Of a DNA stretch of 64,000 bases, positions 1 through 64,000 are shown one piece after another; the stretch's first letter is position 1; the number at the start of each line of letters is the position of its first letter. A program made the position numbers and the translations under genes. Under the pieces are notes generated by a model. That model did not search any database. It was not told the DNA's origin and saw only the letters and a program-made list of their open reading frames with translations. The stretch is from a virus. The stretch spans positions 12,906 through 76,905 of the IMG/VR virus record IMGVR_UViG_3300009550_000010; one strand, 5' to 3'.

Positions 1-422
1 TTATTTTCTACTGGTCTTTGATTCCAATCAGCACCATAAGATTCGTTCAACTTATGCTGACACTCAAGTACATTTAAGTTGATAGAGGCAGAGTTATGCA
101 TGATGTCTGCATCATTTTCTCCTGTGAAGATAAAACCTGCACCACCCATGTCAGCAGCAAACTGATAGATCTCATCAAAAGTTTCTATCAAATAGTTTGG
201 TACTGATTCGTAGAAGTTTCCTTGCTCTCCTTTGTATTCAATAACACGTCTTACAAAATCCATGTCACGTAAATCACCAGTGACAAATTCATCTGCTTTT
301 GTTTCAGAAAACTCAGGGTATTTCAAGTCAACTGCTCGTACCCAATAACCATCTTTCTTGAGTCTGGTGACCATCGCATGTCCGATGAATCCACCGCCAC
401 CTAATACGAGTGCTGTTTTCAT
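1..422 (-). CDS. NAD-dependent epimerase/dehydratase, 5' part (runs off window start)
   Basis: Manual translation MKTALVLGGGGFIGHAMVTRLK has a Rossmann GxxGxxG motif; ATG overlaps the TGA of the upstream gene. Confidence 0.85.
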   Translation of the reverse strand, partial: MKTALVLGGGGFIGHAMVTRLKKDGYWVRAVDLKYPEFSETKADEFVTGDLRDMDFVRRVIEYKGEQGNFYESVPNYLIETFDEIYQFAADMGGAGFIFTGENDADIMHNSASINLNVLECQHKLNESYGADWNQRPVEN

Positions 423-1723
423 TTGTGTTCCTTGATGTACTTCAATACTACTTCATCTATGTAGTCTAACATAGGCATTGTAATAATAGGAGATGTTCCG
501 AGAAAAAATACATTATCTAAAACTTCTGAAGCTCTGGGATAGTTTGATGCAGGTTCAATATGCCTATAAGCAGGATGCATAAGAATATTACCAGCAAAAT
601 AGTTTCTCGTTTGAATTCCATGATCCTCTAGATACTTTACGAGGTGGTGTTTACCGTCTTTATATATTATAGGTACACCAAACCAAGAGGTCTCTGCATG
701 TTCTTTCTCTTCAACAACCCTGCAACCAGGAATTTGACTGAAGATCTGAGTCATAGCAGTTTTATTCATACGACGGACACAATGTATCTCTGTCTGCTTA
801 GTCAATTGTATAAGACCGATAGACCCTTGCAGATCGGCAGGCTTGAGGTTGTATCCTTGAACGCCAAAGACATACTTATGATCGACATCCTTGTCATACC
901 CTTCCAACCAACGGTCAAAGCGTTGCCCACAGACACCGTTGGGCAATTTATTTTGGGATCCTACACAGTAGCATCCACGACCCCACCAAGCAAACGATCT
1001 GGCGATCTGGACTACCTCCTCGATATTAGAGGAGACCATGCCACCTTCGATAGTACAAATATGATGTGCTGGATAGAAAGAACAAGACGCTGCGACGGCA
1101 TTTTCAGTAAGAAACTTACCTCTCCACTTGCTACCGAGGGCATCACAGTTGTCAGCGATGTACTTCAATCCATTCGTATTGATAATCTCCATGAACTTAT
1201 CAAAGTCATAGGGATTTCCAAGCACAGGAGAAGAAAAAGCGGCCACAGTCCTGTCTGATATCTTTGCTTCTACTTGTGATAGATCCCAATTAAGATCATC
1301 CATATTAATATCAACAAAGACAGGTTTCAATCCGTTCTGAATAATAGGATTGATAGTGGTGGGGAAACCACATGCACATACCAATATCTCGTCTCCATCT
1401 TTCCAATCAAAATATTTTTTTAGTGCTGCTATCATCACAAGATTAGCAGATGAACCACTGTTTACCATAACAGAGTAATCAAACTCAAACTTCTTAGAGA
1501 ATGCACGTTCAAACTTATTAACATTCTCACCTGCAGGTAACCACTTACCTGTTAGTAATGCAGTGATGGCAGCAGTAGGTTCTTGATCATCCCAGTAAGG
1601 ACCTGAGTATAATATTTGATCACCAGGTTTCCAATCTCTATTAGGTAAGAAGGGAAATAATTTATACCCTTCCTTTTCAAGATGTAATATAAAATTACCT
1701 ACCTGATCTTCTACTGAATACAT
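419..1723 (-). CDS. rfbH: DegT/DnrJ-family PLP enzyme, CDP-4-keto-6-deoxyglucose 3-dehydrase (RfbH/DdhC) type
   Basis: VNSGSSANL, SFYPAHH (His in place of the Schiff-base Lys) and GRGCYC..C Fe-S-type Cys cluster. Confidence 0.85.
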   Translation of the reverse strand: MYSVEDQVGNFILHLEKEGYKLFPFLPNRDWKPGDQILYSGPYWDDQEPTAAITALLTGKWLPAGENVNKFERAFSKKFEFDYSVMVNSGSSANLVMIAALKKYFDWKDGDEILVCACGFPTTINPIIQNGLKPVFVDINMDDLNWDLSQVEAKISDRTVAAFSSPVLGNPYDFDKFMEIINTNGLKYIADNCDALGSKWRGKFLTENAVAASCSFYPAHHICTIEGGMVSSNIEEVVQIARSFAWWGRGCYCVGSQNKLPNGVCGQRFDRWLEGYDKDVDHKYVFGVQGYNLKPADLQGSIGLIQLTKQTEIHCVRRMNKTAMTQIFSQIPGCRVVEEKEHAETSWFGVPIIYKDGKHHLVKYLEDHGIQTRNYFAGNILMHPAYRHIEPASNYPRASEVLDNVFFLGTSPIITMPMLDYIDEVVLKYIKEHK

Positions 1724-2529
1724 AACTCTTTTACAATTGATTCGTTAGTGACTTGTGGTTCAAAACCTAAAGACTTCAACTTGGTAGTATCCATCCAGAA
1801 GTGTTGTGTCTGTACATTATTATGAAACTCTGGTGGGTCAATGTTTATTAATTGACCACGAGACTTACTATAGTCTTTTGCAAAATTCATAATTTCTGCT
1901 ACTGTTGTGGGATTACCTGACCCTATGTTATAGATCTGATTGGTCTCACCCTTTTCCATAACAAGTTTGATCGCTCTACACACATCAGATACATGCATTA
2001 TATCACGTCTATGAGAACCATGATCATATATCTTCACATCATTGTGTGCATTCAATTCATTTATCATCCATTGCATAGCATTCTTTTTCTTTGATGCTTT
2101 CCCATCACCTGCACCCATTACATTACACAGTCTTAGTATCCTATACTTCATGCCTGTAGTCTGAGCGAAAGAAATGATAAGATCTTCTGCACATTTTTTC
2201 GTAATAGAATAAAAACCTGTGGGGTTGCATGGCGACGACTCCGTTGCAGGTAGAACATCTCCTTTTCCATATACAAACCAAGATGATACAAAGTTGAATG
2301 TGATATCATTCGATCTGCAGTGCTCAAGGGTTTCACACAAGACTCGTAAATTAGTATCGACATCTCTAGTGATGTTATCATGCACATGGTAATTGTGAAT
2401 TGTAGATATAAAGTACAAGATATCTTTGTGAGCAGGGACTCTTTCATCCCTTCCTTGTACGTCAACATCTGAATCATACATGTATTTGAAGTGGGTGCCA
2501 ATAAAACCACACCCATATAATGAAATCAT
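1711..2529 (-). CDS. NAD-dependent epimerase/dehydratase (extended SDR)
   Basis: LYGCGFIG, SSWFVYG and YSITK (YxxxK) motifs. Confidence 0.85.
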   Translation of the reverse strand: MISLYGCGFIGTHFKYMYDSDVDVQGRDERVPAHKDILYFISTIHNYHVHDNITRDVDTNLRVLCETLEHCRSNDITFNFVSSWFVYGKGDVLPATESSPCNPTGFYSITKKCAEDLIISFAQTTGMKYRILRLCNVMGAGDGKASKKKNAMQWMINELNAHNDVKIYDHGSHRRDIMHVSDVCRAIKLVMEKGETNQIYNIGSGNPTTVAEIMNFAKDYSKSRGQLINIDPPEFHNNVQTQHFWMDTTKLKSLGFEPQVTNESIVKELCIQ

Positions 2530-3470
2530 GATAATAAATCTAAGTAATGTGTAACAGTGGCACGAAGACCAATGTCAAAATCAGTAAAGGGTTTCCACCC
2601 TGTACGGTTTGTTATCTTACTATGATCCATACCATATCGTTTGTCAATACCTGGTCTTCCTTCGTTGATACCTATCAGTGAGAATGGTTTTTTCATCATA
2701 CTAAGAATCATTTTTGTGACATCTATATTTCTCATCTCACATGACCCACCAATATTAAAGGTGTCATTTATAACTGCCTGTATTTCTAATTCCCATATAG
2801 CAGCACAATGATCGTAGACATATAACCAATCTCTAATTTGATTACCACCACCATGCATATAAGTTATCTTATTATCTAATGCATTACTTACCACAAGTGG
2901 TATAAGTTTCTCTACATGTTGATGAGGACCATAGTTGTTACTGCAGTTAGTAATAAGGTAAGGTAAACCATAAGTGTTATGCCACGTCTTGACAAAATAG
3001 TCAGACGCAGCTTTGCTTGCTGAGTAGGGATTTCTTGGGTCATATGGGGTGGTCTCCTTGAACAATTCTGTGTCATCATATTCCAAAGATCCATACACCT
3101 CATCTGTAGAGACATGGTGAAACTTTTCTATGTCATACTTGACACTAGCATTTAGTAGATTGATAGTGCCAACAATATTTGATTCTAAGAAAGGTCTATA
3201 GTTTTTTATAGACCTATCAACATGACTCTCGGCAGCAAAATGAAATACTTTTCTAGGTTTATACTTTTCAAAAATATAATTTACATTTTTCTCATTAGAT
3301 ATATCACACCACTCAAAAATAAATTGCTCTGTATCAGGGATAAATTTTTGATCGGCAGCATATGATAAGTTGTCTATAATAACAACAGGTTCTATTAGAT
3401 CAGTGTCTTTAGAAATGTAGTGTAGGAATTGACTACCAATAAAACCTGCACCACCAGTTACTAGGAACAT
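2526..3470 (-). CDS. rfbB: dTDP-glucose 4,6-dehydratase
   Basis: VTGGAGFIGS, HFAAESHVDRSI, STDEVYG, NPYSASKA, NCSNNYGP. Confidence 0.92.
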   Translation of the reverse strand: MFLVTGGAGFIGSQFLHYISKDTDLIEPVVIIDNLSYAADQKFIPDTEQFIFEWCDISNEKNVNYIFEKYKPRKVFHFAAESHVDRSIKNYRPFLESNIVGTINLLNASVKYDIEKFHHVSTDEVYGSLEYDDTELFKETTPYDPRNPYSASKAASDYFVKTWHNTYGLPYLITNCSNNYGPHQHVEKLIPLVVSNALDNKITYMHGGGNQIRDWLYVYDHCAAIWELEIQAVINDTFNIGGSCEMRNIDVTKMILSMMKKPFSLIGINEGRPGIDKRYGMDHSKITNRTGWKPFTDFDIGLRATVTHYLDLLS

Positions 3471-3700
3471 AATTCAATGTATTTGTCGATGTATGCTTTT
3501 ACTTTCTTGAGGTCTTGAACTTTATCATCCTTGTGACCTGCACGACAAATATACTTTACTATATTACCAGCAAAAAAATCTAATTTTTGATCTGCTATAA
3601 AATCCCAGACCTGTATCTTACCACGTTGGTAATGTGCAGGGTCTTCTGGTGTAAAATGTGAAGTTAGTGGTGCACCACTACGAAGATCTTCTACGTTCAT
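3461..3700 (-). CDS. DUF3310-like phage protein
   Basis: PAHY..G.IQVWDFI...F..GNIVKYICRAGHKD...DLKK pattern; start set at 3700 by TAATG coupling. Confidence 0.7.
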   Translation of the reverse strand: MNVEDLRSGAPLTSHFTPEDPAHYQRGKIQVWDFIADQKLDFFAGNIVKYICRAGHKDDKVQDLKKVKAYIDKYIELCS

Positions 3701-4062
3701 TAGTAATGCCCCCATGCATGTTCCTCTACTCTATTATAATCATCTTCTAGTCTTACGATATCATCCTCTATACACTTACCTCTTTGTACTTCAATAATAG
3801 TAATACCTTTTTTACCACCTCTGATACGATGTCGTTGCTCAATTGGTATAAAGAATGTATCACCAACCTTACATGGTGTTTCAAGATTACCTTGTGTAAT
3901 CTCACCATCACCATTAACAACTACCCAGTCTTCAGTTCTATACCGATGAAACTGTAGTGAGATTCTCATGTCCTTTTCTACAAAGAGTTCTTTGACACAA
4001 TAATTGTCACCTCTTTGTAGGACTTTAAACCATCCCCATGGTCTGTACTCTTTTTCAATCAT
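3700..4062 (-). CDS. Cupin, mannose-6-phosphate isomerase type II C-terminal domain-like
   Basis: RPWGWFKVL, ISLQFHRYRTEDWVVV, HRI, IEVQRG..EDDIVRLEDDY. Confidence 0.88.
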   Translation of the reverse strand: MIEKEYRPWGWFKVLQRGDNYCVKELFVEKDMRISLQFHRYRTEDWVVVNGDGEITQGNLETPCKVGDTFFIPIEQRHRIRGGKKGITIIEVQRGKCIEDDIVRLEDDYNRVEEHAWGHY

Positions 4063-4712
4063 AACATTTTTATAGTTGCCTCGTAATCCTGTTGGAACAG
4101 GTCGAGACCTTTATCAGTTAGAACATGATTATACATCTTATCAAACACACTTGGAGGTAATGTAACAACATTGGCACCATATTCATATGCTCTGCCAACA
4201 GATCTCACATCTCTCAGTGATGCTGCAAGAATTTCAGTTCTTTTCCAGTTCTGCTTAGTGTATATATTAGAGATATCTTTGATCAAACATAGACCACCAA
4301 AAGAGTTATCATCAACTCTCCCCACAAATGGTGAGACATATGCAGCACCTGCCTTGGCAGCAAGAATTGCTTGAGATGGTGAGAAGATAAGAGTTACATT
4401 GACTCTAATAAGTTGTCTGGATAATTCCTTACATACAGCAAGACCATCAGGTGTGCATGGAACTTTGATTGTTGCCTGTGAAGCAAACTTCTTTGACAAT
4501 CTAAGACCCTCTTCATACATTTCTTTTCTATTTCCAACAACCTCCATACTGATATCCATCAATCCCATTTCTATAAGATCTTCATATACTTTCTCAGGAT
4601 CTCTTCCACTTTTTCTAATAAGCGAAGGGTTTGTTGTTATACCATCTATGAGTCCAGTGTTGTATCCTTTTTGGATTAATTCTGTATCAGCAGTATCTAA
4701 AAAAAGTTTCAT
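4059..4712 (-). CDS. talC: Transaldolase, TalC/Fsa family (phage AMG)
   Basis: MKLFLDTAD, GITTNPSLI, IKVP, NVTLIFS, YVSPFVGR, ILAAS; start moved to ATG 4712, downstream of the promoter. Confidence 0.95.
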   Translation of the reverse strand: MKLFLDTADTELIQKGYNTGLIDGITTNPSLIRKSGRDPEKVYEDLIEMGLMDISMEVVGNRKEMYEEGLRLSKKFASQATIKVPCTPDGLAVCKELSRQLIRVNVTLIFSPSQAILAAKAGAAYVSPFVGRVDDNSFGGLCLIKDISNIYTKQNWKRTEILAASLRDVRSVGRAYEYGANVVTLPPSVFDKMYNHVLTDKGLDLFQQDYEATIKML

Positions 4713-4745
4713 GAATTTGTAAAAACCTACGCTATATCTAGGATC

Positions 4746-4774
4746 ATTATAGTAAGAATACCTAGCATTGTCAA
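4746..4774 (-). promoter_or_regulatory. Consensus sigma70-type promoter for talC
   Basis: Minus strand reads TTGACA-17 nt-TATAAT exactly. Confidence 0.88.
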
Positions 4775-4778
4775 CCAT

Positions 4779-4786
4779 ACTAAATA
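4779..4786 (+). promoter_or_regulatory. T4-type late promoter for the plus-strand operon
   Basis: ACTAAATA 25 nt upstream of ATG 4812. Confidence 0.7.
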
Positions 4787-4811
4787 AAGCTAAACGAATT
4801 AGGTAAATCTA

Positions 4812-5300
4812 ATGAAGAGAATACTCTTTGCATTTACTTTATTATCGATGAGTCTACCTGCAAGAGCAGATATCACTCACAAATTGTCAAGCAGTATTCA
4901 ATTACAAGTGAACGCTGCAGCGACACAGGTTGAGAGGATCGGATCCTCATTTTCCGTAACAGGAAACGGTGTTGATACCACTGATGGTACAACAGCAGGT
5001 ACAGTATCAGTTGGAACTATAACTTCAGGAGTTTATAGTCCTGGTACTATAGCAGCAACACAGGATGTACCTGGTGCAGCGTTCAGCTTCACTCAGTCAT
5101 ACACACAAGCCGACGCTGTTGCAACATCAGCACCAACTGTTGGAACTGTAGGAAACTTCAGTACACAAGTTTCGACTGCTGCTGGTACTAAAGACACACT
5201 CGCTGGAACTATAACCAGTGCAGGTGTTATGGCACTAACAGCTGGTGGAGCTGGTACTGTGGCGACTGGTCAGCATGTGACCGAACTCAGTATCCAATAG
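4812..5300 (+). CDS. Exported Thr/Ser/Gly-rich beta protein, function unknown
   Basis: Sec signal peptide MKRILFAFTLLSMSLPARA; low-charge beta-rich mature part. Confidence 0.8.
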   Translation: MKRILFAFTLLSMSLPARADITHKLSSSIQLQVNAAATQVERIGSSFSVTGNGVDTTDGTTAGTVSVGTITSGVYSPGTIAATQDVPGAAFSFTQSYTQADAVATSAPTVGTVGNFSTQVSTAAGTKDTLAGTITSAGVMALTAGGAGTVATGQHVTELSIQ

Positions 5301-5306
5301 AGAGTT

Positions 5307-5741
5307 ATGGTAAGAAGATTTCCATTCTTACTATTACTTTGTCTAGCATCACCTGCTAGTGCCGTTCCCGTGGTCCCTAATTTTACTCAAGGTACGATGA
5401 CCCAGACGACGGAAACGACTTCCACCGTGACAGAGACCATTAATTCGATGGACTACTCGACTGGTTGGACATATTCAGTAAGTGGTACAAATGTACAACA
5501 CGATGGCACGAGCATGACACCTGATACAGGTAGTGCTCAAACAAATACATTGAACGGAGTGACTTCATCATGGACAGGTCTAGATGTGACCAACAAACCC
5601 AATTGGACACAGACAAATGTGGGCGACCCCTTCCAATTTACGGAGCACTATGTAGCCCCAGGTCTTCAGACTCATACGATCATACAAAGAAACCAAACAA
5701 TACAATCCGTCACCACATCAACAAGTATCTTCTCCCAATAG
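5307..5741 (+). CDS. Exported Thr-rich beta protein, probable paralog of 4812..5300
   Basis: Signal peptide ending ASA; shares GxxF/YSVxGxxV and TQxxxGxxFxFTxxY motifs with the upstream ORF. Confidence 0.8.
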   Translation: MVRRFPFLLLLCLASPASAVPVVPNFTQGTMTQTTETTSTVTETINSMDYSTGWTYSVSGTNVQHDGTSMTPDTGSAQTNTLNGVTSSWTGLDVTNKPNWTQTNVGDPFQFTEHYVAPGLQTHTIIQRNQTIQSVTTSTSIFSQ

Positions 5742-6427
5742 TAGCAGCATTCACATGCTCTCCTGTTATGGCGACTGACGTTGGTGGTGTATCGGCAACA
5801 GCAAACCCTGTTGCCAACTCGTCTGGCTCCGTAACCAACCAGGCAATACAAGTTTTACAAGGTCCTTATATTACGAACACCTACGGAGGTGGTGTTCAAT
5901 GTCAAGGTCCTACCGCTAATTTTACCCCCTATGTCACAAGAACTGGAACTTGGCAAGATCCTACAGAGTTATGGTATAATGATCCCGTATATAATAACGC
6001 TGACAATAATGATGATAATATCCCTGACTCTCCTGGTGAGATCCTTTATTATATCCCGACTCGCACAGGGCAGAAGAGTAACCAAAACATAAATCTAGGA
6101 TTCTCTGCAACACTATCGTTTCCTCTAGACAGACAATTACAAAGACAGTGCAAAGAAGCAGCACAGGCAGTTATAAACAACGTAACACAACAGACAGCAA
6201 ATAAAAGATTAGACTTTGAGATAGCCCGTTTAAAAAATTGTGGAGAATTAATGAAGGCTGGAATTATGTTCCATCCAAAGTCACCTTATCATAAGGTATG
6301 TGCTGACGTAGTATTAGTAAACCCACCTGGTGTGGTGGGTCAGCACAAGCATGTAATACCAACAGGTGATGCTACTTCTTTGAATTCGATTTCGATTGGA
6401 TCTTCAAAGGTGGCAGACCCTTCTTAG
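5717..6427 (+). CDS. Exported protein, candidate outer-membrane channel subunit (start uncertain: ATC 5717, ATG 5570 or ATG 5768)
   Basis: Signal-like (M)NKYLLPIVAAFTCSPVMA; amphipathic strand LGFSATLSFPLD followed by helices; four Cys in mature part. Confidence 0.75.
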   Translation: MNKYLLPIVAAFTCSPVMATDVGGVSATANPVANSSGSVTNQAIQVLQGPYITNTYGGGVQCQGPTANFTPYVTRTGTWQDPTELWYNDPVYNNADNNDDNIPDSPGEILYYIPTRTGQKSNQNINLGFSATLSFPLDRQLQRQCKEAAQAVINNVTQQTANKRLDFEIARLKNCGELMKAGIMFHPKSPYHKVCADVVLVNPPGVVGQHKHVIPTGDATSLNSISIGSSKVADPS

Positions 6428-7142
6428 CACGATAAGAATTAGCACGTATCTCACTCTTAGACAATCCACGATGAGTACCCAATTTCTTTTGGACGGTAGC
6501 GATAGCTTTCTTTACAGCAGGTTTAATTAATCGTATCAAGAGTGGTGTCGCTGCAGCACCTGCTGTTGCTATAATAGCTATCGCTGCTGTAGTGCTGGTT
6601 TGATTTAGTGATGGTAAAAATTTTTCAATTGTTGTAGTATCCTCGTATAATGTCACACAGGTTTTACCTCTCAGTTCGTGACCTATAACTCTCTCATCAC
6701 CTGACTGTGTAAGGTCACCAACTCTAAGTTGACCTGCACCTGGACACTCAGTTTCTGTGGGTATGTCACCCGTATCAGGTAGTGCTGGTGGATCTATTTC
6801 AGGTGGTGGTTCAACAACAGGTGGTGGTATCTCTCTTTCTATTATAAGTTGGTCTGGTACGTAGTCCATCGCATTATAACCAGCCATGCCAGGTTCATCA
6901 CAGTAAGTTACTACATCATCATCCTCTGCTAAACTTTTATTCTTAGTGCCACCTGCACCTGTATTATTATTTGGATTCGCCTCGACACAACCTGGTATCT
7001 CAACGATAGGTTTACCTATGTAAGTAGTTACAGGCACATAAGGAACTTCTGGATGCATGATAGTAACATCAGCACCCCATATATTTGGTATGCTTACCTC
7101 TTTGACTCCCGACTTAGGAATTACTATCTGTGGAATCGACAT
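6372..7142 (-). CDS. Pro-rich protein with C-terminal TM helix and basic tail
   Basis: PPPVVEPPPEIDPP linker, four Cys, hydrophobic AAIAIIATAGAAATPLLI then Lys/Arg-rich end. Confidence 0.75.
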   Translation of the reverse strand: MSIPQIVIPKSGVKEVSIPNIWGADVTIMHPEVPYVPVTTYIGKPIVEIPGCVEANPNNNTGAGGTKNKSLAEDDDVVTYCDEPGMAGYNAMDYVPDQLIIEREIPPPVVEPPPEIDPPALPDTGDIPTETECPGAGQLRVGDLTQSGDERVIGHELRGKTCVTLYEDTTTIEKFLPSLNQTSTTAAIAIIATAGAAATPLLIRLIKPAVKKAIATVQKKLGTHRGLSKSEIRANSYRAKKGLPPLKIQSKSNSKK

Positions 7143-7359
7143 CTTTCACCTTAAATACTAAAAGTTCCTCACCATTTTTTACATCTTTCATCTCTGGATG
7201 TACGTTTCTATACGCTTTCATAGCATCACCATATGATTTCACGGGTCTCCTATCCATATCAGATAAAACTGATCCCATAAGTTTCCACATGAATGCAAAG
7301 GTTGCACCACATATAGACACAAAAAATACTAGGTAAACAAATACTGTTACGTCGTTCAT
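7114..7359 (-). CDS. Small membrane protein
   Basis: N-terminal TM VTVFVYLVFFVSICGATFAFMW; overlaps neighbours. Confidence 0.65.
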   Translation of the reverse strand: MNDVTVFVYLVFFVSICGATFAFMWKLMGSVLSDMDRRPVKSYGDAMKAYRNVHPEMKDVKNGEELLVFKVKDVDSTDSNS

Positions 7360-7799
7360 ATTCCTCTTATATCTCTAAGTTCTTGGAAGTCTTTTTTCTT
7401 AGTACCACCATCATACTCCCATGCATATCCCTCAGTAATCATCTTTTCGTTGAGAGATATGTCAGAAGAACCAACATATAACCAACCAAGAAGCCTCCCG
7501 TATTTACCCACACCACCTTTGAGTTCGGTTCTGATAGTAAGTTCATCATCGCCTTTGATTGCTCCTTCTAAATGTTCTTTCATCCATGCTGTAGCATCAA
7601 GTCCTAATGCCTTCTCTTCTAAATCTCTTGTCCTTTTCTCAGGAGTATCTACACCAGCGATCCGAACTCTTTCTTTTTTCATAAGATCAAAACCAAGGTC
7701 TATGGTAACATCAATTGTGTCACCGTCCACCACCCTATTGATCTTTACAACTCTAAAATTATAACAACTCTTTCGACTCGGTGGGTGCATCTTCGCCAT
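7356..7799 (-). CDS. Staphylococcal nuclease (thermonuclease)-like endonuclease
   Basis: RVVDGDTID, RVRIAGVDTPE, GKYGRLLG, NEKMITEGYAWEYDGG. Confidence 0.9.
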   Translation of the reverse strand: MAKMHPPSRKSCYNFRVVKINRVVDGDTIDVTIDLGFDLMKKERVRIAGVDTPEKRTRDLEEKALGLDATAWMKEHLEGAIKGDDELTIRTELKGGVGKYGRLLGWLYVGSSDISLNEKMITEGYAWEYDGGTKKKDFQELRDIRGI

Positions 7800-7899
7800 C
7801 TCTCATCTCCATGAATGACATACGAAGTATATAGTAGATGTACCACGATACTGCTAGTAGTAATATAACAAGCATCCAGATGACACCCCAGACAACCAT
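7759..7899 (-). CDS. 46-aa single-TM protein (not in ORF track)
   Basis: Manual translation MVVWGVIWMLVILLLAVSWYIYYILRMSFMEM...; TAATG coupling with upstream ORF. Confidence 0.6.
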   Translation of the reverse strand: MVVWGVIWMLVILLLAVSWYIYYILRMSFMEMRDGEDAPTESKELL

Positions 7900-8057
7900 T
7901 AGTCTTCTTTAATACAATACTCTGCTTTGTGTGGAGCGTTGAACCCCCTTAAATCTTCTTCTGCTTGTTTGATGGCATTGTATGCATCTTCTGCATACTC
8001 ACAGATCTCATGTAGTCCATTGTAGTTATCGTGATAACCTACAGTGTAGTGGGACAT
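7899..8057 (-). CDS. 52-aa hypothetical protein (not in ORF track)
   Basis: MSHYTVGYHDNYNGLHEICEYAEDAYNAIKQAEED...; fills the gap exactly. Confidence 0.6.
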   Translation of the reverse strand: MSHYTVGYHDNYNGLHEICEYAEDAYNAIKQAEEDLRGFNAPHKAEYCIKED

Positions 8058-8127
8058 AATCGTAAATTCTAGTATATTTTATATAGTACCAGAATTAGTG
8101 ATAAATGCCTAACAGAGTGTTGATGTA

Positions 8128-8733
8128 CTAACAGTTCTTATTCAGATCCTCTGCCATACCACCACCTATATCAGAGCCCTTATCACCACCGAACATTGCC
8201 ACCCAACCAGCAGCAACCCAACCAATAAAGGGAATGCCACTAAGAGTAGGAGCAGCACTAGCACCAATCGATGTACCCACCAAACGTCCTGTTCCTTTTG
8301 CACTTCCGATTGCTTCGATACACGCTTCACTTTTTCGTGCAGCAGTTATTTCCTCCGCTTGTTGTTGAGTCAAACCAGGCTGTTGATCAATCCAAGACCT
8401 ATGATTAGAAACGGGACCACCCTGATTAATCTGACCATCCATAAAGTATTCTTCTACTACCTTAGTAGTATTATTTGCTAGTCCTAAGAAACCACCCTTC
8501 TCTTTGATATCCTTAGTGATGTATGCTGTCTTAGGATCGTTTGCACTATATGAAATAACATAACTATCGTCTGTTACACTTGCCTTATATGATGTGTAAG
8601 GACCTACAGGTATGTTCAAACTAGGTAACTTAGGTTCATCTTTTTTACTTGCAATATAACCTATCATACCAAGATGTGAGACAGCAAAAAGACTACCCAC
8701 CACACCAATTGATATCCACTTTATATTATTCAT
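8128..8733 (-). CDS. Membrane protein with N-terminal anchor and C-terminal glycine zipper
   Basis: TM WISIGVVGSLFAVSHLGMIGYI; GxxxG repeats GRLVGTSIGASAAP..GSDIGGG. Confidence 0.75.
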   Translation of the reverse strand: MNNIKWISIGVVGSLFAVSHLGMIGYIASKKDEPKLPSLNIPVGPYTSYKASVTDDSYVISYSANDPKTAYITKDIKEKGGFLGLANNTTKVVEEYFMDGQINQGGPVSNHRSWIDQQPGLTQQQAEEITAARKSEACIEAIGSAKGTGRLVGTSIGASAAPTLSGIPFIGWVAAGWVAMFGGDKGSDIGGGMAEDLNKNC

Positions 8734-9128
8734 TTCGAGTCAGGGGTAATTTTTATGGGTGCTTGTTCGATTCTTATTGTCTGTGCTGGTGCTGTCTGTG
8801 ATGCCTTCTCTATAAGAATCTCCATATCTTTCTTACTTATGTTACCACTCGCTGCATTACCATTCTTCTTGTTAGAACCTGCTTGGACACCGAACGTAGC
8901 TAGTACCCCAGTAAAGACCGAAGCTATGAAGGTCGGATCTATTTTCTGTTCCTGTTTGTAACCAGGTATTTCAACATAATTAAGAGTCAATATACTGCCC
9001 GCCCAGATCATTACACCAAGACGAACAAATGTACTTAGTATAACTAACTGTTCCTCCTTATCCTCTGCTGCTTCCTTTATCTTACCAACAATACCTTTCT
9101 TAGGTTCTTTCTTTGCTGAGTCTGTCAT
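8730..9128 (-). CDS. Two-TM membrane protein
   Basis: Hydrophobic segments LSTFVRLGVMIWAGSILTL and FIASVFTGVLATFGV. Confidence 0.75.
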   Translation of the reverse strand: MTDSAKKEPKKGIVGKIKEAAEDKEEQLVILSTFVRLGVMIWAGSILTLNYVEIPGYKQEQKIDPTFIASVFTGVLATFGVQAGSNKKNGNAASGNISKKDMEILIEKASQTAPAQTIRIEQAPIKITPDSK

Positions 9129-9149
9129 AATATAATAACAATGCTGTCT

Positions 9150-9157
9150 TATTTAGT
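9150..9157 (-). promoter_or_regulatory. T4-type late promoter
   Basis: ACTAAATA on minus strand, 21 nt before ATG 9128. Confidence 0.65.
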
Positions 9158-9494
9158 ATAATATTTCTTTCAATACCCACTCATTAGATAGAACAGGTTC
9201 ACCAAACAAATCTACTTGTATGTTATGTGCATCTACTTCAAGATCATCCTTATCCTTACGACAATGTAACCAGTAGTATGTACCATCCTTTCTTATGTAA
9301 AAGTAACTGGTGTTGTGTGAGTCAAGACAAAAGACAGCATATAAGTAAGGGTATTCTCTCTTGCGATTTGGATCTGGTTTACATGATTTACCCATGTTCG
9401 CATACATAGGTGTCTTACCACTACCATGAGGGGTGGGTATGTCTCTCAGGACATGCCAATCATACCCTCCTTTAATCTCGTTGTCTCCAGTCAT
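9153..9494 (-). CDS. Hypothetical protein
   Basis: 113-aa ORF filling the operon. Confidence 0.6.
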   Translation of the reverse strand: MTGDNEIKGGYDWHVLRDIPTPHGSGKTPMYANMGKSCKPDPNRKREYPYLYAVFCLDSHNTSYFYIRKDGTYYWLHCRKDKDDLEVDAHNIQVDLFGEPVLSNEWVLKEILY

Positions 9495-9771
9495 CAGATC
9501 TTTCTTGATGAAACCATTCTACTACATCTTCTGGTTTATAGAAACCCCTACGGTGATTACTTGAATCGGGGTCTCCTATATTCAAGTTATTCAGAAAAGA
9601 CTCGTCAGGATTGGTTGCCATCCTACGAGCCTTGTTTAGTATACCTCTAGCAGAGGTGTTTGCTTTGGCAAGTTTGCTTGCCCACATCATATCTTCTAAA
9701 CTTACCTCAGTTCCAGAGGCAATGTCTTTACAGATTGACTCCAACCTCAGACGATAATTAGATGATAGCAT
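9472..9771 (-). CDS. Conserved cyanophage-type hypothetical protein
   Basis: YRLRLESICKDIASG...DDWRQRD pattern recalled from cyanophages. Confidence 0.7.
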   Translation of the reverse strand: MLSSNYRLRLESICKDIASGTEVSLEDMMWASKLAKANTSARGILNKARRMATNPDESFLNNLNIGDPDSSNHRRGFYKPEDVVEWFHQERSDDWRQRD

Positions 9772-9774
9772 TTA

Positions 9775-10002
9775 TTAGAAACCTAGTGGTAATTCTGGTA
9801 GAGTAGGTACTGCATCTCCTGTCATCTCTGGAATTGCATCTGTAATACCGCCACCTATGGATGGTAAAACTGCTTCCATTACTTGTCCCTTTACCTTCTC
9901 TATCAAGGCATCTTTATTTAGATAAAGGTATCCACCTGTACCTACGATTGCAAGTGTAACTACACCTGATCCGATTGCAATTGCGTTGATAATTTTTTGC
10001 AT
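9775..10002 (-). CDS. Small membrane-anchored protein
   Basis: MQKIINAIAIGSGVVTLAIVGTGGYLYL TM; start set at ATG 10002. Confidence 0.65.
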   Translation of the reverse strand: MQKIINAIAIGSGVVTLAIVGTGGYLYLNKDALIEKVKGQVMEAVLPSIGGGITDAIPEMTGDAVPTLPELPLGF

Positions 10003-10124
10003 AATGATTCTACTAATTGATCTGCACACTCATATATAGCACGATTATTTGCCTCCTTACCACGATATTTTTTGAAGTGTCCCATGACTATTGGCAACAC
10101 TATCTGTCTAATTTCCTGTTCCAT
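9960..10124 (-). CDS. Hypothetical protein
   Basis: MEQEIRQIVLPIVMGHFKKYRGKE...; short ORF between neighbours. Confidence 0.5.
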   Translation of the reverse strand: MEQEIRQIVLPIVMGHFKKYRGKEANNRAIYECADQLVESLCKKLSTQLQSDQV

Positions 10125-10440
10125 TGATAAAGTGTTTGGCATCTACAACTGCCAAGGGTTTCTTACCGTTTTTCTTAATGAATACGATAGGTTCGTGGTC
10201 ACCTGAGTTTGCACATGCTTGTTCATATGCATCCCAGACATTCAACTTCTCTTGGTTCTTACATTCTATACTATATGGAAACTTTTGTCTAGCATCTCGT
10301 GCCATTATTAGGTCTTCACCACCTGCCCCCATACTCCTAGACTCAATGTCTTCGGGATGAATGTTTCTATGTTCAATAAGTTGGTCTCTGACCCATTGTT
10401 GTAACTTTCTGCCTTTTGCTTTGGCAGATTGTGGTTTCAT
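10108..10440 (-). CDS. PD-(D/E)xK nuclease, Holliday-junction-resolvase-like
   Basis: KAKGRKLQQWV, GGEDL, SIECKNQEKL. Confidence 0.7.
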   Translation of the reverse strand: MKPQSAKAKGRKLQQWVRDQLIEHRNIHPEDIESRSMGAGGEDLIMARDARQKFPYSIECKNQEKLNVWDAYEQACANSGDHEPIVFIKKNGKKPLAVVDAKHFINGTGN

Positions 10441-11621
10441 AATTTGAATCCGCTAAATGAATCTTTTTTCATATCTTGTTTGATACCACCTACAACATAA
10501 GATTCAACTTCAGTTTCTTGTGGAGCAACCTGTAGTCCTTTAGATGAGATCCAGTGCTCTGTCCAAGGTAGTGGGTTGTTCTTTATAGGTGCATCGTATA
10601 TAGGGTCTAATCCAATCGCTCTCATTCTCTTATTACATATCCACTCAACATATTTGACGAGTAGTTTGTCATTAAGACCTATCATAGTACCATCTTTGAA
10701 TAGGTAGTGTGCCCACTCTTTCTCTTCTTCTACTGCATTTCTAAACATATTGATCACAGTATCTTTTTCCTCTTCAATAATCTCTAACATCACAGGGTCA
10801 TCACCTTTTTGCCATGCCTTGATCATTTGTTGGGTGAGAACTGTATGTTGGTTCTCGTCTCTTGATATAAGGGATATGATTTTAGCACTCCCCTCCATAA
10901 GTTTGAGTTCACCAAAGGCAAAAGAACAAGCGAAACTAACATAAAAACGAATACCTTCAAGGATGTTGACATTAGATACAGCAAGATAGAGTTTACGTTT
11001 TAATTCTTTCTCTTCCACACAAGCATTAGGACTCTCCCAATCTGGTTTCCACCAGTTACTCTGACCATACTGCTGTGCTGCATTGATAAAGTCATCGTAT
11101 GCTGCAGTCACCGACTTAGCACGAGATATAATTTTCTCATCATCAAGTATGGTATCAAGAACCTCAGTTGGATTTGAATAAACATTCTTGATAATATAAG
11201 TGTAAGATCTACTATGAATCATCTCCATAAACTGCCACACATTCATTGCAGCTTCTAGTTCTGGTAGAGCACAGTAAGGAGCGAATGCCATACCAGGTCC
11301 TCGTCCTTGTACAGAGTCTAAAAGAATCTGATACTTCAGATTACTCGTGAAGATATGCTTCTGCTCTGGTCTGAGTGTCTGGTAATCTGCACGATCTTTC
11401 TGTAGTGACACCTCTTCTGGTCTCCAAAAATACCCAAGCATTTGATTAGTTAACTTATCAAATACAGGATACTTATAAGTATCGTACCTTTGAACTCCTA
11501 AAGGTGCACCAAAAAACATAGGTTGTTTTTTAGTATCGACGTGCTCTTGATTGAACACGGTCATTCCTTTGACATTCATAGGTTTGTTGGGTTTGTTTGC
11601 TCTAAATTGCACAGGATTCAC
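10437..11621 (-). CDS. nrdB: Ribonucleotide reductase class Ia beta subunit
   Basis: FWRPEEV, EMIHSRSY, EGIRFYVSFA, RDENQH, APQETEVESY. Confidence 0.96.
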   Translation of the reverse strand: MNPVQFRANKPNKPMNVKGMTVFNQEHVDTKKQPMFFGAPLGVQRYDTYKYPVFDKLTNQMLGYFWRPEEVSLQKDRADYQTLRPEQKHIFTSNLKYQILLDSVQGRGPGMAFAPYCALPELEAAMNVWQFMEMIHSRSYTYIIKNVYSNPTEVLDTILDDEKIISRAKSVTAAYDDFINAAQQYGQSNWWKPDWESPNACVEEKELKRKLYLAVSNVNILEGIRFYVSFACSFAFGELKLMEGSAKIISLISRDENQHTVLTQQMIKAWQKGDDPVMLEIIEEEKDTVINMFRNAVEEEKEWAHYLFKDGTMIGLNDKLLVKYVEWICNKRMRAIGLDPIYDAPIKNNPLPWTEHWISSKGLQVAPQETEVESYVVGGIKQDMKKDSFSGFKL

Positions 11622-13896
11622 AGGTTTCTTCTTCTTCGTTTGTTATTTGGGACAGTATATCGGATAATGGAGGTGCTTCATCAACGTCATCTGACTTCAT
11701 GTCATGAGTATTTTGATAATAAGATGTCTTCCAACCATACTTGTATGTTGTTAGGAAGTCTTGTGCCATTACAGACACAGGCACCTCATTATCAGGAAAA
11801 TGTTCTGGATTATAAGACCAGTTACCAGATATACCTTGATCAAAGAACTTCTGCATCACAGATACAATATTAATGTATCCACGATTACTCTTCATATCCC
11901 ACAGTAAAGTATATTTATTTTTTAAAGAATTGTAACTAGGAACAATTTGCTTGAGAGGACCTTTCTTAGACTTTTTGATGGATAAAAACCCTCTTGGTGG
12001 TTCAATTCCATTAGTTGCATTACATACAACTGAAGAAGATTCTGATGGCATCTGAGAAGAAAGAGTGCTGTGTCTTAGTCCAAACTCCTTGATATCATTG
12101 CGAAGTGTTTGCCAATCATGAATTAAAGGTTCTGATGTTATCTCATTTACATCTGTCTTGAAGGTATCAATTGGTAGAATTCCCTGAGAATACTTTGTTC
12201 TGTGGAAGTAATCACACTTACCTTTCTCCTTTGCTATCTGATTAGATGATTTGAGGAGATAGTATTGGAAAGATTCTGTAAGTCCATGTACAGCATCCCA
12301 TGCCTCCTGTGAGTCGTAATTATATCCTAACTTGGCAAGGTAATGGGCGAGACCAATGTACCCTATTCCAAGCGATCTACGTGCCTTTGTAGAGATCTCT
12401 GCAGCAGAGACTGGATACTCTTGATAATCAATAAGTTCTTCCAATCCACGGACTGCTAGATCACATAAGTCTTCTAGTTCCTTGTCCGACTGAATCTTAC
12501 CAACATTGATAGCAGATAGTATACACAATGCTATCTCACCACCCTTATCATCTATGTGATTTAATGGCACTGTAGGTAAGGTAATTTCCTGACAGAGGTT
12601 ACTCATGTTCACCTTGTCTAGGAATGAACTGTGACTGTTGCAGTGGTCTATATTCATGATATAGATACGACCTGTCTCTGCTCTCTCCTTGAGTAGGTTT
12701 AGTATGAGTTCTTGAGCAGCAATTGTTTTTCTAGGAATTGTTGTGTCTGCCTCGTACGCTGTATAGAGTCTATCGAACTCTTCGGTTCCAAAGACATCAT
12801 AAAGATTAGGAACATCGTGAGGAGAGAACAGACTGATATCACTACTGGTAATGAATCTTTCATAAAATAATTTACTAATTTGAATACTATAGTCAAGTTT
12901 ACGAACACGATTATCTTCTGTGCCTTTATTGTTCTTTAGAACAAGTATATCTTCTATTTCTTGGTGCCAGATTGGAAAGTGGACAGTTGCTGATCCACCT
13001 CTGATGCCATTTTGTGTGCAGCATCTGACAGTAGCTTCAAACTTTTTAAGGAAAGGGACGACACCTGTGTGTTGAACTTCACCGCCCCTGATTTTACTGT
13101 TGATGCCACGGATTCTACCTGCATTGATGCCAATACCTGCCCTTTGTGCAACATAACGACCAATGGCCATATCAGAACTAAAAATACTATCCAAGGTGTC
13201 GTCAGCATCAACCAGAACGCAAGACGCAAACTGCCGAATAGGTGTTCTGACACCTCCCATGATTGGGGTTGGTATGTTGAGTTTGTGTTTGGAAATGGCA
13301 TCATAGTATCTCTTTACATAATTTAGTCTAGTTTCTTTATCGTACTCAGCAAATATTGTCATACTTATCAACATGTACATTTGCTGTGGTGTTTCATATA
13401 CTTGACCAGTGCTTCTGTCTTGTACAAGATACTTGTCTGCAACTTGCCTTAGACCTGCATATGTAAATATATAATCTCTGCTGTGATCAATGACTCCCTG
13501 TAGTCTATTGATTTCTTCTTCAGTATACTTATCAAATATACTAGAATCATAAACCCCATCATCAACACATTTGTGTATGTGGTCAGAAAGGTGAGGAATG
13601 TCTTCTATAACACCATATAAACTCTTCCTAATAGAGAACAAAAGGAGTCTAGCAGCGACAAACTGGTAGTTTGGGGCATCCAAATCTATAAGATCATTTG
13701 CAGACTTAATAAGTATCTCCTGTATCTCTGCAGTAGAAATACCATCATAGAATTGTATACCTGATTGTATCTCTACCTGACTTGCAGAGACCCCTGCAAG
13801 ACCATCACATGCTTTATCCATCATCACATGCATCTTTTCAAGATCTAAAGGTTCAATAGTTCCCTTTCTCTTTTTTACGGTGATGCCATTACTCAT
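11602..13896 (-). CDS. nrdA: Ribonucleotide reductase class Ia alpha subunit
   Basis: ATP cone, PTPIMGG, QFASCVL, SNLCQE, C-terminal CESCAI; start at ATG 13896 coupled to primase stop. Confidence 0.97.
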   Translation of the reverse strand: MSNGITVKKRKGTIEPLDLEKMHVMMDKACDGLAGVSASQVEIQSGIQFYDGISTAEIQEILIKSANDLIDLDAPNYQFVAARLLLFSIRKSLYGVIEDIPHLSDHIHKCVDDGVYDSSIFDKYTEEEINRLQGVIDHSRDYIFTYAGLRQVADKYLVQDRSTGQVYETPQQMYMLISMTIFAEYDKETRLNYVKRYYDAISKHKLNIPTPIMGGVRTPIRQFASCVLVDADDTLDSIFSSDMAIGRYVAQRAGIGINAGRIRGINSKIRGGEVQHTGVVPFLKKFEATVRCCTQNGIRGGSATVHFPIWHQEIEDILVLKNNKGTEDNRVRKLDYSIQISKLFYERFITSSDISLFSPHDVPNLYDVFGTEEFDRLYTAYEADTTIPRKTIAAQELILNLLKERAETGRIYIMNIDHCNSHSSFLDKVNMSNLCQEITLPTVPLNHIDDKGGEIALCILSAINVGKIQSDKELEDLCDLAVRGLEELIDYQEYPVSAAEISTKARRSLGIGYIGLAHYLAKLGYNYDSQEAWDAVHGLTESFQYYLLKSSNQIAKEKGKCDYFHRTKYSQGILPIDTFKTDVNEITSEPLIHDWQTLRNDIKEFGLRHSTLSSQMPSESSSVVCNATNGIEPPRGFLSIKKSKKGPLKQIVPSYNSLKNKYTLLWDMKSNRGYINIVSVMQKFFDQGISGNWSYNPEHFPDNEVPVSVMAQDFLTTYKYGWKTSYYQNTHDMKSDDVDEAPPLSDILSQITNEEEETCESCAI

Positions 13897-14867
13897 ATTT
13901 TTTTCCAAGATTGTAGTTTTAGTTTTGCTTCTAAACCAGAATACGTATTTGATTCTAGCAGGGTTTTTATATTCTGTCCACCAAGAAACATATCGTTGAT
14001 ATCTTTCTCAACAATGTTTTGTGGCCATAGAACTACCTTGTCTCCGTTGTCAATGACTCTGGAGACTCGATTGATGTTCTCTCTGTTACGTGGTTCGTTA
14101 TCAAAAACCCAAATATAATTGCTCCAACCAAGCGACCTAATATCAACATCGGAGCCACACATAGCAACCGAGTTTTCCACGAGTGTGGAATCGAACGGTC
14201 CTTCAACGATGTAGATTGGTTCTTCTTCATTAATTGTATCAAGACCATACAGTTTAGGCGATTCTTCTGATAGCATTATAGTGAGATATTTAGGTTTCTG
14301 AGAAGGGTCTAAAGACCTCCCCTGCAACCCAATCAAAGTTTTATTTTTGTCATACATTGGTATGACTATACGAGGGTGATCTACCTTTGTATTTTCAAAT
14401 GTTGGTTTGAGAGTATTGCAAAAGTGTTTGAATTTGTCTGCATAATAAAACTTTTCTGGATCTAGTCCTCTCTCCCTCAAGTATACCTTTGACTCTGAAT
14501 CTTCAGTTGCTAGTGGTAGATTTATTTTCTTCTTGAATACAGGTTTCTTGAATGTAAAAGTAGGTTCTTCAGTGAATCTACCCTTACCTGTCAGTCCACT
14601 CTTATATCTCTCCATGGTGTACTGACCATGTAGAGTTGGGTCTATCTCCTTTAGGAAAGTAGAGAAACCCTTTGATGCACCACAGTTATGGCACTTAAAA
14701 ATAAAATCCCCTTTCTTCTGAAAGAGGTATCCTCGTGCTTTATTCTTATGTTTCTTAGAATCTCCACAGAAAGGACATCTAAAGTTGTATAGATTATCCT
14801 TAGTTCTTTTGAACTTACCTAAACGAGCAGACACCAACCCAATGTATTTGGAATCGATGTGTAGCAT
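13893..14867 (-). CDS. gp61: DNA primase (T4 gp61-like)
   Basis: Zn ribbon CPFCGDS..CHNC; TOPRIM VEGPFDS and FDNEPRN. Confidence 0.95.
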   Translation of the reverse strand: MLHIDSKYIGLVSARLGKFKRTKDNLYNFRCPFCGDSKKHKNKARGYLFQKKGDFIFKCHNCGASKGFSTFLKEIDPTLHGQYTMERYKSGLTGKGRFTEEPTFTFKKPVFKKKINLPLATEDSESKVYLRERGLDPEKFYYADKFKHFCNTLKPTFENTKVDHPRIVIPMYDKNKTLIGLQGRSLDPSQKPKYLTIMLSEESPKLYGLDTINEEEPIYIVEGPFDSTLVENSVAMCGSDVDIRSLGWSNYIWVFDNEPRNRENINRVSRVIDNGDKVVLWPQNIVEKDINDMFLGGQNIKTLLESNTYSGLEAKLKLQSWKKI

Positions 14868-15269
14868 TCATACGTTTATATCTGTACTGACTATAGCAGA
14901 CTGTGCTGTATTTGTAAACGCTCCTCTCATGAATCTTTGTCCGATTGGACTAACCATGAAAGATATAATAGCAAGACTACCAAAAATAGACCACATTTTC
15001 TTTTCCATGAGTCTAAGACGGTCATCAACCAATTTAATATCCCTCTCACACCCCTTCTTAATTTCTGTGCTTTGTCTATTAACTTCTCTATGTAATGACT
15101 CGATTTTTTCAAATAAAACTGCATCGATCCTGTCCTGTTTGTCTAATTTCTCATTATGAACTGACAAAAGGTTACCCATCTTTACAGAATTATCCTGTAA
15201 AGACTCAACTATTTTCTCTAGTCTCTCCAGCAGTGCTGTGTTGACATTATTATTATTATTGTCCACCAC
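14868..15269 (-). CDS. Coiled-coil protein with C-terminal TM
   Basis: Heptad-like N-terminal region, then WSIFGSLAIISFMVS; late promoter upstream. Confidence 0.7.
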   Translation of the reverse strand: MVDNNNNNVNTALLERLEKIVESLQDNSVKMGNLLSVHNEKLDKQDRIDAVLFEKIESLHREVNRQSTEIKKGCERDIKLVDDRLRLMEKKMWSIFGSLAIISFMVSPIGQRFMRGAFTNTAQSAIVSTDINV

Positions 15270-15289
15270 TAGGTCTTTATACTACCAAT

Positions 15290-15478
15290 CTATTTATTAG
15301 GCATCCATGTTTTACGGGATCTAGGACCTAAGTATGCATATTTTTTCTTCTTTTTCTTCCTTACAATAGGGTCATCTCCTAACTCAGTAGCAGGTTTTAT
15401 ATTACCACTAGAAATATTATTCGTAGGCATGTCCTCACGAATTATATTCATTATTCTATTGAATTTGGACTCGTCCAT
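15290..15478 (-). CDS. Small basic protein
   Basis: MDESKFNRIMNIIRE|DMPTNN...RKKKKKK; TAATG coupling at 15478. Confidence 0.6.
   Translation of the reverse strand: MDESKFNRIMNIIREDMPTNNISSGNIKPATELGDDPIVRKKKKKKYAYLGPRSRKTWMPNK
15291..15298 (-). promoter_or_regulatory. T4-type late promoter
   Basis: AATAAATA upstream of ATG 15269. Confidence 0.6.
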
Positions 15479-15849
15479 TAGATTGCATTTAGAATAGCAT
15501 TGCAATTTTTATCAATATCAATAGAATCTAAACCTGATTTTGGATAATCTGGTATTCGATTTAGAAATATTAAAAATGTTTTGAGTATACACCAGTATTC
15601 TTTCTCTATCTTGTAGAAAAGAAGAGGTATAGTGCCTTCACCAAATATATTGAAACATATAATAAGGTGGTTTAGGATGAGATGATGCTTCAACTCCCCT
15701 GAAACCACATACTTCTTCAACAGTCTCTTGATATATTTGAATCTTTTTAGATCTTCCTCAAAGTCTTCCATTGTGGCAGCGTGAGGATTTTCATAATACT
15801 TAATAGCAAAGAGGAGATGGTTCTCCTCGTTCAATTCATCAAATTTCAT
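15478..15849 (-). CDS. Conserved T4-like hypothetical protein
   Basis: FDELNEENHLLFAIKYYENP...FEEDLKRFKYIKRLL...LILNHLII pattern. Confidence 0.8.
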   Translation of the reverse strand: MKFDELNEENHLLFAIKYYENPHAATMEDFEEDLKRFKYIKRLLKKYVVSGELKHHLILNHLIICFNIFGEGTIPLLFYKIEKEYWCILKTFLIFLNRIPDYPKSGLDSIDIDKNCNAILNAI

Positions 15850-15856
15850 TTACATA

Positions 15857-16426
15857 TTATGCTGTTACGGTAATTGTGCCAGCAGCAGTACCAATAGAAG
15901 CAGCGTTTGTGATAGTAGACGCTGTGTTAGTGCCCTTATCCTTCACTGTTCCACCGTTCAATGCCATAGCGTTTGCTCCAATTGATAGTACGTCATCAGC
16001 ATCAGTTGCAGCGTTACCAGCAGCGATTGTGAGTGAGAATACCAATTCGTTTGAACCTGTTCCTGATGCATATGACAATGTATGATTGGCATTTGTATCG
16101 TTGACCACTGTAAGTTGTGGTGTACCTGTTACATCAACTGCTTCGTTGAATCTTGCTCTTACCTGAATAGTTCCACCATCTGACTTGTCAAATGCTGTGG
16201 TGATGAACTCAAGTTCAGTGATGTCAGCAGCACCAAGTGATACTGCTAGTCCACTGATAGCTACTAAGAGTTCAGGATCTGCGTCGGCATTATCGTTACC
16301 TGATAGTGCAGAACCTGCTTCTCTTACCCAACCACTACCGTTTGCAAAGACTTCTTTCTTCTCAGCAGTTGTTAAATTTTTAGGCTTTGATTCATCAGCG
16401 TCTGATGCTCCCCATAGTGGTGCCAT
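15857..16426 (-). CDS. Virion structural protein with adhesin-like Ig domain
   Basis: FNEAVDVTGTPQLTV..YASGTGSNELVF..LNGGTVKD; late promoter upstream. Confidence 0.7.
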   Translation of the reverse strand: MAPLWGASDADESKPKNLTTAEKKEVFANGSGWVREAGSALSGNDNADADPELLVAISGLAVSLGAADITELEFITTAFDKSDGGTIQVRARFNEAVDVTGTPQLTVVNDTNANHTLSYASGTGSNELVFSLTIAAGNAATDADDVLSIGANAMALNGGTVKDKGTNTASTITNAASIGTAAGTITVTA

Positions 16427-16454
16427 TTGTTTTTCTTCCCTTACGTGATAGTTT

Positions 16455-16462
16455 TATTTATT
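16455..16462 (-). promoter_or_regulatory. T4-type late promoter
   Basis: AATAAATA upstream of ATG 16426. Confidence 0.65.
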
Positions 16463-16643
16463 CTAGTAGTGCTTTCTCCAAAGCTTCTACTAACTGGTCA
16501 TCTACTTTGTTGCCTGATTTGGCAGCAGCTTTCTTTAAAAGTCCGATGAGAAACTCTTTCAGTTTTGTTTCTAGATCCTCTGGGATCTTATCTACCGCTT
16601 TGTTGATGACATTAATAGCGATAGGTAGTAAAAATTTAGTCAT
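16458..16643 (-). CDS. Small helical hypothetical protein
   Basis: 61-aa ORF, KVDDQLVEALEKALL. Confidence 0.65.
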   Translation of the reverse strand: MTKFLLPIAINVINKAVDKIPEDLETKLKEFLIGLLKKAAAKSGNKVDDQLVEALEKALLE

Positions 16644-16673
16644 AATAATACCGTGTGGTGTATTATATATGCG

Positions 16674-18788
16674 TTAGCACTTCCACTTTCTCAACGCCAA
16701 TGCTTTACGTGTAGGTTTACCGTTAGGTTTCTTCATAGGTCCTTTCATTCCACCCATGCGAGCACAAAAAGACTTCCTTCTTTTCGCTGCCTTACCACCT
16801 GCTTTTACCTTGCCTGTGACAGGTGCCTTGAGGTCTGAGCCAGGATTCTGTGCCTCGTAAGACTTTCTTCCTTTCTCATTCAGTCCACCCTTAGAGTTCT
16901 TTCCAGATTTCTTCTGCCATGCAGCAGATCCTTCTAGCATCTGACCCTCTGGTTTGTAAGAGTTTTGCCAGTGTGATGGGTCACCACCAGAGTTTCTTAT
17001 CTTCTGTAGGTGCTGATCCTTTGTTATGTTTGGTTTCATTACAGGACCTGTGAAGATTTTCTTGAGACCTGACTTCAGTTTACTTCCTACCTTTTTCAAG
17101 TCTAATTCAGATATCACCTCACCTTTGGATGCATACTGATCCTCTAGTTCTTTAGGCACGAATTCAGATACCTTTGCTTGATACTCTCTTCTTTTAAGCA
17201 GTCTTCTACCTCTGGCACCTGCATCCATTGCCTTCTTAGGCTTTTTTTCAGTTTCTACTGCCTCACCCATGTTCAACTTCTTCAGGTAATTCATTCTACC
17301 CTTTTCACCAGGTAACTTGAATTTTTTAGGGTTCACTTTCTTAGATCCATCTGCATTGAACTGACTATTAGAACCGCCAGGTACATGTAATGGTGATAGT
17401 TTAGAACCGTCATTAGTTACAGAGACCTGCTCATTTTTTGGTCTGCAGTCAGGAACTAACTTACCACCCTTCATCTTCATACCAACTTTCTTATGAGTCT
17501 TCCAGCACTCGTCCATGAAGTCAGAGAAACTCTTGTTACTATAAGACTCCTTCTTACTATTACCGTAGTTAGCAGCACCCTTCTTACGACACTGAACTAA
17601 TCTACCAGAGGCATAGGCAGACGGCCAAACATCACTAGCTGCTTTTACTTTTTTGTAACAAGCATCTTTTTTACCACTACCTTTACCCTTCTTATCTTTC
17701 CTCTTCTTACCTTTTCCCTCTACTACTACCTCTTCCTTTGATAACTTATCACTTGCCTTCATCACCCCATCTTGTCTCTTCTTAGTCTTTTTATAGTCAC
17801 CTTTAATAGCACTTGTTGCCATCTGTGTGGATGCTTTCTTTATATAACTTCCATATGTGCTCTTCTTGAGTTCAGTTACTACCTCAGTTTCTTCCTTCTT
17901 AGTTTTGACTTTCAGATCCTCTTTACGCTTGAGATCAGCTTCTCTCTTTGCCATCTCTTTGTACTTGTTAGTAGAAAAACTTTCTTTCATTTTCTTTTTA
18001 GGTTTGTCAGTTGAAACATAAGTTGGTTTTGCAGCACCAGACTTCTGTTGTTGGTTAGGATCTGCGGCTTTCTTCCTTCTTGATGCAGACTCACGTTCTG
18101 CCTTAGACATGCTTGCACGTTTGGAAGATGATACACACTTAGGTGTACCCTCGCCTGGTTCATCACTTGCACAGGTTCCACCAGTCTTTACATTGACCCA
18201 GCCACCTTTACCGTCTTTGGATTTTGATCCCTTGAACCATTGATGAAGATTACCTTCACCCATATTTAGTTTATATTGACTTATAGCGTTGCCTACATTG
18301 GTGCTTACTGATGTTTTAGGTGGTGTATTCTTATTAAAAGTTTTCTTGACACCAGCTACAAGTCCATCACTTTTGATATTATCGAAAGTTTTCTTTGCTG
18401 TCTTTACATTATTGATAGTATTTCTTACAGATCTACCACCAATACTAGCATCAACTCCTTGACCTGACTTGTATGTCAGCATCACATTTTCTTTTTTCAC
18501 TAGGTATCCATCCTTTTCCACTTTCATTCCTTTAGGTATGGGTTTGCATTTTTGGTCATCATTGCAATAGTATTCACCTTTACCACAAGTTTCTTCCTTA
18601 GTTATTTTTTTCTCAGGTAGACCCTTGTGTTTGGTAGATGCAAATTTCTTCACATCCTTTTTCTTCATGCTGGCAGCAGCTCTTTGAACCTGTGGCGACG
18701 CTTCGCCTTTGAGAGTACCTTTTTGAGACGCTCTAACAATCCCAAAGAACCTTTGCTGTTTTTTGCTGAGTGCTTTTTCATGTAACAT
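16674..18788 (-). CDS. Lys-rich multi-module protein, probable protease-processed internal head polyprotein
   Basis: Cys-containing basic modules separated by hydrophobic-x-E sites (MLHE, NMGE twice, VVVE, FMDE, VISE, QMLE). Confidence 0.75.
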   Translation of the reverse strand: MLHEKALSKKQQRFFGIVRASQKGTLKGEASPQVQRAAASMKKKDVKKFASTKHKGLPEKKITKEETCGKGEYYCNDDQKCKPIPKGMKVEKDGYLVKKENVMLTYKSGQGVDASIGGRSVRNTINNVKTAKKTFDNIKSDGLVAGVKKTFNKNTPPKTSVSTNVGNAISQYKLNMGEGNLHQWFKGSKSKDGKGGWVNVKTGGTCASDEPGEGTPKCVSSSKRASMSKAERESASRRKKAADPNQQQKSGAAKPTYVSTDKPKKKMKESFSTNKYKEMAKREADLKRKEDLKVKTKKEETEVVTELKKSTYGSYIKKASTQMATSAIKGDYKKTKKRQDGVMKASDKLSKEEVVVEGKGKKRKDKKGKGSGKKDACYKKVKAASDVWPSAYASGRLVQCRKKGAANYGNSKKESYSNKSFSDFMDECWKTHKKVGMKMKGGKLVPDCRPKNEQVSVTNDGSKLSPLHVPGGSNSQFNADGSKKVNPKKFKLPGEKGRMNYLKKLNMGEAVETEKKPKKAMDAGARGRRLLKRREYQAKVSEFVPKELEDQYASKGEVISELDLKKVGSKLKSGLKKIFTGPVMKPNITKDQHLQKIRNSGGDPSHWQNSYKPEGQMLEGSAAWQKKSGKNSKGGLNEKGRKSYEAQNPGSDLKAPVTGKVKAGGKAAKRRKSFCARMGGMKGPMKKPNGKPTRKALALRKWKC

Positions 18789-18790
18789 AT

Positions 18791-19309
18791 TTATGTTCCT
18801 CTAGTATCCATCATGGCATCATTCTTAGTTCTCTCACTTTCTCTTTTATTTGCCACTCTTGTTTTATAATCCAATCCCTTTCTATCACCAGGTTGAACTC
18901 TTCCCTTCTCACCTCTACTCTTCTTACGTTGACCCTCTGGTTTACCAGTCTCTTTACGGATCTTAGTTCTAACAAAGTTAAGTGCTTTATCTTTACTACC
19001 ACCTTTCTTTACAGGACTACCTTTTGGTTTATTCATTGAACCAGTTGCCTTACCAGTCTCTTTACCATAGCGATTCATCTCCATAGTCATCGCTAAACCT
19101 TTCTTATTATCTTGCCTCAAAATTTGCTTCAACTTTTGGAAGTCTCTATTATTACTAGGATCTAAATTTTTATGTTTATCTAAGAAACCTGGAGGAAAAA
19201 TTCTTTTCTCATCAATCATCTCACCTTCAGGTTCATATGACTGTGCCATTGCACCATAGTTCACCTTAGTGGTCTTACCATCACTAATTTTTTTATCACC
19301 AACCTTCAA
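18791..19309 (-). CDS. Lys-rich probable internal head protein (may be fused to the upstream ORF by slippage)
   Basis: TTG start; frame open 22 codons further upstream to the A11 tract; YEPEGEMIDE motif. Confidence 0.7.
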   Translation of the reverse strand: MKVGDKKISDGKTTKVNYGAMAQSYEPEGEMIDEKRIFPPGFLDKHKNLDPSNNRDFQKLKQILRQDNKKGLAMTMEMNRYGKETGKATGSMNKPKGSPVKKGGSKDKALNFVRTKIRKETGKPEGQRKKSRGEKGRVQPGDRKGLDYKTRVANKRESERTKNDAMMDTRGT

Positions 19310-19371
19310 GGTAGGTAATCCTGTAAGAGGATTACGACCTTTGTTGGGGTTTATGAATACGTCTCGCTCAG

Positions 19372-20151
19372 TTAATTTTTTTTTTTCTCTTCCTTTAGAC
19401 CGTCATCTGGATTGATTTCTACCTTATTCTTGACTCCCTTCTCCTGTATATCTAACTTAGGTCTCTTTACTGCTTCCTCTACTTCATCTCCCCATACAAA
19501 ATCTTCTCTCCAATTAGACTTGGTTGGTTCATATTCATTTGCAAGTTTGATTCTCATTCCACCAGCAGGTTTCAACTTATATTTCAATTGCCCAGCTGAA
19601 TTTTTTGCACCAGACATAAAGTCTTTACCTGCCTTGGTACCATAATTGACATCATGTGCAGTAATAGATGCTGATTCAGGCACTGATGCTGGTGTTCCAT
19701 CTTCATGCTCTATAACCTTACCGTTCTCGTCTTTAGTATGATGCTCTTTTGCCATCTTCTTCTTAGTCTTAGCAAAAACTCTATCTTTTGCCTCGCTTGA
19801 TGCTTTGTTAGGACCATCATATGCCATAGCACCCTTTTGCATACGAGGTGCATCTTCCTTCTCTTCCTTCTTGAACTGAGGATGATTCGGTAACTTCATT
19901 CCTCTTTTCTTTTCTAATTTTTTCTTCTTCTCTGCTGATTCTTTACCTGTATTGTCAGAGTATGTGTTGTCATATGAACCTTCTTTCACAGACTTACCCA
20001 TCGCCTTCTTGATGGCTTTGTCCTTAGATCCCATATACTCATCAGTGCCAGATTCTATCTTACCATCACCATCATAGTCCTTCTTTGCTTTTTTCTCTTG
20101 CAAATAAGGTGCTCTGAGATCTCTATAAATGTCTGACCAAGGATTACTCAT
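19372..20151 (-). CDS. Lys/Glu-rich probable internal head protein
   Basis: YLQE|KKAKKDYDGDGKIESG motif; late promoter upstream. Confidence 0.75.
   Translation of the reverse strand: MSNPWSDIYRDLRAPYLQEKKAKKDYDGDGKIESGTDEYMGSKDKAIKKAMGKSVKEGSYDNTYSDNTGKESAEKKKKLEKKRGMKLPNHPQFKKEEKEDAPRMQKGAMAYDGPNKASSEAKDRVFAKTKKKMAKEHHTKDENGKVIEHEDGTPASVPESASITAHDVNYGTKAGKDFMSGAKNSAGQLKYKLKPAGGMRIKLANEYEPTKSNWREDFVWGDEVEEAVKRPKLDIQEKGVKNKVEINPDDGLKEEKKKN
19376..19386 (-). repeat. A11 homopolymer (T11 on plus strand) at an ORF junction
   Basis: Counted directly in the sequence. Confidence 0.9.
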
Positions 20152-20175
20152 GTCTCTAACTGTCTTTACGTATTC

Positions 20176-20183
20176 TATTTAGT
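20176..20183 (-). promoter_or_regulatory. T4-type late promoter
   Basis: ACTAAATA upstream of ATG 20151. Confidence 0.7.
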
Positions 20184-20186
20184 AGA

Positions 20187-21077
20187 TTAGAACTCAATAG
20201 GTAGATCAAACTTACTTACTTCTGTTGCTTCTGATATCCATGCTCTAAAAATTTGTTTCTGTTCATCTATACAGATCAAATGATTAGCACCTCTTCTTAT
20301 TATCTCTCCCGTATGTCCATGACACTCAACTACAGTTCCCTGCTTGAATATATCACCTGCCAAATATTGTTCCCTGACTGATCTCTCATCCACAGGTATT
20401 ACATTTAACATACTGAACTTATAAAGACTTCCATTCTGTTCGTATGCTAGTTTAGATATCGCAGCTGCTCTAGATCTTCTTACAACAATGTTAACTGCAT
20501 CATATCCGTTTTCGTACAATGACTGCAAGACATCGTATATTGTTTCTGCATTTTTATCATCAATAATTGACTCACTTATATCAGGATATGTTGCCTTTAA
20601 TCCTTCAATATCACTATCTCTACTAGGGAAGATGTAATAAAATCTTTCTTGTGCTATCTCTCCTACAGTTGTAAGTACATTTGATGTTACTTCTTCATCG
20701 TCAAATTTATCAAAAGCAATAGTCAATGGTGCTTTGGGTTGTGGTGCTTGTGTGGTTGTACCTGACCCTGATGGTGCTTCTGGTTGTCTTTCTCTTGTTT
20801 GAGTATTGAGTTGTGATCCTCTTCTAGTATTGAGGAATGCAGTAGGTGACTGAGCTGCTCTACTTATATCTCTATATGGTTCTGTCTTCTCTTTATCCTC
20901 ATCTTCTTTTCCACCACCACCAAAAAATTTTAGTTCACCTGAAACAGTTTTTGCTTTTAGATTTCCTTGCTGATCGTACCAGTCACCGTGCCCGTCTCCG
21001 ACTAAGCCCAATCTTTTTGCTTGTTGGGATGCCTTGGTTGTACGTGCTTCGGTTATGAATGTCAGAAAATGCTTCAC
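20187..21077 (-). CDS. Degenerate cytidylyltransferase-like protein with capsid-targeting-like N-terminus
   Basis: GTG 21077 gives MKHFLTFITE|A; LTIAFDKF aligns to the TIAFGRFNPPTxGH region but lacks the HIGH-like His. Confidence 0.65.
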   Translation of the reverse strand: MKHFLTFITEARTTKASQQAKRLGLVGDGHGDWYDQQGNLKAKTVSGELKFFGGGGKEDEDKEKTEPYRDISRAAQSPTAFLNTRRGSQLNTQTRERQPEAPSGSGTTTQAPQPKAPLTIAFDKFDDEEVTSNVLTTVGEIAQERFYYIFPSRDSDIEGLKATYPDISESIIDDKNAETIYDVLQSLYENGYDAVNIVVRRSRAAAISKLAYEQNGSLYKFSMLNVIPVDERSVREQYLAGDIFKQGTVVECHGHTGEIIRRGANHLICIDEQKQIFRAWISEATEVSKFDLPIEF

Positions 21078-21291
21078 GGATTTGTTTGTAAATCGAATCG
21101 TCAAAAGCCTTGATGTACATCATCAAGTCTGTTTGTATTTGATTATATTTAGGATGGTTCTCAGTAGAAGCAAAAATAAAACGTAGAAAATCCTGTATCT
21201 CTTTCTTTTTTAGGGTTTTTCTTTTAGGTTTTACCGTATATAATCTGATAAATTGAGTGACCAATTCATCCATGTCAGGATTTTTTTTCAT
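20983..21291 (-). CDS. Hypothetical protein
   Basis: 102-aa ORF coupled to the upstream stop; 3' end overlaps the next gene. Confidence 0.5.
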   Translation of the reverse strand: MKKNPDMDELVTQFIRLYTVKPKRKTLKKKEIQDFLRFIFASTENHPKYNQIQTDLMMYIKAFDDSIYKQIREAFSDIHNRSTYNQGIPTSKKIGLSRRRAR

Positions 21292-22184
21292 AGTAGTGCT
21301 AGTAGTAGTTTAAGATCACTTGGTGCGTTTGCACACATCATAGCATCTTCTTGCAATTCTTCTGCAAAAAATGTGTCATTTAGATTGATTGGTGATGAAG
21401 TTATCCCTGCATCTGTATCTATCTTCATAGATGCATTGTAGGTAAGACTATTTGCACCCGATTGTTTAAGTCTAACTCTAACCACCATACCTTTTACTGC
21501 TGTAAGAAAATTTTTCACCCCAAATTCTTTTGCTAATCCAGCAGGGTCAGTTCCAAAATGATAAAGACCATGAGAAGCTATGTTAATATAAGGGCATTGT
21601 TTTGAAAGATAGTACTTTGCACACAAATTTACAAAAGCATTACTCTTATATTCAAATGATCTAAATCTACTTTTATCTTCCTGTCTTTTCGCCTCCGAAA
21701 CATTAGTTGAAAATACACCTGCTCTTATATTAGGCACTCCTTTTGGATTCCATCTATTTCTTATGACTTGTTCCACACCTGCTGCTTTCAATAATGCCCT
21801 TTTCTCCATGGCTACACTACCCATACCCCCATGTAGCACCCAACTTCCATCATATCTCACACCACTCTGACCATAATCATCAGTGTCACTTAGTTTTAGT
21901 TCTACACCCACTTTCATCCCTTGTCCACCAGTAGTGCTATTCATAGGAATGATTGAATTATAATTTCTAATAAAAAATTCAAAGTCTTTTCCATGACCAC
22001 CTGCTGTTGGTGGTGCAAAACCTGCAGGTACTAATTTTAGTTCTTTATATTGTGTGTATATGAGTCTTTCATATACAAGACCTGCCATGATATCTCCAGA
22101 TTTTGTAAAGTAATTTGGATTACCAAAGTAATCTGCTTCCTCATTTGTTAAATCTTGATCATCTATGTCTGTATAGATTGCCAT
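21288..22184 (-). CDS. Putative PD-(D/E)xK (restriction-like) endonuclease
   Basis: GLVYE helix, GKDFEF and VGVELK in E..D..ExK spacing. Confidence 0.5.
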   Translation of the reverse strand: MAIYTDIDDQDLTNEEADYFGNPNYFTKSGDIMAGLVYERLIYTQYKELKLVPAGFAPPTAGGHGKDFEFFIRNYNSIIPMNSTTGGQGMKVGVELKLSDTDDYGQSGVRYDGSWVLHGGMGSVAMEKRALLKAAGVEQVIRNRWNPKGVPNIRAGVFSTNVSEAKRQEDKSRFRSFEYKSNAFVNLCAKYYLSKQCPYINIASHGLYHFGTDPAGLAKEFGVKNFLTAVKGMVVRVRLKQSGANSLTYNASMKIDTDAGITSSPINLNDTFFAEELQEDAMMCANAPSDLKLLLALL

Positions 22185-22203
22185 ATTACCCTCTGTATGA
22201 GGG

Positions 22204-22211
22204 TATTTATT
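22204..22211 (-). promoter_or_regulatory. T4-type late promoter
   Basis: AATAAATA upstream of ATG 22184. Confidence 0.65.
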
Positions 22212-22615
22212 TACAGGTCGCCTTCTTGTCTATTCTCTGAGTAGTATTCCGAAAAGTGTCCGTCTGGAAATCTCTTTGATAACTTATCAATATTCATATC
22301 TGTTATCTCATCGAGACTTATATCTAATGCCATACATGCTTGAGCAACATACCATAACACATCACCCAGTTCTATCTTGAGGTGTCTAATATTATCTGCA
22401 TTGTATGGTTTGCCTTGGAAGATCATCTTCTTGACAATTTCTAAGAACTCACCACCCTCTGCCGACATACCTACAGCAGCAGTAAGAAGACGATGTATAT
22501 CTGAACTCTCCTCTAAGTCTCTGATACGATTTACAAATGCTACACCATTTTTAGATTCATCACTTGTTACTTGGTTTACAAACTTTACGTACTTACTATC
22601 AAAATTTGAAGTCAT
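22211..22615 (-). CDS. mazG: MazG-like nucleotide pyrophosphohydrolase
   Basis: LTAAVGMSAEGGEFLEIVKK, ELGDVLWY, NIDKLSKRFP; start moved to ATG 22615. Confidence 0.92.
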   Translation of the reverse strand: MTSNFDSKYVKFVNQVTSDESKNGVAFVNRIRDLEESSDIHRLLTAAVGMSAEGGEFLEIVKKMIFQGKPYNADNIRHLKIELGDVLWYVAQACMALDISLDEITDMNIDKLSKRFPDGHFSEYYSENRQEGDL

Positions 22616-23978
22616 CGAATTTCGCTTTGGATTCCTTTTCATTATACTCTGCTGTATCATTTTCGTCAATCATTATGTCTGATTGTGCATCTTGTTCACA
22701 ATCATATAGTCTCATCTTTGCTCTGTCAATACCAACCACAAACCTCCTGTTCATAGTAGGATCGTTGTACCTGTTCTTCAATTGCTTGACCATTATTTGA
22801 TTAAGACCTTCCAAATCCTCCGTGCTAATAAGAGCGAACATAAGATCAGCAGTAGCAGGGAGTCCGAAGGACTCAGAGGTATCAGTAAGATCAGGATCAC
22901 TACTAGCAAACCCAGACCTAGTAGTCTGCGTTGCGGAAAATAGTGGGATTGAAGCTTCTACTGCCAATCCTCTGAGTTCTTCTGCAATGCTTTTGACATA
23001 TGTGTATGAGTTGATGTTTACTGAACCTCTATAACGTGATGAGGCACAGATGTTTAGATAATCTATGAATATTATATCAGGTTCAAATGATTTCTTCAAC
23101 TTGAGTTCTTGTAACAAAGCACGGAAGTGACCTGCATGTGCTGATGCAGTTGGATATTCTTTTACAATCAGTTTACCTTGTGTTTTTGCAGCAAGTTTGT
23201 CTATCTTCTTAGAGAATGTAGCATGTGGTAGATCCTGTATGTCTTTGATATTTGTATTGAGTAAGTTTGCATCTATTCTCTCTGCAATCTTTTCCTCTGC
23301 CATCTCAAGAGTAATGTATAGTACATTTTTACCCTGTGTAAGACAAGAACTGGCAACATGACACATGAATAGAGACTTACCAACACCAGTGCCAGCAAGA
23401 GCAATGTTGAGAGTTTTATCAGAGAGTCCACCTGATGTAATCTTGTTGAAATATTCAAGATCAAATGGTGTTTTGTTTTCAATTTTGTGGTAATAGGCAA
23501 AACGATCCTCGGCATCATCAATGTAATCGTGACCAACGTGTTGATCAAATCCTACTGCTAGTGCATCAGATAATATACTAGGAATAGCATCTGGTTTTTT
23601 ATCTTCATCTTGTCCATCAGCAATCTTGATACTCTCCATCAAGGCATTGTATATTGCTCTTTCTTTACACCATGCTTCAGTGGTATCTAAGACCCATTCT
23701 TTTCTATACTCTGCAACATCAAGAGCATCTATCAACTGTGCTATAGATGTAAATTGATCTTGACTTAAATCAGTTCTTTTCTCTGCTTCAATATGAAGTA
23801 TCTCTTTTGTAGGAAGACTATCATATTCTTTTAGGAATGATGATATCTCTTCAAAGATAGTTTTATCTGATACATCATCGAAATAATCGGGTTCAATGAA
23901 CGGTAAAACTTTTCTTGTGTATTCTTCATCATGTAGAAGATTCTTTAGAATCGTAAGAGGAACTCTTTCACTCACCAT
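22599..23978 (-). CDS. gp41: Replicative DNA helicase (T4 gp41)
   Basis: Walker A LAGTGVGKS, IFIDYLNIC, ATQTTRSG, KQLKNRY. Confidence 0.96.
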   Translation of the reverse strand: MVSERVPLTILKNLLHDEEYTRKVLPFIEPDYFDDVSDKTIFEEISSFLKEYDSLPTKEILHIEAEKRTDLSQDQFTSIAQLIDALDVAEYRKEWVLDTTEAWCKERAIYNALMESIKIADGQDEDKKPDAIPSILSDALAVGFDQHVGHDYIDDAEDRFAYYHKIENKTPFDLEYFNKITSGGLSDKTLNIALAGTGVGKSLFMCHVASSCLTQGKNVLYITLEMAEEKIAERIDANLLNTNIKDIQDLPHATFSKKIDKLAAKTQGKLIVKEYPTASAHAGHFRALLQELKLKKSFEPDIIFIDYLNICASSRYRGSVNINSYTYVKSIAEELRGLAVEASIPLFSATQTTRSGFASSDPDLTDTSESFGLPATADLMFALISTEDLEGLNQIMVKQLKNRYNDPTMNRRFVVGIDRAKMRLYDCEQDAQSDIMIDENDTAEYNEKESKAKFDDFKF

Positions 23979-24972
23979 AACTAAACTCTTTCTTAGATGC
24001 CTCGTCTAATGCTTGCATAATTTCATCATCAAAATATTTTTCTGGGTTAGAGTATACTTCTTTAGCATATACCTTCTTGCCTTTGATTTCATATCTGTTG
24101 CCAACCCTCTTGGCAATTTCATACTTCTCAGCAAGATCTAAAAGACCAAAGTACTTGTCAAGACCACGTTCATCATAGAACAATCTTATCTTGACATCTT
24201 TGTTCTCTTTACTCAACCTCGATTTGACAGTCTTTGCCTTGATAATATTTCCAACGACTTCCGTTCCATCTTTTTCTTTTCCCTTGCTGAGATAAATGAT
24301 TGTACTCGCTGCATATTTGAGTCCCGAACCCCCTCCCATTTCTTTAGTTGGTACATAAGCTCCGATGACATCGTACGTATGGTTTGTGACAATAAGTGGG
24401 ACATTTGCTTGACCTAATTTGAGTGTTAACATTCTAAATGCACCTTTGACAAGTTGGGATTTTGTCATGTCTCTGACATTCTTGTCTTCTAGTGCATCCT
24501 TGATTTCTTTCTCTGTTGAAAGCATACCTAGTGAGTCTAATACAAACAAACAAGGTGTGCGTTCTTCTGTTGGTTTATCTAGATATATGTCTAACGCTTT
24601 GAGTGCCTTGTTACGGAACTCTTCTACAGTAACAACTTCGATATGTCCAACTCTTTTTGTGTCTATGTTCCTAGATTCAAGTAGTTCTCTATTGACAGCA
24701 CTTTCAGTATCGAAATACAGAACATAACCATTAGGATTATTGTCCAGAAAATTCTTGACAACTGCGAGGGAGAAGAAAGTTTTACCAGTTGACGTTTCAC
24801 CAGCAATAGCAGTAATACGACTGCTAGAAACACCGCCAAAAATAGACCCACTAACGAGTCCATTAAAAACATAAGATCCAGTGTCGATATATGTCTCAGT
24901 ACTTTCTTTATCGGATGCAATTTTTGCATAGTCCGAACCTATCTCCTTTACTATTTCGTTGAGTAAATCCAT
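23968..24972 (-). CDS. uvsX: RecA-like recombinase UvsX
   Basis: IAGETSTGKT, VLDSLGML, MGGGSGLKYAAS. Confidence 0.95.
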   Translation of the reverse strand: MDLLNEIVKEIGSDYAKIASDKESTETYIDTGSYVFNGLVSGSIFGGVSSSRITAIAGETSTGKTFFSLAVVKNFLDNNPNGYVLYFDTESAVNRELLESRNIDTKRVGHIEVVTVEEFRNKALKALDIYLDKPTEERTPCLFVLDSLGMLSTEKEIKDALEDKNVRDMTKSQLVKGAFRMLTLKLGQANVPLIVTNHTYDVIGAYVPTKEMGGGSGLKYAASTIIYLSKGKEKDGTEVVGNIIKAKTVKSRLSKENKDVKIRLFYDERGLDKYFGLLDLAEKYEIAKRVGNRYEIKGKKVYAKEVYSNPEKYFDDEIMQALDEASKKEFSYGE

Positions 24973-24973
24973 T

Positions 24974-25432
24974 TCAAATACCTAATAATTTACGTTGGCG
25001 TTCAAAGTAACCGTGTAGTATCCAAGAACTACTGTTCATTTTGTCGGTGCCACCGATACCCCATTCAAATACAATTCTATCATTTGATTGAAATTTGTCA
25101 AGTTCTGGTGTGTTTCCCTTGCCACGGTCACCACCATTACAAAATATCACCTTGTTTGATATCTCAAGACATTTGGTTATAGCACCACAGGCAGAGTCAT
25201 CTGCATCATCCCATGATATTACAGCATCAACCATGTTGAGATGTCTAATAATATCAGCACGTTCAGTCCAAGACTGAAAGTATTGACCTTTCTTTCTTTT
25301 CAACCATGGGTCACCATTCAATCCTACTACAAGATAGTTTGATAGATCCTTTGCTCGTTCAAAATAACGAATGTGTCCACTGTGAATGGGATCGAACCCA
25401 CCTGTGACAAGACTCACTTTATCAAAAAACAT
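24974..25432 (-). CDS. Cytidylyltransferase, RfaE/TagD-like HIGH family
   Basis: VTGGFDPIHSGHI, VVGLNGD, FCNGGDR, KMNSSSWIL. Confidence 0.88.
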   Translation of the reverse strand: MFFDKVSLVTGGFDPIHSGHIRYFERAKDLSNYLVVGLNGDPWLKRKKGQYFQSWTERADIIRHLNMVDAVISWDDADDSACGAITKCLEISNKVIFCNGGDRGKGNTPELDKFQSNDRIVFEWGIGGTDKMNSSSWILHGYFERQRKLLGI

Positions 25433-25602
25433 TAGATTACCATACCATACTGTTCTCTTAGAATTTTTTTATAAGGACCGTCAGGATATTGCTCTCTTAT
25501 TTCTTTGACAAGTTTAAGTCTTTGAAACAGTGATGTATCTCCACCTAAGTGAAGTGATCTCACAATAGTTGCAAGGTCTTTGTCATTGATTGGTAAATCC
25601 AT
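25432..25602 (-). CDS. 56-aa hypothetical protein (not in ORF track)
   Basis: MDLPINDKDLATIVRSLHLGGDTSLFQRLKLVKE...; fills the gap with TAATG coupling. Confidence 0.65.
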   Translation of the reverse strand: MDLPINDKDLATIVRSLHLGGDTSLFQRLKLVKEIREQYPDGPYKKILREQYGMVI

Positions 25603-28098
25603 TTAGATAAAAAACGATTCGAGTGTTGGAATTTTCTCAACTTGCCACCCAATAGCATCAAGAATTGCCTTGAGTGGTTCGAGAAAAGATTTTTCAAACA
25701 TGAGGTCATAGTCAATATACTTTCCTAGACCTAGTTCGATTGGAAAATCTGATATGAATGATATCACATTTTCTCTGATGGGATTTGGTTTCGTAAGATA
25801 AACAAATTTTATCTTCTCACCATTAGCGATAGCACTATACTTTGCCTCCAAGTTATTTTTCTTGACATAATAATTGTAGAGGAGAGATCCTCTTACATGT
25901 ATAGGTGTACCTTTAGAATATATCGACAGGTTACTCGTGTATTTTGCAAGATTATTGCATGATCTAGGAAATGCAACCATAGCAGGGTCGAGTTTTTTGA
26001 ATTCGATCCTTTTACTTTCGATGTAATTGATAACATCGTCTTCAGTTTCACTCATTATAATGTTCAATGCTTCCTTGATCATCTTACGACAAGGTGCAGG
26101 TGTAGAAGATTTAACTGCTTCTATACCCATCATCTTTAGTTTTGGTTCAGCAAATCTTACTCCTTCTATATCCCACGCATTGAGTATGTATCTTTTTTTG
26201 GCAGTCCAAATTCCACGTTCAGCGATAGTCTCACGTTTCATGAACATTTTCTGTTCATATGCGTTTACATACGTCGCCAACGCTTCGTAAGAACTCGAAA
26301 TATAACCTTCAAGTTCCACCTGACAGACCTTATCAATGAACGTGACGATGCTTTCAGCAGTCTTTTCTCGCCCTTTGTATACAACGTCAACCAGAGGACC
26401 CATATGAAGATAAATGGAATCAGTATCTGAAGCAATAACATAATCTTTCTCCTTTGTCTTTAGTACATTGTTCATGTACAAGTTTACTTTACGTTCGATC
26501 CATCGTATGCTGAACTGACCACCGAGAGTAATAGCCTCAGCGTTTTCCAACTTATAATAACGAAAGTAATTATTACCGATAGCACCATAGGCACTATTAA
26601 GTTGGATCTTTTTAGCCATCTGGATGTTGTTACACCTTGCAATCTCTTTCTCAAGTGCTTTGGACGGTGATTTCTCATAGTCTTTCTTTGCCTTGAGCAT
26701 CTTCTTCTTGAAGACAACCCTTTCTCCATAAATTTTCTCCATCAATTTGGGTAAGAAACCACGTTTCTTTGTGGTAAACATCGCACCGTTAGGACATACA
26801 GTTACATCCTTTAGATTAGATAGATCTACCTCCTCATTCAACAGTTTATCGACAGAAACTGAGGGATACCGTTCATCAAGAACAGTCTCAGGAGATATAT
26901 TATACTGCATTATAAGATGAGGATACAGAGAATTCAAGTCGAATGATACAACCCAGTCATACATGCCTGGTTTTGGTTCCTTTACGTATGCACCTGCATA
27001 CTTCTCTGCTTTATCTTGATCCTTCTTGGGTGGTATGACTATGCCTTTTCTTTTTAGATCATTGTAGATTATCATGTCCCACATACGAACCTGATAAAAA
27101 ACATCCGTAAAGTTTACCTTGGCATCATATGCCATAGTAACTGCAAGTTCAATCAATTTCATCTTCTCCTCAAGGGAGTCAACAAGTCTAACGTCTTGGA
27201 TGTTATAATCTACAAACTTATTCCACGCTTTCGTATAAAAATCTTTGAATGTATCAAATTCAGAGTGATCTAGTTTCTTTTGACCTAGTTCTACCTCTCC
27301 TATGTAGTCAAGTCGGTATGATTCCTGTGCTTTATAAGTGAATTTTTTATACAAATCCATATAATCTAGCACAGTTACACCACCAATATCATATACAGTG
27401 TGTGCTCTACCCTGCATGTAAATCTCTTCATGGGTGACTAAACCCCAAGGAGATAGTTTCTTACATGCCTTGTCTCCAAGCACCCTAGTGATCCTTTTAG
27501 CGAGGTATGGTATATCATATAGTTGACAGTTCCAACCAGTCACAACTTCTGGTGGATCATGAGACCAGAAATTTACAAAATGCTGAAGCAAATCATACTC
27601 ATCATTACATTGTACATACTTGACCATAGGATCATTATGGTGATAAGGACCTACACCAAATGTCAGTATCCTTTTGGTGGCATAGTCTTGTAAGGTAATA
27701 CAAAGCATCTCCTCATCACATGCCTCCACTGTAGGAAAACCTCTTTCAGATTGAACCTCAATATCAATCGTTACTAATTTTATTTTATTAATATCAAACT
27801 TGATTTCAGTCTCTGGATACTTGTCAGAAATATATTGGTAGATGTATCTGTTATTTCCATATACCTCAAATCCCTTTACTTCTCCATGACTCCTTATAAA
27901 GTCCCTTGTCTCACGTACAGTACCAGGTTGTATGCTCTGCACATACTTACCATCTAATGTTTTGTACTTAGTCTTCTTCTTACTAGGTACAAACATCGTA
28001 GGTTGAAACTTTTCCCTTGTAGTAAAATTTTTTCCATTCTCATACCCACGAACGAGAAAATCATTCCCGACCATTTGTACGTTTGTGTAATATCTCAT
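25603..28098 (-). CDS. gp43: Family B DNA polymerase (T4 gp43)
   Basis: TIDIEV exonuclease, SFDLNSLYPH, KIQLNSAYG, ASDTDS, KKRYIL. Confidence 0.97.
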   Translation of the reverse strand: MRYYTNVQMVGNDFLVRGYENGKNFTTREKFQPTMFVPSKKKTKYKTLDGKYVQSIQPGTVRETRDFIRSHGEVKGFEVYGNNRYIYQYISDKYPETEIKFDINKIKLVTIDIEVQSERGFPTVEACDEEMLCITLQDYATKRILTFGVGPYHHNDPMVKYVQCNDEYDLLQHFVNFWSHDPPEVVTGWNCQLYDIPYLAKRITRVLGDKACKKLSPWGLVTHEEIYMQGRAHTVYDIGGVTVLDYMDLYKKFTYKAQESYRLDYIGEVELGQKKLDHSEFDTFKDFYTKAWNKFVDYNIQDVRLVDSLEEKMKLIELAVTMAYDAKVNFTDVFYQVRMWDMIIYNDLKRKGIVIPPKKDQDKAEKYAGAYVKEPKPGMYDWVVSFDLNSLYPHLIMQYNISPETVLDERYPSVSVDKLLNEEVDLSNLKDVTVCPNGAMFTTKKRGFLPKLMEKIYGERVVFKKKMLKAKKDYEKSPSKALEKEIARCNNIQMAKKIQLNSAYGAIGNNYFRYYKLENAEAITLGGQFSIRWIERKVNLYMNNVLKTKEKDYVIASDTDSIYLHMGPLVDVVYKGREKTAESIVTFIDKVCQVELEGYISSSYEALATYVNAYEQKMFMKRETIAERGIWTAKKRYILNAWDIEGVRFAEPKLKMMGIEAVKSSTPAPCRKMIKEALNIIMSETEDDVINYIESKRIEFKKLDPAMVAFPRSCNNLAKYTSNLSIYSKGTPIHVRGSLLYNYYVKKNNLEAKYSAIANGEKIKFVYLTKPNPIRENVISFISDFPIELGLGKYIDYDLMFEKSFLEPLKAILDAIGWQVEKIPTLESFFI

Positions 28099-29519
28099 GC
28101 CAACATCTTAGCACGTTCACGGTACAGTGTCACGAAGTTGTCAAACATGTACTGAATATCTTCTTTACTCATGTAGGGTGGTGGCATATTAAGAAAAGAT
28201 CCTTGATCATCACTTCTCATTTCTACAATTAGATCTTTGTCTATAAAACCTGCATTAGCACACATATCTCTCATAGGGGTGCCGTGATAGGGTGTGTATA
28301 TAAATGCATTCGTATCATCACAACCTAATTTTGCTGCTAGTTCAACAGATTTCATACAACTTTCCATAGTTTCATATGGATATCCGATTATAAAATTACA
28401 TGTGGTGGATAAACCTGCTTCTCTAGCAATTCTAAAAGCATCTATTGCCTTTTGATTGTCATATACTCTTCCTATAACATCTTTACGAAACTGTGGATCA
28501 CCATGTTCAACACCCATGTTTAATTTTTGACATCCTATTTCTACTAATCTCTTAGCTTGATGGGGTGATAATAGTTCGGGTCTTGTCTGTGCAAAGAAAG
28601 GTATTTTATACTTAGAATACATGTCACAAAACTCATCAAATTTTTTCTTTGATGTTGTTAGTAATGTATCTGTTATTATCCACAAAAATTCCACATCAAT
28701 AGTTTTTATGAGATGCTGTATCTCCATCTCTATATGCTCTACAGTCCTCTGCCTAAAAAATAAACTGTCAGTTTCCTCTTTGTATATCCCTGCATTGGAT
28801 GGTGAGTTGCAGAATTTACATTTAAATGGACATCCACGTTGAGTTTCTACTGTAGCAATTTTTATTATCTTGCCTTGAAAGGGTCTGTATAACGATCTCT
28901 TATCAAATATCTCATGATCTGTAGGTGGTAAGGAATTGACATTCAATGCAGGTCTCATCTCGTTTGGGTAGATATTTAATAGATGATGACCGTCTTTACC
29001 TTCACTAATCAAATCCATCAACTCTGGTATTGCATCATCACCCTCACCTCTGCAAATATAATCTGCTTTACCGACAAATTCTTTTGGATTATATGTTATA
29101 AAGACACCACCAACGACACTAATAAATTTTTGGTCAGTGATCTGACTCATAAATTTTTGCCAAATATAATATGTGTCTTCAACTATTGATGATATTATCA
29201 CATCTGGTTTGAAGTCTATAACTTTCTTTCTCCAAGCAGAGTACATATCTTCGTCCTCCAACATAAAAAAGTCAGGGTCTATATCATCCCTTTCCCACTT
29301 ATATTCTGGGAACATCTGTCTTTTTTCTCTTTCTTTATCTCTATCTGGTCTTGAAAATTCTTCCTTATCCACTGGATACCATGTGGCATCAAATAATTCT
29401 ATGTTACTATAACCTGCTCTCTTCAAACATGCAGTTATAATTGCTACACCACCTGGTGGTGTAACTCTCATGTGTTGATTAGGATATAACCATAGTATTC
29501 TAAGGTTTTTCTGTGACAT
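28095..29519 (-). CDS. B12-binding-domain radical SAM protein (class B methylase-like)
   Basis: N-terminal PPGGVAIITACLK, VVGGVF, RGEGD; RGCPFKCKFC CxxxCxxC. Confidence 0.88.
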   Translation of the reverse strand: MSQKNLRILWLYPNQHMRVTPPGGVAIITACLKRAGYSNIELFDATWYPVDKEEFSRPDRDKEREKRQMFPEYKWERDDIDPDFFMLEDEDMYSAWRKKVIDFKPDVIISSIVEDTYYIWQKFMSQITDQKFISVVGGVFITYNPKEFVGKADYICRGEGDDAIPELMDLISEGKDGHHLLNIYPNEMRPALNVNSLPPTDHEIFDKRSLYRPFQGKIIKIATVETQRGCPFKCKFCNSPSNAGIYKEETDSLFFRQRTVEHIEMEIQHLIKTIDVEFLWIITDTLLTTSKKKFDEFCDMYSKYKIPFFAQTRPELLSPHQAKRLVEIGCQKLNMGVEHGDPQFRKDVIGRVYDNQKAIDAFRIAREAGLSTTCNFIIGYPYETMESCMKSVELAAKLGCDDTNAFIYTPYHGTPMRDMCANAGFIDKDLIVEMRSDDQGSFLNMPPPYMSKEDIQYMFDNFVTLYRERAKMLA

Positions 29520-29766
29520 TCTTAGCAGTCAACGCTTGATAATTATCTAAGTGACGTTTGTCTGGATCTAGTATAGTCAAAAAACTGTCTGATGACATCA
29601 TTAACTCACGTTGACTAGAGAATGATGGCCATGATTCTAGGTACTCACCCTTCAACTCAAAGGGTTCTATGAGTTTACAATCAGGTTCACCAGGTACCAC
29701 TGCTGCAACTTCCTCCACTCTAGCAATAAGAACTAGATCCTTTTTAAATATTATAAGTTTTATCAT
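29500..29766 (-). CDS. Hypothetical protein (Sm-like fold suspected)
   Basis: EPDCKLIEPF...SWP pattern common in T4-like phages. Confidence 0.7.
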   Translation of the reverse strand: MIKLIIFKKDLVLIARVEEVAAVVPGEPDCKLIEPFELKGEYLESWPSFSSQRELMMSSDSFLTILDPDKRHLDNYQALTAKNVTEKP

Positions 29767-30494
29767 AAAGAAAGACTCTTGGACTTTAAGTTTACCACAA
29801 CTGTACGTATTTTGTCAATATATCCTTGATTTCGTAACTCTTTGAATACCATATTCTCAAACCCATACTCTCCATATTTCTGTAGTGATGTGCCTCTTGA
29901 ATCTCTTAGTTTCTTTACTAGATCCTTCAAACCATCAGCATTAGATGCTTTGATAAGTGAGTTGATTTGATTTATAAAGTTGTTTACCTTCTTCTCTATC
30001 TCTTTTTCATCCACATCACCCTCAAAAGGTGTTGGTTCTTGTATCCAACGTTTCTTCATAAGACTCCAAACACCTTGACTCTTCTTTCTTGTGATACCTG
30101 GTCTTTCAATGTAAGGTTCTGCCTTTACACCATAGATTGTAACATTATGAGTCAATTCCCACAGTGTTTTTTTATCCATGTAGTATTGATCAAGTAAATC
30201 GGGGTTGCAATCAGGGATAAACTTAGGATCTACAACAATATGCACATCCAAGTCAGAGTATTGTGTGTAATTATACCCTGCATTACCACCAAGCAACAAC
30301 ACATCTACTATCGCTCTCTCATCCATATCAACAAAAGCAATAAATGCCTCTGCAAACTGCATGAGTTTTTCATTAACCTCAGGCTTGAGAGAATCCCCAA
30401 TCCAGAAGACTGGATTGAGGATGTCAGTAAACCTAAGAGATATAGTTTCTCTTAGATCTTTAGGTTTGATATGTCGTAAAACTCTTGAATACAT
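29763..30494 (-). CDS. Pol-beta superfamily nucleotidyltransferase
   Basis: LLGGNAGYNYTQYSDLDVHIVVD (hG[GS]..DhD); start at ATG 30494, downstream of a late promoter. Confidence 0.8.
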   Translation of the reverse strand: MYSRVLRHIKPKDLRETISLRFTDILNPVFWIGDSLKPEVNEKLMQFAEAFIAFVDMDERAIVDVLLLGGNAGYNYTQYSDLDVHIVVDPKFIPDCNPDLLDQYYMDKKTLWELTHNVTIYGVKAEPYIERPGITRKKSQGVWSLMKKRWIQEPTPFEGDVDEKEIEKKVNNFINQINSLIKASNADGLKDLVKKLRDSRGTSLQKYGEYGFENMVFKELRNQGYIDKIRTVVVNLKSKSLSL

Positions 30495-30499
30495 GTATG

Positions 30500-30507
30500 T
30501 ATTTAGA
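30500..30507 (-). promoter_or_regulatory. T4-type late promoter
   Basis: TCTAAATA just upstream of ATG 30494. Confidence 0.6.
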
Positions 30508-30934
30508 GCCAATCTTTTCGCTGCTGTGTCTCTGGTATTACCTTCTCAATGTCTATGAGAAGTAATCCGTCTTTGAAATCTACTTTCTTGACAATAAGTT
30601 CTTCGGGTAGTGACCATGCACGAGTGAATGCTCGTTGTGCTAGTCCTCTATGCATGTACTCATGCTCTACTCCATCTTCCTTCTTGCCCTCTATCACAAG
30701 TTGTCCTTCTTGTGTATAGACTTTCAGGTTTTCTTTCCTGAAACCTGCTGCTGCTACCTCAACTCTATACTCGTGGTTTGATACCTTTATAGTATTATAA
30801 GGTGGGTAGTTTTGTATTGGTGTATCGAATTGCTGCTGCCATTCATCAAAACCAATCATATTACGTCTTATCTTTTGCAGATAATCGTGTGTATCTCCAA
30901 CAGACAATGTAATACTGCCATCTGTTCCAAACAT
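30503..30934 (-). CDS. hsp20: Small heat shock protein Hsp20
   Basis: NYPPYN, VEVAAAGF, HRGLAQRAF, FKDGLLLIDIEK; GGAGG RBS. Confidence 0.93.
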   Translation of the reverse strand: MFGTDGSITLSVGDTHDYLQKIRRNMIGFDEWQQQFDTPIQNYPPYNTIKVSNHEYRVEVAAAGFRKENLKVYTQEGQLVIEGKKEDGVEHEYMHRGLAQRAFTRAWSLPEELIVKKVDFKDGLLLIDIEKVIPETQQRKDWL

Positions 30935-31084
30935 GGTGACCTCCTTGAGCGTCTAATTGTAATGTCCCCGTAGGCGACACTACTAATTATACAGAATTAC
31001 TTACGAGGTCTGATTCGGTTCTTACGATAAGTGAAGTAAAGATTACTGTACGCTGCTATAACAAGCAGTATTAGTAGAAAAGTA

Positions 31085-31522
31085 TTAACTGGCATCTGCT
31101 GGTGCTTTCTTCTTACCAATATTATACTTAGTCTCTAGTATCCAGTCACCCTTGTCTTTATATGATATAACTTTGATCTGATTAAGTGGAGCGATATCAT
31201 TTATAGTGTCAGATTTTAGAACACCAACCAATCCCCAGTCAGATAGTAATGCAACTATCCTATTTCTTCTTTGGATATCATTGACACTAAGATTTGCTTT
31301 CTTACCATCAAGGGCAAACAATTCTTTGAAGTGTACAATATAATACTTACCCTGCTTATGCAGTATGTGGCAAGACTGATAGAGTTTCTTTTCTTTTCTT
31401 GACGCTACACCAATTCTTGTGAGAGTTTCTCTTACCTTGAGAAAATCATCTGGTTCTGATAGGAGCACCTCAACCATTTTATCGGGTGTCCAACTGTATT
31501 CTGCTTCCATAACCACGGTCAT
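31085..31522 (-). CDS. regA: Translational repressor RegA
   Basis: DDFLKVRETLTRIGVAS, CHILHKQGKYYIVHFKELFALDG. Confidence 0.95.
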   Translation of the reverse strand: MTVVMEAEYSWTPDKMVEVLLSEPDDFLKVRETLTRIGVASRKEKKLYQSCHILHKQGKYYIVHFKELFALDGKKANLSVNDIQRRNRIVALLSDWGLVGVLKSDTINDIAPLNQIKVISYKDKGDWILETKYNIGKKKAPADAS

Positions 31523-31899
31523 TTCAATCCTCCTCGCTCAAGTTTCTCTTGTATAAAAGTGAGTTGTTCTTTAGAAAGGAGTGGAAGAACTTGTTTCGCT
31601 TTCTCATCACTATACCCATAGTAACGCTTCACATAATCAAGATTTTTCAATTCTTCTTTCTTCACCCAAGGAGAGAACCTCTTCTTGGATCGTAAAATAT
31701 TTAGTAAAAAGTCATATTGTAACTTAGAACTCAGGTTATGGTATAAATTCATCTCATTTGCATACATGATTGCATCGAGATGTCCAGACATGCATCTGTT
31801 AATAATATATGATGGATATTTCTTTTCCACATCAGGATCTTCGTCCATGAGGTTCTTCTTACTATGGTTGATACTGTTCAACCAGTCTTTTAGTTCCAT
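31519..31899 (-). CDS. gp62: Clamp loader small subunit (gp62)
   Basis: WLNSIN, YPSYIINR, QYDFLLN..KKRFSPW, YYGYS. Confidence 0.92.
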   Translation of the reverse strand: MELKDWLNSINHSKKNLMDEDPDVEKKYPSYIINRCMSGHLDAIMYANEMNLYHNLSSKLQYDFLLNILRSKKRFSPWVKKEELKNLDYVKRYYGYSDEKAKQVLPLLSKEQLTFIQEKLERGGLK

Positions 31900-33167
31900 G
31901 TAAATCCTCTTTGCCTAGATCTATTTTTACCAATCATTTTTGCAAACCTAGAACTACCATCTACCACCATTGTATCACTTTTCTCAGGGAAATAGTCAAC
32001 CTTGTCACCTTCACGATACAAATCAAGTGTCACACAATGTAATCCTCCATCATGAAAATGTCTATGTCTAAAAGGAACAACGATTGGTTCCACATTATGC
32101 TTCTTAAAAAACTCTTCTGCCTCTGGTATTAGATTTGAAACACATATGTGATGCCTGTCTAGCATCAAAGCATTAACATCAAAAATTGTTTCGATTGTAA
32201 ACCCTGTTAGTTCTGATAGATAAGTGTTTGTAAAATCTACAAACTCCTCATTTATATCACCGTCAACATACCACCTTCCACCTATCTTTTTCTTCCACTT
32301 GTGTATATCACTTGTAATTTTACTTGTTTTTGCATGACCAGGTAGGTGTAACACGTCCCATTTAGGAAATGTTTTAGAATAAAGTATGGGAGACCTGACA
32401 GTCATGATTGCACCTGGCACAACAGGAGCAAAGCACCCATCACTATGCCCACCTTCATTGACTACATTATATCTAAGATCAAATGGTAGACGATTTAAAT
32501 CAAATAGAGCACTCTCTACAACCATGTCTTTACCAATCAGTGTCATACATGGTGCCTTTAGAAGATGAACCATAGACTCTCTAGAATATTTTTTGAAATA
32601 CTCTATTTCCATTTGAGTCATGGTATCTAATTTTGATATATCTGCATTTTCTATGTCATCAGGCCATGAGTTTGTTCTCCTTACCTTATAATATGTTTGA
32701 TGTAATTTTTCTTTCTCCTCCTCACTCAAACTCTCAAGATCAAAATCAAGAATAACCTGATCTATCTTATTATATTCGTCAAGACACTGAAAAATTGCAG
32801 AGTGATCACCATGAGTAATGTATAATTTGTCATCCACTACTAAAGAGCAGTCTCTTACCTGTAGAGGAGGTCTTGGTACAGTCCTTATCCTATTAAAAGG
32901 GTTTATATAATTTACTTTCCCATTATCAATGTATCTATCTATTCTATCATCTGAATTTAATTTAGGTCTTATAACCTCACATCCAAAATCCTTGAGCACA
33001 CACTCAAAATTATCCAAATCTTCGTTAGTTTCCTCTGCTATCCTACTAAGTCCACTCCTAATAGTATCATTTTTGATTGTTGAGAAAAAATCTACGTCAT
33101 AAAACGTCCCAAGCATAACAGTCTTGAGTTTATCCCATGGTGCATGATACTTATATCTACCTTTCAA
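31890..33167 (-). CDS. Amidinotransferase (glycine amidinotransferase/pentein superfamily)
   Basis: PWDKLKTVMLG, QVRDCSLVV, HSDGCFAPV, FDVN, FHDGGLHCVTLDL. Confidence 0.8.
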   Translation of the reverse strand: MKGRYKYHAPWDKLKTVMLGTFYDVDFFSTIKNDTIRSGLSRIAEETNEDLDNFECVLKDFGCEVIRPKLNSDDRIDRYIDNGKVNYINPFNRIRTVPRPPLQVRDCSLVVDDKLYITHGDHSAIFQCLDEYNKIDQVILDFDLESLSEEEKEKLHQTYYKVRRTNSWPDDIENADISKLDTMTQMEIEYFKKYSRESMVHLLKAPCMTLIGKDMVVESALFDLNRLPFDLRYNVVNEGGHSDGCFAPVVPGAIMTVRSPILYSKTFPKWDVLHLPGHAKTSKITSDIHKWKKKIGGRWYVDGDINEEFVDFTNTYLSELTGFTIETIFDVNALMLDRHHICVSNLIPEAEEFFKKHNVEPIVVPFRHRHFHDGGLHCVTLDLYREGDKVDYFPEKSDTMVVDGSSRFAKMIGKNRSRQRGFTWN

Positions 33168-33612
33168 AAATCCTTTCCTTCATATCAGGGTTCCAGTTAT
33201 TATAATACCCTGTTTTCTTCAATTCTGCTCTCTTTTCTAATAAATCTTTGCGATCTTGAACAATTATTGCACACATACCACTATTCATCTCTACACCTGC
33301 AACTTCCTCTATTGTATCAGGGTGTTCATCATAAAATATTAGGTCAGGTCTCCTTCTTTTATACATCCCAACTATCCTTTCCAACATATCTGACGATGGT
33401 AGTTGTGGATATGTAAAATAAAATATCATTACCTTCTCATTTACATCTTTTATTTCTTTTTCAAAGTCAGAATAATTTATAAACTTCTTTACTATTACAT
33501 TACCATCCAACCATGCTTTTTTTGCATAAGGACATGGTGGCATACCCTCAAAAGCAGGGTTAGGCACACTCAATAGATCATTTATCCAATCTTCAACTTT
33601 ACTTTGCATCAC
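33157..33612 (-). CDS. Hypothetical protein, DUF1415-like
   Basis: PPCPYAKKAW and EHPD motifs. Confidence 0.65.
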   Translation of the reverse strand: MMQSKVEDWINDLLSVPNPAFEGMPPCPYAKKAWLDGNVIVKKFINYSDFEKEIKDVNEKVMIFYFTYPQLPSSDMLERIVGMYKRRRPDLIFYDEHPDTIEEVAGVEMNSGMCAIIVQDRKDLLEKRAELKKTGYYNNWNPDMKERIFER

Positions 33613-33736
33613 GAGGTTTTATGATAATACAATTATTTTCATAATCAGGTATCATGTCAAGATGAACATCATGTCCCCAACATAATTCTTCATATAGAGA
33701 GTTCAGTCTCTCCATATCATCATAAAGATCATTCAC
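33599..33736 (-). CDS. 45-aa acidic hypothetical protein (GTG start, not in ORF track)
   Basis: MNDLYDDMERLNSLYEELCWGHD...; overlaps both neighbours. Confidence 0.55.
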   Translation of the reverse strand: MNDLYDDMERLNSLYEELCWGHDVHLDMIPDYENNCIIIKPRDAK

Positions 33737-33950
33737 CTGATCCATCTTTCTTCTTGAAATACTTGTTTATCACATCAATTTGATCTTGGTACTTAGCAAT
33801 GATGTTCAATTCAGTCTCTATTGCCTCTGTAATATCAGAATGTTCTCCAATACCTGCAGGGTTAGTGAGGTAAACTTCTACATTTGCTACATGTTTTTGG
33901 ATATCTCCTTGTGCATGTGCTAGAAGTGCTCTGATTAGTTGTTCTCTCAT
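33729..33950 (-). CDS. Conserved small hypothetical protein
   Basis: GDIQKHVANVEVYLTNPAGIGEHSDITEAIE. Confidence 0.75.
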   Translation of the reverse strand: MREQLIRALLAHAQGDIQKHVANVEVYLTNPAGIGEHSDITEAIETELNIIAKYQDQIDVINKYFKKKDGSGE

Positions 33951-34777
33951 TAGAAATTAGTTAAGACAAGTTCTTTTCGGTTCTTTTGTGCAGTTGTGTA
34001 CTCTGCAGTAGATCTCATTGTATATGTATGATCGTATTCTACTGCTTTCCAACCATTAAATCTTCTTGTGTTTAGGTTTGAAGAATTATAACTGACTACA
34101 AGGTGATGATCTGCTTCAGAGCATGCTTTTGAGAAGTTAGTATGATGAAAATACTTCTGCATACCTCCCTTCTTACCATAAAGATTAGATCCTATGTCAT
34201 ATGGTGGGTCAAGATACACAAAAGATCCTGTTCCTCCAAGTAATAATTCATATGATACGTTAGTTATTCTCCAGTTTCTTATAATTTCTGCATACTCTGG
34301 TAATTTTTCGATACCTCTCATAGAAAAATTAGAGTCACTTGCCTGTTTTGAAAAGGAAGATGCCTCAGACAGTCCAGAAAAACTACATTTGTTGACAATA
34401 TAAAAAGCAATCGCTTGATTAAGTTTATCTTTTTTATTATCTGCTAATGTTTGTTTCGCTTCTTCAAATAATTCTCTTGCTGTATCATGATCTGGATGTG
34501 TTTTCTTATAATTTACAAGACTCACTGTCATCTCATCACTATTGGTTCTAAGCATAGACCAAAAGTTAGCAAGTGGTTCGTATAAATCGTTGACCCAAAT
34601 TTCTAGGTGTGGATATTGCTTGGTGACCCAAAGAGCAACAGAACCTCCACCAAGGAAAGGTTCTCTAAACTCTTTGAAATCAGTCAAGTCAGGAAAAAAT
34701 TGACTAATCTTTGTTATTGCTCTGCTTTTTCCGCCTGGATATCTTAGCGGAGTTTTTAGAGTTTTTTGATTCATCAT
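33950..34777 (-). CDS. dam: Dam-family DNA adenine methyltransferase (D12 class)
   Basis: LRYPGGKS, EPFLGGGSV, WVNDL, YLDPPY. Confidence 0.9.
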   Translation of the reverse strand: MMNQKTLKTPLRYPGGKSRAITKISQFFPDLTDFKEFREPFLGGGSVALWVTKQYPHLEIWVNDLYEPLANFWSMLRTNSDEMTVSLVNYKKTHPDHDTARELFEEAKQTLADNKKDKLNQAIAFYIVNKCSFSGLSEASSFSKQASDSNFSMRGIEKLPEYAEIIRNWRITNVSYELLLGGTGSFVYLDPPYDIGSNLYGKKGGMQKYFHHTNFSKACSEADHHLVVSYNSSNLNTRRFNGWKAVEYDHTYTMRSTAEYTTAQKNRKELVLTNF

Positions 34778-34862
34778 AAAATCCTAGTTGTGATAATAAA
34801 ACGTTCAACCATACGACCAATATGATCAGTATGAGTAATTCAAAGATTGGAGTGGGGATCAA
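34704..34862 (-). CDS. Possible small membrane protein (TTG start)
   Basis: IFELLILIILVVWLNVLL hydrophobic segment; overlaps dam 5' end. Confidence 0.35.
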   Translation of the reverse strand: MIPTPIFELLILIILVVWLNVLLSQLGFYDESKNSKNSAKISRRKKQSNNKD

Positions 34863-35736
34863 AGTATTCCTCCAAAGATGTTTGGGGTGTCCAACTGAGC
34901 AACTTCTGTGCTCTAGAGTTATCAGCAAGAGTTTCCCTTGCTTCACCTGGTCTTTCAGGTATCTTTATTGTATCATCAGATATAAATGCTGCAACTTCGT
35001 TGACAGAATAATTCTTACCTGATCCAATATTTACTGTGATGCCAGAGTAGTTTGTCATCATAGCACATATATTAGCATTTACTACATCAGAAACATGAGT
35101 AAAATCTCTACGCTGTTCACCATCTCCCACTATGGTAAGAGGTTCCCCACGTTTTTTCTGCTCCTCGAAGAGTCCTATGACTGGTGCATAGATCCCTCTT
35201 AGAGGTTGACGAGGACCGTAAACATTGAAGTACCTCAAGGTTATAGTTCTCAGTCCATGCAATCTGTAATACATCTCGCATAAGGTTTCTGCTCCTACTT
35301 TACTTGCAGAGTATGGATTGAGACAATCAGTTTTCATGTCCTCCTGTAGTGGTGGTTTATTCAATAAACCATAGGAGGATGATGTGGATGAGTTTACAAA
35401 CCTACTCACACCTGCTTGTCTTGCACACTCTAGCATATTATATGTGCCAAAATAGTTTGTCTCTATACAATCTCTTGGTCTTTGCATAGCGAGTTGTATT
35501 CTGCTATGTGCTGCTAGATGGAATACGTAATCAACACCCTCAAACAAAGGGCGACAAGCATCAAAATCACGTATGTCAACAACATGATTCTCAGCATCGT
35601 CTTCGTACCAATTGAACGCATCATTTGCTTCTGAAGACTCATTGTCTATCACAACAACATGATGATTATTTTCTAGTAGTTTACCTACTATGTGGGAACC
35701 TATAAAACCTGCTCCCCCTGTTACTAAGCATTTCAT
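34840..35736 (-). CDS. NAD-dependent nucleotide-sugar epimerase
   Basis: VTGGAGFIGSH, FHLAA, NPYSASK, LRYFNVYGPRQ, RDFTHV. Confidence 0.92.
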   Translation of the reverse strand: MKCLVTGGAGFIGSHIVGKLLENNHHVVVIDNESSEANDAFNWYEDDAENHVVDIRDFDACRPLFEGVDYVFHLAAHSRIQLAMQRPRDCIETNYFGTYNMLECARQAGVSRFVNSSTSSSYGLLNKPPLQEDMKTDCLNPYSASKVGAETLCEMYYRLHGLRTITLRYFNVYGPRQPLRGIYAPVIGLFEEQKKRGEPLTIVGDGEQRRDFTHVSDVVNANICAMMTNYSGITVNIGSGKNYSVNEVAAFISDDTIKIPERPGEARETLADNSRAQKLLSWTPQTSLEEYFDPHSNL

Positions 35737-36026
35737 ATTTCCATATCCGAAATAAAGTGATGAGCACGTTGATCGTCTACCTCTGCCATTTCAAGATTGA
35801 TCCCATCTAATTCTGGAAAATCATAAGGACCAGCGTACTGTTTTTCTAGTTCTCTTTGATCTAATACTTCATTGATAAGTTCTTTCAACTCTACCTTGAG
35901 TGCATCAGATAGAAGGTTTATTTTGTTCCCCTCTAAAGGTGGTATGGCAGCACGTTGCTCTTCGATAGTTCTACCACTCTCACCATCCCCGTAGGACATT
36001 CCTTGTGTATTAATCGTCATGATCAT
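35733..36026 (-). CDS. Hypothetical protein
   Basis: 97-aa ORF in operon. Confidence 0.55.
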   Translation of the reverse strand: MIMTINTQGMSYGDGESGRTIEEQRAAIPPLEGNKINLLSDALKVELKELINEVLDQRELEKQYAGPYDFPELDGINLEMAEVDDQRAHHFISDMEI

Positions 36027-36240
36027 CCCATGGGTCTGTTAGATTCTTATTAGCAAAGAATCCTTTGTACACACCATATCCTGTAAGTAATACAGTTATA
36101 GCAAGAATAGATATACCAAATGTAATGTTTGGATCTAAAGTAAGATGTGGTACTAGAGTGTCAGTGCACCTAGCGATCTTGTCAGGATCATCCCACGTAC
36201 CAGGTAAAGTATATACTGGTGGACAGGCAATAAAAATCAT
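36010..36240 (-). CDS. psbN: PsbN-like membrane protein with N-terminal extension
   Basis: TM followed by LTDPWDDHDD, matching the PsbN C-terminal LxDPFE/DxHED. Confidence 0.7.
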   Translation of the reverse strand: MIFIACPPVYTLPGTWDDPDKIARCTDTLVPHLTLDPNITFGISILAITVLLTGYGVYKGFFANKNLTDPWDDHDD

Positions 36241-37181
36241 TTGAATTCGCATGAGCACATAATTTCAGTTAGTGCTGCTAATAGATTTATCTCATGGTCA
36301 GCAACAAAAGCAGATTGATATTGGTATTTGGCAATAATCAAGACTGCTTCTGGAATTGACTTGGGTTGAAGTGACTCGTACATAGAGTCGTATACATTCC
36401 TAAGTATAGCACTTGGATCGTTATCTAGGTTCTGAACTATCCATTTCCTAACATTTTGAAACTCTTTATGTTTTAAAAACTTGATAAGTTCTAGTACTTT
36501 TACAGTAGAGAAGTCAGCAAGTATAGAAACATCTACAGAACCAGATGCAGAATATCGTTGGAGTTCATTGAGGACTCTTCTCCAGTCAGGGAAGTGTCTA
36601 TTGATGAGTTCAGCGATAACTCTGTTGTCTGCTTTGACTCCTTCTTTTTCGAGGATGGTGTTAATCCTTTTGAAAAAAGATGCTGCGATCTGAGGTTTGG
36701 CATTATTTGTAATAGTAAAGTCTATAACTGAACATCTAGAATGAAGGGGTTCTATAATTTTGTTCTTGTAGTTGCATGTAAATATAAATCTGCAGTTGTT
36801 ATAGAACGCTTCGATGTTTGCCCTAAGAAGTAACTGGACATCATGTGTGGTATTATCTGCTTCGTCAATGATGATAACCTTATGCTTCCCCCCTCCGACA
36901 AGGGAAACAGTGGAGGCAAAGTTTTTAGCTTGGTTTCTAACTGTGTCGAGAAATCTTCCTTCGTCTGATCCGTTGATAACATAGCAGTCTACTCCCAGTT
37001 GATTGCACAGTGCTTTTGCTACTGTAGTTTTACCAATACCTGGTGGACCTGCTAAAAGTAGGTTCGGTATTTCCCCCTTATTTAGAAACTCCGTAAAGGT
37101 TTTCTTGATACTATCAGGGAGAATACACTCATCAATTGTCTTGGGTCTATATTTTTCAACCCATATAAAATCACTTGGCAA
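36237..37181 (-). CDS. gp44: Clamp loader large subunit (gp44)
   Basis: WVEKYRP, GPPGIGKT, IIDEAD, PLHSRC. Confidence 0.95.
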   Translation of the reverse strand: MPSDFIWVEKYRPKTIDECILPDSIKKTFTEFLNKGEIPNLLLAGPPGIGKTTVAKALCNQLGVDCYVINGSDEGRFLDTVRNQAKNFASTVSLVGGGKHKVIIIDEADNTTHDVQLLLRANIEAFYNNCRFIFTCNYKNKIIEPLHSRCSVIDFTITNNAKPQIAASFFKRINTILEKEGVKADNRVIAELINRHFPDWRRVLNELQRYSASGSVDVSILADFSTVKVLELIKFLKHKEFQNVRKWIVQNLDNDPSAILRNVYDSMYESLQPKSIPEAVLIIAKYQYQSAFVADHEINLLAALTEIMCSCEFK

Positions 37182-37704
37182 AATTTTGTACCATTAAGTT
37201 TGCAGACACTCCGATTCTTTTACCTTTTGTATGTGGGACAGAATGGTATAAAGAACCTGGCCATATTAGTAGCATACCAGACTTGGGTTTGATTCGCAAC
37301 GACTTAAATTGTATTGGAGAAGAATCCTCATCTGCATATGCATAATATATCAGTGCCCAAGTAAATGGAAAATGTGAATGATCTATAGTAAAATCACCCT
37401 CTTCATACATGAGTGCCCAAAAATCTTGAACTTCGTATGTGCATACTTGAAGTCTACTAAAAGTCTCAGGATCAAATATTCTTGCTTGTTCTACTCCACC
37501 CAAAATTTTATCAATATATTTGTCAAATAATTTAGTTTGTTTATGTGTTTTATAAGAACTTCTCCATGCTTTCACATTTGATACTTCACCCTCTGGAAAA
37601 TTATTTCTATGGTATTGTATATCTTTTATGAGTTGATCATTATCAAGGTTGAGATCAACCTCGTAAATTGTTGTTGGTGCAAGTAAAGTTCTTTTACGTA
37701 TCAT
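37171..37704 (-). CDS. 2OG-Fe(II) oxygenase-like protein
   Basis: DFWAL..HSH..WALIYY..LLIWPGSLYHSVP..RIGVSAN. Confidence 0.8.
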   Translation of the reverse strand: MIRKRTLLAPTTIYEVDLNLDNDQLIKDIQYHRNNFPEGEVSNVKAWRSSYKTHKQTKLFDKYIDKILGGVEQARIFDPETFSRLQVCTYEVQDFWALMYEEGDFTIDHSHFPFTWALIYYAYADEDSSPIQFKSLRIKPKSGMLLIWPGSLYHSVPHTKGKRIGVSANLMVQNFAK

Positions 37705-37828
37705 CTAGTTTTTTAATTTGAAAAAGATTTGATTTTTGATACTTCTTGATTTTTTTATACTGCTTCGCTATCTTAGCAATCTCATTATGATTGATACGAA
37801 TTCTTTTCTTTGGTTCTTCTTCACTCAT
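37694..37828 (-). CDS. 44-aa basic hypothetical protein (not in ORF track)
   Basis: MSEEEPKKRIRINHNEIAKIAKQYKK... Confidence 0.5.
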   Translation of the reverse strand: MSEEEPKKRIRINHNEIAKIAKQYKKIKKYQKSNLFQIKKLDDT

Positions 37829-37911
37829 GCCTTCTTACTCTCCTCGTAAAGATAAAGTATTGATAGTGAAAACACTACCCAGAATGTAACTTCAAGTCCG
37901 TAATGGTTCAT
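37825..37911 (-). CDS. 28-aa single-TM peptide (not in ORF track)
   Basis: MNHYGLEVTFWVVFSLSILYLYEESKKA; ATGA coupling. Confidence 0.45.
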   Translation of the reverse strand: MNHYGLEVTFWVVFSLSILYLYEESKKA

Positions 37912-37914
37912 AAC

Positions 37915-38415
37915 TTATACCCAATTTGGTTGTCTGGATGGGTCACGTAGATAATTAGATGCAACCCAAGGTTTGCTGCTAATGTAATTCTTGTAAGCAG
38001 TAAAAGTGTCAATGCTTGTGTCATGTTTAAACTCATCTGGCATTGCTCGTGTAAATTCTACAGGATCAGTGTCTTGTAGTGGAAATATTTGTGTACAATG
38101 TGCAATAGTTGACTGGCAACTATGTCTCTTACCATATCTATGGGTGTATTCAGTACATAATGCAAGACCATGAAGTATCAACCATGTGTAATTATCTTGT
38201 GCCCAGACTGTACAAGGGTGATTACGAAATGCACCCTTCTCTGTTTTGTATGGTGTGCCATCAAGTTTAGGTAATGAACCAAACCCATGACCCCACTTAT
38301 CTGATGCAACAATAGAAAGCATTTGACATGTTTCTAGAGGCATTTTTACTATGTGCTTATCAGGTAAGCATTGTGCTGACTTGACAGGATCGGGATCGGT
38401 TACAAAGATGTTCAT
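37915..38415 (-). CDS. Pyrimidine-dimer DNA glycosylase-like protein
   Basis: MNIF...DKHIVKMPLETCQML, NHPCTVW, AYKNY. Confidence 0.8.
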   Translation of the reverse strand: MNIFVTDPDPVKSAQCLPDKHIVKMPLETCQMLSIVASDKWGHGFGSLPKLDGTPYKTEKGAFRNHPCTVWAQDNYTWLILHGLALCTEYTHRYGKRHSCQSTIAHCTQIFPLQDTDPVEFTRAMPDEFKHDTSIDTFTAYKNYISSKPWVASNYLRDPSRQPNWV

Positions 38416-39101
38416 GAATAAACAGAATCAGGTTCTAACGCAATGAAGTAGGTTAGTTTATAATTTGTATTATAGAACCTTGCAAGATTTTTGCAAGAGA
38501 TAGCAACAGAATATGAACCAGGTATTAGTTTCATGTTCTCTATCTTGAAGTTGAATGAGAATTCCTTATCAGTATTACCAACAACAATAGCAAACTCATT
38601 GGAGGTATCGTTCTTACGATCACTTACAACCATCTTGACAACTCCTTCACCACCTACAACAGATAAATCTGGAAGTGATAGTATAGATGCTGACTTCAAT
38701 GCTTTAGCAAGTTGATCATCCTGTAGATTGAAAGATACATCTTCGCTAGGAAGGAGCATCTCTTTCTCAGGTGGTGCAACAATTACACTAGGGTCTGAGA
38801 AAAAGTATTTTGATCTTTGAGATGTACCTGATTTGATGTGAGCAAAATTTGGATTGCTAGACACATCAATATCTGGATCTCTATACAACGCAAGTGTATT
38901 GAGAAACTGTGGTAGATCATAGATTGCAAAATCTTTCGGGATATATTCATCTATCTCTGCTTCTGCCAAAACATTTTTCATGACAGATATTGTTCTTATT
39001 TTTCTACCTTCTTTGAATGCCAAAGACTGATTGATAGTCGTGAAGTTCTGAAGAATCTTCAACGTCTTTTCTGATAATTCCATAGGTGGACGAAGTTTCA
39101 T
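38412..39101 (-). CDS. gp45: DNA sliding clamp (gp45)
   Basis: TLKILQNFTTINQSL, FAIYDLPQFL, FNFKIENMK, YFIALE. Confidence 0.94.
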   Translation of the reverse strand: MKLRPPMELSEKTLKILQNFTTINQSLAFKEGRKIRTISVMKNVLAEAEIDEYIPKDFAIYDLPQFLNTLALYRDPDIDVSSNPNFAHIKSGTSQRSKYFFSDPSVIVAPPEKEMLLPSEDVSFNLQDDQLAKALKSASILSLPDLSVVGGEGVVKMVVSDRKNDTSNEFAIVVGNTDKEFSFNFKIENMKLIPGSYSVAISCKNLARFYNTNYKLTYFIALEPDSVYS

Positions 39102-39132
39102 GATAAAGTTACCTTATCATCATGATAACATA

Positions 39133-39438
39133 CTATCCTACATCTTGCAATCTCTGTGCTACTGTCTGTTTTTGAATTGGTGCTACGTCATTTAATCCGT
39201 TAGCATCAAACCATGGTGCTGTTTCCCAATCGAAACCTTCACCAAATGTATTGTCTGCGTTTGCAACATACCAATGACATGCTGCGTCTGGAATATCTAC
39301 TGCACATACTGCCCAGTCATCTGTCCACTGTGGAACTTGAACCCATATCACAGGTTCTTTCTCAAATGCATATGCTGTGGTGCTTATACCAAACAGTATT
39401 GCAAAAGCGAATGTCCAACATAATATTCTTTTTATCAT
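39133..39438 (-). CDS. Exported Trp/Asp-rich protein
   Basis: Signal peptide ending AYA; CAVDIPDAACHW. Confidence 0.7.
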   Translation of the reverse strand: MIKRILCWTFAFAILFGISTTAYAFEKEPVIWVQVPQWTDDWAVCAVDIPDAACHWYVANADNTFGEGFDWETAPWFDANGLNDVAPIQKQTVAQRLQDVG

Positions 39439-39539
39439 CCTAATAATCCTACCGACCCTGCTGAAATTCCCACAGTCAGGAAGAATACGAATTCAAAGAT
39501 GGGCATATAGCCTGCGTTCTTTAGTAAAAATTGAGTCAT
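39435..39539 (-). CDS. 34-aa membrane peptide (not in ORF track)
   Basis: MTQFLLKNAGYMPIFEFVFFLTVGISAGSVGLLG; GAGGAG upstream. Confidence 0.55.
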   Translation of the reverse strand: MTQFLLKNAGYMPIFEFVFFLTVGISAGSVGLLG

Positions 39540-39565
39540 TTGTGCTTGTGCTCCTCAGCTTTTGT

Positions 39566-39640
39566 TTATGAAAATACGAACGGTAGTCCGTTTACTGCAG
39601 TAAATGATACTGCACATGCGAATAAAATTCTAGAAATCAT
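39566..39640 (-). CDS. 24-aa membrane peptide (not in ORF track)
   Basis: MISRILFACAVSFTAVNGLPFVFS; TAATG coupling. Confidence 0.45.
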   Translation of the reverse strand: MISRILFACAVSFTAVNGLPFVFS

Positions 39641-39801
39641 TATGCTCCTTGGTAAACTGGTGTCATTACTCCACCGCCTTCATCATCATCGTCATCATCT
39701 GATGCTCTCAAAAACAACTCCAATCCTACAAGGAATGCTACTGGATAGAAACACCAGAGTATTGCCATAAAGGGTGAGACGTTTGTTGCTTCAGCGATCA
39801 T
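39640..39801 (-). CDS. 53-aa membrane protein with acidic tail (not in ORF track)
   Basis: AILWCFYPVAFLVGLELFLRASDDDDDEGGGVMTPVYQGA; coupled at both ends. Confidence 0.6.
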   Translation of the reverse strand: MIAEATNVSPFMAILWCFYPVAFLVGLELFLRASDDDDDDEGGGVMTPVYQGA

Positions 39802-39893
39802 ACAAATACGTTAGTAGATGTGCTTGCAATTACTGCAATCATAAAAATGTATGGTACAACTTTCAATGGTACTGGTTTTAAAATGGATTTCAT
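39798..39893 (-). CDS. 31-aa membrane peptide (not in ORF track)
   Basis: MKSILKPVPLKVVPYIFMIAVIASTSTNVFV; coupled at both ends. Confidence 0.55.
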   Translation of the reverse strand: MKSILKPVPLKVVPYIFMIAVIASTSTNVFV

Positions 39894-40006
39894 TATACAA
39901 TACCTGGTATAAGTTGACCTGTTGCTAAGTAGATGCCACCGAATAGAACGAATGCAAACATTGCTGGTCTACCGATTGCTCTCTCGAAGATATCTTTGTT
40001 GTTCAT
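39893..40006 (-). CDS. hli: Divergent high-light-inducible protein (37 aa)
   Basis: ERAIGRPAMFAF...TGQLIPGIV. Confidence 0.75.
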   Translation of the reverse strand: MNNKDIFERAIGRPAMFAFVLFGGIYLATGQLIPGIV

Positions 40007-40149
40007 TAGACAAAACCTGGAATGATTTGTCCTGTTGTTAGGTAAGCACCTAAACCTGCGATTATGCCAAGCATTGCAAATCTACCATTAAGTTTCTCTG
40101 CAAAGAACTTTTCCTTTTCAATTGTTCTTGTTTCTGTTTTGTTTGACAT
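40006..40149 (-). CDS. hli: High-light-inducible protein (47 aa)
   Basis: AEKLNGRFAMLG...TGQIIPGFV; start at ATG 40149. Confidence 0.92.
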   Translation of the reverse strand: MSNKTETRTIEKEKFFAEKLNGRFAMLGIIAGLGAYLTTGQIIPGFV

Positions 40150-40256
40150 TAGAATATACCTGGTATAATGTTTCCTGTTGTTGCGTATGAACCTACTGCT
40201 GCTACGAATCCTAGCATTGCCATCCATCCGTTAAATCTTTCTGCTTCTGGTGTCAT
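40149..40256 (-). CDS. hli: High-light-inducible protein (35 aa)
   Basis: MTPEAERFNGWMAMLGFVAAVGSYATTGNIIPGIF. Confidence 0.92.
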   Translation of the reverse strand: MTPEAERFNGWMAMLGFVAAVGSYATTGNIIPGIF

Positions 40257-40302
40257 GAGTTTGTACCTTTTGTTGATTGTGAATTGTGAAATGATCTTCA
40301 TT

Positions 40303-40419
40303 TTAGAAGAAACCTGGTGCTATCCATCCGAATAGACCATAATTGATTGTGCCGATTACTAATCCCATCATCGCTAAACGACCATTGATTAGTTCTGCAT
40401 TCTTCCAGTAGTTCTTCAT
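40303..40419 (-). CDS. hli: High-light-inducible protein (38 aa)
   Basis: MKNYWKNAELINGRLAMMG...IAPGFF; start at ATG 40419. Confidence 0.9.
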   Translation of the reverse strand: MKNYWKNAELINGRLAMMGLVIGTINYGLFGWIAPGFF

Positions 40420-40616
40420 TAGAAAATACCTGGAATGATTTGTCCTGTTGTTGCGTAAGCACCTATCAGTGCTACAAATCCAATCATCGCCCAACGACCA
40501 TTGACTTTCTCAGCGTTCTGTGGGTATCCATCGTAAGATGCAGACTCATCGATATAAGGTCTTGTTTCATTTGGAAAAGCGTTTTGTCTTCCGCCTGATT
40601 CATTAGTTACGGTCAT
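40419..40616 (-). CDS. hli: High-light-inducible protein (65 aa)
   Basis: NAEKVNGRWAMIGFVALIGAYATTGQIIPGIF. Confidence 0.93.
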   Translation of the reverse strand: MTVTNESGGRQNAFPNETRPYIDESASYDGYPQNAEKVNGRWAMIGFVALIGAYATTGQIIPGIF

Positions 40617-40643
40617 TTGAATAATATGAACTTTTGTTACATA

Positions 40644-40672
40644 ATTATATAGGAAATATAAAACTTTGTAAA
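40644..40672 (-). promoter_or_regulatory. sigma70-type hli operon promoter with overlapping HLR1-like repeat
   Basis: TTTACA-17-TATAAT; TTTACAAA-GT-TTTATATT at 40655-40672. Confidence 0.7.
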
Positions 40673-40702
40673 GTATTATTACATTAGTTACGCTTATGAA
40701 TA

Positions 40703-40828
40703 TTATAAACTTTTCTTATCAATCCTTTCTATAACCTTGATATATAAGGAAATAACGATGCTTGCTGGAACTGTGGTCAAGAATATTATCATCATCACCA
40801 TAACCATCATGTGTTGTATTTCTGACAT
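40703..40828 (-). CDS. 41-aa membrane peptide (not in ORF track)
   Basis: MSEIQHMMVMVMMIIFLTTVPASIVISLYIKV... Confidence 0.45.
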   Translation of the reverse strand: MSEIQHMMVMVMMIIFLTTVPASIVISLYIKVIERIDKKSL

Positions 40829-40848
40829 ACGTATGTAAAGAAGTGTTT

Positions 40849-40971
40849 CTATTTATTACAATACTGTGTGACCCACCCATGCACATCATTCTTCATCACA
40901 TGTGCAGTCATATGTACACCTTCTATCATTACGATACAACCTAATAACATTGGTACTATAAGTTTATGCAT
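40849..40971 (-). CDS. 40-aa hypothetical protein (not in ORF track)
   Basis: MHKLIVPMLLGCIVMIEGVHMTAH... Confidence 0.45.
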   Translation of the reverse strand: MHKLIVPMLLGCIVMIEGVHMTAHVMKNDVHGWVTQYCNK

Positions 40972-40997
40972 AAAAAAAGGGGGTCGTTAGACCCCCT
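40972..40997 (-). terminator. Rho-independent terminator after the porin-like gene
   Basis: GGGGGTC-GTTA-GACCCCC stem with adjacent A-tract (U-tract on minus). Confidence 0.8.
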
Positions 40998-41014
40998 CAG
41001 TATAGCATACTATC

Positions 41015-41386
41015 TTAGAATGTATACTTTACACCTGCCTTTCCAGACCAGTCTACGTCATCAACGTTAGTAGCACCAGAGATCTCTCCGTATACTCCAA
41101 CCTTCTCGTTGATTGCCTTTCCACCACCAAGGTAACCGATTAGTTCAGTGTCACCGAACTTGTCAGCAGACTCAGTGTGAGTAGTTGTAGGACCACCAGA
41201 TACATACCAGTCAATTCCATTAGGAGTTGTACCTTCGTATCCAAGTTGGAATTCCCATGTACCTGATGAATATGAACCATCTGGATATGAACCACTTGCT
41301 TCTACATTGACGTAAGGTCCAGCAAAAGCTGCTCCAGAGAATAGTAGAGGTGTTGCTGCTAGTGCAGCGATTGTTGATTTAATCAT
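41015..41386 (-). CDS. Small outer-membrane beta-barrel (porin-like) protein
   Basis: Signal peptide MIKSTIAALAATPLLFSGAAFA, alternating aromatic strands, C-terminal GVKYTF; start at ATG 41386. Confidence 0.75.
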   Translation of the reverse strand: MIKSTIAALAATPLLFSGAAFAGPYVNVEASGSYPDGSYSSGTWEFQLGYEGTTPNGIDWYVSGGPTTTHTESADKFGDTELIGYLGGGKAINEKVGVYGEISGATNVDDVDWSGKAGVKYTF

Positions 41387-41389
41387 TTT

Positions 41390-41500
41390 TGTATTATTAT
41401 CTCGCATGGGTACTAAAAAAACCCTTGCGGATGAAAGACTCCCCGACATGGGAGTCTGTACATACACATAGGGTTACGATCTTTCGAGTCCTTTGTATGA
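41390..41500 (-). ncRNA. Structured 5' leader RNA (cis-regulatory; possibly related to the manA-type cyanophage motif)
   Basis: 8-bp stem AGACUCCC/GGGAGUCU (41436-41457) nested in AACCCU/AGGGUU, followed by a U-tract. Confidence 0.55.
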
Positions 41501-41503
41501 TGG

Positions 41504-41537
41504 TATTTATTATAGATTATCTAAAGGTTTGTGTCAA
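41504..41537 (-). promoter_or_regulatory. Overlapping sigma70 and late promoters
   Basis: TTGACA-17-TATAAT (41509-41537) plus AATAAATA (41504-41511). Confidence 0.85.
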
Positions 41538-43246
41538 GACCTTAATCTACTGAAACCTTTTTCTTTGTAAAATTCTATACAATTGTGGAATTTATCGTAT
41601 AAACCGTTCTTATGACTGATAATAAAGACATTAGCATCCTTCAACACGAACCGTACAATCTTCAAGAAGTCATCCGTGCCGAACCCATCAAGTGAGGAAT
41701 CGAACACTTCATCCATGATCAAAAGGTTAGTCACAATGCTGTTTTTCATTCTTGCAATGTCTCTCCAAGTGAATAAAAGTGCAAGGTCAATTCTCATTTT
41801 CTCACCTTCAGAGAAAGATGCATAGGAGAATCTCTCATGTACAGGTGTTTGTATTCTTTCGTTGAACTCTTCGTCAAGTGTGAAGTTGATATAGAAGTCC
41901 ATTCTCTGTAGGTAATCATTTACCTGTCGATTGATAAGGGGTAGATACTTTCTTATAATGCCACTCTTTACCCCGTCATCGTTGAGTAATAGTTTTGACT
42001 GCTGAAGGTACTCAAAATGTTCTTTCGTCTCTTCTAGGTCTTTTAGTATCTGTTTCAGACTACTCTTATATTCCGATAGTCTTGTAGTCTCTGCAGATTT
42101 GTTCTCAAGTCTGTCAGTTATATCCTGTATTTCTTTTTCTAAATCTTTTCTAAGTTTATTTGCATTTGATATACGAACATTTAACTTAGATGTCTCAGTG
42201 TGTATAGTTCGTATCTCTTTCTGTATCTCTAAGAACTTTTGCTCTCTGACTTCCTCGTCTTTGATGGCAGTTTCTATTTCTTCTAGGTTGTCTTTATACT
42301 TTGATAAGACAGACTCTAATTCTTTTACCTTTGTTGCACGAAATATTTTGTCTATCTCCTGTGTACAAGTAGGACACTCTAGATGATCTTGAAAGAATAC
42401 TAGATTCTCTTGTGATGTAGAACTCTTTGTATTCAGTTGTGTTCTAAATTTATTGAGTTGTTTTATCGTAGTAACCGATTTTGAATATCCATCAATCTCT
42501 TTCTCCTTTTCAGATACCTTTGCCATAAGGTCATCAACCATCCCTTGATACTTTTCAGAATCTTCATCACAGGTGACGATCTTCTTCTGATTCTTGGTGA
42601 TATCATTTTCACCTTCCTCCTCTATCTTACGAATGAATGACTGTTGCATCACTATCTTATCACCAAACGATTCTTTTTTCAACTCTAATATATTGATTCT
42701 ATCCTTTGAATACTTTATCTTCTCTTTCAGTAGATCAGACATACTAGAGAATACCTTGATGTCTAACAGGTCTTCTATAACTTCCCTGCGATGTGGAGCA
42801 CTAAGTTGCATAAAAGGAACGAAAGAAGCACTGCCAAGAATGACAATTTGAGTGAAAGATTTGTAGTTGAGTTTGAGTATTTGTCCTTCCAAATACTTCT
42901 GTTGATCAAGTGCAGATGCTTCTTCATTGAATTTTTTACCGTCTTTATAAATTATAAACACATTCGGTTTTATGCCACGAGTAATTTTATACTGAGTCGT
43001 GTTAATATTGAACTCTATCTCTACTACTGCTTCTCTTTCATTTGTTGTATTGACTAATTGACTCTTACTTATCTTACGAAATGGTTTATTGAATAAAGAA
43101 AAGGTCAGAGCATCGAGTATTGTAGACTTACCCGATCCATTCTGACCTACTATGATACTATCTTTATTCTCATTGAGAGAGAAGTTGATAAATTGATTGC
43201 CTGATGATAAAAAGTTTTTATAACGAATAGATTTGAATTCAATCAT
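41534..43246 (-). CDS. gp46: Recombination exonuclease ATPase subunit (gp46, SbcC/Rad50-like)
   Basis: GQNGSGKST, CPTC hook, FSEGEKMRIDLALL, LIMDEVFDSSLD. Confidence 0.96.
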   Translation of the reverse strand: MIEFKSIRYKNFLSSGNQFINFSLNENKDSIIVGQNGSGKSTILDALTFSLFNKPFRKISKSQLVNTTNEREAVVEIEFNINTTQYKITRGIKPNVFIIYKDGKKFNEEASALDQQKYLEGQILKLNYKSFTQIVILGSASFVPFMQLSAPHRREVIEDLLDIKVFSSMSDLLKEKIKYSKDRINILELKKESFGDKIVMQQSFIRKIEEEGENDITKNQKKIVTCDEDSEKYQGMVDDLMAKVSEKEKEIDGYSKSVTTIKQLNKFRTQLNTKSSTSQENLVFFQDHLECPTCTQEIDKIFRATKVKELESVLSKYKDNLEEIETAIKDEEVREQKFLEIQKEIRTIHTETSKLNVRISNANKLRKDLEKEIQDITDRLENKSAETTRLSEYKSSLKQILKDLEETKEHFEYLQQSKLLLNDDGVKSGIIRKYLPLINRQVNDYLQRMDFYINFTLDEEFNERIQTPVHERFSYASFSEGEKMRIDLALLFTWRDIARMKNSIVTNLLIMDEVFDSSLDGFGTDDFLKIVRFVLKDANVFIISHKNGLYDKFHNCIEFYKEKGFSRLRS

Positions 43247-43505
43247 CTTTTGGTATAGGAGGGATCACAATATCATCCTTGCTAATTACAGTATACTTGG
43301 TTCCTGATTTTTCGCAAGCAGCAATTGCTACATGATCAGCAATAGGAATAACCTCCATCTCTGGATCTCCTTGCTCTTCTAATAGCATAGCATATCGTGA
43401 CGCATCATCTTTCTCTTTAAACATAAACACAACTTTCTCACCATAAGGATTGATGACAGCGTAAGCACCCTCATCTTTCATTCCTTTTACAGCGATAACA
43501 TGCAT
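43239..43505 (-). CDS. Conserved hypothetical protein between gp47 and gp46
   Basis: EGAYAV...FKEKDDASRYAMLLE..DDIVIPP. Confidence 0.75.
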   Translation of the reverse strand: MHVIAVKGMKDEGAYAVINPYGEKVVFMFKEKDDASRYAMLLEEQGDPEMEVIPIADHVAIAACEKSGTKYTVISKDDIVIPPIPKDD

Positions 43506-44545
43506 TATGCAACCTCACAGGCTTCTTGATATAGATCTCTTACAAGACCTTTTATTCTAGTTTTATTTAGATTTGTTTCAAGATCATCTATGTACATGTT
43601 TAGTAGGGTCATCGTATCTTCTGTCTGCTCTACTATCTCTCCATCAAAGATAAGGTGGTCGGTTCTTTCTACAACTTTTATATCGTTAGGGTTGGACTTA
43701 GAAAGTGCCTCCATAAAGAGATTATATTCTTTCTCATCACTTTTCTGTCTTACTACCACCTTCACAATCTTATTACGATACTCTTCAAACTTAGTAAGTT
43801 GTCTTTTAGTGTCAGCGTAGTTGATAACTTTGTATAATTGAAATGGATTATTTACAGATTCTAATGTGAGTTTCTCTGTATCGTAGATATGAAATCCTCT
43901 TTTGTCATTCACATCATTCCAGAACATCTCATATGGATTGCCAAGATAGTATATCTTACCGTTAGAAGACCTTGTATGGTAGTGTCCAGAGAACACATGA
44001 TGAAACTTATTATAACACTCAAAGTCTGCCCCTGCGTCCATCACATGCCCATGTGTGGCAACAAACCCATTGAGTTCTAGATGACCCATGGCAACCTTTG
44101 CCTTACTCTCCCTTATCTTCTTATATGTTTCCTTTTCATTCTCTTGATTGATCCATGGTATGAATAGAATGTTTAGACCACCTATCTCTAGTTCCTTGCA
44201 TTCAGAAAGTAAGGTAATATTATCGTACTCTCGTAGTACCAAATCGTTAGTATTAATGTCGTTAGTGTTTTTGTAGTAAGCAGTATGATTTCCGACAATA
44301 CTAACCAGATCAATGGACATAGAGCGAATAGGATCGAAATAATATTTCTTCGCCCAATCCAAAGAATATGAATCAACACCTTTACGGTTGTCAAAAGTGT
44401 CCCCAAGATCAAGAATGGTTGTAATACCCAGTTCTTTAATTTTTGGAAAGAAACATTCTTCATAGAACTTCTGAAAATAGTCTAGGTATAACTTTGATCC
44501 TTTCTTGAATCCAAAGTGTTGGTCTGTGATAATAGCAACCTTCAT
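43505..44545 (-). CDS. gp47: Recombination exonuclease nuclease subunit (gp47, SbcD/Mre11-like)
   Basis: ITDQHFG, LGDTFDNRK, VGNH, GHLE, SGHYH. Confidence 0.96.
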   Translation of the reverse strand: MKVAIITDQHFGFKKGSKLYLDYFQKFYEECFFPKIKELGITTILDLGDTFDNRKGVDSYSLDWAKKYYFDPIRSMSIDLVSIVGNHTAYYKNTNDINTNDLVLREYDNITLLSECKELEIGGLNILFIPWINQENEKETYKKIRESKAKVAMGHLELNGFVATHGHVMDAGADFECYNKFHHVFSGHYHTRSSNGKIYYLGNPYEMFWNDVNDKRGFHIYDTEKLTLESVNNPFQLYKVINYADTKRQLTKFEEYRNKIVKVVVRQKSDEKEYNLFMEALSKSNPNDIKVVERTDHLIFDGEIVEQTEDTMTLLNMYIDDLETNLNKTRIKGLVRDLYQEACEVA

Positions 44546-44799
44546 CCTATGTCTTCTGCTGCAGGGATGCCTTTGCTTTTTATGAAAGTTTTACTCTCGT
44601 AATCAAATCTTGGATGTGGTTGAGCACTTACAACAGGATTTTTAGTTTTATTTTTGAGAACGATAAATTTATCTTTTGCAAAAGTACCTGCAATCTGCAC
44701 TTCTACATCGTCACCATCTTTCCAGTTTATCTCACCTTTCAAGTTGGTGTGAAGCATTGCTTCTTGTATCTGGTCAATAAGTTCTTGTGTTAGTTTCAT
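44542..44799 (-). CDS. Conserved hypothetical protein
   Basis: MKLTQELIDQIQEAMLHT..VEVQIAGTFAKDKFIV. Confidence 0.75.
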   Translation of the reverse strand: MKLTQELIDQIQEAMLHTNLKGEINWKDGDDVEVQIAGTFAKDKFIVLKNKTKNPVVSAQPHPRFDYESKTFIKSKGIPAAEDIG

Positions 44800-45266
44800 C
44801 TGTTGTTGTTTCTATACTGTATAGCATCTTTGATAGAGTTGTATTCAGAAGACTTACCGTCTTGATCTGCAGTCATGACTTCATCAAATCCAGATCTCTC
44901 AATAATTTTTTGCTTTATTTCTAATTGTTTCTTTTCTTTCTGTATCCTACGTAAGAAAGCATAGTGTATAATCTGAGTGAAATATGCAAAAGGGTTCTTA
45001 GATTTATCAGGATTGAAGTTGTTTATGTACTGTACACAGTTTTCTATACCATCACATACCATATCGTCTTTGAACATATAGTTAACAAAGTTTGGTTTGT
45101 ATGATAAATGTGTAGCAATCTTCAGAAAACATTCACCAAGATAGTTTGTAATTCTTGGTTTTGGTTTACCTAACTTTTCTGCTTCTAAAATATCAAGTTT
45201 ATATGCAACAATAGCAGTAAGAAATTCTTTATTGTTGACATAGTGTTCTGATCTTTTTCGTGCCAT
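44796..45266 (-). CDS. gp55: Late-transcription sigma factor (gp55)
   Basis: HYVNNKEF, YLGECFLKIA, DMVCDGIENC, NPFAYFTQI. Confidence 0.95.
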   Translation of the reverse strand: MARKRSEHYVNNKEFLTAIVAYKLDILEAEKLGKPKPRITNYLGECFLKIATHLSYKPNFVNYMFKDDMVCDGIENCVQYINNFNPDKSKNPFAYFTQIIHYAFLRRIQKEKKQLEIKQKIIERSGFDEVMTADQDGKSSEYNSIKDAIQYRNNNR

Positions 45267-45286
45267 ATGTGTATGTCTTTGTAATT

Positions 45287-45315
45287 ATTATAGTACATTA
45301 TAAAGTGATTGTCAA
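45287..45315 (-). promoter_or_regulatory. Consensus sigma70 promoter for gp55
   Basis: TTGACA-17-TATAAT exact. Confidence 0.88.
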
Positions 45316-45323
45316 AGAAGGGG

Positions 45324-45352
45324 TTGACAACATGTTATAAAGGGTGTACACT
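45324..45352 (+). promoter_or_regulatory. Divergent sigma70-type promoter with no sense gene downstream
   Basis: TTGACA-17-TACACT on the plus strand. Confidence 0.65.
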
Positions 45353-45385
45353 AACCGTGTGGCGGTTCAAAGGGGTTTTAGGCTA

Positions 45386-45829
45386 CTAACTTTGAGTATC
45401 TTTAGAAGCATCTTCTCCTTTATATAATTTCTCTATCATATCTCTACAGTCTTTTACAGTACCTATAGATCCCATTTCTCTTGTTACATCAGGATTATTT
45501 TCTCGTGAGAATCCTTTCTTAATTACTTCTTGATATGTTACAAGCACCTGTTGATCCTTGATCTCAGTCATAGTAATAATACTTGACATATGAATGATAA
45601 AAACATCTTCCTCAGACATTTTCATCCAAGGTTCAAATTTATATCCCAAAGGGATATTCGCTCCATGGGAGCGAACCTCTTGACAGGTAAGTGGATTATC
45701 TATGATTACAGTCTCTTCTTGAGCATCTTTATTAACTATAACTTTTGTGAGTATCTCTTCACCTGTAACAAGTTTGACGGATGCGACAAACTCATCGTAA
45801 GGTTCAGATTGTGATTTGGATGATGTCAT
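45386..45829 (-). CDS. Conserved hypothetical protein (Sm-like fold suspected)
   Basis: SVKLVTGEEIL..DNP..FEPWMKMSEED. Confidence 0.75.
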   Translation of the reverse strand: MTSSKSQSEPYDEFVASVKLVTGEEILTKVIVNKDAQEETVIIDNPLTCQEVRSHGANIPLGYKFEPWMKMSEEDVFIIHMSSIITMTEIKDQQVLVTYQEVIKKGFSRENNPDVTREMGSIGTVKDCRDMIEKLYKGEDASKDTQS

Positions 45830-47252
45830 AACTAAAATTTTCTTCGTTGTAGTATTTGATCCTTTCGATAAGATGGTTCAAGGTATAGTTTTGCCTTGAT
45901 CCTTTCTTACAATCATCAGCTACATCATAAAGAGTTGCTTTGAGTTTGTTTTGAGATTTACGTAAGACTCTACCTATGGACTGTAAGGTTCTAATTCTAG
46001 ACTTACTAGGTGAAGCAAAGATAATGTTGTGGAGATTTTTGATATTGATCCCAGTTGAGAAAGTTCCGAATGAAGCAACTATGATTGCATTGGATTCCTC
46101 TTCTGTAATTCTCCTAACTTCTTCTCGCTCCTCTGTGTCCACACCTCCGTGAACAAAGAAAACTTTACGTTCGTTAGTATTTATGAGGTTATATAAGACC
46201 TCTCCGTGTGCTGCTACCCGACTAAACAAGATTAAAGTATTACCTTTCAAGTCCAGTGCTAGGTTTCTTATAAACTTATTTCTCTTTTCGTGTCCTATCA
46301 AGTATTGAATTTCATCCTCATACACATCAAATTTTTGTGGATCATGCTTGAGTAGAAGCACTTTGATACTGAGTTTTGCTAGGAAACCCTTCTCCTGTAA
46401 TTGTTTAGTGTCCACGATTTTATAAGAGGGTCCGAATAGACCTTCAAGAACCCACTTATGAGTTTGAGTACCATCGAGTGTACCCGTAAATCCGTACCTA
46501 TACTTCGTGTCATACAGTTTTGTCATTATACTTACTAATGATTTAGACTTAAACTGATGTGCCTCGTCCCCAATTATTACAGAAAACCTCTCAAACCACT
46601 TCTTAGGTAACTTGTAAATTGATTGCCAAGTTGATATAATAACATTCTTCTGACTCAACAGGTCTTTACCTGCATAGATTCTATGACAGTTCTCCTCGAC
46701 ATCCCATCCATAATCTATAAAGTCCTTATACATCTGTTCTACAAGAGACGTAGTAGGAACAACAATTAGTGTTGACCTATCATAAGATGCATGGTATCGT
46801 GTAATTGCATAGATCATCAAGGACTTACCAGATCCTGTTGGTGATATGATCAGTCTTCTATTCTTTTGTAATGCATCAAATACACCCTCAATCTGATAGT
46901 CTCTCGCCTTGTACTTCGAGATTGCCTTTAGATAGTCCTTTACCCCCTCATATGAAATTGATTCCGTCTCTTCGTATGGCAGTCCGTAGTACTTGGAGTT
47001 CTCAAATTCAAACTCGTAATTATATCTCTTGCAAAAAGAAGTAACCTTATCTAAGAGTCCAACATATATTTCTTGCTTCTGTAAATTATATAATCTTATC
47101 TTACCATCCCAATACTTACTTCTGTACTGTGGCATGAACTTTGCACCAGGCACGTCAAATGTAAATTCATCTGACAATTCATGCCTAATATGTGGTTCAC
47201 AATCTATGTGAAGAAAAACTTCGTTCTTCTTCTTTATAACAAGATCAGCCAT
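45804..47252 (-). CDS. uvsW: DNA helicase UvsW
   Basis: SPTGSGKS, GDEAH, GFTGT, STGINIKNLH, QSIGRVLR; start at ATG 47252. Confidence 0.95.
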   Translation of the reverse strand: MADLVIKKKNEVFLHIDCEPHIRHELSDEFTFDVPGAKFMPQYRSKYWDGKIRLYNLQKQEIYVGLLDKVTSFCKRYNYEFEFENSKYYGLPYEETESISYEGVKDYLKAISKYKARDYQIEGVFDALQKNRRLIISPTGSGKSLMIYAITRYHASYDRSTLIVVPTTSLVEQMYKDFIDYGWDVEENCHRIYAGKDLLSQKNVIISTWQSIYKLPKKWFERFSVIIGDEAHQFKSKSLVSIMTKLYDTKYRYGFTGTLDGTQTHKWVLEGLFGPSYKIVDTKQLQEKGFLAKLSIKVLLLKHDPQKFDVYEDEIQYLIGHEKRNKFIRNLALDLKGNTLILFSRVAAHGEVLYNLINTNERKVFFVHGGVDTEEREEVRRITEEESNAIIVASFGTFSTGINIKNLHNIIFASPSKSRIRTLQSIGRVLRKSQNKLKATLYDVADDCKKGSRQNYTLNHLIERIKYYNEENFSYDIIQITI

Positions 47253-47703
47253 AACCTGATGAGAATCTACGCCACTCAATTGCATTCTTTATTTGGTAGG
47301 TTCTATTTGTGATCTGTCTCAGTATCTCTTCCAAGAACTTTAACATGGTATCGTAGTATTCAATCTTCAGTTTAGTCTTACTCAGTTTCTTATCTGAGTC
47401 AAGATATAACTTGAGGTCATCTTTATCTCTGACCTTGTAAGGAAAGGGTTCTTCAGCATATACTTGTGCTGTTGCTTTCCCTGTGTAATACTGTCTACGA
47501 TCTAATAGCATAGAACTATACACCTGCTCATCACGCTTTCGCATGAGAAGTATTGTATTATATAGCTCGTAATACTTAGCGTGTAATTGTGGTATTCTTA
47601 GCGACTCACTATCCAATTCATCTTGATTCATTTTGGAATCTGCATTCCACATGTCTTGTATCCCTTCTATAGATAAAGGATTAGACTTTCTTTCCATTGA
47701 CAT
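47245..47703 (-). CDS. uvsY: Recombination mediator UvsY
   Basis: ESLRIPQLHAKYY, YQIKNAIEWRRF. Confidence 0.9.
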   Translation of the reverse strand: MSMERKSNPLSIEGIQDMWNADSKMNQDELDSESLRIPQLHAKYYELYNTILLMRKRDEQVYSSMLLDRRQYYTGKATAQVYAEEPFPYKVRDKDDLKLYLDSDKKLSKTKLKIEYYDTMLKFLEEILRQITNRTYQIKNAIEWRRFSSGYG

Positions 47704-48256
47704 CGATCACATCATATATGGTATATTTGAAAGAAGCTTCAGCAGTATAGTATGTCTGCTCATCTGCAGTGGCATTAAAAGGAACACCAGATAACTGATA
47801 GGGGAATAAATCCCTAAACTTTATACTTACTGTTGGGTTGAAGTTACTACTCAATACTTGTATTGTAGCATCAGATCTCTCATTTGAGGGATCATTAGGG
47901 TTATCTACTTGTATTTTGTTATTTAATAACTCACTATATTGATTGATAGACTCAGGAAATCCCAGTGATGTCATCCACTGATATAACTGAAGATAGTTTT
48001 CCATATCTTCATCAACCATAAAAGTAATTCTTAGATCATCATACTGTAACTTATCACCTGGTACAGGAATATCTCTTAGGTAGTTCGCTTGATTCGCTAC
48101 ACCTAGTGTAATCTGAGGTAGGTTAGCAGAATTGCAAAGGAAATCTACCTTTGGACATCTATTGAGGATAAATTTGAATCCAATAATAGATAAAAAATTT
48201 CTATTTGAAACCTGTTGCAGTTTCATTGGGTGTCCAACACCCTGTCGTACAGGCAT
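47681..48256 (-). CDS. gp3: Tail tube-like completion protein (gp3)
   Basis: NFLSIIGFKF, CNSANLP, YDDLRITFMVDEDMENY; position downstream of gp23. Confidence 0.85.
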   Translation of the reverse strand: MPVRQGVGHPMKLQQVSNRNFLSIIGFKFILNRCPKVDFLCNSANLPQITLGVANQANYLRDIPVPGDKLQYDDLRITFMVDEDMENYLQLYQWMTSLGFPESINQYSELLNNKIQVDNPNDPSNERSDATIQVLSSNFNPTVSIKFRDLFPYQLSGVPFNATADEQTYYTAEASFKYTIYDVIDVNGKKV

Positions 48257-48275
48257 TATTATAATTACTTTCTTC

Positions 48276-48283
48276 TATTTATT
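48276..48283 (-). promoter_or_regulatory. T4-type late promoter
   Basis: AATAAATA upstream of gp3. Confidence 0.65.
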
Positions 48284-48443
48284 GCCAATATTCGTCTAGT
48301 ATATCAAAAGTTTTATTGAGGTATTCGTCTGCACCTCTGCATTCCCACTCTCCTTTCTCTCCAATCTCACACTTGTAGTGTAATTCTCTTTTGAGTTGCA
48401 TGAGTTTACTGGTCATAGCAACCTTGTCTAGTCTGCCATTCAT
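48279..48443 (-). CDS. 54-aa hypothetical protein (not in ORF track)
   Basis: MNGRLDKVAMTSKLMQLKRELHYKC...GADEYLNK. Confidence 0.65.
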   Translation of the reverse strand: MNGRLDKVAMTSKLMQLKRELHYKCEIGEKGEWECRGADEYLNKTFDILDEYWQ

Positions 48444-48652
48444 CTTCTTTTAGTTTTGACGTATTCCAGAACATCTTCCCTAATTTGCATTAGTTCATAA
48501 AAGCAGTGTTGATTGTGTGCACAACTTCTAAGTGTATGATCTGGTTTGTGTACTGATTCTATGTATAAATCCAGTGCACGATTGAATTTTTCTGTTTTTG
48601 TTTCCTGATTTATAATACTGTTTTGATCTTTCATTGCTGACATTGCTTTCAA
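48440..48652 (-). CDS. Hypothetical protein
   Basis: ALDLYIESVHKPDHTLRSCAHNQHC. Confidence 0.65.
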   Translation of the reverse strand: MKAMSAMKDQNSIINQETKTEKFNRALDLYIESVHKPDHTLRSCAHNQHCFYELMQIREDVLEYVKTKRR

Positions 48653-48665
48653 TATAATTTAGCAT

Positions 48666-48694
48666 AAAAAAAACCCACCTGCAAGAGGTGGGTT
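48666..48694 (-). terminator. Rho-independent terminator after gp23
   Basis: AACCCACCT-GCAAG-AGGTGGGTT with A-tract (U-tract on minus). Confidence 0.85.
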
Positions 48695-48715
48695 CTGAGT
48701 ATATAAGCGACTCGC

Positions 48716-50122
48716 TTACATTAGGTTGAGTACCTTTACTCTTCTGTAGTATCTATTGCTGTTAGCAGTGATTCTACCAAGACCTTGAGTTGTACCTTCA
48801 GCAAATGGGTTGGCGACCATACCATATCTGGTCTTGAAGCCAATCTTGGGCTGGAAGGTGTCTTGTCCAACTGCTCTTACCATTTGTAGAGGAACATATG
48901 GGCAATAGAATAAACCAGCGTCATAAGGTGAAGTACCTTTGTAACCCATAACGTAGTACTGGTTAGCGTCTAAGTTAGCAGCGAAAGGATCGATGTAAAC
49001 TTTGTATCTACCGTTTAATGTACCAGCGAATGTGTTACCTGTGTCATCAACAGTCAAGTTGCTGTTTAGTGCAGGTGTATAATCTAACTGACCTGCTGCT
49101 GTTAGTGCTGATGCTACGTCTGCAGAACATAGGATGATGTTACCCTTTCCACGACGAGTTCTTTGTGCGATTGCGTTAGCATCTCTTTCAAGTTGGAAGA
49201 TCATTCCTTTGAACTTCTCAACCATCCATCTTCCGTTTGAGTCTGTGTCTAGGTCAAACGCACCAGTGTTTGCTGTGTTTGTTTGTGCACCAGCTTCAGC
49301 AGACTTGTAGATAGTTCTAATGATCTCTCTATTGATCTCAGCAAGGATCTCAGTAGATAAGATATTAGCAAGTTCTGCTTCTGCATCTAGACCATGAATT
49401 GCCTTCAAGTCTTGTGCTAGTTCTAGACTGTACTCTGCCTTGAGAGCTCTTGACTTTGCAGTCACAGATATCTTCTCAATGCTGAATGCCATCTCACGGA
49501 AGTCGTTAGATGCACCGTCTCCGAGTGTCTCTAAGTTCTGTGTCTTGAAACCTTGTCCTGTGCTGTATGCATTGTTAGCACCACCGTTCAAGATAGATGG
49601 GTTTGAACCGCCTTGTGCAGTTGTACCGAAACCAACGTCGCTATCTCCATCAGTTGCTCCTGTGTAGTCACCCTGTGTGAGTGATGCAGCAGAGTTCTGA
49701 GCAGAGAATGCTGAATCTGGTTCGTTGAATAATGCTTCTGTTCCGTTCTGATTATCGAAGCGACTTCTCATCGCAAAGATAAGACCAGTAGGTCCGTTCA
49801 TTGGTTGTACACCAGCAAGGTCGTATGCCACCAAGTTAGGCATAGATCTTCTGATCAATGAAATTAGAACTGGGTCGAAACCAGCAACAGGTCCACCTGT
49901 AGCAGCAGAACCAGAGAAACCTGGATTACCTGTGCCTGATGGGTCTGTGTTTACTGTAGGAGGTGCTTCTGATAAGAATGCTCTCTCCTCTCTTAAAAAT
50001 CTTTCTTGGTTTTCTAGAAGTTGTGCAGTAACCGCTTTTCTATGAGTGTCCTGAATCTTATCGATTCCTTCTGCTTCTAAAAGTGGTGCCCACTTCTTCT
50101 GGAGTTGTCCAGAATTAAACAT
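48716..50122 (-). CDS. gp23: Major capsid protein (gp23)
   Basis: KWAPLL, FDPVLISLIRR, GVQPMNGPTGLIFAMR, KSRALKAEYS, FYCPYVPLQM. Confidence 0.98.
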   Translation of the reverse strand: MFNSGQLQKKWAPLLEAEGIDKIQDTHRKAVTAQLLENQERFLREERAFLSEAPPTVNTDPSGTGNPGFSGSAATGGPVAGFDPVLISLIRRSMPNLVAYDLAGVQPMNGPTGLIFAMRSRFDNQNGTEALFNEPDSAFSAQNSAASLTQGDYTGATDGDSDVGFGTTAQGGSNPSILNGGANNAYSTGQGFKTQNLETLGDGASNDFREMAFSIEKISVTAKSRALKAEYSLELAQDLKAIHGLDAEAELANILSTEILAEINREIIRTIYKSAEAGAQTNTANTGAFDLDTDSNGRWMVEKFKGMIFQLERDANAIAQRTRRGKGNIILCSADVASALTAAGQLDYTPALNSNLTVDDTGNTFAGTLNGRYKVYIDPFAANLDANQYYVMGYKGTSPYDAGLFYCPYVPLQMVRAVGQDTFQPKIGFKTRYGMVANPFAEGTTQGLGRITANSNRYYRRVKVLNLM

Positions 50123-50159
50123 GATTGTTATTCCTTAATTGGATGTGGTTTTAGTTAAT

Positions 50160-51236
50160 CTATTGGAACTTAGTCAGTGCCTGAATGTAAGCATCCATTG
50201 CTGGAGTTGTCTCTACTACAGGTGCTTCTTCAGAAATGACTTCTGGGTTCTCTGTCGCTGCAGGTTTGGTGAAATAACCTTCCTTCAACGTTGAGAGTTT
50301 GTCCCTGTACTGTTCTTCGCTTTCAAACTCAACACCTTTAGCAAGATCAGCAAGTTTCTCTTTCTGAGAAAGTGCTAGTCCATTACTTACTTCATCAAGG
50401 ATGTTGTCGGAGACAGATGCAGATAGACGCTGAGTTAGAGCGACGTTGCTGTCAATCTGTTCGTTGAGTTTATTCTCCATTTCATCAAGTTTAGTGACCA
50501 TTGCCTCAAGTACATCATATTTCTCTTCAGGGATTGATACATAATGTTCTTCAAAAAGTCCTTTGAGACCTGTCATGAAGGATTCAGAGAGTTCCCCTCT
50601 GATTCCTGTTTCGACTTGTAACGCATTCTCGTTGATCCATTCGTTTGAAACGTACTCTAGATAGGAATCAACACGTTCAGTCAACTCTGTACGAATATTG
50701 CTAACTTCTTCAGTTAGTTTATCTTCGTACTGAGTTTCTAGATTGCTTTTGACTGCTTCAATTTTTGATTTGATTGCTGCCTCAAAAATTGTTTTTGTCT
50801 TTTCTTTGAATTCTGCAGATAGTTCCTCACCTTCTAATAATGCTTTAACATCATCGTCAAGGTTGAGTTCTAATTCTTGAACTTCTGCAACGATAGGTTC
50901 TTCGGAAACTACTTCCTCACCTTCTGGCTGTGTCTCTTCGTTAGCACCACGACCATATCCTGTGCTCTTCAAAGCAGCAGGTCCAGGTAACTGAACTGTA
51001 CCAGCAGTTCCCTTAGTTACAGGATTACCTGCTTGACTAAACTCTTTTGATGGAGTTTTTAACTTATTGGAGTCATCTGTTGGTGAATTGTTGGTAGGTG
51101 TTGGACCTCCTAAGTCCTCTACACTCGCACTACCAGCATCGGGTACATAATTTGGAGCCTTTGGCATTGGGTCTGCTTTCGCTGCACCCTTAGTAACCTG
51201 GTTCTCCATTTCATGTAGTTGTTTTTTCGCAGCCAT
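50160..51236 (-). CDS. gp22: Prohead core scaffold (gp22)
   Basis: Glu-rich; VDSYLEYVSNEW, LFEEHY; position. Confidence 0.92.
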   Translation of the reverse strand: MAAKKQLHEMENQVTKGAAKADPMPKAPNYVPDAGSASVEDLGGPTPTNNSPTDDSNKLKTPSKEFSQAGNPVTKGTAGTVQLPGPAALKSTGYGRGANEETQPEGEEVVSEEPIVAEVQELELNLDDDVKALLEGEELSAEFKEKTKTIFEAAIKSKIEAVKSNLETQYEDKLTEEVSNIRTELTERVDSYLEYVSNEWINENALQVETGIRGELSESFMTGLKGLFEEHYVSIPEEKYDVLEAMVTKLDEMENKLNEQIDSNVALTQRLSASVSDNILDEVSNGLALSQKEKLADLAKGVEFESEEQYRDKLSTLKEGYFTKPAATENPEVISEEAPVVETTPAMDAYIQALTKFQ

Positions 51237-51274
51237 TGGTTAATTCCGTATTTTTCCTTAGAATTTTCTGTTAT

Positions 51275-51282
51275 TATTTAGA
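51275..51282 (-). promoter_or_regulatory. T4-type late promoter
   Basis: TCTAAATA upstream of gp22. Confidence 0.7.
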
Positions 51283-51285
51283 CAA

Positions 51286-51933
51286 TTATAGATCTGACAA
51301 GAACTTTTGGAATAATCTTAGTCGATTTTCTTGAAGTGTCCTTGAATCTACGAGGGTATTTATCTCCTTTTTAATCGCCTCAGTTTTCTTTTCACGCAAA
51401 ACTGATCCTTCCCATACCCACTCTTTACCTTCCATCACACCATCTACAAAAGCGTCTGGTGCACTGGGATCTGCAACTATGTCTGCAGCAGTAGCAAGCA
51501 TAAAATCTTCGCCAACATAAGAAATACCTTCTTTGTTCACGATGGATCCCATACCTCTTGATGATACACCAAGTTTTACTCCATCTGCTAAGAGAGATTC
51601 AGCAATTTTTCCCATCGGTGTGCTCAAGATTTGTGCCTTACCTATAAAGTTATTACCTTCCTGTGTAAGAGCGACAATCTTGTGAGATACTCTGTCAAGA
51701 TTTATCTGTGGTCCGTCTGGATGTCCTAGTTCTCCTAGTGCACGTCCTTTAGATACAAATGCCTCATTATATCTCTTGACCTCATTCATCATGGTATTGA
51801 TAGGATAGCAACGTTTGTTGCGGTTCACTACCTCTGCCTGTAAGAAAGGACCTTGAATATAAAGGGTCTTCTTGCCATCTTTTTCTTCAGTAAGAATATC
51901 TACTGATTCAATTTCTTCAGAAATTAACTTCAT
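51286..51933 (-). CDS. gp21: Prohead protease (gp21)
   Basis: NRNKRCYP, ALGELGHP, GVSSRGMGS, DIVADPSAP; start at ATG 51933. Confidence 0.95.
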   Translation of the reverse strand: MKLISEEIESVDILTEEKDGKKTLYIQGPFLQAEVVNRNKRCYPINTMMNEVKRYNEAFVSKGRALGELGHPDGPQINLDRVSHKIVALTQEGNNFIGKAQILSTPMGKIAESLLADGVKLGVSSRGMGSIVNKEGISYVGEDFMLATAADIVADPSAPDAFVDGVMEGKEWVWEGSVLREKKTEAIKKEINTLVDSRTLQENRLRLFQKFLSDL

Positions 51934-52496
51934 CCTATCCCTACCTCCTTTAGATGTAATGTGCATCCTGATGCTGTCTCAGGTGCTAATCTGAATATCA
52001 CAGATTTAGATAGCACTGCTGCTCCTGTAAAATCTGCTAGTGATGATGTGTCAGCATTGACTGTAAGAGTTGTCTTATAGTCATTGTTCCTTTGAGGATC
52101 TGACTTTGCTGTAACTTCTACATGTGCGATTGTACTATTGTATGTACCAACTGCAGATCCAGAGAGAGTTACGAAGTCTCCTACTCTAATCTTTGTATCT
52201 GTATGGTCAACAGTAATAACTGCAGATGCTGCTTTACTTATAGCTGATACTGGTGCGTTTGCTGGATGTCCGTAACGATATAGGAATGAATCCCCTTTCG
52301 CTACATGAAATGATCCAACACCTGCTTGGTTAGCGGTATTGCAAACTGCAATATCACCTGCTGCTTTCGCATCTGAACAAACAACGTAAAGTACACCTGT
52401 CTTCACAGTTTGAGCAGACGTTACAGCAGAAGTTGCGTTTGCACTACTTACCGTTCCAATATCTGTTACTAATTTAAGTGGTTGTGATGCACTCAT
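51930..52496 (-). CDS. Probable virion structural protein
   Basis: Beta-rich A/T/S/V composition inside the head operon. Confidence 0.7.
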   Translation of the reverse strand: MSASQPLKLVTDIGTVSSANATSAVTSAQTVKTGVLYVVCSDAKAAGDIAVCNTANQAGVGSFHVAKGDSFLYRYGHPANAPVSAISKAASAVITVDHTDTKIRVGDFVTLSGSAVGTYNSTIAHVEVTAKSDPQRNNDYKTTLTVNADTSSLADFTGAAVLSKSVIFRLAPETASGCTLHLKEVGIG

Positions 52497-52741
52497 TCTT
52501 CTTCCTGTTCAGTTTCTTGATCTATTGAAGCGTCCACTTCTGTTTCTGCCTGTGCCACTGGTTCCTCTGCTTCTACTTCTGGTTCTTCTGGTTGGTCACC
52601 AAATAATCCAGCCGCAACATCAGGTGTCAGGGCATCAACTCTCGCTGCCGATTTAACAAGGAGTGCTTGCTTGATAGCATCAGATACTTCCGATGAAGGT
52701 GCATCTGTACCTACAAGGTCTACAATTTCAGACGGTTCCAT
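52493..52741 (-). CDS. Acidic prohead-core-like protein (gp67/68 position)
   Basis: Glu-rich tail; between gp20 and gp21. Confidence 0.65.
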   Translation of the reverse strand: MEPSEIVDLVGTDAPSSEVSDAIKQALLVKSAARVDALTPDVAAGLFGDQPEEPEVEAEEPVAQAETEVDASIDQETEQEEE

Positions 52742-52769
52742 AAAATAATTTTAAATAAACACTTAGTGT

Positions 52770-52777
52770 TATTTATA
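52770..52777 (-). promoter_or_regulatory. T4 late promoter, exact consensus
   Basis: TATAAATA. Confidence 0.8.
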
Positions 52778-54452
52778 TCTTCGCCTTCTTGATATCTATT
52801 CCTGGTGCTTCAGTTGCCCCTTCTCCTTTGGCATTTGCCACATCTGGTTCTTTTGGAGTCTTACCTAATGCTTTGGCTGCTTCTATATCAGCGTCGATTC
52901 TACCTTGAACCATTTGGTTCTGCGTATCTAATGGGACTCCAATTCCTGATGCATTTTCTTCCTCCATCTCTTGTGTCATTTCTTCTATCTCTTCATCTGT
53001 CTGACGTAAGACTTTACGCTTGACGTAATCTCTAGAATAGTATGTGCCGATGTAAGGTTCGATTGCAACCATGATGTTCAATCTTTCAGTCATCAACTCA
53101 TGATCTTTGAGTTCTGCAAAATGATTATCATACTTATAATCAAACTGTATGTGCTCTGCCATCTTCTCGAAATCTTCGGGAGTGACAATGTTCTTGAGTA
53201 TAAGTTGAGTCTTGAGTAGATCAATGAATAAACCACTGAATCTCTTTCTCAGTCTACCAACAAACTTACTGAACATAAGTTCGTCTCTTAGTATCTCTGA
53301 TGATCTACCTAGATTGAATCCATCATTAGCACCAATACGTGACTCAGGTACGTTTAGTGAACGATATAATTTCTTCTGGAAGTAATCAATATCAGTCAGT
53401 TCACCTAAGTTCTGTCCACCAGGCAGTGTAGTAATCTCAGTTCCTCTTCCACCCTCTCTTCTAGGTAACCAGAAATCTTCAAGCATAGACATGAACTTCT
53501 TGTCATCCTTGATCTCACCAGTGTTAGCATCATATACTAACTTGTTTCTATAGCGAGACATTACATCACGAAGGTATTGCTCTGCCTTTACCTTTGGTAG
53601 ATTACCAACGTCAATATAAAATATTCTTCTTTCTGGTGCTCTCGATAATCTGTAGATAACAAGAGAGTCCTCAATCATACGTAACTGATTAAGTCCTTTG
53701 ATTGCCTTGTGAAGATAAGAGAGAGTAAGTTTTTTATTCCTATCTACTAATCCAGAATGTACATGAGTTATAGAATCTTTTGCTATTTTTATACCTTTAC
53801 CTGCAACTGAACCATACTTCTGTGCCATACCTTGAGGATAGTATGTGTAGAATTCTTTTACTTCAGCATCTCTGACAGCAGTTGTCTCACCTGCGTATGG
53901 TAAAACAGGTATGCCTTGTGTGCCTTTAGGTCCTCTATCTTTCTTCTGTACTCTCATCAACTTGAGTTTGAGAGAGTCAATATATCTTACTTCCTGTATA
54001 CCTTCGTCTGGTTTTTGTACGTCAATTACCTTATGATAATATAATCTACCATCTACATACCAGTTTCTGAATATCTCATGTGCTTTTTTATCGAACTGCA
54101 ATAAGTCCTTGACTCCCTTAAACTCTTCTCTTATAACCTTTCTCATGTTTTCACTAACAGGAAGATTATCAAGATTGATTTCTACAGGACTATCATTACT
54201 GTCAGATACAATCGCCTCATTTACAACATGCTCAATCGCTGTGTCACACTCTGGATGAAGTGACATATCACGATATCTTTTTATTACATCAAACTCTGTA
54301 CGGAATACTCCTTCTATATCTACATACTGACCATAAAAACCACTGGACAGAAAATAATCAGCCCCGTCCTCATTATTCTGAGGAACAGGACTGACAATAT
54401 TCTTATTCTCTTTGTTGGGTTCGGGTAGCCCAAACCCAAAAAGTTTTGCCAT
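52773..54452 (-). CDS. gp20: Portal protein (gp20)
   Basis: WYVDGR, IYRLSRAPERRIFYIDVGNLP, EDFWLPRREGGRGTEI. Confidence 0.97.
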   Translation of the reverse strand: MAKLFGFGLPEPNKENKNIVSPVPQNNEDGADYFLSSGFYGQYVDIEGVFRTEFDVIKRYRDMSLHPECDTAIEHVVNEAIVSDSNDSPVEINLDNLPVSENMRKVIREEFKGVKDLLQFDKKAHEIFRNWYVDGRLYYHKVIDVQKPDEGIQEVRYIDSLKLKLMRVQKKDRGPKGTQGIPVLPYAGETTAVRDAEVKEFYTYYPQGMAQKYGSVAGKGIKIAKDSITHVHSGLVDRNKKLTLSYLHKAIKGLNQLRMIEDSLVIYRLSRAPERRIFYIDVGNLPKVKAEQYLRDVMSRYRNKLVYDANTGEIKDDKKFMSMLEDFWLPRREGGRGTEITTLPGGQNLGELTDIDYFQKKLYRSLNVPESRIGANDGFNLGRSSEILRDELMFSKFVGRLRKRFSGLFIDLLKTQLILKNIVTPEDFEKMAEHIQFDYKYDNHFAELKDHELMTERLNIMVAIEPYIGTYYSRDYVKRKVLRQTDEEIEEMTQEMEEENASGIGVPLDTQNQMVQGRIDADIEAAKALGKTPKEPDVANAKGEGATEAPGIDIKKAKI

Positions 54453-54475
54453 AATTATATTTTACTGTGTTGACC

Positions 54476-54483
54476 TATTTATT
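54476..54483 (-). promoter_or_regulatory. T4-type late promoter
   Basis: AATAAATA upstream of gp20. Confidence 0.7.
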
Positions 54484-55117
54484 ATACTACAGAATCGTTA
54501 GAATTGCCATCATATGCTTCCCACCACTGGACTTGGAGGGTAACTTGGAATTCTTCGATTACATCTGCTGTATCGTATGATAGTTCTACAGGACTTACCT
54601 GACTTGGCCAGCAACCATGCATTTGATATCTTCTGAGCACTGGTAGTGTAGCACCACTATTTTCTCCTCTTGTATTGAGGTCAGTAGATGCACGACCTAA
54701 TTGGTTTACAATCCAGTCTGCAAAATAATCAGATGGGTTGATTGTACCAGATCCGTCGGATACTTTGATGATGAAGTTTGACCATCTTTCAAATGCTTCT
54801 CTAAGTTTGAAGTCTCCATCGTTGATGACTGTAATTGTCCATGGGTCGAATCTTCTGTCACCTGCCACCTTGAGTTGTCTTCCTCTAAAAGGAACGACTA
54901 CTTCAGCGATGTTTGATGCGGGTAACTGTGCACCCTTGATCATCATTCTGTGTCTTGTATTCTCAATCTCTTCATCGAAAATACCTACACCTGAAGGGAA
55001 GTCCATCTCAACCTCAAAGAGGTTTGGACGAGCACCACCCTGTACCAACCTTGATTTGAAAGAGTCAATTGACCTCTCATTATTTGGTATGGAAAAAATG
55101 TTTCTGTCTAATGCCAT
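54482..55117 (-). CDS. gp19: Tail tube protein (gp19)
   Basis: ARPNLFEV, FRGRQLKVAGDRRFDPWTITV, EEFQVTL. Confidence 0.95.
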   Translation of the reverse strand: MALDRNIFSIPNNERSIDSFKSRLVQGGARPNLFEVEMDFPSGVGIFDEEIENTRHRMMIKGAQLPASNIAEVVVPFRGRQLKVAGDRRFDPWTITVINDGDFKLREAFERWSNFIIKVSDGSGTINPSDYFADWIVNQLGRASTDLNTRGENSGATLPVLRRYQMHGCWPSQVSPVELSYDTADVIEEFQVTLQVQWWEAYDGNSNDSVV

Positions 55118-55135
55118 AATTGTGTGGGTCTCCTA

Positions 55136-57340
55136 TTACACAGTTCCTACAACTTCACTGAAGGAAACTCCAGTTCTTGTAGCAACAAATGTTAGACCAA
55201 TGAAGTTAATTGATCTTGCTGGTTTGATGAATATGTCAGCAAGGAACTCATTGCGGTCTATTACATCAGGTGTGTTGTTTGTATCGTCACAAACAAGTAA
55301 GAAGTCTTGAATACCTCTCTTTGCTTGTACGTCACGTAAGAATGGTTCAACGATATTGACAAAGTTTTGTCTAGTTCCAGCATCGTTGAGTTCAAAGAGC
55401 ACTGACTTAGCAGCGTTCTCTATTGATTTCTCAAGTGTGATAAACAATCTTCTAACGTTGATTCTATCGAATGCACTCTCAACTGCCATTGCAGTCTTGT
55501 CACCGAATAGAATTACACCGTCGCCAGGTCTTGAGATAACTGGGTTGATTCTTTGTGAATACAACTGATCTCTCGCATCTTGGCCAGGATTGAATGCCAA
55601 CTTGACTGTGAAGTTTAGTCCACCTCTTACCAAACCTGCTGGTGAGAACCAAGGGAACTGATCTCTATCTGTTCTTACACATAGACCTGCTATGTCTGCT
55701 GATATTGGGATGTAAACAAACTTCTTATTGAACCTATCGTAAACGTACTGGTAACCAGTATCGAATATTGCATAAGATGATGCTGTGACAGGACCAAAGA
55801 AACCTAATACATTTTTGAGTTGATCTGCAGGGTCAGCAACGTTGACTGTTGACGCTCTGTTTGGTGAGATGAATGTAATACAATCTTTTCTCAACTCACA
55901 GATCGAAATCAATTTGTTTGCTTTCGCCTGTTCTTCTGCTTGACTTCCGTGTGCACTACCTTGTAATAAGAATCTGATGTCGCTGTTTACGTCATCATTG
56001 AACTTATCATATGCATTTAGAATATCTCCTAGTGGAGGATTGTAAAGACCAATTCCAGTGTAGTCTCTGCCTGATTCTAACTTATAACCTGCATTACCTA
56101 TTGAGGAGAACTTATTGTTTCTTGCTTCTTGTCCCCATGAACCAGCTGCGTCTGTAACTGCTGTGAATCCAGAAGAATAACCTGATGCTGTAACGACTGT
56201 ACCATGATGTGCATCGTCTGCAGCAGTTACATGTTGTCCAGACCAGATGTACTCTGAGTTGGATGCAAGGAAGTTCTTATAGTAGATTGGTGCTCCACCT
56301 ATTCCTTGAGCATCAGATGCTTTGGATAGATTTCCAAACTTCTCTACGATAGATCCTGGTTCCTCTGTGAGTTTACCATCAACATCTACAACCACAACGT
56401 TTACTGCGTCGTTTCTACCGTTTCTAGATCTTGTAAAATTACTGTCTTTCGGCTTGTTGAGTACTGCTCTCCATTTTACTGTGGTTAGGTCTGTTCCACC
56501 ATCTGCCACACTTGTAAGAATGTTCTGCTGATCGTACCAATCAACCACTACATGTGAAGGAGATCCACCTGCTGATGAAGCAACGTTTGTTCCTGAAGCG
56601 TTAGTAAAGTAAATACCAGTTCCGTCTTTGAACTCGAACTGTGAGTTTGATTGATAGTCAACCAAGGTCTCTGTACCACCAATAACTGTACTTACAACCT
56701 TGACATCAACTGTAGTTCCAGACTTACCAGCAACAATTCCTTTTAGAATTCCGCTTGCAGCAGCAGTAGTACCAACACCGACTGTGACTCCAGTCAATGC
56801 TTGAGTAATACCTGCTCCAACAACAACATCAGAAATGTCACCACCTGTAAATGTTGGTGTGACTGTCTGGTCAGCGAAGTTGTCAATGATCGCTACCTTG
56901 ACTCCGTTATTGTAGTCGCCAGGATATTTACCTGCGAAATACCAAGTTGTGTCGTCTTGTTTGTTGTTGTTCCAATCATCGTAGTTCTCAACTTTAAGTG
57001 AACTACCGTAGATACCACCCAATGCAGAGGTGTTCACACCAGCGTTTGCATTGTTTAGATCTCCACCTGCTGATCTTACTACGTCTAATTTTCCACCGTA
57101 TGAAAGAAAATTTGCTGCAGAATACCAGCACTCGTAATGCCTATCAGTTGTTCCGACACCAGGTGTGCCGAATACATCTATTAATTCTTTCTCGTTGTTT
57201 ATTCTAGTAATTTCATTGACAGGTCCTCTTTTAAAAGGAGCAGCTAAACCCGCAACGACGTTTAGACTGAAATCCACAGCCCCACGGGTTAAATCAACTT
57301 CTCTTACTGAAATACCTGGAGATGCTAATCGAAGTGCCAT
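55136..57340 (-). CDS. gp18: Tail sheath protein (gp18)
   Basis: SPGISVREVD, PWFSPAG, FDRINVRRLF, IKPARSINFI. Confidence 0.97.
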   Translation of the reverse strand: MALRLASPGISVREVDLTRGAVDFSLNVVAGLAAPFKRGPVNEITRINNEKELIDVFGTPGVGTTDRHYECWYSAANFLSYGGKLDVVRSAGGDLNNANAGVNTSALGGIYGSSLKVENYDDWNNNKQDDTTWYFAGKYPGDYNNGVKVAIIDNFADQTVTPTFTGGDISDVVVGAGITQALTGVTVGVGTTAAASGILKGIVAGKSGTTVDVKVVSTVIGGTETLVDYQSNSQFEFKDGTGIYFTNASGTNVASSAGGSPSHVVVDWYDQQNILTSVADGGTDLTTVKWRAVLNKPKDSNFTRSRNGRNDAVNVVVVDVDGKLTEEPGSIVEKFGNLSKASDAQGIGGAPIYYKNFLASNSEYIWSGQHVTAADDAHHGTVVTASGYSSGFTAVTDAAGSWGQEARNNKFSSIGNAGYKLESGRDYTGIGLYNPPLGDILNAYDKFNDDVNSDIRFLLQGSAHGSQAEEQAKANKLISICELRKDCITFISPNRASTVNVADPADQLKNVLGFFGPVTASSYAIFDTGYQYVYDRFNKKFVYIPISADIAGLCVRTDRDQFPWFSPAGLVRGGLNFTVKLAFNPGQDARDQLYSQRINPVISRPGDGVILFGDKTAMAVESAFDRINVRRLFITLEKSIENAAKSVLFELNDAGTRQNFVNIVEPFLRDVQAKRGIQDFLLVCDDTNNTPDVIDRNEFLADIFIKPARSINFIGLTFVATRTGVSFSEVVGTV

Positions 57341-57377
57341 CCTAACTCCCTACAGTACCATAACTTTTGACTGAAAC

Positions 57378-57385
57378 TATTTAGA
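57378..57385 (-). promoter_or_regulatory. T4-type late promoter
   Basis: TCTAAATA upstream of gp18. Confidence 0.7.
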
Positions 57386-57396
57386 AAAACCAGTAT

Positions 57397-58008
57397 TTAT
57401 GTATAGTTTCTAACGGAAACTCCACTTATATCTGAATAGTTTTTAGAAGGTTGTAAAGATTTCAAAACCTCGGTTCCCCACCTACCCGATGTTATCTGTA
57501 AAAATTTTATACCGTGCTCTTTAGCAATACGCTTACAATGATCAACATCCTTTTCATTATAATTGAACACAATGTATTGCCACTGTGTCTTGACACCAAA
57601 AGAAGCACACCTCAACATAATATCGTATAATTTTTTTCCATCTTGATTTACTCTGTACTTGTTACTATCCTGTGGCAGACCATCAATAGCAAATATCCAC
57701 TCTACATTTTTACCCATAGACATCATGAAAGATTTTGTCCACCATATTTTTGGTTTGACTGCCACAGCAGTCTGCACTACTACTTTTCTATTCTTCCTTA
57801 TGCATATTGCTAACAACTCATGAAACTTTGGATGTAGTGTGGGATCTGACACCTGACCACAAAATGTTATTGCTTCAAAAAAGTCTGCAATCTTCTCCAT
57901 GTCAGATAGAGTAATATCAAAACCAGGTACATGTTTGAATTTTTCTCTAGCACAACCAGGACATTTATTAGTGCATCTATTAGATATATCTAAGTTGATT
58001 CCGTACAT
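57397..58008 (-). CDS. Radical SAM core domain protein
   Basis: LDISNRCTNKCPGC, FCGQVSDP, FAIDG, WQYIVFNYNE; start at ATG 58008. Confidence 0.85.
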   Translation of the reverse strand: MYGINLDISNRCTNKCPGCAREKFKHVPGFDITLSDMEKIADFFEAITFCGQVSDPTLHPKFHELLAICIRKNRKVVVQTAVAVKPKIWWTKSFMMSMGKNVEWIFAIDGLPQDSNKYRVNQDGKKLYDIMLRCASFGVKTQWQYIVFNYNEKDVDHCKRIAKEHGIKFLQITSGRWGTEVLKSLQPSKNYSDISGVSVRNYT

Positions 58009-58259
58009 GATCCACAATAATGATGACAAACATTAGGAGCATTTTTTGGATTGTTTTTTATAGTATCAAAAAAAGATTGCCACTCCTCTGATTGTATTAT
58101 ATCATTAATTGAATCTATATTCTCTACCTTGAATTTTTCCTGAACAAGTTCTGGTATGAGATCCATATTTTCATGATCCATCCAACAGCATGGCAGTAAG
58201 TACCCAGTAGCACTCCACCCCAAGAACCCCCACTTATCTAAACACTTAGGTGTAATCAT
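57990..58259 (-). CDS. Stand-alone SPASM/twitch-like Fe-S domain protein
   Basis: PKC..G.LLPCCW..N....I..S..W..VCHHYC. Confidence 0.72.
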   Translation of the reverse strand: MITPKCLDKWGFLGWSATGYLLPCCWMDHENMDLIPELVQEKFKVENIDSINDIIQSEEWQSFFDTIKNNPKNAPNVCHHYCGSCTEST

Positions 58260-59911
58260 CCATTATATTCCCACATGTAGGATCTATCTCCATACTCATC
58301 TGCCTTCTTCCATCTGTCACCTTCGGCATCTACCACCTCGTCATCCTCAAGTCCATCAAGCACAAAACCAAATGGTGCCATGTCTTGTTCTATAGCATTC
58401 TTTTGTTCTTCATATATTCTCTTTCTCACATCAGAATCAGTCATCTCTTTAAAATAGTCTTGTGCAACTAACCACGAGAATATAACCAGACACATAGCAA
58501 GGTCATCGTTACATCCATCTTCAGCCTCAAATGATTGTTTCTTAGAAATAAACGTAGTAAGTTCACTTATGATATTATAATCACAGAACGTCAGTTTGTC
58601 CTCTTCTATCAAGGTCTTCAGGTTTGAACAACCTATCTTCTTGGTTGTTGTGCTCATCTTGACACCCAACTGTGTTTTTACACCAGAGAATCCTGATCCT
58701 ACAATCTGACCAGCACGTCCTCTCATTGCAACCATGAGTAAGTTTTCATACTCTAAGTCATAGAATAATATAGAAGCAACCTGATCACCAATATCATTTA
58801 CCTCACATAGTACATAAGCATCGTTGTACGCTTTACCTACATCTTGAATGATAGAGGGAAAAAGCATGGGTTTGACTTGATTGTCTCTATAGGTAGCAAC
58901 GACTCTATAAGGAAACTCTGTAATGTCAGCTACTATAAAAGCACTGTAATCTTTTCCTACACCTCGTGCTACGTCAACAGTAACAATATAATCTCTACCC
59001 TTGAATGGTCTTTCGTATACTGATAATTTACCATTTTGTTCTACAGGTGTCTCATACACCAGTGCCTTTAATTTTGCTGCACTGATTAATGTATCAACAG
59101 ATCCTAAAAATTCACACTCGAACTCAATAGCAAACTGTTGTTTACTTGTGTTTCTTATTGTTTGTTCTTTCCACTTAGCATCTCTACCTGGCACTTCAGA
59201 CCAGTGAACTTCAGTTGCGACATATTCGTTGTTTCCTCTTTCAGCATCGTGCCACATTCTATAGAAGTGATTCATACCATGTGGTGTAGATACTATTATG
59301 ACCTTGGTCGATTTACCAGAAGATATAGTGGGATATACAGACGCAAAGAAATCATCTGCCAGATGGTTCTGCACGAAAGCAAATTCATCAAGGAAGATAA
59401 TGTTGAATGACATACCTCGAACTGCTGATGCTGATGTAGAAGCAGCAATAATTTTAGAACCGTTCTCTAGTTCTAATGAACCCTTGTTCCATGCAACAAT
59501 TCCCTGTTGCATCCACCTCGGCAAGTTCTCATATGCCATCTGTAATCTTCCGAGCAAATCTCTAGCAGTTGCTGCCTTGTTTGCGAGGATACCGATGTTG
59601 ACATTATCATTGAATATTGCATAGTGCAAAAGATATGATACCACTGTCGTTGACTTACCAGTCTGACGTGGCATTTTACAAATGTTGAATCTGTGTTTAT
59701 GGAAATTCTTGATTAACTTCTTCTGATACTTGTACATGTCAAAGGATACCAATCCCTCGTCCACGTTTACAATTTTTATATGTTTCTCAGTAAAATATAC
59801 TGGGTCACTCTTACATTTCAAGAACTCTACAATATGTTCTTCAGTAAATTCTTGAGTTGTGTTTGCCTTTTTTAGATTCGGATTACCAAGATAGATGTCA
59901 CTTGTAGGCAT
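58256..59911 (-). CDS. gp17: Terminase large subunit (gp17)
   Basis: PRQTGKST, FLDEFAF, STPHG, VDVARG, DDLAM. Confidence 0.97.
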   Translation of the reverse strand: MPTSDIYLGNPNLKKANTTQEFTEEHIVEFLKCKSDPVYFTEKHIKIVNVDEGLVSFDMYKYQKKLIKNFHKHRFNICKMPRQTGKSTTVVSYLLHYAIFNDNVNIGILANKAATARDLLGRLQMAYENLPRWMQQGIVAWNKGSLELENGSKIIAASTSASAVRGMSFNIIFLDEFAFVQNHLADDFFASVYPTISSGKSTKVIIVSTPHGMNHFYRMWHDAERGNNEYVATEVHWSEVPGRDAKWKEQTIRNTSKQQFAIEFECEFLGSVDTLISAAKLKALVYETPVEQNGKLSVYERPFKGRDYIVTVDVARGVGKDYSAFIVADITEFPYRVVATYRDNQVKPMLFPSIIQDVGKAYNDAYVLCEVNDIGDQVASILFYDLEYENLLMVAMRGRAGQIVGSGFSGVKTQLGVKMSTTTKKIGCSNLKTLIEEDKLTFCDYNIISELTTFISKKQSFEAEDGCNDDLAMCLVIFSWLVAQDYFKEMTDSDVRKRIYEEQKNAIEQDMAPFGFVLDGLEDDEVVDAEGDRWKKADEYGDRSYMWEYNG

Positions 59912-59914
59912 TAG

Positions 59915-60496
59915 TTACTCTTGTAAAGGTATGGATAAAATAAAGTCTGTAAATGTTTTCTGTTCTTTGACACTGAATGATGTTTTTCCATATGCCTTAT
60001 CAATTGCTTCGATACCATCTTTTATGCGATTTTTTCCTTTCTTCTTTTCTTTAGGTACGTCTTTCTTAGGTTCATCTTTTGGTTTATCTGCTTCTGGATT
60101 TTTCTGTGGGTCAACTTGACTCTTACCCTTATTTGTTATCTCATCACCCTTAGATTTTTTAGGATACTTTACACTTGGTGTGCTTGACTTAGAAGTCATT
60201 GTAGACTTTTTAGATTTAGCAATATCTCCACCAACTTCTGTTGCCTTTACGTCAATAGTAGGACCTGATTTTGGTTTTACTTTCTTTGCTACCTGTGCAG
60301 ATTTCTTTACCTCACCACCCATGACTTTAGGGTTGACAACTTTTGAACCAGACTTTGCAACCTTGCTACCTGCTTTTACAACCTTACCAGCACCTTTTGC
60401 TACTGCCATCGCTGCCTTTCCAACAACAGCAAGAGCACCTTCTTTCATCTCTTTTTTCTTCTTTATCCTCTTTAATGCTGAGTCTAGTCTGTCCAT
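59915..60496 (-). CDS. Lys-rich low-complexity protein (possible internal head protein)
   Basis: EMKE|GALA site, C-terminal KTFTDFI; late promoter at 60518. Confidence 0.7.
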   Translation of the reverse strand: MDRLDSALKRIKKKKEMKEGALAVVGKAAMAVAKGAGKVVKAGSKVAKSGSKVVNPKVMGGEVKKSAQVAKKVKPKSGPTIDVKATEVGGDIAKSKKSTMTSKSSTPSVKYPKKSKGDEITNKGKSQVDPQKNPEADKPKDEPKKDVPKEKKKGKNRIKDGIEAIDKAYGKTSFSVKEQKTFTDFILSIPLQE

Positions 60497-60500
60497 GTCA

Positions 60501-61136
60501 CTATGATTCCTTACCTATATTTAGTGAGATGTGATCTGCGATTATTTTATGTCCTTGTTTATTTGGATGACCACCAGATCTCGTATCACTTTTTTTGTAT
60601 TTTCCTTGACAATAGTTTTCTGGGTTTTTTATTCTTGTGCCAATTAAATCAGTCAAGCATGTGAGTGGTTTCTTATCCATGTTGCGATACCATGATGATT
60701 CTATTTTCATGACTTCTCTTTTGATTGTCACAAAATAATATTTTATATTTTTTGATTTGAAATAATTTTCAAGTAAAAATTTATTTTTATGAAAATTTGC
60801 CACATGTAAATTATCATTATGTAGATGCTCATAATATATTTTTGACAATTGCTTTGTATAACCATTTTTTAATACGTTACCTATACTAAGGTAATCATAA
60901 GCATCTCGTGATGACTGACGTATCTCTGTTCTTGATGGTTTTGTAAATTGTATTACTGCTAAATCAACCTTATTATTCTCACAATGATCTAATGTCGTAC
61001 GTAAAATACTATCATTTGATTTACCATTTTTACCCAAATTGATATGGTCTTTACCTATCAATGTAGAAAATCTATCTTTCTCAGGATTATCAAGTTCGTC
61101 ACCATAAGTCCAAGAACATCCATCAAATAAGATCAT
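60501..61136 (-). CDS. SGNH/GDSL hydrolase-like protein
   Basis: FDGCSWTYG, GKSND, GHPNKQGH; very AT-rich DNA. Confidence 0.75.
   Translation of the reverse strand: MILFDGCSWTYGDELDNPEKDRFSTLIGKDHINLGKNGKSNDSILRTTLDHCENNKVDLAVIQFTKPSRTEIRQSSRDAYDYLSIGNVLKNGYTKQLSKIYYEHLHNDNLHVANFHKNKFLLENYFKSKNIKYYFVTIKREVMKIESSWYRNMDKKPLTCLTDLIGTRIKNPENYCQGKYKKSDTRSGGHPNKQGHKIIADHISLNIGKES
60518..60525 (-). promoter_or_regulatory. T4-type late promoter
   Basis: ACTAAATA upstream of ATG 60496. Confidence 0.65.
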
Positions 61137-61145
61137 TCATTATTT

Positions 61146-61553
61146 TTATTCTTTATTATCTAGTATACCTTTCTTGAGCATCTTTTGAAGATCTGATGTG
61201 CTACCCACAAACATGGTATTGTTGGTTACATTTTTAGGACCTTGATCTTCTTCTAATGCCTTCATTTTTTTCTGTAGATCTACTATCTTATCAGTGACAT
61301 CTCCAACATGCTTTATTAATTGACCTGCAACTTCATATGCTCTTGGATGCTGTGAGTCCTGACATACATCAAGAATACCGTTCACTGCCTCCTGTCCTTT
61401 CTCTACAAGATTATATAACTGTGCACGACTATACTCATAGTCTTGTTGTGGTGCATCCCCACTAACTTGCACAACCTTCTTTTTAGGTTTGATGCGTTCT
61501 GTAATTTCTGCTTTGACTTCTAGTGCTTTGTCAATAGCGTCATAGTTTTCCAT
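61146..61553 (-). CDS. gp16: Terminase small subunit (gp16)
   Basis: DYEYSR..LY..EKG, HPRAYEV, FVGSTSDLQK. Confidence 0.92.
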   Translation of the reverse strand: MENYDAIDKALEVKAEITERIKPKKKVVQVSGDAPQQDYEYSRAQLYNLVEKGQEAVNGILDVCQDSQHPRAYEVAGQLIKHVGDVTDKIVDLQKKMKALEEDQGPKNVTNNTMFVGSTSDLQKMLKKGILDNKE

Positions 61554-62608
61554 TAGTTATTCTCTACATCCTGTCCTTGTTGAGGACTGAAGGTTTGACC
61601 ATCTTCACCGAAGAACGATCTGGTTTCACTGAATCCAAAATCATCACCGACTTCAATAAGACCTGAGTCAACAGCATCTACCTGACTTACAACAGCACCA
61701 TCAAAGTGCTCTGTAATCGCAGATCCATACTGTCCTCTCTTGACGATAATGTTATTACCATCGATCTCTGTAATAAACATTACTTCCTTATCTATCTCAA
61801 TATATGTCTTAGTAGAGAGAGATGCAGCAGAATTGACTCTGACAAGAGTTTTCGTTTTATCCACACTTGCAGTTATATTTGTTGCTGTATCATCATTATA
61901 ATCTTTAGTTGCTGTAGGTGTAACAGTATATCTTTGTGCTCTAGGTGCTCTGATATTAGTTGAGTAGTCGATTTGTACTTTCTTGATTACACCCTGCTCA
62001 TCAGTCGGAACCTCTTGATAAAAATATGTCTTACATACGAAGTCTAGATCATACTGTATAAATCTACGAGTAGAAAAATCTCCTTCATACTCATCAACAA
62101 ACGATACATTTCTAAGAGTGAATGGTATATCTCTTTTCTCATCAGCACCCTCAAGCATATTAACAGTAACCTGATAAGATGGTTGAAAGAATGGTAGTAT
62201 CTGTTCAATTATTTGTAGTGCATCATCTTGCAACTTACATGCAAAACTCATTCTAAAACCTATGTCATATGGCACAGGTAAAAACATTTTCTTTACTTTC
62301 TTTTTATCACCTGGTGTTGCAAAGAAAAACTTTTGTATAGGCGATGCTTTTCTTGATGAATCGTAAGTATATGATTGCAACTCAAATGATATTCTAGGTA
62401 ATGTTATGGCAACATTATCATCAAAGTTTCCTTGCTGTTCAATACGTGCCAAAAATCTTTGCATAGGTCCGTATGCAATCGGAACCTTTACTGTGCTGAT
62501 AGATCTTCCATCAGAAGCAAATTTTTTGATATTAATATTATTGAATAACGTACCGAATGCTATTACTGACTTTCGGATAGTTTCATTGTAGAAAAAATTA
62601 CCTAACAT
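61553..62608 (-). CDS. gp15: Tail sheath stabiliser/terminator (gp15)
   Basis: FGTLFNNI, VPIAYGP, LPRISFE, QIIEQILPFFQP. Confidence 0.94.
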   Translation of the reverse strand: MLGNFFYNETIRKSVIAFGTLFNNINIKKFASDGRSISTVKVPIAYGPMQRFLARIEQQGNFDDNVAITLPRISFELQSYTYDSSRKASPIQKFFFATPGDKKKVKKMFLPVPYDIGFRMSFACKLQDDALQIIEQILPFFQPSYQVTVNMLEGADEKRDIPFTLRNVSFVDEYEGDFSTRRFIQYDLDFVCKTYFYQEVPTDEQGVIKKVQIDYSTNIRAPRAQRYTVTPTATKDYNDDTATNITASVDKTKTLVRVNSAASLSTKTYIEIDKEVMFITEIDGNNIIVKRGQYGSAITEHFDGAVVSQVDAVDSGLIEVGDDFGFSETRSFFGEDGQTFSPQQGQDVENN

Positions 62609-63996
62609 TATACTTCACCAAATGGGTTGATCTCTGTAAAGTCTAAGATTGAACTATCTGAGAAAGTTTGAATCTCATCACCAGAGTTTACAACGTCGTC
62701 ATCGTCATAATTGATATTATTTAGAACGTATGCAGCACCTGCTGTATTAGTAACTGTTTCACCAACAGAGAACTTATCAGATAGGTTACGTGCAAGGAGT
62801 TTTCCAGTAGTAACATTCCAGTCTGTAACGAATGCTGTGGTGAGAGATGATTGCCCAGTAATAACATCTCCGTAATGATATGTACCAGATCCGATTGTAG
62901 ATGCAGCACCGATTGTAATTGTTGGTGCGACTGTGTATCCAAAACCACTGTTGCTGACTTCGATTCTTGAAACTTGTTTTGTAGTTGTATTGATAAACGC
63001 TGTACCAATAGCAGTTGTACCACCTGTAGGTGCAGGGCTGAATGTGACTGGAGGATTCATTGAGTACTGAGATCCAGCAGATGTGAGGGTTATAATACCA
63101 ACACTACCTGTTGTGGCAATACCTGCAGAACCTACTGCTCCTGAACCATTTCCATCATCGGTTAAGAATTGTACCGTTGGAGACATAGTATAACCAAAAC
63201 CTGGATCAGTTATCTTGATAGATGTTACTGATAAAGTCTTGAAGTTTGATGTTCCGAAGGAAGTTGTCAATGCAACTGCTGTTGCGGTTCTACCAGTACC
63301 TACTGGTGCAGCTATCTGTATAGTTGGTGCATTTGTATAACCTGTACCACCAGATACAACATCGATCTTATGAATACTTCCTGATGCTAAACTGGTAATT
63401 GCTGTAGCAGTTGAACCAGCAGCAACCAATGTCATTGTGACATTATAACCTGCAGTTCTAAAGTCATCATCAACTGTATCTAATCCAGTATTGATTTCTT
63501 CTTCCCCATACTCGAATGGTTCGAGTGTCAATTGATAGGTGTAATTCTTTCTAAGTTGATAGAAGTCTACAACGTCATCTACGTACTTAATTTCAAATAA
63601 AATATCTCTCAGTGGAAAATATAAAAGATCGCCCTCCAAGGGTCTCTCAGGATCTTTAGAGAGTCCTGTCACTCCATCTAACAATGGCATGATGTACTCT
63701 TTATATCTTTCTTGCGATATCAACACTTCCATATTGGCTGTTGATCTTACACCAAATTTTGTTAGTAAATTATATCCCGAATCAAATCCTTCGTATGATT
63801 TTATATACCCTTCAATTGGAAATGCTCTGTCAAACTTTGATGTTGTAACCTCTCTTAAGATAGTTTTTGTATTCACAAAGATACGTGGCATATAGACAAA
63901 CTCTATGCCATGTATAGCAATAGTCTCGTTTGCAAGATCCTGTAAGAGTCTTTGCTCACCTTGACTACCTTGTAAAAAGAACGGGTTTAATGCCAT
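62608..63996 (-). CDS. gp14: Neck protein (gp14) with internal repeat insertion
   Basis: LNPFF, EQRLLQDL, YMPR, PLEGDLLYFP, NPFGE. Confidence 0.93.
   Translation of the reverse strand: MALNPFFLQGSQGEQRLLQDLANETIAIHGIEFVYMPRIFVNTKTILREVTTSKFDRAFPIEGYIKSYEGFDSGYNLLTKFGVRSTANMEVLISQERYKEYIMPLLDGVTGLSKDPERPLEGDLLYFPLRDILFEIKYVDDVVDFYQLRKNYTYQLTLEPFEYGEEEINTGLDTVDDDFRTAGYNVTMTLVAAGSTATAITSLASGSIHKIDVVSGGTGYTNAPTIQIAAPVGTGRTATAVALTTSFGTSNFKTLSVTSIKITDPGFGYTMSPTVQFLTDDGNGSGAVGSAGIATTGSVGIITLTSAGSQYSMNPPVTFSPAPTGGTTAIGTAFINTTTKQVSRIEVSNSGFGYTVAPTITIGAASTIGSGTYHYGDVITGQSSLTTAFVTDWNVTTGKLLARNLSDKFSVGETVTNTAGAAYVLNNINYDDDDVVNSGDEIQTFSDSSILDFTEINPFGEV
62910..63410 (-). repeat. Four protein-level repeats (I..GxGY..xP.V.I) within gp14
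   Basis: SGGTGYTNAPT, DPGFGYTMSPT, SAGSQYSMNPP, NSGFGYTVAPT; boundaries approximate. Confidence 0.75.
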
Positions 63997-64000
63997 TAGA

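Follow-up and report, generated by a model that had tools for sequence, protein, structure and literature searches.

A five-gene cell-envelope cassette of marine picocyanobacterial viruses with three predicted Sec-exported proteins and a possible role at lysis

Introduction

What do three adjacent genes of a cyanophage contribute to infection when each appears to encode a protein destined for the cell envelope? Cyanophages of Prochlorococcus and Synechococcus rank among the most abundant marine viruses, and when carbon and nutrients are released depends on how they lyse their hosts. To our knowledge, there are no established cyanophage lysis genes, and no recognisable lysis genes were detected in the phage records searched here.

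The cluster to which the three genes belong is already known as a set of hypothetical genes: Sullivan et al. 2010 (PMC3037559) described a “mobile hypothetical genes cluster” of T4-GCs 218, 219, 234, 235 and 237, reported in 15/16 cyanomyoviruses. Export signals, paralogy, gene overlap, podovirus and MED4-117 counterparts, the link to DUF6450, and function are absent from that paper. Literature searches on DUF6322, DUF6450, the locus tags and cyanophage holin or spanin yielded no functional study, which bears out the statement of an earlier, sequence-only reading of this DNA that the trio had no described function.

Three plus-strand genes behind a late-promoter-like motif

The window, i.e., the whole stretch of DNA that was analysed, comprises 64,000 nt of the IMG/VR record IMGVR_UViG_3300009550_000010 (positions 12,906-76,905) and comes from a T4-like cyanomyovirus genome. 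The features that matter here are as follows.

4780-4786, plus strand: CTAAATA late-promoter-like motif, inside the 33-nt gap from talC (minus strand) to ORF1
4812-5300, plus strand: ORF1, 162 aa, T4-GC 237
5307-5741, plus strand: ORF2, 144 aa, T4-GC 236
5570-6427, plus strand: ORF3, 285 aa, T4-GC 235
5570-5741, plus strand: ORF2/ORF3 overlap, 172 nt, with ORF3 in the -1 frame relative to ORF2
6372-7142, minus strand: T4-GC 234 gene (phrog_570), 256 aa
8730-9128, minus strand: DUF6450 gene (PF20048), 132 aa, first gene of a convergent operon

In the PHROG search, ORF1, ORF2 and ORF3 match phrog_564, phrog_650 and phrog_848, respectively, with E values of 1e-56 to 1e-123 (1.1e-60 for ORF1 and 8e-123 for ORF3), and none of the remaining plus-strand ORFs of at least 70 aa in the window matches a PHROG family. 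The trio therefore represents the only credible plus-strand genes in the window, as had been claimed when it was called the only plus-strand operon. The operon had also been described as late-promoted, in agreement with the CTAAATA motif upstream of ORF1 and with a TAAATA situated 28-34 nt 5' of the ATG in 33/58 distinct homologous loci. No sigma-70-like site facing ORF1 was found.

Predicted export signals in all three proteins

Export was predicted from sequence using leader statistics drawn from 57-74 distinct homologues per ORF, with a Sec type I leader taken to combine a basic n-region with a hydrophobic h-region and to have small residues at positions -3 and -1 relative to the mature N-terminus. 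Alanine occupies position -1, directly ahead of the conserved mature N-terminus, in 54/57 (ORF1), 66/71 (ORF2) and 73/74 (ORF3) homologues. In most homologues of all three, position -3 holds a small or aliphatic residue (A, V, S or T), and each leader has a hydrophobic core with a best 9-residue hydropathy mean of 2.3-2.8. With the -3/-1 rule obeyed across these homologues, ORF1, ORF2 and ORF3 look Sec-exported, with leaders ending in AxA, and the Sec-type signals originally noticed in the single genome are seen to be a family trait. Leader alignments contain no conserved lipobox for ORF1, ORF2 or ORF3; a leader cysteine is present in only 39/74 ORF3 homologues, where the conserved site is AxA.

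ORF1 and ORF2 as DUF6322 paralogues

ORF1 begins with a 19-residue Sec-type leader (ending in PARA before DITH), followed by a Gly/Ala/Thr-rich beta protein. ORF2 likewise has a 19-residue leader (ending in SPASA before VPVVPNFTQG), followed by a DUF6322 domain, and alignment columns depict its mature N-terminus as nearly invariant among homologues. ORF2 matches PF19847 (DUF6322) with 127.9 bits (E 2.5e-37), above the gathering score of 30.6 bits; the match of ORF1 alone is weak (14.3 bits, E 0.059), and precomputed tables record PF19847 on all listed ORF1 homologues and in Atlas clusters.

BLASTP between ORF1 and ORF2 gave no match, and the relationship is visible only with profiles. Profile-profile comparison with hhalign yielded 93% probability (E 2.5e-7) and aligned exactly the two motif pairs from which paralogy had been proposed by eye. 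On this profile evidence, ORF1 is a divergent DUF6322 paralogue of ORF2. The AF2 model of ORF2 (pLDDT 72) has long strands at its N- and C-terminus, and the strands of ORF1 and ORF2 carry Thr on both faces and are not lipid-facing.

Architecture of ORF3

The ORF3 family comprises 406 representative clusters. Mature ORF3 is 217 aa in length and contains four conserved Cys, an Asp-rich loop that varies in length among homologues, a PLD motif and a helix of ~40 residues; the Asp/Asn loop and the xPL-type motif pointed out in the sequence-only reading are thus both present. In the alignment, C43, C126, C156 and C176 are invariant or nearly so, which fits an oxidising periplasm. The AF2 model (pLDDT 72.8) has a beta hairpin (53-73/90-111) and a helix (120-161), and the C-terminal tail is disordered and variable and has no C-terminal aromatic beta-signal. 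Of the earlier description of helices with four Cys, the four conserved residues stand and their placement does not, as the long helix of this model contains just C126 and C156, C43 being part of the beta region and C176 of a short helix that follows the long one.

The weak h-region of ORF3 and the leader Cys of some homologues had raised the idea of a SAR endolysin. This was rejected, as the model does not resemble an enzyme and distant members do not conserve the HxH motif.

Partners and distribution of the cassette

The T4-GC 234 protein is Pro-rich and carries, at its C-terminus, a hydrophobic segment together with a basic tail. Its gene converges on ORF3, overlapping it by 56 nt, and adjoins ORF3 in 80/80 loci (convergent in 75, co-directional in 5); it is also found beside the trio in MED4-117 and L087. 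The DUF6450 protein matches PF20048 with E 2e-33 and has two TM segments and charged ends, and sequence inspection of DUF6450 proteins of 88-132 aa showed the same two hydrophobic segments and charged ends, with no match to holin family HMMs. In MED4-117 and L087/L089, the DUF6450 gene immediately precedes ORF1-ORF2-ORF3. The podoviruses P-SSP7 and P-SSP10, which have a single DUF6322 gene, carry it ahead of DUF6322-ORF3.

ORF1, ORF2 and ORF3 strictly co-occur in every one of ~80 IMG/VR loci with enough flank, and they co-occur also in 350-440 phage records, so that the linkage elsewhere, which had been set as a check on the trio, is borne out. The cassette is common to T4-like cyanophages, T7-like cyanophages and MED4-117, i.e., three unrelated phage types, and the trio families are among the most conserved non-structural genes. 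The trio is the exported part of a five-gene cell-envelope cassette of marine picocyanobacterial viruses, and the earlier description of it as minimal gives way to a larger set that includes the 2-TM DUF6450 protein and the Pro-rich, anchored T4-GC 234 protein. DUF6322 was found in 0 of 400 other cyanobacterial genomes searched, and every match among genome contigs appears to be on phage DNA within a SAG, MAG or draft assembly. Judged from these searches, the family is phage-only, belonging to phages of marine picocyanobacteria.

Expression timing

In P-HM2 RNA-seq, the ORF1 orthologue PHM2_197 belongs to the Late (E) cluster alongside structural genes, the ORF2 orthologue to Late (D)/Mid (C), the ORF3 orthologue to Mid (C), “middle” rather than late, and the T4-GC 234 orthologue PHM2_194 to Late (D). 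These assignments show that cassette orthologues are transcribed mid to late. Metatranscriptome contigs of three studies also cover the trio; because strand, ends and level are not readable from them and DNA carry-over is possible, they are not proof of expression.

A possible role in envelope breaching at lysis

As a gene set that three phage types keep and that was missing from the 400 cyanobacterial genomes searched, the cassette is an obvious candidate for lysis genes, and a lysis role is now testable with existing cyanophage genetics. Our leading reading, held tentatively, is that the cassette acts in late envelope breaching at lysis; “lysis-related” had been one of several options offered in the sequence-only reading. 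ORF1, ORF2 and ORF3 would be the Sec-exported parts of a late-expressed cell-envelope cassette, with DUF6450 as a holin-like 2-TM inner-membrane component and T4-GC 234 as a Pro-rich component with a C-terminal anchor. The exported proteins would assemble late in infection in the periplasm or outer membrane and, together with the DUF6450 protein, would help to breach the envelope at lysis, with the cassette proteins replacing the holin and spanin genes absent from these phages. The long beta hairpins in the ORF2 and ORF3 models suggest an oligomeric beta assembly, and as modelled the 20-residue hairpins of both proteins make sense only in an oligomer; by conjecture, such an assembly might damage the outer membrane from inside.

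A more specific and distinctly more doubtful proposal is that, alongside spanins and disruptin peptides, the cassette constitutes a third kind of lysis machinery that breaches the outer membrane. Here, the DUF6322 and ORF3-family beta-hairpin proteins would wait in the periplasm until the DUF6450 holin triggers them, the resulting oligomeric beta structure would open the picocyanobacterial outer membrane from inside, and the Pro-rich GC234 protein would link that structure to the inner membrane.

Gene order offers an analogy for the lysis reading. In T7, genes 17.5 (holin) and 18.5/18.7 (spanins) lie between the tail fibre and the small terminase, and the P-SSP7 and P-SSP10 cassette, located between tail-fibre genes and the small terminase, would by analogy occupy this holin/spanin position in a group from which recognisable spanins are missing. 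According to Sullivan et al. 2005 (PMC1079782), P-SSP7 lacks genes 3.5, 17.5 and 18.5, which may be replaced by ORFs at homologous positions of that genome. The Pfam T4 holin and Rz (Phage_lysis) models matched nothing in P-HM2, P-SSP7, P-RSM4, MED4-213 or the window's record, an absence that is weak evidence because Pfam models catch few of these very diverse proteins; in the same five records, matches to Phage_lysozyme were confined to a single 935-aa open frame of P-RSM4.

The comparison with known lysis genes is mixed. Like T7 17.5 and 18.5/18.7 and lambda Rz/Rz1, the cassette is late, envelope-directed and equipped with a small 2-TM protein, and the DUF6450 protein, judged by the size, two hydrophobic segments and charged ends visible in its sequence, is a candidate class II holin, a class of small, lethally hole-forming proteins with two TM segments and a charged hydrophilic C-terminus. 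Spanin pairs are well known for overlapping genes, and two cassette genes overlap in different frames as in the T7 and lambda spanins, a feature that is not diagnostic by itself. Unlike these systems, the cassette has no sequence or fold similarity to the T7 or lambda lysis genes, its overlapped pair consists of two predicted Sec-cleaved soluble proteins and not of a type II protein plus a lipoprotein as in Rz/Rz1, and it has the additional second DUF6322 protein and T4-GC 234. An o-spanin is a lipobox lipoprotein, unlike ORF1, ORF2 and ORF3, and an i-spanin combines an N-terminal TM anchor with a periplasmic coiled coil; mature ORF3 has one helix of ~40 residues, but its hydrophobic segment is followed by the conserved AxA. 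ORF2 and ORF3 are not a canonical spanin pair: the latter is without a conserved lipobox, and the former lacks type II membrane topology. No recognisable muralytic enzyme was found in the cassette, and the clustering of the P-HM2 ORF3 orthologue as “middle” counts against a late lysis role. S-PM2 likewise counts against the lysis reading, as it lyses its host although it lacks the cluster (Sullivan 2010, PMC3037559).

Fold similarity to pore formers gives the lysis reading no significant backing. Pore-state beta-barrel toxins (lysenin, anthrax PA, iota Ib, aerolysin) share 20-residue beta hairpins with the ORF2 and ORF3 models and head the weak fold lists of both (VIA Z at most 4.2, Foldseek E at least 0.18), with toxin matches overall far from significant (Z no higher than 4.2, Foldseek E above 0.02). 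Unlike the toxins, the models have no cap or receptor domains, and their strands are not clearly amphipathic.

Superinfection exclusion, fibre, uptake and virion readings

Superinfection exclusion or receptor masking, in which the exported and 2-TM proteins would alter the envelope and thereby block adsorption or injection, appears unlikely. Every cassette part is predicted to be envelope-targeted, the T4 Imm/Sp exclusion system has a comparable make-up of a small 2-TM protein (Imm) and a periplasm-facing protein, and the Asp-rich loop of ORF3 has a variable length, which is common in surface or interaction loops. However, expression is mid to late with a late-type motif, not early, and the same cassette is carried by myo-, podo- and MED4-117-type phages with different injection. 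Moreover, exclusion genes are usually lineage-specific, whereas the cassette families are among the most conserved non-structural genes.

In the sequence-only reading, ORF1 and ORF2 were the major and minor subunits of a fibre and ORF3 was an outer-membrane channel exporting or anchoring them, which we now regard as improbable. The trio does resemble TolC/OprM and curli CsgA/CsgB/CsgG in having exported beta-rich proteins, with two related (here paralogous) small subunits and a third, larger strand/helix protein, and the models contain long terminal strands. Family searches did not extend this resemblance: ORF1, ORF2 and ORF3 have no Pfam match to OEP/TolC, curlin or pilin families and none to CsgG, ORF3 does not match OEP (PF02321) at E up to 1, PDB sequence-profile searches yielded no meaningful match, and ORF3 is without the conserved lipobox that a curli channel would need. 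Among the cassette genes (DUF6450, DUF6322, the ORF3 family and T4-GC 234) there is no usher, chaperone or lipoprotein channel, unlike the TolC/OprM and curli pathways with their accessory factors.

Fold searches of the ORF2 and ORF3 AF2 models against Foldseek PDB, VIA and AFDB clusters likewise yielded no significant match. For ORF3, only the helix aligns in VIA (Z 5.0 or less), TolC-like chains are absent from the Foldseek, VIA and AFDB rows, and AFDB clusters and BFVD contain only uncharacterised family members. For ORF2, the best VIA Z is 4.2, and the rows that lean towards a fibre, i.e., pilus subunits (FimG in Foldseek PDB, E above 2), Ena fibres and a DUF4402 protein (AFDB clusters, E 1.2e-3, TM 0.35), are all below significance. 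The strand-xPL-helix transition had been likened to TolC, whose fold is a trimer of alpha/beta-barrel protomers with four strands and long helical hairpins, a likeness that none of these searches supported; the ORF3 chain has one hairpin and one long helix, and its variable tail has no aromatic beta-signal. In addition, the podoviruses have one DUF6322 gene, which makes a major/minor pair unnecessary, and a fibre leaves the DUF6450 and T4-GC 234 partners unexplained.

Auxiliary uptake, by which small periplasmic or outer-membrane proteins would raise nutrient entry by analogy with phage PstS or porin-like genes, is more improbable still. Cyanophages do encode exported auxiliary proteins, pstS adjoins the cassette in P-RSM4, the neighbourhood of the cassette in L087 includes a Pfam family of cyanophage OMP-like barrels, and some GenBank records label ORF1 homologues “OMP1 protein”. 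However, no cellular homologues were found as a possible source, the cassette is present in small T7-like genomes with very few auxiliary genes, late timing is ill-suited to metabolic support, and the strands are not lipid-facing. Least probable of all are virion-associated or assembly proteins merely resembling exported ones, for although ORF1 shares the Late E cluster with structural genes and the P-SSP7 cassette directly follows the tail-fibre genes, predicted cleavable Sec-type leaders are conserved in three families, T4-GC 235 and T4-GC 236 are absent from the supplement with the virion-proteome table of Sullivan 2010 (PMC3037559), and the partners are membrane proteins.

A conserved ORF3 start codon inside ORF2

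Finally, the ORF3 leader is atypical in that its h-region and cleavage site lie deep within the ORF: its 68 residues comprise a basic, poorly conserved extension, then the h-region and a cleavage site between VMA and TD. This length follows from a start codon internal to ORF2, and distant ORF3 members have ordinary Met-start signal peptides. The ORF3 ATG at 5570 is formed by the last base of an A-ending codon and the invariant Trp codon of ORF2, and the codon before this Trp ends in A in 74/74 distinct homologues. In most loci, no canonical start other than the equivalent of ATG 5570 precedes the leader, the ORF2/ORF3 overlap measures 166-178 nt across the 74 loci, and an ORF3 start inside ORF2 is seen likewise in P-SSP7 and MED4-117. 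The wobble sites of ORF2 are nearly frozen in four codons ending with the one that supplies the A of the ORF3 ATG, with a 4-fold-site entropy of 1.19 vs 1.51 bits (p 0.0016). At the level of sequence conservation, this shows that the internal ORF3 start within ORF2 is under selection.

Two other starts were rejected: the position equivalent to ATC 5717 is not kept as any start-like codon, in contrast to ATG 5570 (kept in 74/74), and ATG 5768 would remove the leader. No classical slippery heptamer for a programmed -1 frameshift was seen by eye near the ORF2 end, and a frameshift is unneeded. Gene callers often pick ATG 5768, giving 219-aa forms of ORF3, and the conserved start corrects such inconsistent calls (~219 vs ~285 aa) in thousands of metagenomic entries.

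A plus-strand gene trio with a conserved cassette around it

The window is a T4-like cyanomyovirus containing talC and gp-type genes, with hli-type neighbours seen in its relatives, and about 84 of its ORFs lie on the minus strand versus a handful on the plus strand. The only plus-strand matches to phage protein families come from three adjacent ORFs, as the remaining plus-strand ORFs of at least 70 aa in the window yielded no match to such families. Together with two minus-strand genes, this trio makes up the cassette described here.

Cassette genes in the window
4812-5300, plus strand: ORF1 (T4-GC 237), phrog_564 match
5307-5741, plus strand: ORF2 (T4-GC 236), phrog_650 match; Pfam DUF6322, E 2.5e-37
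5570-6427, plus strand: ORF3 (T4-GC 235), phrog_848 match
6372-7142, minus strand: GC234 (T4-GC 234), Pro-rich, C-terminally anchored
8730-9128, minus strand: DUF6450 protein, 2-TM

A CTAAATA motif (4780-4786) lies within the 33-nt gap separating talC from ORF1, and TAAATA was found 28-34 nt 5' of the ORF1 ATG in 33 of 58 distinct relatives; no sigma-70-like site directed at ORF1 was found. A perfect sigma-70 consensus (TTGACA, 17 nt, TATAAT; 4746-4774, minus strand) sits in the first codons of talC, oriented downstream along that gene. Downstream of talC, a 120-aa protein (3700-4062, minus strand) weakly matches phrog_7851 (E 5e-9), a PHROG family with a cysteine dioxygenase annotation.

Published RNA-seq of phage P-HM2 places the orthologue of ORF1 in Late (E), alongside baseplate and head genes, those of ORF2 in Late (D)/Mid (C) and ORF3 in Mid (C), and that of GC234 in Late (D) (PMC5082946, S2 Table).

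ORF3 starts inside ORF2

In most relatives, no canonical start codon adjoins the signal-like segment of ORF3, and the Met at 5768 is two residues before the mature ORF3 end. A single ATG is present 65-75 codons upstream of this Met, within ORF2 in the -1 frame, and is formed by an A-ending codon of ORF2 together with an invariant Trp codon. All 74 distinct sequences have ACA, TCA or CAA as the codon before that Trp, and synonymous sites are almost frozen in the four codons ending with the one that supplies the A. Fourfold-site entropy is 1.19 bits inside the overlap versus 1.51 outside (Mann-Whitney p 0.0016), and wobble-position T, which would make stops in the ORF3 frame, is depleted. On this evidence, ATG 5570 is the selected start of ORF3; initiation at ATC 5717 and a frameshift were both considered and are unnecessary given this ATG. 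Mean identity within the overlap is 69% in the ORF2 frame versus 40% in the ORF3 frame, and the N-terminal extension of ORF3 is strongly basic in all cases (mean net charge +8).

The overlap recurs in MED4-117 and in P-SSP7, where the layout is the same but a GTG start falls on a different Trp codon. In a divergent lineage (L087/L089) and at locus L063, ORF3 instead starts at a separate ATG and carries an ordinary signal peptide, which argues that the exported mature domain is what counts. At L063 (IMG/VR, L063:2753-4454), ORF2 and ORF3 are about 670 nt apart and the internal ATG within ORF2 is still kept.

Export signals

The sequence-only reading had assigned Sec-type signals to all three ORFs, and alignments of 57-74 distinct homologues per family bear this out. 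Ala occupies position -1 in more than 90% of each family, preceding a strongly conserved mature N-terminus (DITHK in ORF1, VPVVPNFTQG in ORF2, DVGGVSA in ORF3), with a small or aliphatic residue at -3 in most homologues and a hydrophobic core upstream. We infer from these patterns that the leaders would be cleaved at these sites. Mature ORF3 also carries four Cys that are invariant or nearly so in the alignment, consistent with residence in an oxidising compartment. Within its leader (window 5570-5773), the final 22 residues include a Cys in 39 of 74 homologues versus 1 of 57 for ORF1, a frequency out of the ordinary for type I signal peptides.

Distribution of the cassette

GC234 adjoins ORF3 in 80 of 80 loci, convergently in 75 and co-directionally in 5 (L002, L053, L066, L067 and L078); the latter are local inversions with linkage retained. 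MED4-117 and L087/L089 have the order DUF6450, ORF1, ORF2, ORF3 and convergent GC234, and the T7-like phages P-SSP7 and P-SSP10 have DUF6450, a single DUF6322 gene and ORF3. A short GC234-like protein precedes DUF6450 in P-SSP7, as judged by eye and a weak match (HMM E 0.008). From these gene orders and that of the T4-like window, the cassette is common to three unrelated phage architectures with one host group. T4-GCs 218, 219, 234, 235 and 237 have been described as a mobile hypothetical-gene cluster in 15 of 16 cyanomyoviruses (Sullivan et al. 2010, PMC3037559).

Relatives of ORF3 were found in 438 phage records, every one a cyanophage or marine virus, and all "genome" matches resemble phage contigs in SAG, MAG or draft assemblies. 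DUF6322 was not found in 400 other cyanobacterial genomes sampled phylum-wide. One 188-kb contig bearing the cassette (L099, NZ_RMVE01000006.1) belongs to an isolate assembly labelled Nonlabens xiamenensis, and looks like a cyanophage genome present there by contamination or mislabelling. In the window, a staphylococcal-nuclease-like gene (7356-7799, minus strand; PF00565, E 5.9e-13) lies within the convergent membrane-protein operon, with DUF6450 on one side and GC234 on the other.

Candidate functions

A role in lysis-related envelope breaching is the favoured reading, though a tentative one that may well prove wrong. The T7-like genomes carry the cassette between the genes for tail fibre and small terminase. 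In T7 itself, the holin is found at that position and the spanins just after, although this positional argument is only an analogy. P-SSP7 lacks genes 3.5, 17.5 and 18.5, and its authors proposed ORFs at those positions as replacements (PMC1079782). Also consistent with a lytic role are the holin-like size and topology of DUF6450, the mid-to-late timing, and the lack of any match to Pfam models for T4 holin, Rz or free lysozyme in four complete cyanophage genomes. Sharing across phage families would likewise be explained if the role depended on the host envelope and not on virion type. Against it, the cassette has neither a muralytic enzyme nor a lipoprotein, and S-PM2 lacks the cluster (Sullivan et al. 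2010, PMC3037559).

Superinfection exclusion or envelope masking would also act at the envelope, and we consider this reading unlikely.

The surface fibre plus channel of the sequence-only reading is less probable again, even though the ORF1/ORF2 kinship behind it held up. BLASTP detected no similarity between the two; profiles made from the homologous loci aligned ORF1 residues 43-98 with ORF2 52-116 (93% probability, E 2.5e-7), pairing exactly the motifs that had been proposed as shared. PF19847 is recorded on ORF1 homologues (precomputed tables, Atlas clusters), some of which GenBank records name "OMP1 protein".

The AF2 model of ORF2 (moderate, pLDDT 72.3) has a small beta core flanked by 23-residue terminal strands. 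That of ORF3 (moderate, pLDDT 72.8) begins with 30 disordered yet highly conserved residues, followed by a long beta hairpin with an Asp-rich variable loop, a PLD motif, then a helix some 40 residues long and a tail that varies. Fold searches of PDB and AFDB gave nothing significant for either model. Heading both lists were weak matches to pore-state beta-barrel pore-forming toxins and podovirus tail tubes, other long-hairpin proteins that exist only as oligomers; these non-significant matches may be taken as a hint, not evidence.

An uptake module built from the exported proteins is improbable. A virion role is the least credible reading, as T4-GCs 235 and 236 are absent from the supplement containing the virion-proteome table (Sullivan et al. 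2010, PMC3037559), a search informative for these two and not for 234 or 237, even with the ORF1 orthologue timed with structural genes.

In the divergent lineage, the genes flanking the cassette (L087:640-1344 and L087:4808-5170, both minus strand) encode one papain-like peptidase (Peptidase_C39_2, E 1.9e-6) and one member of Pfam PF24653, "Cyanophage outer membrane protein like beta barrel". The peptidase might partner the cassette as an enzyme acting on the cell wall.
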